Assembly: GCA_965372275.1 (NCBI GenBank)
Contig: CBDVBS010000001.1
Span: 1 to 25,165 of the forward strand
Reading direction: 5' to 3'
Source: an uncultured bacterium
Lineage (GTDB): Bacteria; JAJVIF01; JAPKYR01; CAZSPL01
DNA length: 25,165 nt
A program made the position numbers and the translations under genes. Numbering within the stretch: the stretch's first letter is position 1; each line of letters opens with the position of its first letter. Below the pieces are notes generated by a model, which saw only the letters and a program-made list of their open reading frames with translations, was not told the origin of the DNA and made no database searches. Of the stretch, positions 1-25,165 are shown piece by piece.

Positions 1-776
1 ACCAGTTCGCGTCAACGGCATAATTGAAAACGAGGAAATCTGAGGTGTTCTCACCGAAGTCGATCACATAATGCCGCCTGTTTGAAGCACCCGCCGAGAA
101 ACGTCCGCGAAGGCCCATGTTGAGTTCGATCACATCTTCGTTCGCGGTCAATCCGTCGGCGAAATACTTATATCCGTTGACCGTAGAATTATAAGACGCA
201 TATGAATCAGGCGCGCCGAGCAGCCCATCCTTGTAGCCGTATATTCCCTGGTCGTGGAACTCCCGGGGATTCCACCATCGCGTGAATCCGTCGGCATTGG
301 TTAATCGCGGCTCCATTGGGTGAGGAGATCACGATGTCGTCGTCCTCGAACCCGTCGAGGCTTCCGTCGGTGATCACAATCCCCTTCACATCGAATCCCA
401 TAAATTCCATCGCCCCGTAGAAAGGGTGAGTGATGATTATGTCGGTTTCGACGGTCCCGTTGTCCCAGTCAATGACGAGAGTTTCCCATCCGAGAGTAAG
501 GTTGGTGAGCGGCGGGGGCTCAAGGAACGGCAGCACGTTGACATGGAACTGCACATCCCGCAGCGGCACAACATCAACGGTTTTATTGGCAAGGTCGATT
601 GCGACGCTGAAGTAGCCGAGAAGTGTATGGGATTCCGAGCCTTCCGGCAAACGGGAGCCTGCTTCCTGCGGTGGGAGAGGTTCGATTAAATTACTCTCCC
701 CGGAGCTGCATGCACCCATGAAGTTCAGTGCCAATATCAGCAGGATTGCTACCGGAATATTCAACCTCAGGTTCAT
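1..776 (-). pseudogene. Lipoprotein of an uncharacterised family (paralogue of 9877..12285), interrupted by a frameshift near 314-328 and running off the window edge
   Basis: AGGAGG lies 8 nt before the ATG at 776, followed by a signal peptide with lipobox-like FMGAC. The ORF-track frame gives an unrelated tail after ...DDIVISSP. A second frame from 316 to the edge is open (MEPRLTNADGFTRWWNPREF...YKYFADGLTAN...FLVFNYAVDANW) and aligns by eye with the 9877 protein (NSDGYT...YRYFCDSLSAN...ILVFNYAIYANFNW). This is a true pseudogene or a sequence error. Confidence 0.8.
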
Positions 777-1017
777 CAACATATCCTCCTTAGGATCACC
801 ATTCATTCATCAGGTCCCCGACGCGTATTAAATCTTTCGATACACGGTTCAAAAATATCGAACCCTTCCATCGGTATACACTCTCCGCATAATTTTTCTG
901 ACTACATGCTTTGATGCATTTCATCGCGATTTACTATCAATACCCTTATCCGGCATAATTAATATGAATATCGTTTGAAGCGGAAAAATCCTTAGACGGA
1001 TGACGCATTTTTCAAGT

Positions 1018-1060
1018 CCGGGTGCCGTCTACAAGCGAGTCTTCGAAGCTTGTAGGTGAC
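1018..1060 (+). repeat. REP-like palindrome, family I
   Basis: CCGGGTGCCGT header, stem CTACAAGC (1029-1036) / GCTTGTAG (1048-1055), loop GAGTCTTCGAA. Confidence 0.75.
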
Positions 1061-1096
1061 CAGGCTAAAGGTTTCGCAGTGAATATATAATACGAG

Positions 1097-1163
1097 ACAC
1101 CCACAAGCACATACAATCCCCGTGAAAAATCTACATCAATTTGTGCTTGTGGGCGGCACCCAG
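1097..1163 (-). repeat. REP-like inverted repeat, family I long-loop variant (second copy at 24922-24987)
   Basis: ACACCCACAAGCAC-N32-GTGCTTGTGGGCGGCACCCAG; near-identical arms recur 24 kb away. Confidence 0.8.
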
Positions 1164-1191
1164 GTGTTCCGAAACAACGGGAAATTATCTT

Positions 1192-1299
1192 GATGGCACG
1201 GTCTGGCGAGTCTTCGAGGCTGACCGTGGTCTTGGCATGTGGTCCGGAATAACCACGGTCAGCCTCGGTTGCAGGGCAACCTCGACAGACCGTGCCGTC
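1192..1299. repeat. Inverted REP doublet (BIME/REPIN-like) forming a nested hairpin
   Basis: Outer arms GATGGCACGGTCTG (1192-1205) / CAGACCGTGCCGTC (1286-1299). Perfect 16-bp inner arms CGAGGCTGACCGTGGT (1215-1230) / ACCACGGTCAGCCTCG (1252-1267). GAGTCTTCGA at 1208-1217. Confidence 0.8.
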
Positions 1300-1330
1300 A
1301 CGAACGAGAGATTCATATATCAGGGTGCAG

Positions 1331-2302
1331 CTATAGGATGCCCTCACGCCGTTTTGCACTGAACCATTCGACGAATTTCGGTATTCCTTCCTTAATCGTT
1401 GTGGTCGGTTCATAACCCAATAGTTCCGTGCTGCGGGTCACATCGGAGTATGTGACAGGCACATCCCCGGGCGCCTCGGGATGGCGTTCGATAACCGGTT
1501 CAACGTCCATGGCATTTGCCACGGTACTCACGAGGTCGTTGAGCTTAACGAGATGCGTTGAGCCGAGGTTGAGGATCTCATATGGACCACCTTCGCGGTC
1601 AAGTGCGGCCACAAGTCCCTGCGTAATATCATTAATATATGTGTAATCACGCGATGATTCACCATCGCCGAATACCGGGATCGACTTGCCTTCATCCATC
1701 AGACGGGCGAATTTATGGATCGCCATCTCCGGCCTTTGACGAGGGCCATAGACGGTGAAGAAGCGAAGGGTGGTGGCTTTAAATCCGTAACGGTTGTGGT
1801 ATGCGTGAACATAACCCTCGGCGGCGAGTTTGCTCGCGGCGTATGGACTGATCGTAAGCTGGGTTGCATGATAAGGGGCGAACGGGATGTCTTCATTTAT
1901 GCCGTACACTGATGACGATGAGCCGTAGATGAAATGTTTGACACCCGATTCCGACGCCTTCCGGAGGAGGTTGATAGTGCCGATGACATTCAGTTGCTCA
2001 TAGAGGAACGGGTCATCCCATGATGGACGCACCCCTGCACGGGCGGCGAGATGGAGGATATCGGTGAAGTCGTATATTGAGAAGATATTATCGAGTTCGT
2101 CTTCATTGCGGATATCCCCGACGACGCCCATGAAGTTCGGACGATCCTGCGCGATTTTGATGTTATCCCTTTTTATTGCGGGGTCGTAGAAATCGTCGAA
2201 ATTATCGAGGCCGATAACCGTATGCCCCATTTCGAGGAATTTCTCGACGGCGTGACTTCCAATAAATCCTGCTGAACCGGTGACGAGAACCGTACGTTTC
2301 AT
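1331..2302 (-). CDS. NAD-dependent epimerase/dehydratase, UDP-glucuronate 4-epimerase-like extended SDR
   Basis: TGSAGFIG Rossmann motif, HLAARAGVR, SSSSVYG, catalytic YAASK, RFFTVYGPRQRPEMAIHKF, RDYTYI; GGAG RBS. Confidence 0.92.
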   Translation of the reverse strand: MKRTVLVTGSAGFIGSHAVEKFLEMGHTVIGLDNFDDFYDPAIKRDNIKIAQDRPNFMGVVGDIRNEDELDNIFSIYDFTDILHLAARAGVRPSWDDPFLYEQLNVIGTINLLRKASESGVKHFIYGSSSSVYGINEDIPFAPYHATQLTISPYAASKLAAEGYVHAYHNRYGFKATTLRFFTVYGPRQRPEMAIHKFARLMDEGKSIPVFGDGESSRDYTYINDITQGLVAALDREGGPYEILNLGSTHLVKLNDLVSTVANAMDVEPVIERHPEAPGDVPVTYSDVTRSTELLGYEPTTTIKEGIPKFVEWFSAKRREGIL

Positions 2303-2368
2303 TCGTGTCTCCTAAAGCGGACAAGGGTAGCGTGTAATGTAGAGGATGGCAAGTAGCATTGCGAGTAC

Positions 2369-2472
2369 GTAGCCCGGCATCTCATTTGCCGGGTAATAAA
2401 CTTGGGCGGGCTGATATTACTGGAGCGGAGTATAACGTGTGAAGAATCCCGGCAAGTGAGATGCCGGGCTAC
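2369..2472. repeat. GTAG-type REP doublet (REPIN-like), family II
   Basis: GTAGCCCGGCATCTCATTTGCCGGG (2369-2393) and its inverted copy CCCGGCAAGTGAGATGCCGGGCTAC (2448-2472), one mismatch. The GTAG tetranucleotide precedes the palindrome. Confidence 0.85.
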
Positions 2473-2480
2473 GATACTGC

Positions 2481-2510
2481 TTGATGGGGAATACCGTTAT
2501 GGCCTATAAT
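2481..2510 (+). promoter_or_regulatory. Putative sigma70 promoter of the DUF4268 gene
   Basis: TTGATG-N18-TATAAT, 29 nt upstream of the ATG at 2540. Confidence 0.5.
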
Positions 2511-2539
2511 TTACATAACCTATTCTTGGGGTAAAACTT

Positions 2540-3517
2540 ATGAATCAATCAGAACTCGGACGGTTAGAGAAAGCCAATCCTCGGGAAGTCTGGAAGAACG
2601 AAGCGACGGACTTCACGCCTTGGCTGGCTGAACAAGAAAACCTGAAACTCCTCGGGGACTCAATTGGCGCGGACCTCGAACTGGTATCCGTTGAGGAAAG
2701 CGTGGGTTCCTTCTACGCGGACATCCTCTGCAAAGACGCATTTAACGGCACATACGTTATTATTGAGAACCAGCTTACTAAGACCGATCATTCTCATCTG
2801 GGTCAATTGCTTATTTATGCTGCGGGATTGAACGCCTCAACAATCATCTGGATCGCGGAGCTGTTCACCGAGGAGCACCGTGCCGCACTGGACTGGTTGA
2901 ATAATCGCACGTCCGAGGATGTCAACTTCTTCGGACTTGAAATAGAACTATGGCGTATCGGTAAGTCCTCCTACGCGCCGAATTTTAATATTGTATGCAA
3001 ACCCAATGAATGGAGCCGGGATTTCAAAGGGAAGGCTGATGATAAGGAGCTTTCAGATTTGCAGTGTCTTCAGTTGGAATACTGGACAGTATTTGACAGG
3101 CTAATAAGGAAAAACTCAATAAATATCAAGCCCAAGAAACCCCGGGCGGCCCATTCAATGCGGTTCTCCATCCAACGGTCGGGATTCATACTCTCAGCAG
3201 TAGCCTCAACCTGGAATTCCGAAATGGATAATTGGGAAACCAGCGAAATCCGTGTAGGGATTGTCATTGACCACAGAAACGCTGATCAATATTTTAGTTT
3301 ACTCATTAAAGACAAAAATGATATTGAGCAGGCTCTTGGAGAATCCTTGGTTTGGGAGAATCTGGACGGTGTTAAGAGAAGCAAGATATCCCTCAGAAAA
3401 GCGGCTGACATCAACAATAAGAAGGAATGGGACAAACAGCATAAGTGGTTGCTGGACAGGCTCGAAGCGATACATGCGGTTTTCAGTCCCCGCATCAGCC
3501 AATTACCAAGGGAATAA
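2540..3517 (+). CDS. DUF4268-domain protein with N-terminal PD-(D/E)XK/NucS-like nuclease region
   Basis: REVWKNEATDFTPWL, ADILCKD, IIENQL..TDHSHLGQL, IIWIA..F..EHRAALDWLN, and a C-terminal IEQALGESLVWE...KRSKI segment typical of DUF4268. Confidence 0.8.
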   Translation: MNQSELGRLEKANPREVWKNEATDFTPWLAEQENLKLLGDSIGADLELVSVEESVGSFYADILCKDAFNGTYVIIENQLTKTDHSHLGQLLIYAAGLNASTIIWIAELFTEEHRAALDWLNNRTSEDVNFFGLEIELWRIGKSSYAPNFNIVCKPNEWSRDFKGKADDKELSDLQCLQLEYWTVFDRLIRKNSINIKPKKPRAAHSMRFSIQRSGFILSAVASTWNSEMDNWETSEIRVGIVIDHRNADQYFSLLIKDKNDIEQALGESLVWENLDGVKRSKISLRKAADINNKKEWDKQHKWLLDRLEAIHAVFSPRISQLPRE

Positions 3518-3617
3518 AAATGTTTTGTTTACCGGGATAAATTATCCATTTAGTATTATAGCATTTCAACCCCCTTTGTCAGGAATTAATCCAGAGCTAC
3601 ATCCTATCAAGGGGCAG

Positions 3618-3628
3618 TGCCGGGCTAC
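3618..3628 (-). repeat. Partial family II REP (half-site)
   Basis: TGCCGGGCTAC is identical to 2462-2472; only 11 nt. Confidence 0.45.
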
Positions 3629-3657
3629 ATGAGTAGTAACTTCTAAATATGCAGCCA

Positions 3658-4719
3658 TCAATTAAACCGGAAGAACAGCACATCCCCTTCCCGGACGGTG
3701 TATTGTTTTTTTTCGATGTTGAGTTTGCCCGCGTCGCGGATGGACTTGACGGAGCCGTGTTCCTCGAGGTCGCGGAAGTTGAAGACCTCGGCGCGGATGA
3801 AACCCTTCTGGATATCGGTATGCACCTTGCCCGCCGCGTCGTGAGCGTTGGAGCCGCGCTTAAGCTGCAACGCGCGGGCCTCTTTATCATTGCCGACATA
3901 GAAGGTGATGGAGTCGAGAATATCGTATGCGGCTTTGACGATGAAATCGCAACAGAGTTCGCCGTAGCCGTATTCATTAAGGAACGCCAACTTCTCATCG
4001 TGATCTTCAATTTCGAGGAGTTCACATTCCAGACCGACGGGAGTACCGATGCCCATGAATCCCTTGGAGTTACATTCACGTAATGCTCTTTCGACGTCAG
4101 CTTTCTCGGACCGGAAGTTGACATTGACGATCCCAATGGCGGGTTTCTTTGACATAAACGCGAAGTGGGAAAGCATCTTCTCATCGCTCGGCAGAAATTC
4201 GATATCCTTCAGGGGTTGTTCCTTTTCAAGGATCTCTTTCACTTTCATCAGGACGTCGCGTTCGGGGATGCCGTCCTTTTTGCCGCGTCCGATCTCCTGG
4301 GAGAGTTTCCTGAGACGGTTATCGACAACCTCAAGGTCGCTGAGGATCAACTCGTCGCTGAGATCGCGCAGATCGCGTATGGGGTCAACTGTGCCGCGCG
4401 GGTTGTAGATGTTTTCATCGATGAACCCGCGTACCAGCAGCAGCAGGGCGTCGGCGGCCCGCGCGTGGCCGAGGAATTCATCGGACAATGCCCTTTCGCC
4501 GCCGGTCAGGTTATCGACATCAAGGAATGTGATTTCAGCGGGAGAGATCTTCTCGCTTTCATATTCCTTTGCCACCCGGTCCAACCTTGGATCGGGAACC
4601 TTATGGTTGAGCAGGTTCAATACCGGGGCTTTCCCGGACGGCGGATTTGCCTTCCCGCCCAATATTCTGAACAGGCTCGTCTTACCCGCACCATGATATC
4701 CCACGATTGCAATACGCAT
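3658..4719 (-). CDS. YchF/Obg-like NTPase with C-terminal TGS (DUF933) domain; divergent paralogue
   Basis: Walker A GYHGAGKT, KVPDPRLD, DLRDLSDELILSDL, C-terminal ITFY...GSNAHDAAGKVHTDIQKGFIRAEV...Y.VREGDVLFFRFN. Confidence 0.85.
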   Translation of the reverse strand: MRIAIVGYHGAGKTSLFRILGGKANPPSGKAPVLNLLNHKVPDPRLDRVAKEYESEKISPAEITFLDVDNLTGGERALSDEFLGHARAADALLLLVRGFIDENIYNPRGTVDPIRDLRDLSDELILSDLEVVDNRLRKLSQEIGRGKKDGIPERDVLMKVKEILEKEQPLKDIEFLPSDEKMLSHFAFMSKKPAIGIVNVNFRSEKADVERALRECNSKGFMGIGTPVGLECELLEIEDHDEKLAFLNEYGYGELCCDFIVKAAYDILDSITFYVGNDKEARALQLKRGSNAHDAAGKVHTDIQKGFIRAEVFNFRDLEEHGSVKSIRDAGKLNIEKKQYTVREGDVLFFRFN

Positions 4720-4725
4720 CGGTCA

Positions 4726-5808
4726 TCACCTCTCCGGCAAGAATACGGTGAAATAGAAGTCAGTGACATCACCTTCAGTGAGGATGTCGTTTATCATATC
4801 CATCAATTCACGGCCTGTTTCGAAACGGCTGTCTTCTAAGGATGACCAGGCACGTCCAGAAAGAGCCTCGCGTGTAAGTGCAACGATATCGGGATGTTTC
4901 AGATCGAGTTCTTTAGCCACCGCTTTGGCCGGCACTTCGAGCGCGAAGGCGAATCGCAGCTTGCGGTAAGGCTCGCTGTCGGCGCCCAGGTCAACCATCA
5001 TAACCGGGTCTTCGAAACCGTGATAGATATCCGAGAAGAAGTTATCTATATCGTCGTCACCATCTTCCCCGTCATCCGATGCTTCTTTCCCGATGAAAGT
5101 GCGGGAGAACGTGTTTACTTCGTAGTCAGAGAATGTCGTGGTCATGACCAACTCGGTACCGTCAAGGAAATCCGCCCGTGTTTCGATAACATCGGGAAGC
5201 ATGAATCCGTCGATGGTCGTGTATTCGATTTCGCTCCGGAAGAGGATATTTTCATCGTCGTGGGTGAGTATCATCTCCGTATAGATGGGGATATCGTCCG
5301 ATTCGCGTATGTAGAGTCCGAACGGGGGGCGGAAGTTGGTCTCTTCAATCGGAGTGAAGTGCAGAACATGGCATTCGGTACCGTCGTGCTCATCCATGCC
5401 GACATACTCGATATCGTACACGGCCAACAATGCCTGCTTGAGTGCCGGGTTTGACAGCATTACCGGATCATCACCCCTGAGACGTGTGCTACTCAGGACG
5501 TCCAGACCGGTTACCGGGGAATTTGTTATCTCCATTCTGAAATCAAACGGTGCAATGTAGGTGATGTCCATTCCGATGACGGGCATTTCAAGCAGGGCGA
5601 GGAAACCCATGCTGCCGGAAGGGTCGCCATCGACGCGGGTTTCCATTTCGGCGTGGCATGTGAATCCCGACAATCCTTCCGGATGCCGCGCATCGGAGAT
5701 GTCATCGAGTATTGCCTCGGCTTTGGGATCGGCATCGGCCAAGGTGAGTGTGGGTAAATTGAAGAGCAGCAGTATGAATAATGCCGTATATAAGGTTACT
5801 CGTTTCAT
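4726..5808 (-). CDS. Secreted protein with a LolA-like/lipoprotein-sorting-fold domain fused to a C-terminal FliL-like domain
   Basis: Signal peptide from the ATG at 5808. Central YDIEYVGMDEHDGTECHVLHFTP...LYIRESDDIP resembles LolA-like folds. After an acidic linker, the C-terminus VDLG...KLRFAFALEV...ELMDMINDILTEGDVTDFYFTVFL matches the FliL pattern. Confidence 0.6.
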   Translation of the reverse strand: MKRVTLYTALFILLLFNLPTLTLADADPKAEAILDDISDARHPEGLSGFTCHAEMETRVDGDPSGSMGFLALLEMPVIGMDITYIAPFDFRMEITNSPVTGLDVLSSTRLRGDDPVMLSNPALKQALLAVYDIEYVGMDEHDGTECHVLHFTPIEETNFRPPFGLYIRESDDIPIYTEMILTHDDENILFRSEIEYTTIDGFMLPDVIETRADFLDGTELVMTTTFSDYEVNTFSRTFIGKEASDDGEDGDDDIDNFFSDIYHGFEDPVMMVDLGADSEPYRKLRFAFALEVPAKAVAKELDLKHPDIVALTREALSGRAWSSLEDSRFETGRELMDMINDILTEGDVTDFYFTVFLPER

Positions 5809-5999
5809 AATAAAAAGGGCTCCTCCTTGCAGGACCGGCATATTTCATGATATCACATTGCTATAACGTGTTCATTCCCGCACGGGGAGGGTCGGTTAAA
5901 TTTCCGTCAAAATATCGTATCCGTGTCGGAAAGAGCTTCCAGTTGATATCATAGTGCAACATCGTTGCATGTTGCGAGTCTTAAGCACGGTGAGGATTA

Positions 6000-7058
6000 T
6001 TGACCGAATCGGAGGAAAAGAAAAACGCGGACAACCCCGATGAGAATCCGGGTAACGCAGAGGATTTCGTAGAGGAAACCCTGCTGGAATTTACCGATGA
6101 GGCCAGCGGCGACGAGTCGATATCGGATATCGGTGAGGCGTCCGAATCGGGGGATGATTACGTGCACCGGAAGGGCGGTATAAGTGTCGATGAGGTCCTG
6201 TCGAAGAGGCGCCTGCTGGAATTTGAGGCTCCCGCAATCGAAATAGAGCAACTGGCTGCTGCTGAATCAGGGGATGATGCCGCGATTCACGATGCCCGCC
6301 CCGAAGTGAAAGCCGATCCGGTTGAGAAGGAAGAGAAGAAGCGTCCGCTTGAAATAAGGACGACGCCGTTGGGAGAAGGTCAATGGGAGGTTAAGCAGAC
6401 CAGACCGGAAGACGCCGAGGCTAAGGTCAGGGCGGATAAGTTTGAAGTCAAGCCGGTTCCAGGCGATAAGGTCAGGGTTGATCACGCGCATCTCACCAGG
6501 CTGGATGAAAGTCTCAAGGATGAATTAATTAGGATCAGGAAAGAGACGGACCGGGTGTTGATACCGGGTGAATTCCTCGAAGCGCGCAGGCGCCTTGCCG
6601 AGGAAGGGGTGCTTGAGTGCCCGGTGTGTAAGATACAAGTGGAGAACAGGCCCGCCAAGGTGGATCATTGCCCGAAATGCGGACTTGCGCTGGATGATTA
6701 CCTTGGGGAGTACAAGGCTGATTGGGAACGTAAGTACAGGTTTAACCTCACATCTACCGCTAAGGAACAAGAGGACGTTACCACCAGTATTAAGGACCTA
6801 TTCCCTTTAAAGAAAAAGCGTGAGAGGACAAAATGGGAAGATTGGAAGGAAGAGCAGGGATTAGATCCCGAGGCCGAACTACTCGCGTGTCCGGATTGCA
6901 GTTATACTGTATATGATGATCCATTCGTGGCGAACAGGTGTCCCAATTGCAGGATACCGCTCGATCTGCATCTTCAGTTTCCGCGTCCATATGTCGAGGA
7001 ACGTGAGAAGAGTACTAAAGGACGACGGAGGGGGTTGGAAAAGAAGAAAAAGAAATAA
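6000..7058 (+). CDS. Hypothetical protein with acidic N-terminus and two zinc ribbons
   Basis: CPVC-x13-CPKC and CPDC-x13-CPNC; TTG start after GAGGA; basic C-terminal tail. Confidence 0.7.
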   Translation: MTESEEKKNADNPDENPGNAEDFVEETLLEFTDEASGDESISDIGEASESGDDYVHRKGGISVDEVLSKRRLLEFEAPAIEIEQLAAAESGDDAAIHDARPEVKADPVEKEEKKRPLEIRTTPLGEGQWEVKQTRPEDAEAKVRADKFEVKPVPGDKVRVDHAHLTRLDESLKDELIRIRKETDRVLIPGEFLEARRRLAEEGVLECPVCKIQVENRPAKVDHCPKCGLALDDYLGEYKADWERKYRFNLTSTAKEQEDVTTSIKDLFPLKKKRERTKWEDWKEEQGLDPEAELLACPDCSYTVYDDPFVANRCPNCRIPLDLHLQFPRPYVEEREKSTKGRRRGLEKKKKK

Positions 7059-7110
7059 GGGCAACAACCCTTATTGACCGATTAAATTATATCGACGGGT
7101 TGAGGGTTCT

Positions 7111-9762
7111 ATGGAGAAACTTGTATGGGTCTCGCTGATGATCATCCTTATCATCGGCCTCCTTCTCGCACCGGGTTGTGTTTTTGACGATGGAAGTCAA
7201 TCGTCAAAAGAGCTTAAAGCTGCTGTTAAGCGGCTCAAGGATGACGATCCGCTTGTAAGGATCAAGGCGCTTGAAGACCTCTATGCATTGGGCTTAGCAG
7301 GTGATATTCCCGACCCTGGGGAAGTCTTACCACATGTGATCGAACGGTTCGATGACGAAGATCCGTTTGTCAGGGCGTGGGCGTATTCATGCGCACTACC
7401 GGTTGCCGGGATCAATACCAGTTCAATTGTGCTCAAACTGGATAATAAGGAGGAGGATGTCAAGGGAATTATGGAGGAGTTCCCGGGAGTGGGTATGTTG
7501 ATGCCGCACTTGGTAGACGGTCTCAGTGATGACTCGCAGGCTGTTAAGCTTGTTATCGTTCATATATTGCATAACCTGGTCCCCTTTTCAAGAGAAGCCC
7601 TCCCGGGGTTAGTGGAAGTATTCGTTGACCAACGAAACGACGCCCAGGTCGATACCGATCCGGATATTCCCGGCATCACAACAACCGACCTGCGAATGTC
7701 AGCTTTAGCTATCCTTAACCACTTGGGTGATATACCGCTGACAATCAAGCCTGATGTGCTTGATTTCCTCGGCAGCGCAGACCCGGCGCGATGCTCTGCC
7801 GCCTTGGAGGCGTTAAAGCATATCGGTCCGGAAGCCGGGGTTGTTGATGCGATTATTGTATTACTTGACGAAGGAAGAGACGCCGGGGTCTTGAACCGGG
7901 CATTATTGGTGCTTGCCACATATGGCGAGGATGCAATACCCGCTATCCCGGCGGTTGTCAAACTTCTCGATGCCGATATTCAGATGGCACTTGGGGTGAA
8001 TGTTAACATCGCCGTGATATACCTTCTTGGCATCCTCGCAAATTACTCGGATGATGCCGTATCACACTTGATCGAGTTATTTGATGATGATGACGCTGAC
8101 ATCCGATGGAACGCGGTTACGGCGATTAAGGGTGTTGATGCCAAACCGGATGTTCTCGAAGCACTGCTGCGTGCGCTTGACGACGAAGATCCGAAAGTAA
8201 GGGAACAAGCCGCGCAGGCTCTTGGACAATATATTGAAAATTCAGAAATCCTCATCCCGCGTTTGGAAGAACTTGCACTGAATGACAAGAATGAAGACGT
8301 CCGCAGCTCCGCCGGGTTTGCGGTGGAACGGTTGAAGGGTATATACAAATTCCCAACCCAGCCCATTGAAGAGATAGATTTGGAAAAATACAAGGACGAC
8401 CCGGAAGGATTGTTCAAGGAACTGGTCGGTCGGTTTGGTGAAGGGGAATTGTTGGCGAGGCAGTATGCAGTCAATCTACTTGCCGAGCAATTCCCGGAGG
8501 AGGCATACCCGGTTCTGATAAATGCAATAACCGATGCGGACCCGCTGATTAGAGGAGCTGTGCCTGTTGCACTTGGAAAGATCGGCAAAGGGAAGCCCGG
8601 GACACTGCCGGTGTTGTTGGATGCCCTCGAGGATGAGAACAGGGATGTGCGTATAGCAGCCGCGATGGGGATTTGCTTGCTGGAGGATGAAGCGGTACCA
8701 GCGGTACCGGTACTTCTTGAAATGCTGCAGGATGAAGATGAGGTTTTACGTGGCAAGGTAGCCGAAGCCCTTGGGTATGCCGGTGGAATTTCCCCGTATG
8801 AAGTAATCCCGGCGCTGGTTGGGATATTCGCGGACGAGGGAATATACCCGCCATCGCAGGCCGTGATTTCTTTAGCCGCTTACGAAGAATCGGCTGTTCC
8901 ATTATTGATTGAAAACCTGGGGAATGAGGATAAGCGAATCCGGTATCATTCTCTGGAAGCGCTTGCCCTGATTGTTCGGGTGATAGCAGTGGAACAGAAC
9001 TACCCGGATATTGCCGAGCAGGAGGGGAAGTTCGATCCGAGCAAAGTGTACGCCATTAATTTTGAAGTGATGACCCTGAAGGACCGGGCTTTCATTGAAG
9101 AAGCGATACCGTTGATTATAGGGTTCATGAGTGATACCGATGGCGAAACACGTTTCGTCGCGAAGGAGATCGGCATACGTGCGGCACCGGAAGAAACGGC
9201 GATGAAGCTGATCGAATTGCTCGATGATGTAGATATGAGATGCGATGCCATCAGCTTTCTCCGCGAGCTTGAACCGATGCCGAAGGATGCAATCCCGGTG
9301 CTGATCGGCATTATCGAGTCAGGGGAATTTGAGGGCGAGGAACCCGATTTCCCCGAGATGCATTTTACCGAAGAATGTGTTTTCGCATTGGCGGAATACG
9401 GGGTTGATGCCGTCGATGCGATTGAGCCTTTGACCGGGTTGCTCTCATCTAAACACGCGGGAATACGTCACGCCGCCGCGTGGGCGTTGGGCGAATTCGG
9501 ACCCGATGCCGCGAGCGCGGTGGATGCCCTTATTGGCATATTGAATGATGAATCACCGGATGTGCGTTATAACGCGGCGGTTACTCTCGGCAAGATCGGA
9601 CGGCAGGCAACATCGGCATTGCCTAAGATAGTGGAGGCTGCCGCCGACGAGAAATCCAGTAAAGTGCGGAACGCCCTGCAGGAAGCCATACACAAGATTC
9701 TACTTGATGGTGCAGGTTTAAGTGAAACTGATGAGCCGGGGGATGTTGAAGGCGCTGCTTGA
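7111..9762 (+). CDS. HEAT (PBS-lyase-type) repeat lipoprotein
   Basis: Signal peptide with lipobox LAPGC and many L.D.D..VR..A..ALG repeats. Confidence 0.88.
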   Translation: MEKLVWVSLMIILIIGLLLAPGCVFDDGSQSSKELKAAVKRLKDDDPLVRIKALEDLYALGLAGDIPDPGEVLPHVIERFDDEDPFVRAWAYSCALPVAGINTSSIVLKLDNKEEDVKGIMEEFPGVGMLMPHLVDGLSDDSQAVKLVIVHILHNLVPFSREALPGLVEVFVDQRNDAQVDTDPDIPGITTTDLRMSALAILNHLGDIPLTIKPDVLDFLGSADPARCSAALEALKHIGPEAGVVDAIIVLLDEGRDAGVLNRALLVLATYGEDAIPAIPAVVKLLDADIQMALGVNVNIAVIYLLGILANYSDDAVSHLIELFDDDDADIRWNAVTAIKGVDAKPDVLEALLRALDDEDPKVREQAAQALGQYIENSEILIPRLEELALNDKNEDVRSSAGFAVERLKGIYKFPTQPIEEIDLEKYKDDPEGLFKELVGRFGEGELLARQYAVNLLAEQFPEEAYPVLINAITDADPLIRGAVPVALGKIGKGKPGTLPVLLDALEDENRDVRIAAAMGICLLEDEAVPAVPVLLEMLQDEDEVLRGKVAEALGYAGGISPYEVIPALVGIFADEGIYPPSQAVISLAAYEESAVPLLIENLGNEDKRIRYHSLEALALIVRVIAVEQNYPDIAEQEGKFDPSKVYAINFEVMTLKDRAFIEEAIPLIIGFMSDTDGETRFVAKEIGIRAAPEETAMKLIELLDDVDMRCDAISFLRELEPMPKDAIPVLIGIIESGEFEGEEPDFPEMHFTEECVFALAEYGVDAVDAIEPLTGLLSSKHAGIRHAAAWALGEFGPDAASAVDALIGILNDESPDVRYNAAVTLGKIGRQATSALPKIVEAAADEKSSKVRNALQEAIHKILLDGAGLSETDEPGDVEGAA

Positions 9763-9876
9763 AGATTAGTTTGGATTTCACCAGCAACATTTGGGAGTTA
9801 TACTATTTGCCGTATCTTAAACTGTATCTAACTAATTGAACCAAAAAACTCAATCTGCCATAACCGGGAGGTCAGC

Positions 9877-12285
9877 ATGGCACGATATGGCTTCGCTTTC
9901 ATTCTTATCCTCGCGATGGCCTTGTGTGTTTCCTGCTCCGGAAGTGATGGAAATTACTTCACATCGCCCGACGATCACCGGGAATCGGTCGCCGGGCAGG
10001 GGGGAACCATGGTGTGCCTTGGTTCCTGGAATGTGATTGCTTCGAAGGATATCGGTATCCTTGAAGCAACCCCGTTGCGCGGCAGCGACAACATACTGAA
10101 TGTGCTGAGCTTTCTCGAACCACCGGCGCTTACAGGGATGAGTATCGATTTCGACACACTTTTCATCGATTTCGATAACGGCGAATTGAGCGTGGATGTG
10201 ATCCTCACACATCCTCTCAACGATCCGGTGTTCATGGGATTCGATGTACGCGGTGTAGTGTTCGGCCCGAAGGTTGTGAATTCCGATGGTTATACGCCCG
10301 TTATGGCACCGGAGAATTTCGCGGGGGAACCATTTGGATATATTGACGGGATGCTTGGTTCGCCATACAGCTTCGCCGGATATGACGAAGGGATATATGG
10401 CTACAGGTATTTCTGCGACAGCCTGAGCGCTAACGATGATTTACCGGAATTCTTCACGGAAGCCGGTAATCTCGCCAACCGCGGTGTTTTCTCGAACGGT
10501 GAGAAACGACGTCGGTATTACCATCTCGACTGGGAAGGCACCGACTATAACATCCTGGTTTTCAATTATGCCATTTATGCCAATTTCAACTGGCCCGTGG
10601 GAGATCCGCCGATAACGATTGATGATTTCCCAATCAATTCCGCTAACAGCCGGGAAGCGTTCTGTGCTGAAATAACCGAGACGGTTAACGGCCTTTATTA
10701 CGAAGCCGGGATCGGCGGCGGCACGATCAGTTTGGATGTTGAGGTGTGGGACTGGCTGAATGATATCGTGTCTGTCTCGATGAGATCGCTGGAACCGGGA
10801 GTGATTGCCGAAACTCCCGGCACTTACGACGGCCCGGGTTCCACCGCCTATTCGAGCATGTATTCATTCTCGAATGTTCCGGCTGTCCCGACGTCACCGG
10901 GAGACCTCGATATTGTAATAACCGTCACCGACCCGGTAACATTCGGCGAAGCATGGTTCCTTGATTTGCTGAGCACAACTCATCCGATGTATGACGTGCA
11001 GCTTTACAACTGCTTCATTCACACCGCCAATGTGGCCGAATGCCCTCCGCCAATTGTGACCGGGATCGATCCCGATGCAGGCTGGGCCGGTCAGATTGTT
11101 GATGCAACCGTCACCGGGACATTTATCGACGGCCCATCCCTTGGCGTGAGGCTTTCGATGACGGGTGAGGATGATATCTACGGAACGGATGTCGTAATGG
11201 TTGGCGATGATATCGAATGCACATTTAACCTTGACGGAGCGGCGGACGGTGACTGGACCGTGGTGGTGACCAACGGATGCGGGTCTGAGGGGTACCTGGC
11301 CGACGGCTTTTCTGTTGGAAGCTGTGAGGGGCATAACGAGTGCCCGTCGGGTTCGCACAGCGTTGCGAATCATTTTCAGAATTTCATTCATTACCCCAAC
11401 AGAGGCACTACCGCAACAAGGAATTCAGACACGCAATACTTGATCTGCACAGGATTTAAAAATACAATCGAGCACAGAATAATTGCGTATATTCCCGGGG
11501 AGACCACTTTCTCATTCCTTTCGGCAATAATGGGGCCTTATACAAGCGCCGGCGAACTTCCGAGTTGCATGGCGGCTGATTCCAATGACCGCATCTATTA
11601 CCGTGCCGGTGATGAAGCCGGCCGCCTGCAGTATATCGATTTTGACGGCACCACCGGTTTCGGGCCGATAGATCAGGAGTTCGGATGGCCCGTCCCGTGG
11701 GGTAGCATACGGCGCGTGGCGATTGATAACGATGATTATCCGCATGTGCTGTGCTACAGTGGCACAACGTTCAGAATTTACCCGTGGGACGGCACTGACT
11801 GGGGGACATATATCAGCGTCCCGACTCAGATTATGAGCGAGAATGGAAATGACTATAGAAATATAAACGACTTCGATCTCAACCCCATTACTGGTGATTA
11901 CATCATCACCACCTACTACAATCCGCCGAAATTCTATGCCATTAACACGAGCGGGGTTATCGTGTTCTCGGATGATGATATCTGGGAGGCCGGTATAACT
12001 GAAGCCATGTATGCGGGGATATATATCGACAGGGACAATCCCGGATGCCGGTTCATTCTGAGTGGTACACCGTATATTGCAGGGACTGAACCGAATTACG
12101 GTGAGGCATACTTCGCTCGATGCAATCCCCTGTATGGTGAGTGGACATATTCCACACTGCCTGAAGGCGATTACCCGTTTGAGGATGGTCTTGGTTCTGT
12201 TGTAAATGTTGACGGCACTTACTACTTTTGCGGGACGACATCCTATCGCTGGCATTCGGCTTACATCGAAGTCCCGGAGTGGTAA
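9877..12285 (+). CDS. Large lipoprotein: uncharacterised N-terminal domain, IPT/TIG-like domain, probable beta-propeller C-terminus
   Basis: Lipobox LCVSC; N-terminal similarity to 1..776; PPPIVTGIDPDAG...VTGT...WTVVVTN TIG-like segment; GGAGG RBS. Confidence 0.8.
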   Translation: MARYGFAFILILAMALCVSCSGSDGNYFTSPDDHRESVAGQGGTMVCLGSWNVIASKDIGILEATPLRGSDNILNVLSFLEPPALTGMSIDFDTLFIDFDNGELSVDVILTHPLNDPVFMGFDVRGVVFGPKVVNSDGYTPVMAPENFAGEPFGYIDGMLGSPYSFAGYDEGIYGYRYFCDSLSANDDLPEFFTEAGNLANRGVFSNGEKRRRYYHLDWEGTDYNILVFNYAIYANFNWPVGDPPITIDDFPINSANSREAFCAEITETVNGLYYEAGIGGGTISLDVEVWDWLNDIVSVSMRSLEPGVIAETPGTYDGPGSTAYSSMYSFSNVPAVPTSPGDLDIVITVTDPVTFGEAWFLDLLSTTHPMYDVQLYNCFIHTANVAECPPPIVTGIDPDAGWAGQIVDATVTGTFIDGPSLGVRLSMTGEDDIYGTDVVMVGDDIECTFNLDGAADGDWTVVVTNGCGSEGYLADGFSVGSCEGHNECPSGSHSVANHFQNFIHYPNRGTTATRNSDTQYLICTGFKNTIEHRIIAYIPGETTFSFLSAIMGPYTSAGELPSCMAADSNDRIYYRAGDEAGRLQYIDFDGTTGFGPIDQEFGWPVPWGSIRRVAIDNDDYPHVLCYSGTTFRIYPWDGTDWGTYISVPTQIMSENGNDYRNINDFDLNPITGDYIITTYYNPPKFYAINTSGVIVFSDDDIWEAGITEAMYAGIYIDRDNPGCRFILSGTPYIAGTEPNYGEAYFARCNPLYGEWTYSTLPEGDYPFEDGLGSVVNVDGTYYFCGTTSYRWHSAYIEVPEW

Positions 12286-12353
12286 GCCGCATTGTTGCAG
12301 GCATATCACGTTTTCGGACAGTGAAATGATCGATATTCTTTTTTGAATTAACG

Positions 12354-12380
12354 GGCAGGCTTTCGGGCCTGCCTTTCTTT
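12354..12380 (+). terminator. Rho-independent terminator
   Basis: GGCAGGC-TTTCGG-GCCTGCC-TTTCTTT downstream of the stop at 12285. Confidence 0.8.
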
Positions 12381-12482
12381 ATCTTATTTATGACAAGGCG
12401 ATCTCAATCATGTATTGAACTTACTGATAATGTATAATGTCTGATAGTTGCCCACGCTTCCCATAAGGAATGGAGATATTTC

Positions 12483-14441
12483 ATGCTCCGATGGAATGCA
12501 ATACTGATAATGCTGTACATCGTGCTTATTTTCATTTTCGCAGGATGTTCCGGCGATAAACCGAGGTACAAATTTGTGACTCCTCCATGCCTGAATTTGC
12601 AGCCAAGGCATATCACAATCAGAGGAGACTATGCATTCATCACGGGAGGTTACGGCGGATTTCATATATTGGACGTCTCCGATCCGGAAAATCCGGTAAA
12701 TATAAGAACCATCGAATTTCCTGGTGAAGCCCTTCAAGCTGCATTCTATGGTGACCTGGTATTTGTCCGCTGTGATCGTGGAGGATTTTTGTATGCTATT
12801 GATATTTCATCACCGGAGGATGCATATGAGAAATATACATCCCCAAATATGCCGGACATAGACCGGGAACTGTTGGCCGTGGATGGACGATATGCATACT
12901 TGAGTGGTTCAAGCCGGGAGCGTTATTTTTACCCGGACAGGCTTTACATCTTCGATCACACAAACAGGAAACCGAGGGGATCCGGCCAAGGGAGTTTTGT
13001 GGGTCCTTTGTTGACGGTGACAATTCCAATGTCTGTACGATCTGCAACTGTCTCAGAGGGTTATGCTTATGTGACCGAAGAGGGTGTCGGTTTCCATGTA
13101 ATTGATATTGAGCCGCTTGAAGAATGGAGCATTGTTAAAACCGTGAATATTGGCGGTACTGCAAAGCAAATTGAACTGCATGGGAGTTATGCATTTGTTC
13201 CCGAGGGAGAGAAAGGCCTTCATGTTATTGATATAAGTCGTCCTGAGTCGGCAACCATAATAGAGACGATTGATATAACGGCGAATCACGTTGTCTATGC
13301 AAACGGAAGTCTTTATGTATCCGGTGATAATTTTCTTAACATTATCGATATATCGACTCCCGGGTCGTTTGTGTTAGAGCGGACAATGCCCAAGGATGGG
13401 CTGTCGGGAGAGTTCGCCGTTTCAGGTGGATACCTGTTTTTTGCAAACCAATCAGGCAGGCTTGAAATATCTAATATTGATGAACCTGAAGGATTTAACC
13501 GGCAAATTGGTTCTCCACATATTGCAAATGGGGTGGCGGTGGAAAACGGGTATGCCTATGTCGCTGACTCTGCGGTTGAATTGCAGATTTACGATATCGA
13601 CCCTTTTGATTCGGCTCATTTCGTGCAAGCAGTGGGCTTACCGGTGTTTGTCAATGGAGAATTCAAGTCTGCTGATGCCACGGAAGGATTTCAGAGTGCT
13701 CAAAACCGTGGGATGCATTCTGAGTGTCAGCTTTTAGATAAGAGGAACGTCAAGTTGCATGATGGATATGCCTATGTTGTTGATCCATATCAGGGGTTGT
13801 TCATAATAAATGTCGAGGATCCGGAGTCAGCATCGCTTGTGAAGGGCATTAGAATCCCTGGTTCGCCAATGGATATTGCTTTTTATGATGGTTATGCTTA
13901 TGTCGCGGGTGAACAGGGCGGTATGTGTATTGTGGATGTAAATATACCGGCTGATGCGGAGTTAATTTCAATCTTCGAAGAGACGGTATATGCCGTTGAT
14001 GTTTGCGACGGTCTGCTTTATGCAACGACAAACACAAGTTTCCTTATCATGGATTTAACAAGCCCGGTAACGCCCCGGGTTGTTAAAGAAGTCGGCTATA
14101 ACATCGTTGGCATAGATTGTGCGATCTGTAACGGCTATGCATACCTGATTAATGCCGTTGGTAAGCAGGTGTTTATAGACATTGCCCCCGTAGCTGATGC
14201 ACACATTATCGGTTACCGGGAGTATCCCGAATATGCATACGGAATTACAACTGATGGCGAATTCATTTACGTTTTGCAGGGTGGCGGTGTCCATATGATG
14301 AAAATTGACGATAATGGATACGCCGTTAAAGCATTGGAATTCGGCGGACGATATGTGGCTTGTGACCTGGCAATTTATGAGGGGATGTATTTCATTGCGG
14401 ACGGCACATCGGGTTTGAACGTGATTGAGCTTCTTGATTGA
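12483..14441 (+). CDS. LVIVD-repeat lipoprotein (beta-propeller)
   Basis: Lipobox FAGC; repeated GxYAYV...GL.I.DI..P units; GGAG RBS. Confidence 0.88.
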   Translation: MLRWNAILIMLYIVLIFIFAGCSGDKPRYKFVTPPCLNLQPRHITIRGDYAFITGGYGGFHILDVSDPENPVNIRTIEFPGEALQAAFYGDLVFVRCDRGGFLYAIDISSPEDAYEKYTSPNMPDIDRELLAVDGRYAYLSGSSRERYFYPDRLYIFDHTNRKPRGSGQGSFVGPLLTVTIPMSVRSATVSEGYAYVTEEGVGFHVIDIEPLEEWSIVKTVNIGGTAKQIELHGSYAFVPEGEKGLHVIDISRPESATIIETIDITANHVVYANGSLYVSGDNFLNIIDISTPGSFVLERTMPKDGLSGEFAVSGGYLFFANQSGRLEISNIDEPEGFNRQIGSPHIANGVAVENGYAYVADSAVELQIYDIDPFDSAHFVQAVGLPVFVNGEFKSADATEGFQSAQNRGMHSECQLLDKRNVKLHDGYAYVVDPYQGLFIINVEDPESASLVKGIRIPGSPMDIAFYDGYAYVAGEQGGMCIVDVNIPADAELISIFEETVYAVDVCDGLLYATTNTSFLIMDLTSPVTPRVVKEVGYNIVGIDCAICNGYAYLINAVGKQVFIDIAPVADAHIIGYREYPEYAYGITTDGEFIYVLQGGGVHMMKIDDNGYAVKALEFGGRYVACDLAIYEGMYFIADGTSGLNVIELLD

Positions 14442-14462
14442 TCAACACCTGGTTGGTTTATT

Positions 14463-15623
14463 CTATTTCCCCCACAAGCCCCCGCGTTTGATGTTATTGC
14501 CACCTTCATCCGAAGATGGGACAATCACTACTGCATTTGGGACCTGACGCGATGGGGACGGCACGCTTACGCCGTCTATCCACATTCCCGATGACCCGCC
14601 GCCGTCAAGGCCGATTGCCTCGCGTACGTTGAGGTCGATCAGAAGATCGCCAAGCTGGGTGAATGTGAGCCCCGTGCCGCGCGTGGTCACGAAAAGCAGT
14701 TCATTGTTCCATGTAAGACAAAGGCAGGAACGGTTGGTTGCGGCGAGTACGTTCGATGAGAATCTGTACTCATCGGAGAAATCGCGGGCCCATCCTTCCT
14801 CGATAAACATCGGACCGCCGGTGAGCATATGTTTCACCGACTCCTTCTCGCCATGGAAATCATAGATCATCCCAACGTCGAGGCCATCAATGAAGCGCTC
14901 AGCGGCTTTCTGCCATACACCACGGAATGCAATGACGAAGCCGTTTTCGGGGATACCGGTTTCCCCTGATGAACTTCGTCCCACGACCAGACCGTTATCG
15001 ATCTGGATCTCCGTCGAGTCGGCTGCCGGAGTCAACTCACCCCAGAAACGGTTGTAGATATGGACGGCATCCTTCATTCCGCCGGGAGGTATATTCATCG
15101 CATGTATCGGGATCGGTTCGTAATAGTCTGACGGATCAAGGAATGCATCGATCGTGAGAACATCGAGCATGACCTCGCCATCCCCGTCAACGATGAAGCA
15201 TCCCCGGTTGAAATCGGAGTGGGAGAGCAGATCCCCATTGATAATGAGTTCGCCGACGGGGAGTTTTCGGCCGTATTGATCGAAGAAAAACCCGCCGTTG
15301 ATTGCAGCGATGGCGCATTCCGATGTGGCGATATCGGCAAGATTGGCGGAACTTTTTATTCTTCCGCCTTCGAGCGCGGGGCGTACTTCGATGCTTTCAT
15401 CGTCGAGCCTGATTTTCACCACGTACAGCTCGACACCCGCGCCGGAAGGGAGGGTACGGTGGTAGTGGATGTAACGTACTGATGGGTCGATGAGGATTTT
15501 TTCATCGACTATTCCTTCCCTCGTGGACAGGGACGATGCCGGATTCTGAATAAGGAGAAAGGAGATCAGTAAAATGAAAGAGAATATATATTTGGTGTAC
15601 TTCATATTTTCGCTATACCGCAC
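14463..15623 (-). CDS. Secreted phosphodiester glycosidase (NAGPA/DUF2233) family protein
   Basis: AAINGGFF, GGPM, AIGLDGGGSS, RQVPNAVVI motifs; signal peptide. The true start may be the MKYTK methionine a few codons downstream. Confidence 0.85.
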   Translation of the reverse strand: MRYSENMKYTKYIFSFILLISFLLIQNPASSLSTREGIVDEKILIDPSVRYIHYHRTLPSGAGVELYVVKIRLDDESIEVRPALEGGRIKSSANLADIATSECAIAAINGGFFFDQYGRKLPVGELIINGDLLSHSDFNRGCFIVDGDGEVMLDVLTIDAFLDPSDYYEPIPIHAMNIPPGGMKDAVHIYNRFWGELTPAADSTEIQIDNGLVVGRSSSGETGIPENGFVIAFRGVWQKAAERFIDGLDVGMIYDFHGEKESVKHMLTGGPMFIEEGWARDFSDEYRFSSNVLAATNRSCLCLTWNNELLFVTTRGTGLTFTQLGDLLIDLNVREAIGLDGGGSSGMWIDGVSVPSPSRQVPNAVVIVPSSDEGGNNIKRGGLWGK

Positions 15624-16613
15624 TTACCTCAAGAACCCGATCACCTCTTCGAGTTCATCGTAGTTGATGACGCGGTTCGCTCCGAGGTAAGTATCGGGTG
15701 GCGCCGGATGCACATCAAGTATCAATCCGTCCGCGCCTGCAGCGTATGCGGCAAGACTCTGGCGTATGACCTCGATCGATGACGATGCCACCGCCGATGG
15801 GTAGGCCAGCACCGGGAACGGACTTGATTCCTTCATGGCAATTAACGCTCGAATGTCAAGGGTTGCGCCGCCGGGGGACAGGGCGCTCCGGCTTCCGGCT
15901 TCGATGAGGGCGATCTTCGCGAGGCCGTCGGCGGCAAGCATCTCGGCTGCGTCGAGGAATTCACCGACGGTGTAACGCTGGTCGCGTATGATGAACACCG
16001 GCCTGGATGACTTGGCGAGTTTTTCGCGAAGCACCTGGTCGCCGGTGTCGGCGGTGTCGATGATAAGCGCGTCGGAGGCATCTAATAATTCCACCATGTG
16101 GTCACGGCTCAGAAGGGGGGCAAGATGGGGCATAAGAAATTTATCATGCAATTGGCCGTTGATTTTGAGTGCGCGTTCTATGGAGACATCCCATTGAAGT
16201 TTATGGTCCGGCCTGTAGCCGGAACCCTTGAATGCGCTGACGCCCATGCGGGAGAGGTCGTTCAGGATCGAAACAGCGTTTTGGTAAGTATCGAGGTAGG
16301 GTGGTCCGGCAATGAGTGCCGGTTTCTGTTTCGTGCCGATTTTCAGATCACCGATCTTGATGTAGCTCTCGACAATTTCGTCGGTGGCGGGATGCGGCTT
16401 CGGTTCGAATTGCACTTCGGTGACCGCTGGAAGGTGCGCGATACGCCGCCCGAATTCCCATCGTTTGTCATAGGAGCCGGACTTGATGATGAGAAGGCTT
16501 ATATCCCCTTCGCTCAGAAGCTCGTAGGTGAATTTCTCGGCAATGCAGCGCTGGGGGACATCGCTGATGTCATCGAGTGTTGCATTTTTGCTGAAGATGA
16601 TAAGCATCTGCAC
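15624..16613 (-). CDS. DAH7P synthase (type I-beta, AroF-like) homologue with N-terminal regulatory-domain-like region; catalytic residues degenerate
   Basis: Scaffold motifs IKIGDLKIG...LIAGP, G...FKGSGYRP, SRPVFIIR, A.A.GADGLILDVHP.P are recognisable, but the metal and substrate ligands are replaced. Confidence 0.75.
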   Translation of the reverse strand: MQMLIIFSKNATLDDISDVPQRCIAEKFTYELLSEGDISLLIIKSGSYDKRWEFGRRIAHLPAVTEVQFEPKPHPATDEIVESYIKIGDLKIGTKQKPALIAGPPYLDTYQNAVSILNDLSRMGVSAFKGSGYRPDHKLQWDVSIERALKINGQLHDKFLMPHLAPLLSRDHMVELLDASDALIIDTADTGDQVLREKLAKSSRPVFIIRDQRYTVGEFLDAAEMLAADGLAKIALIEAGSRSALSPGGATLDIRALIAMKESSPFPVLAYPSAVASSSIEVIRQSLAAYAAGADGLILDVHPAPPDTYLGANRVINYDELEEVIGFLR

Positions 16614-16700
16614 ACCTTTTTATTTGGTGGGGCTATTTTAACCTATTAATTGGGGGGATGGTAATCCGCGTTCGGGATTCGTCTTTCACCATCTCCTGTC

Positions 16701-16868
16701 CGGGTGGCACCCTTCTGTCTTCAGAAGGGTGGTTGCACAAAACCCCCAACAGACAAACAGCTAATCATCAGGATAGCAGCTACTCGGGTGGCACCCTTCT
16801 GTCTTCAGAAGGGTGGTTGCGCAAACCCCCCAACAGACAAACAGCTAATCATCAGGATAGCAGCTACT
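16701..16868 (+). repeat. 84-bp tandem duplication, each unit starting with a family I REP hairpin
   Basis: 16701-16784 and 16785-16868 differ at 2 positions; stem CACCCTTCTG-TCTT-CAGAAGGGTG. Confidence 0.92.
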
Positions 16869-16918
16869 TTCCGAAGACGGAAAGATAGCAGCTACCTTCA
16901 CTGCGAGTGATTGATGGA

Positions 16919-16960
16919 GACCACCCTTTTGTTCGAAGACTCCAAAAGGGTGCCACCCGG
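16919..16960 (-). repeat. Family I REP palindrome, inverted relative to 16701 and 16785
   Basis: The minus strand reads CCGGGTGG-CACCCTTTTG-GAGTCTTCGAA-CAAAAGGGTG. Confidence 0.85.
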
Positions 16961-17039
16961 AATGTGGACGGTTTTTTACATGGCGGGTTGAAAACAGCCG
17001 GGTTTAAAGTCGTGTCATATGCTATAAGAATTGAGATTT

Positions 17040-17135
17040 ATTTCCCGGCATCAGAATGCCGGGTTACATGAAATTTCCCGGCATCGGAATGCCGGGTTAC
17101 ATGAAATTTCCCGGCATCAGAATGCCGGGTTACAT
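17040..17135 (-). repeat. Three tandem 33-bp units of a family II REP-like hairpin
   Basis: ATTTCCCGGCATC(A/G)GAATGCCGGGTTACATGAA x3 (third unit truncated); the minus strand reads GTAA-CCCGGCAT-TC(T/C)G-ATGCCGGG. Confidence 0.92.
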
Positions 17136-17156
17136 TAGTAAAGACCCTATTTGGAT

Positions 17157-25072: not shown

Positions 25073-25165
25073 ATCGGATTTATTTCATGAAAGCGGGCAG
25101 AGGTGGGGCCGTTGAAAAAGTAAGGATGTGCCGAAAAAATGGGACAGGCCTCAGTAGTGCAGGCG

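What the first reader, a model, noticed from the sequence alone, without database searches (positions are those of the whole stretch)
15624..16613. DAH7P-synthase pseudoenzyme: intact ORF with essentially every catalytic motif replaced
Seen, compared with canonical type I-beta motifs (Thermotoga maritima metal ligands C102/H272/E298/D309, KPRT 131-134): AGPC becomes AGPP, KPRT becomes RPDH, IGARN becomes IDTAD, LLKRG becomes FIIRD, CERG becomes IEAG, DPSH becomes YPSA and IEVH becomes LDVH. The SDG Asp is not evident. The ORF is still full length and keeps the N-terminal ferredoxin/ACT-like regulatory region. Inference: it is retained for a non-catalytic role, such as an aromatic amino acid sensor, a regulatory subunit of an active DAH7PS, or a scaffold, or it has a new chemistry.
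Basis: partly seen in the sequence, partly recalled or inferred. Interest (0 to 1): 0.65.

Follow-up and report, generated by a model that had tools for sequence, protein, structure and literature searches.

The report
Conserved dead DAHP-synthase paralogue
An uncultured marine-sediment Planctomycetota lineage keeps, beside its working enzyme, a well-folded second copy of the first shikimate-pathway enzyme that has lost every metal- and substrate-binding residue. Selection preserves this copy as strongly as the working one, so it must do a different, still unknown job.

Summary
The true start is the ATG at 16607, not the GTG at 16613. A ferredoxin-like (FL) domain and a TIM barrel are confidently predicted (pLDDT 88.8).

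Of 14 catalytic or ligand-binding positions, 3 are kept. All four metal ligands are replaced (P103, A272, D298, G309). So are the PEP-phosphate and E4P-phosphate residues.

It is not decay:
- Eight orthologues (71-95% identity) have no indels and dN/dS of 0.06-0.18, like the genome's canonical DAH7PS and hisC.
- A 26-32%-identical sister group sits in the neighbouring family.
- All 11 genomes of the order carry this paralogue plus a canonical DAH7PS. None of 3 sister-order genomes carries it.
- Among 1.84 billion protein representatives, only two clusters belong to the family.

New context: the order has the shikimate trunk and MqnA, but no detectable chorismate mutase, prephenate dehydratase or dehydrogenase, TrpE-family enzyme or TrpA. 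Chorismate therefore probably feeds menaquinone, which weakens a simple Phe/Tyr feedback-sensor reading.

Best reading (about 0.5): a non-catalytic ligand-binding or oligomerising regulatory paralogue. The main rival (about 0.3) is new chemistry.

The scan has flagged dead DAH7PS barrels on other DNA, mostly fusions and one stand-alone, but not this family.

The parts
15624..16607 (-). Gene for the 327-aa catalytically degenerate type I-beta DAH7PS paralogue (stop codon at 15624-15626)
   Evidence: ORF and translation. PF00793 and PRK08673 matches far below the equivalog cut-offs. Eight 327-aa orthologues. dN/dS of 0.06-0.18.
16404..16607 (-). N-terminal ferredoxin-like (ACT-like) domain, residues 1-68
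   Evidence: The AF2 model has a beta-alpha-beta-beta-alpha-beta fold (E2-5, H11-23, E28-33, E36-41, H46-56, E62-66) with pLDDT 86-92. It aligns to the FL domain of T. maritima DAH7PS. It has the lowest dN/dS of the protein, 0.095. Family-specific invariant residues are F5, L11, T18, Y28, E33, S37, K48, E51 and H58.
16326..16403 (-). Linker and barrel-capping beta-hairpin, residues 69-94
   Evidence: AF2 strands 82-85 and 88-91. This is the least constrained part, with dN/dS about 0.30.
15627..16325 (-). (beta/alpha)8 barrel, residues 95-327, with the former active site replaced
   Evidence: Replacements: P103 (Cys), K127 (Arg), R132/D134/H135 (KPRT), D184-T185-A186-D187 (GARN), I207 (Lys), A237 (Arg), Y269/A272 (DPSH), D298 (Glu), G309 (Asp). 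Barrel TM-score to 1ZCO/1VS1 is 0.82-0.86. dN/dS is 0.12.
16613..16618 (-). Shine-Dalgarno-like AAGGTG, 5 nt upstream of the ATG at 16607
   Evidence: Read directly from the sequence.
16635..16664 (-). Sigma-70-like promoter candidate (TTACCA, 18 nt, TAAAAT)
   Evidence: Consensus scan. The number of sites in the region is not above the shuffle expectation, so this is weak.
17157..18383 (-). Upstream hisC-family aminotransferase, a conserved neighbour within the window's own family (f1)
   Evidence: PF00155 and TIGR01141 at 276.3 bits. It is the only hisC-level hit in the genome. The same order, aminotransferase then DAH7PS-like gene, is seen in L004, L005, L006 and L031.
14463..15605 (-). Downstream NAGPA-family (phosphodiester glycosidase) gene with an N-terminal hydrophobic segment, 18 nt after the stop
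   Evidence: PF09992. The start was read. The same neighbour is seen in L004, L006 and L030.
18528..19007 (+). Divergently transcribed Rrf2-family regulator
   Evidence: PF02082. The same arrangement is seen in L004 and L006.

Best explanation
The gene encodes a pseudoenzyme, a paralogue of the lineage's own FL-domain type I-beta DAH7PS. It probably arose by duplication at the base of this Planctomycetota order. It kept the fold (FL domain, capping hairpin, TIM barrel and the tetramer-interface Ile). It lost all four metal ligands and the basic residues that hold the PEP and E4P phosphates, so it cannot make DAH7P or KDO8P. These steps are shown: homology, the residue losses, the confident fold, order-wide retention under purifying selection, and co-occurrence with an intact DAH7PS. 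This step is inferred: it now works without catalysis. It would bind a small molecule through the strongly constrained FL domain and/or the remodelled pocket. That pocket is less basic and still carries K127, R132, R208, E236, Y269, S271, D298 and H300. It would pass on that signal through oligomerisation, most plausibly by co-assembling with or acting on the active DAH7PS. The pathway controlled would be a shikimate pathway that here appears to feed futalosine-type menaquinone synthesis and not aromatic amino acids.
For: Residue losses: (3 of 14 key positions kept). Their roles are taken from PMC6362186, which also states that all reported DAHPSs are metalloenzymes. PMC8408635 says the reaction depends on a divalent metal ion. 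Fold: AF2 pLDDT 88.8 and pTM 0.82; best PDB matches are FL-bearing DAH7PS 4GRS, 1VR6 and 1RZM. Selection: dN/dS 0.06-0.18, with the closest pair at dN 0.024 and dS 0.333, and no indels. The rate equals that of canonical DAH7PS and hisC between the same two genomes: 71% versus 74% and 70% identity. The FL domain is the most constrained part (0.095). In canonical enzymes the barrel is far more conserved than the FL domain (58% versus 32%), but between the two subfamilies they are equal (31% versus 28%), as expected if catalytic constraint was lost while other constraints stayed. Distribution: 11 of 11 genomes of the order carry it plus a canonical copy, and 0 of 3 sister-order genomes do. Only two 50%-identity clusters among 1.84 billion representatives belong to it. 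Origin: the f1+f2 clade has 98 support, and a tree joining it to the order's own canonical DAH7PS is not rejected and has the higher likelihood (p-AU 0.65). The P. furiosus interface residue I181 (4C1L is named an interface mutant) corresponds to I252, which is conserved.
Against: There is no direct evidence for any ligand, any oligomer or any partner. The gene is not next to the canonical DAH7PS or to other aro or mqn genes. Neighbours differ between the two subfamilies: hisC and NAGPA in f1, and a multi-pass membrane protein in f2. Eight polar residues on the former catalytic face are conserved across very deep divergence, which fits a working active site as well as it fits a binding pocket. 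The lineage lacks detectable Phe, Tyr and Trp branches, so the classical effectors of FL domains have no obvious feedback logic here.
Confidence: 0.5

Rival explanations
1. Neofunctionalised enzyme: the barrel has a new active site built from K127, R132, R208, E236, Y269, S271, D298 and H300, plus subfamily-specific His, Asp and Arg residues. It would catalyse a different, metal-independent or differently metallated reaction on a non-phosphorylated carboxylate substrate.
For: Eight polar residues at the C-terminal ends of the barrel strands are invariant across both subfamilies, although the barrels are only about 31% identical. Barrel dN/dS is 0.12, as low as for real enzymes. The two basic residues that hold the PEP carboxylate are conservatively kept as a swapped pair, Arg to K127 and Lys to R132.
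Against: Four of the eight (R208, E236, S271, H300) are also invariant in canonical and in other degenerate homologues, so they may be structural. Many pocket positions differ between f1 and f2: D134/H135 versus T/E-D, I207 versus E, D209 versus H, A272/P272 versus R. That is unusual for one conserved chemistry. No PF00793 member with another chemistry is known to me, and no gene neighbourhood points to a substrate.
Confidence: 0.3
2. It is still a DAH7P or KDO8P synthase that uses an unorthodox, metal-free mechanism.
For: Only the family membership (PF00793). Metal-independent KDO8PS enzymes exist (established knowledge).
Against: Metal-independent KDO8PS changes only Cys to Asn and keeps the His, Glu/Asp and Asp ligands and all PEP-binding residues. 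Here the PEP-phosphate residues (Arg of GARN, Lys of KRG, Arg of CERG) and the E4P-phosphate residues (Arg and Thr of KPRT) are all gone, some replaced by acids. Scores are 123 versus a cut-off of 335 for DAH7PS and 24.8 versus 242 for KDO8PS. The genome already has canonical copies of both enzymes.
Confidence: 0.03
3. It is a decaying pseudogene or an annotation or assembly artefact.
For: Extreme divergence from the family, with long tree branches.
Against: The 327-codon frame is intact in 8 independent metagenomic orthologues and in 10 more distant ones, without indels. dN/dS is about 0.1. The fold prediction is confident. Contigs of close relatives occur in RNA libraries, with differences mostly at third codon positions (weak evidence, since DNA carry-over is not excluded).
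Confidence: 0.02
4. It is a non-catalytic partner of something other than DAH7PS. One candidate is the adjacent HisC aminotransferase. Others are the envelope proteins encoded downstream (NAGPA in f1, a multi-pass membrane protein in f2). In this reading the fold is reused as a scaffold unrelated to shikimate metabolism.
For: Conserved hisC, DAH7PS-like, NAGPA order in f1, with an 18-nt gap to NAGPA in the window. Conserved DAH7PS-like then membrane-protein pair in f2.
Against: The neighbours are not shared between f1 and f2, and the f2 membrane protein was not found in f1 genomes with this query. Intergenic gaps of 100-540 nt separate hisC from the gene, and in the window they are filled with REP-like repeats.
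Confidence: 0.12

Closest known systems
Thermotoga maritima DAH7PS (type I-beta with N-terminal ferredoxin-like/ACT-like domain; PDB 1RZM, 1VR6, 3PG9; chimera 4GRS)
   Same: Same two-domain architecture and length. It is the best sequence and structure match: phmmer E about 1e-24 over the full length and Foldseek TM 0.76-0.79. The barrel-core residues, the AAGADG helix/strand motif and the interface Ile are kept.
   Different: About 25% identity. All four metal ligands and the PEP/E4P phosphate-binding residues are replaced. PF18152 no longer recognises the FL domain. NCBIfam scores are about one third of the cut-off.
Shewanella oneidensis AroQ-PheA fused to an aroA(I-beta) 'pseudogene' (Song, Bonner, Wolinsky, Jensen 2005, PMC1173090), and similar metagenomic CM- or P-protein-fused degenerate barrels (P0112, P0120, P0129)
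   Same: A type I-beta DAH7PS barrel that has lost catalytic residues but persists as an open frame.
   Different: Those are C-terminal domains fused to chorismate mutase or prephenate dehydratase. This one is a free-standing protein with its own FL domain. Its lineage has no detectable CM or PDT. It is far more diverged: PF00793 scores 52-64 bits versus 166-194.
Catalytically dead paralogues that regulate their active paralogue ('prozymes'), e.g. trypanosomatid deoxyhypusine synthase (PMC3663545)
   Same: A dead paralogue kept by selection beside an active paralogue from an oligomeric enzyme family. This is an analogy for how it may work (one search lists the paper; its mechanism is as stated in its abstract).
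   Different: No hetero-oligomer has been shown here. The enzyme family and domain of life are different.
Non-covalent DAH7PS-chorismate mutase complexes (M. tuberculosis, C. glutamicum) and CM-linked DAH7PS (Geobacillus, Prevotella), PMC8408635
   Same: These show that DAH7PS barrels and their add-on domains act as allosteric partners of other proteins and pair diagonally across a tetramer.
   Different: In those systems the DAH7PS is catalytically active and the partner is CM. No CM was found in this order.

Membership tests
Type I-beta DAH7PS (EC 2.5.1.54), as a working enzyme | Homology to the DAHP_synth_1 (beta/alpha)8 barrel | tested here: met
   PF00793 at 63.7 bits, cut-off 25.5. Foldseek top hits are all DAH7PS or KDO8PS.
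Type I-beta DAH7PS (EC 2.5.1.54), as a working enzyme | Four divalent-metal ligands (Cys of AGPC, His of DPSH, Glu of EVH, Asp of SDG) | tested here: not met
   They are P103, A272, D298 and G309. The ligand set is as listed in PMC6362186.
Type I-beta DAH7PS (EC 2.5.1.54), as a working enzyme | PEP-binding residues (Arg of LRGG, Lys of KPRT, Ala/Ser-Arg of GARN, Lys of KRG, Arg of CERG) | tested here: not met
   They are K127, R132, T185-A186, I207 and A237. Only the two carboxylate-side basic residues survive, as conservative swaps.
Type I-beta DAH7PS (EC 2.5.1.54), as a working enzyme | E4P phosphate site (Arg and Thr of KPRT) | tested here: not met
   They are D134 and H135 (H, Y or F among the orthologues).
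Type I-beta DAH7PS (EC 2.5.1.54), as a working enzyme | Score above NCBIfam curated cut-offs (PRK08673, TIGR01361) | tested here: not met
   123.1 versus 335, and 104.9 versus 267.75.
Type I-beta DAH7PS (EC 2.5.1.54), as a working enzyme | PEP + E4P condensation activity | not testable with these tools
   Needs an enzyme assay.
FL-domain (T. maritima-type) subclass of I-beta DAH7PS | N-terminal ferredoxin-like regulatory domain joined to the barrel by a linker and capping hairpin | tested here: met
   AF2 secondary structure and pLDDT. Full-length alignment to 1RZM, 1VR6 and 4GRS. The Pfam PF18152 HMM itself gives no hit.
KDO8P synthase | Score above the NF003543 and TIGR01362 cut-offs, and the KDO8PS PEP/A5P residues | tested here: not met
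   24.8 versus 242, and 16.2 versus 314. A canonical KDO8PS lies elsewhere in the genome (L002).
Pseudoenzyme (dead paralogue retained by selection) | Clear homology to an enzyme family with loss of essential catalytic residues | tested here: met
Pseudoenzyme (dead paralogue retained by selection) | Purifying selection and phylogenetic retention | tested here: met
   dN/dS 0.06-0.18. The rate is comparable to canonical DAH7PS and hisC. 11 of 11 genomes of the order carry it.
Pseudoenzyme (dead paralogue retained by selection) | Experimental absence of the ancestral activity | not testable with these tools
   Needs purified protein.
Prozyme-type regulatory subunit of the active paralogue | Physical hetero-oligomer with, and kinetic effect on, the canonical DAH7PS | not testable with these tools
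   Only co-occurrence in 11 of 11 genomes and retention of the interface Ile. No multimer prediction tool was available.

The most novel reading that the evidence does not exclude
The dead barrel has become a sensor for an enolpyruvyl-carboxylate metabolite that carries no phosphate, such as chorismate or the MqnA product 3-enolpyruvyl-benzoate. It would use the retained carboxylate-binding pair K127/R132 in a pocket stripped of its phosphate and metal sites. By co-assembling with the active FL-DAH7PS it would give end-product control to a shikimate pathway that in this order serves only futalosine-type menaquinone synthesis. That would be a bacterial 'prozyme' that rewires feedback after the loss of aromatic amino-acid biosynthesis.
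Probability: 0.12. Interest if true: 0.8.

Novelty: new variant of a known kind. Interest (0 to 1): 0.58.

Why it matters
DAH7PS is a textbook system for how allostery is bolted onto a conserved catalytic barrel. Here the regulatory hardware (FL domain, oligomer interface) is kept under strong selection while the chemistry is deleted. That would show what the allosteric scaffold can do on its own. It would also add a bacterial, metabolic example to the mostly eukaryotic list of regulatory pseudoenzymes.

There is a practical point too. Some source databases name these proteins 3-deoxy-7-phosphoheptulonate synthase. This inflates pathway reconstructions.

The metabolic context is also new. The order has the shikimate trunk plus MqnA but no detectable Phe, Tyr or Trp branches. 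This makes the lineage a good place to ask how shikimate flux is controlled when its only product is a quinone.

Tried and rejected
- Rfam scan of 15400-18700 for a leader or riboswitch: only two sub-threshold chance hits.
- Shared partner gene between the two subfamilies: the f2 downstream membrane protein is unrelated to the f1 NAGPA protein. It was not found in f1 genomes.
- Literature search for a described DAH7PS pseudoenzyme: no paper holds 'DAH7PS' together with 'pseudoenzyme', and other term combinations gave nothing relevant. Only the 2005 remark on Shewanella was found.
- ESM Atlas: returns only ordinary DAH7PS and KDO8PS clusters, with no structural search possible.
- Chorismate-mutase partner idea, taken from fused dead barrels and the Mtb complex: weakened because no AroQ or AroH CM was found in 10 of 11 genomes of the order.
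- Expression evidence: no RNA run holds the window's own DNA. Three RNA-library runs hold short contigs of relatives. This cannot be distinguished from DNA carry-over.
- Papers PMC3060475 and PMC3610045 (Tyr-binding residues of the T. maritima FL domain) are not held. No residue-level comparison of the effector site was therefore made.
- Model coordinates are not readable in the script box, so pocket geometry and interface mapping could not be computed.
Full report
**What is at the coordinates**

The minus strand of 15624-16613 carries one uninterrupted frame. The ORF listing starts it at the GTG at 16613. That GTG lies inside an AAGGTG Shine-Dalgarno-like sequence (16618-16613), five bases upstream of an ATG at 16607. 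All eight close orthologues begin at the corresponding Met and are 327 aa long. The gene is therefore 15624-16607(-), 327 codons plus a stop. Residue numbers below use this 327-aa numbering.

**Checking the observation**

- Pfam assigns the protein to DAHP_synth_1 at 63.7 bits over residues 89-323.
- NCBIfam PRK08673 aligns it end to end (3-325 to 1-323 of 338) but scores only 123 bits against a cut-off of 335. TIGR01361 scores 105 against 268. The KDO8PS models score 25 against 242 and 16 against 314.
- phmmer against the PDB finds FL-domain DAH7PS over the full length: 4GRS, and 1VR6/1RZM of Thermotoga maritima. It finds barrel-only enzymes (1ZCO, 1VS1) over residues 83-324, all at E about 1e-21 to 1e-24 and about 25% identity.
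The Asp of SDG aligns to G309.
- I scored 14 positions in 244 family members against the genome's own canonical enzyme. Their roles as metal ligands, PEP contacts and E4P contacts are summarised in PMC6362186.
- The canonical signature is CKRTRKRERDHEHD and the window protein reads PRDHAIREAYADHG. Three of 14 are kept: the Arg of KRG, the Glu of CERG and the His of EVH.
- By contrast, 201 of the 244 keep at least 13.

**Fold**

I predicted the structure with an alignment of 55 homologues.

- AlphaFold2 gives mean pLDDT 88.8 and pTM 0.82.
- The model has a beta-alpha-beta-beta-alpha-beta N-terminal domain (residues 2-66), a beta-hairpin (82-91) and eight beta/alpha units.
- Foldseek against the PDB returns the FL-bearing DAH7PS structures first (TM 0.76-0.79 over the whole chain). 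The barrel-only enzymes follow, with target-normalised TM of 0.82-0.86.
- The Pfam model of the FL domain (PF18152) does not recognise the N-terminus. It does recognise other, less diverged homologues.

**Not decay**

- The 5.8-billion-protein search returns eight orthologues at 71-95% identity, all 327 aa. It then drops straight to canonical DAH7PS at 26-28%.
- I fetched the DNA for seven of them.
- Nei-Gojobori dN/dS is 0.06-0.18 for all 28 pairs. The closest pair has dN 0.024 and dS 0.333. There are no indels.
- Between the window's genome (G000) and the other genome of its family (G001), the paralogue is 71% identical with omega 0.175. The canonical DAH7PS is 74% identical (0.128) and hisC is 70% identical (0.131).
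- By domain, omega is 0.095 for the FL domain, 0.30 for the linker and hairpin, and 0.12 for the barrel.
- Short contigs of relatives from three RNA-library runs lie on the gene at about 85-94% identity, differing mostly at third codon positions. This fits purifying selection. It is only weak evidence of transcription.

**Distribution and origin**

- Record titles name the organisms as uncultured Planctomycetota MAGs. The runs that hold the DNA are marine-sediment, cold-seep and marine metagenomes.
- The neighbouring family of the same order (f2) carries a 26-32%-identical counterpart in 9 of 9 genomes.
- The f2 counterpart is also degenerate, partly in a different way: AGSP, YRP(T/G/M), ERH in place of KRG, ETGR in place of CERG, Y(P/A)SR in place of DPSH, and DVH.
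- f1 and f2 share three indels relative to canonical sequences and a set of family-specific invariant residues. These are F5, L11, T18, Y28, E33, S37, K48, E51 and H58 in the FL domain. In the barrel they are P96, L105, K127, Y131, R132, L137, R145, P263, Y269 and D298.
- f1 and f2 form a clade with 98% SH-aLRT support, on very long branches.
- Every genome examined also has a canonical DAH7PS with all motifs. G000 also has a canonical metal-type KDO8PS.
- A profile of the family finds it in 11 of 11 genomes of the order at over 500 bits. One of these is truncated at a contig end. The three other genomes of the class give only canonical-level matches of 110-131 bits.
- Against 1.84 billion 50%-identity representatives, two clusters score above 500 bits and the next scores 174. 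The family is therefore confined to this order as far as public data show.
- A tree constrained to unite the family with the order's own canonical DAH7PS has a higher likelihood than the free quick-search tree and is not rejected (p-AU 0.65). The simplest origin is an in-lineage duplication followed by fast divergence. Long-branch effects mean this is not proven.

**What remains of the active site**

- Lost are all four metal ligands, the three PEP-phosphate residues (Arg of GARN to A186, Lys of KRG to I207, Arg of CERG to A237) and the E4P-phosphate pair (Arg and Thr of KPRT to D134 and H135).
- New acidic residues appear in f1: D134, D184, D187 and D209.
- Counting the charges at the 14 positions, the net charge goes from +2 plus a divalent metal to about -1 with no metal. 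A site that bound two phosphate esters is no longer suited to anions.
- Conserved across both subfamilies are K127 and R132 (a swapped version of the Arg/Lys pair that holds the PEP carboxylate), R208, E236, Y269, S271, D298 and H300.
- Four of these (R208, E236, S271, H300) are also kept in canonical enzymes and in unrelated degenerate homologues, so they may be structural.
- Ile252 matches P. furiosus I181. That residue's mutant structure, 4C1L, is titled an interface mutant. Ile252 and the neighbouring invariant Asp251 are retained, which is consistent with a preserved oligomer interface.
- In canonical sequences the barrel is much more conserved than the FL domain (58% versus 32% mean pairwise identity). 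Between f1 and f2 the two are equal (31% versus 28%). The extra constraint that catalysis puts on the barrel has gone, while the FL domain keeps its usual share.

**Genomic context**

- In f1 the order is Rrf2 regulator (divergent), then hisC-family aminotransferase, then the DAH7PS-like gene, then NAGPA-family protein. This order recurs on independent contigs, with a HEAT-repeat gene inserted in one.
- The aminotransferase is the genome's only hisC-level match. HisC-type aminotransferases are classic members of aromatic supraoperons as broad-specificity aromatic aminotransferases (PMC1173090).
- The hisC to paralogue spacer is 100-540 nt. In the window it is filled by REP-like hairpin repeats.
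- In f2 the upstream genes vary: a 3-hydroxyacyl-CoA dehydrogenase or a response regulator. The conserved downstream gene is an unrelated membrane protein of about 281 aa, which was not found in f1 genomes.
- No conserved partner gene spans the whole family. No aro or mqn gene lies in the window.

**Metabolic context (new)**

- AroQ chorismate mutase (PF01817), prephenate dehydratase (PF00800) and prephenate dehydrogenase (PF02153) are each found in only 1 of the 11 genomes of the order.
- That one genome is G007, and all three genes lie on a single contig that also carries an extra DAH7PS. AroH CM is found in 0 of 11.
- In the five most complete genomes (86-99%), chorismate-binding enzymes of the TrpE/PabB/MenF type and TrpA are found in 0 of 5.
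- In the same five, chorismate synthase, dehydroquinate synthase and MqnA/MqnD-family proteins are found in 5 of 5.
- Every control genome gave a match for PDT, PDH, the chorismate-binding family and TrpA, and 13 of 14 did for AroQ CM.
- Allowing for MAG incompleteness, the consistent picture is a shikimate trunk that feeds futalosine-type menaquinone synthesis, with aromatic amino-acid branches not found. The three sister-order genomes also lack PDT, and two of them keep a chorismate-binding enzyme.
- This undercuts a plain Phe/Tyr feedback-sensor role. It raises the question of what controls DAH7PS in such a cell.

**Relation to other dead DAH7PS barrels**

- Among the top 150 profile hits there are other degenerate I-beta barrels. 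P0112 is fused to chorismate mutase. P0120 and P0129 are fused to a P-protein or prephenate dehydratase. P0155, P0156, P0195, P0206 and P0048/P0050 are free-standing with an FL domain.
- On the quick tree they need at least four origins (low confidence).
- The only published mention I found is the 'bizarre' aroA(I-beta) pseudogene fused to aroQ-pheA in Shewanella oneidensis (PMC1173090).
- Earlier notes of this scan describe CM-fused and P-protein-fused dead barrels, and one free-standing case heading a trp operon in other genomes.
- The window's family is the most diverged of all: PF00793 scores 52-64 bits against 125-194 for the others.

**Interpretation**

Shown:
- It is a paralogue of FL-type I-beta DAH7PS.
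- It has lost the residues needed for metal, PEP-phosphate and E4P binding.
- It is confidently predicted to fold like the enzyme.
- It is kept by purifying selection in every sampled genome of one order, beside an intact DAH7PS.

Inferred, at about 0.5: it acts non-catalytically. It would bind a ligand through the FL domain and/or the remodelled pocket and act through oligomerisation, most plausibly on the active DAH7PS. Dead-paralogue regulators such as trypanosomatid DHS (PMC3663545) and DAH7PS-partner complexes (PMC8408635) are functional analogies.

The main rival, at about 0.3, is a new chemistry in the conserved polar cluster. Residual DAH7PS or KDO8PS activity, and simple decay, are each very unlikely.

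**Verdict**

The general interpretation (a retained pseudoenzyme or a new function) is supported. The specific function is open. This is a new, order-specific, free-standing variant of a barely described phenomenon: degenerate DAH7PS barrels. It sits in an unusual metabolic setting. Interest is moderate to high for enzymologists and students of pseudoenzymes.

Noticed in passing
window:16701-16868 and 17040-17138: The hisC to DAH7PS-like spacer holds two tandem 84-nt units, each with a CACCCTTCTG...CAGAAGGGTG hairpin. It also holds three tandem 33-nt units, each with a CCCGGCAT...ATGCCGGG hairpin, directly after the hisC stop. These are REP- or MITE-like extragenic repeats with no Rfam family. 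RNA-library contigs of run X17 end inside them.
   Followed up: partly
G000-G010 (whole genomes of the order): No AroQ or AroH chorismate mutase, prephenate dehydratase, prephenate dehydrogenase, TrpE/PabB/MenF-family enzyme or TrpA was found. Chorismate synthase, DHQ synthase and MqnA/MqnD are present. The order looks auxotrophic for Phe, Tyr and Trp and seems to run the shikimate pathway for menaquinone only.
   Followed up: partly
G007:C177:17655-20438 (L048, L050, L051): One contig of one f2 genome carries a CM-PDT gene, a prephenate dehydrogenase and an additional DAH7PS side by side. These are the only such genes in the order. It is either a horizontally acquired aromatic island or a mis-binned contig.
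   Followed up: no
P0048, P0050 (metagenomic proteins; P0050 on a 435-kb contig): An FL-DAH7PS variant that keeps most PEP-binding residues (the Arg of CERG is Cys) but changes the metal site: Cys to Pro, Glu to Asp and Asp to His, with the DPSH His kept. It nests beside a canonical sequence on the tree. It may be an active enzyme with an altered metal centre and not a dead one.
   Followed up: no
L022:7027-7875, L024:7069-7914, L046, L047: In the sister family the DAH7PS-like gene is always followed by a multi-pass membrane protein of about 281 aa with no Pfam family (33% identity between genera). It was not found in the window's family.
   Followed up: partly
window:14463-15605: A NAGPA-family phosphodiester glycosidase with an N-terminal hydrophobic segment starts 18 nt after the stop of the DAH7PS-like gene. 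It is probably co-transcribed in this genome. The spacer is 235-360 nt in relatives.
   Followed up: partly
window:17157-17290 (C-terminus of the hisC-family protein): The aminotransferase carries a Pro/Glu/Thr-rich tail of about 40 aa beyond the end of the hisC model. Its total length varies among relatives (383, 408 and 440 aa).
   Followed up: no
window:18977-21229 and 9877-12285: Large ORFs of 750 aa and 802 aa with no Pfam match.
   Followed up: no
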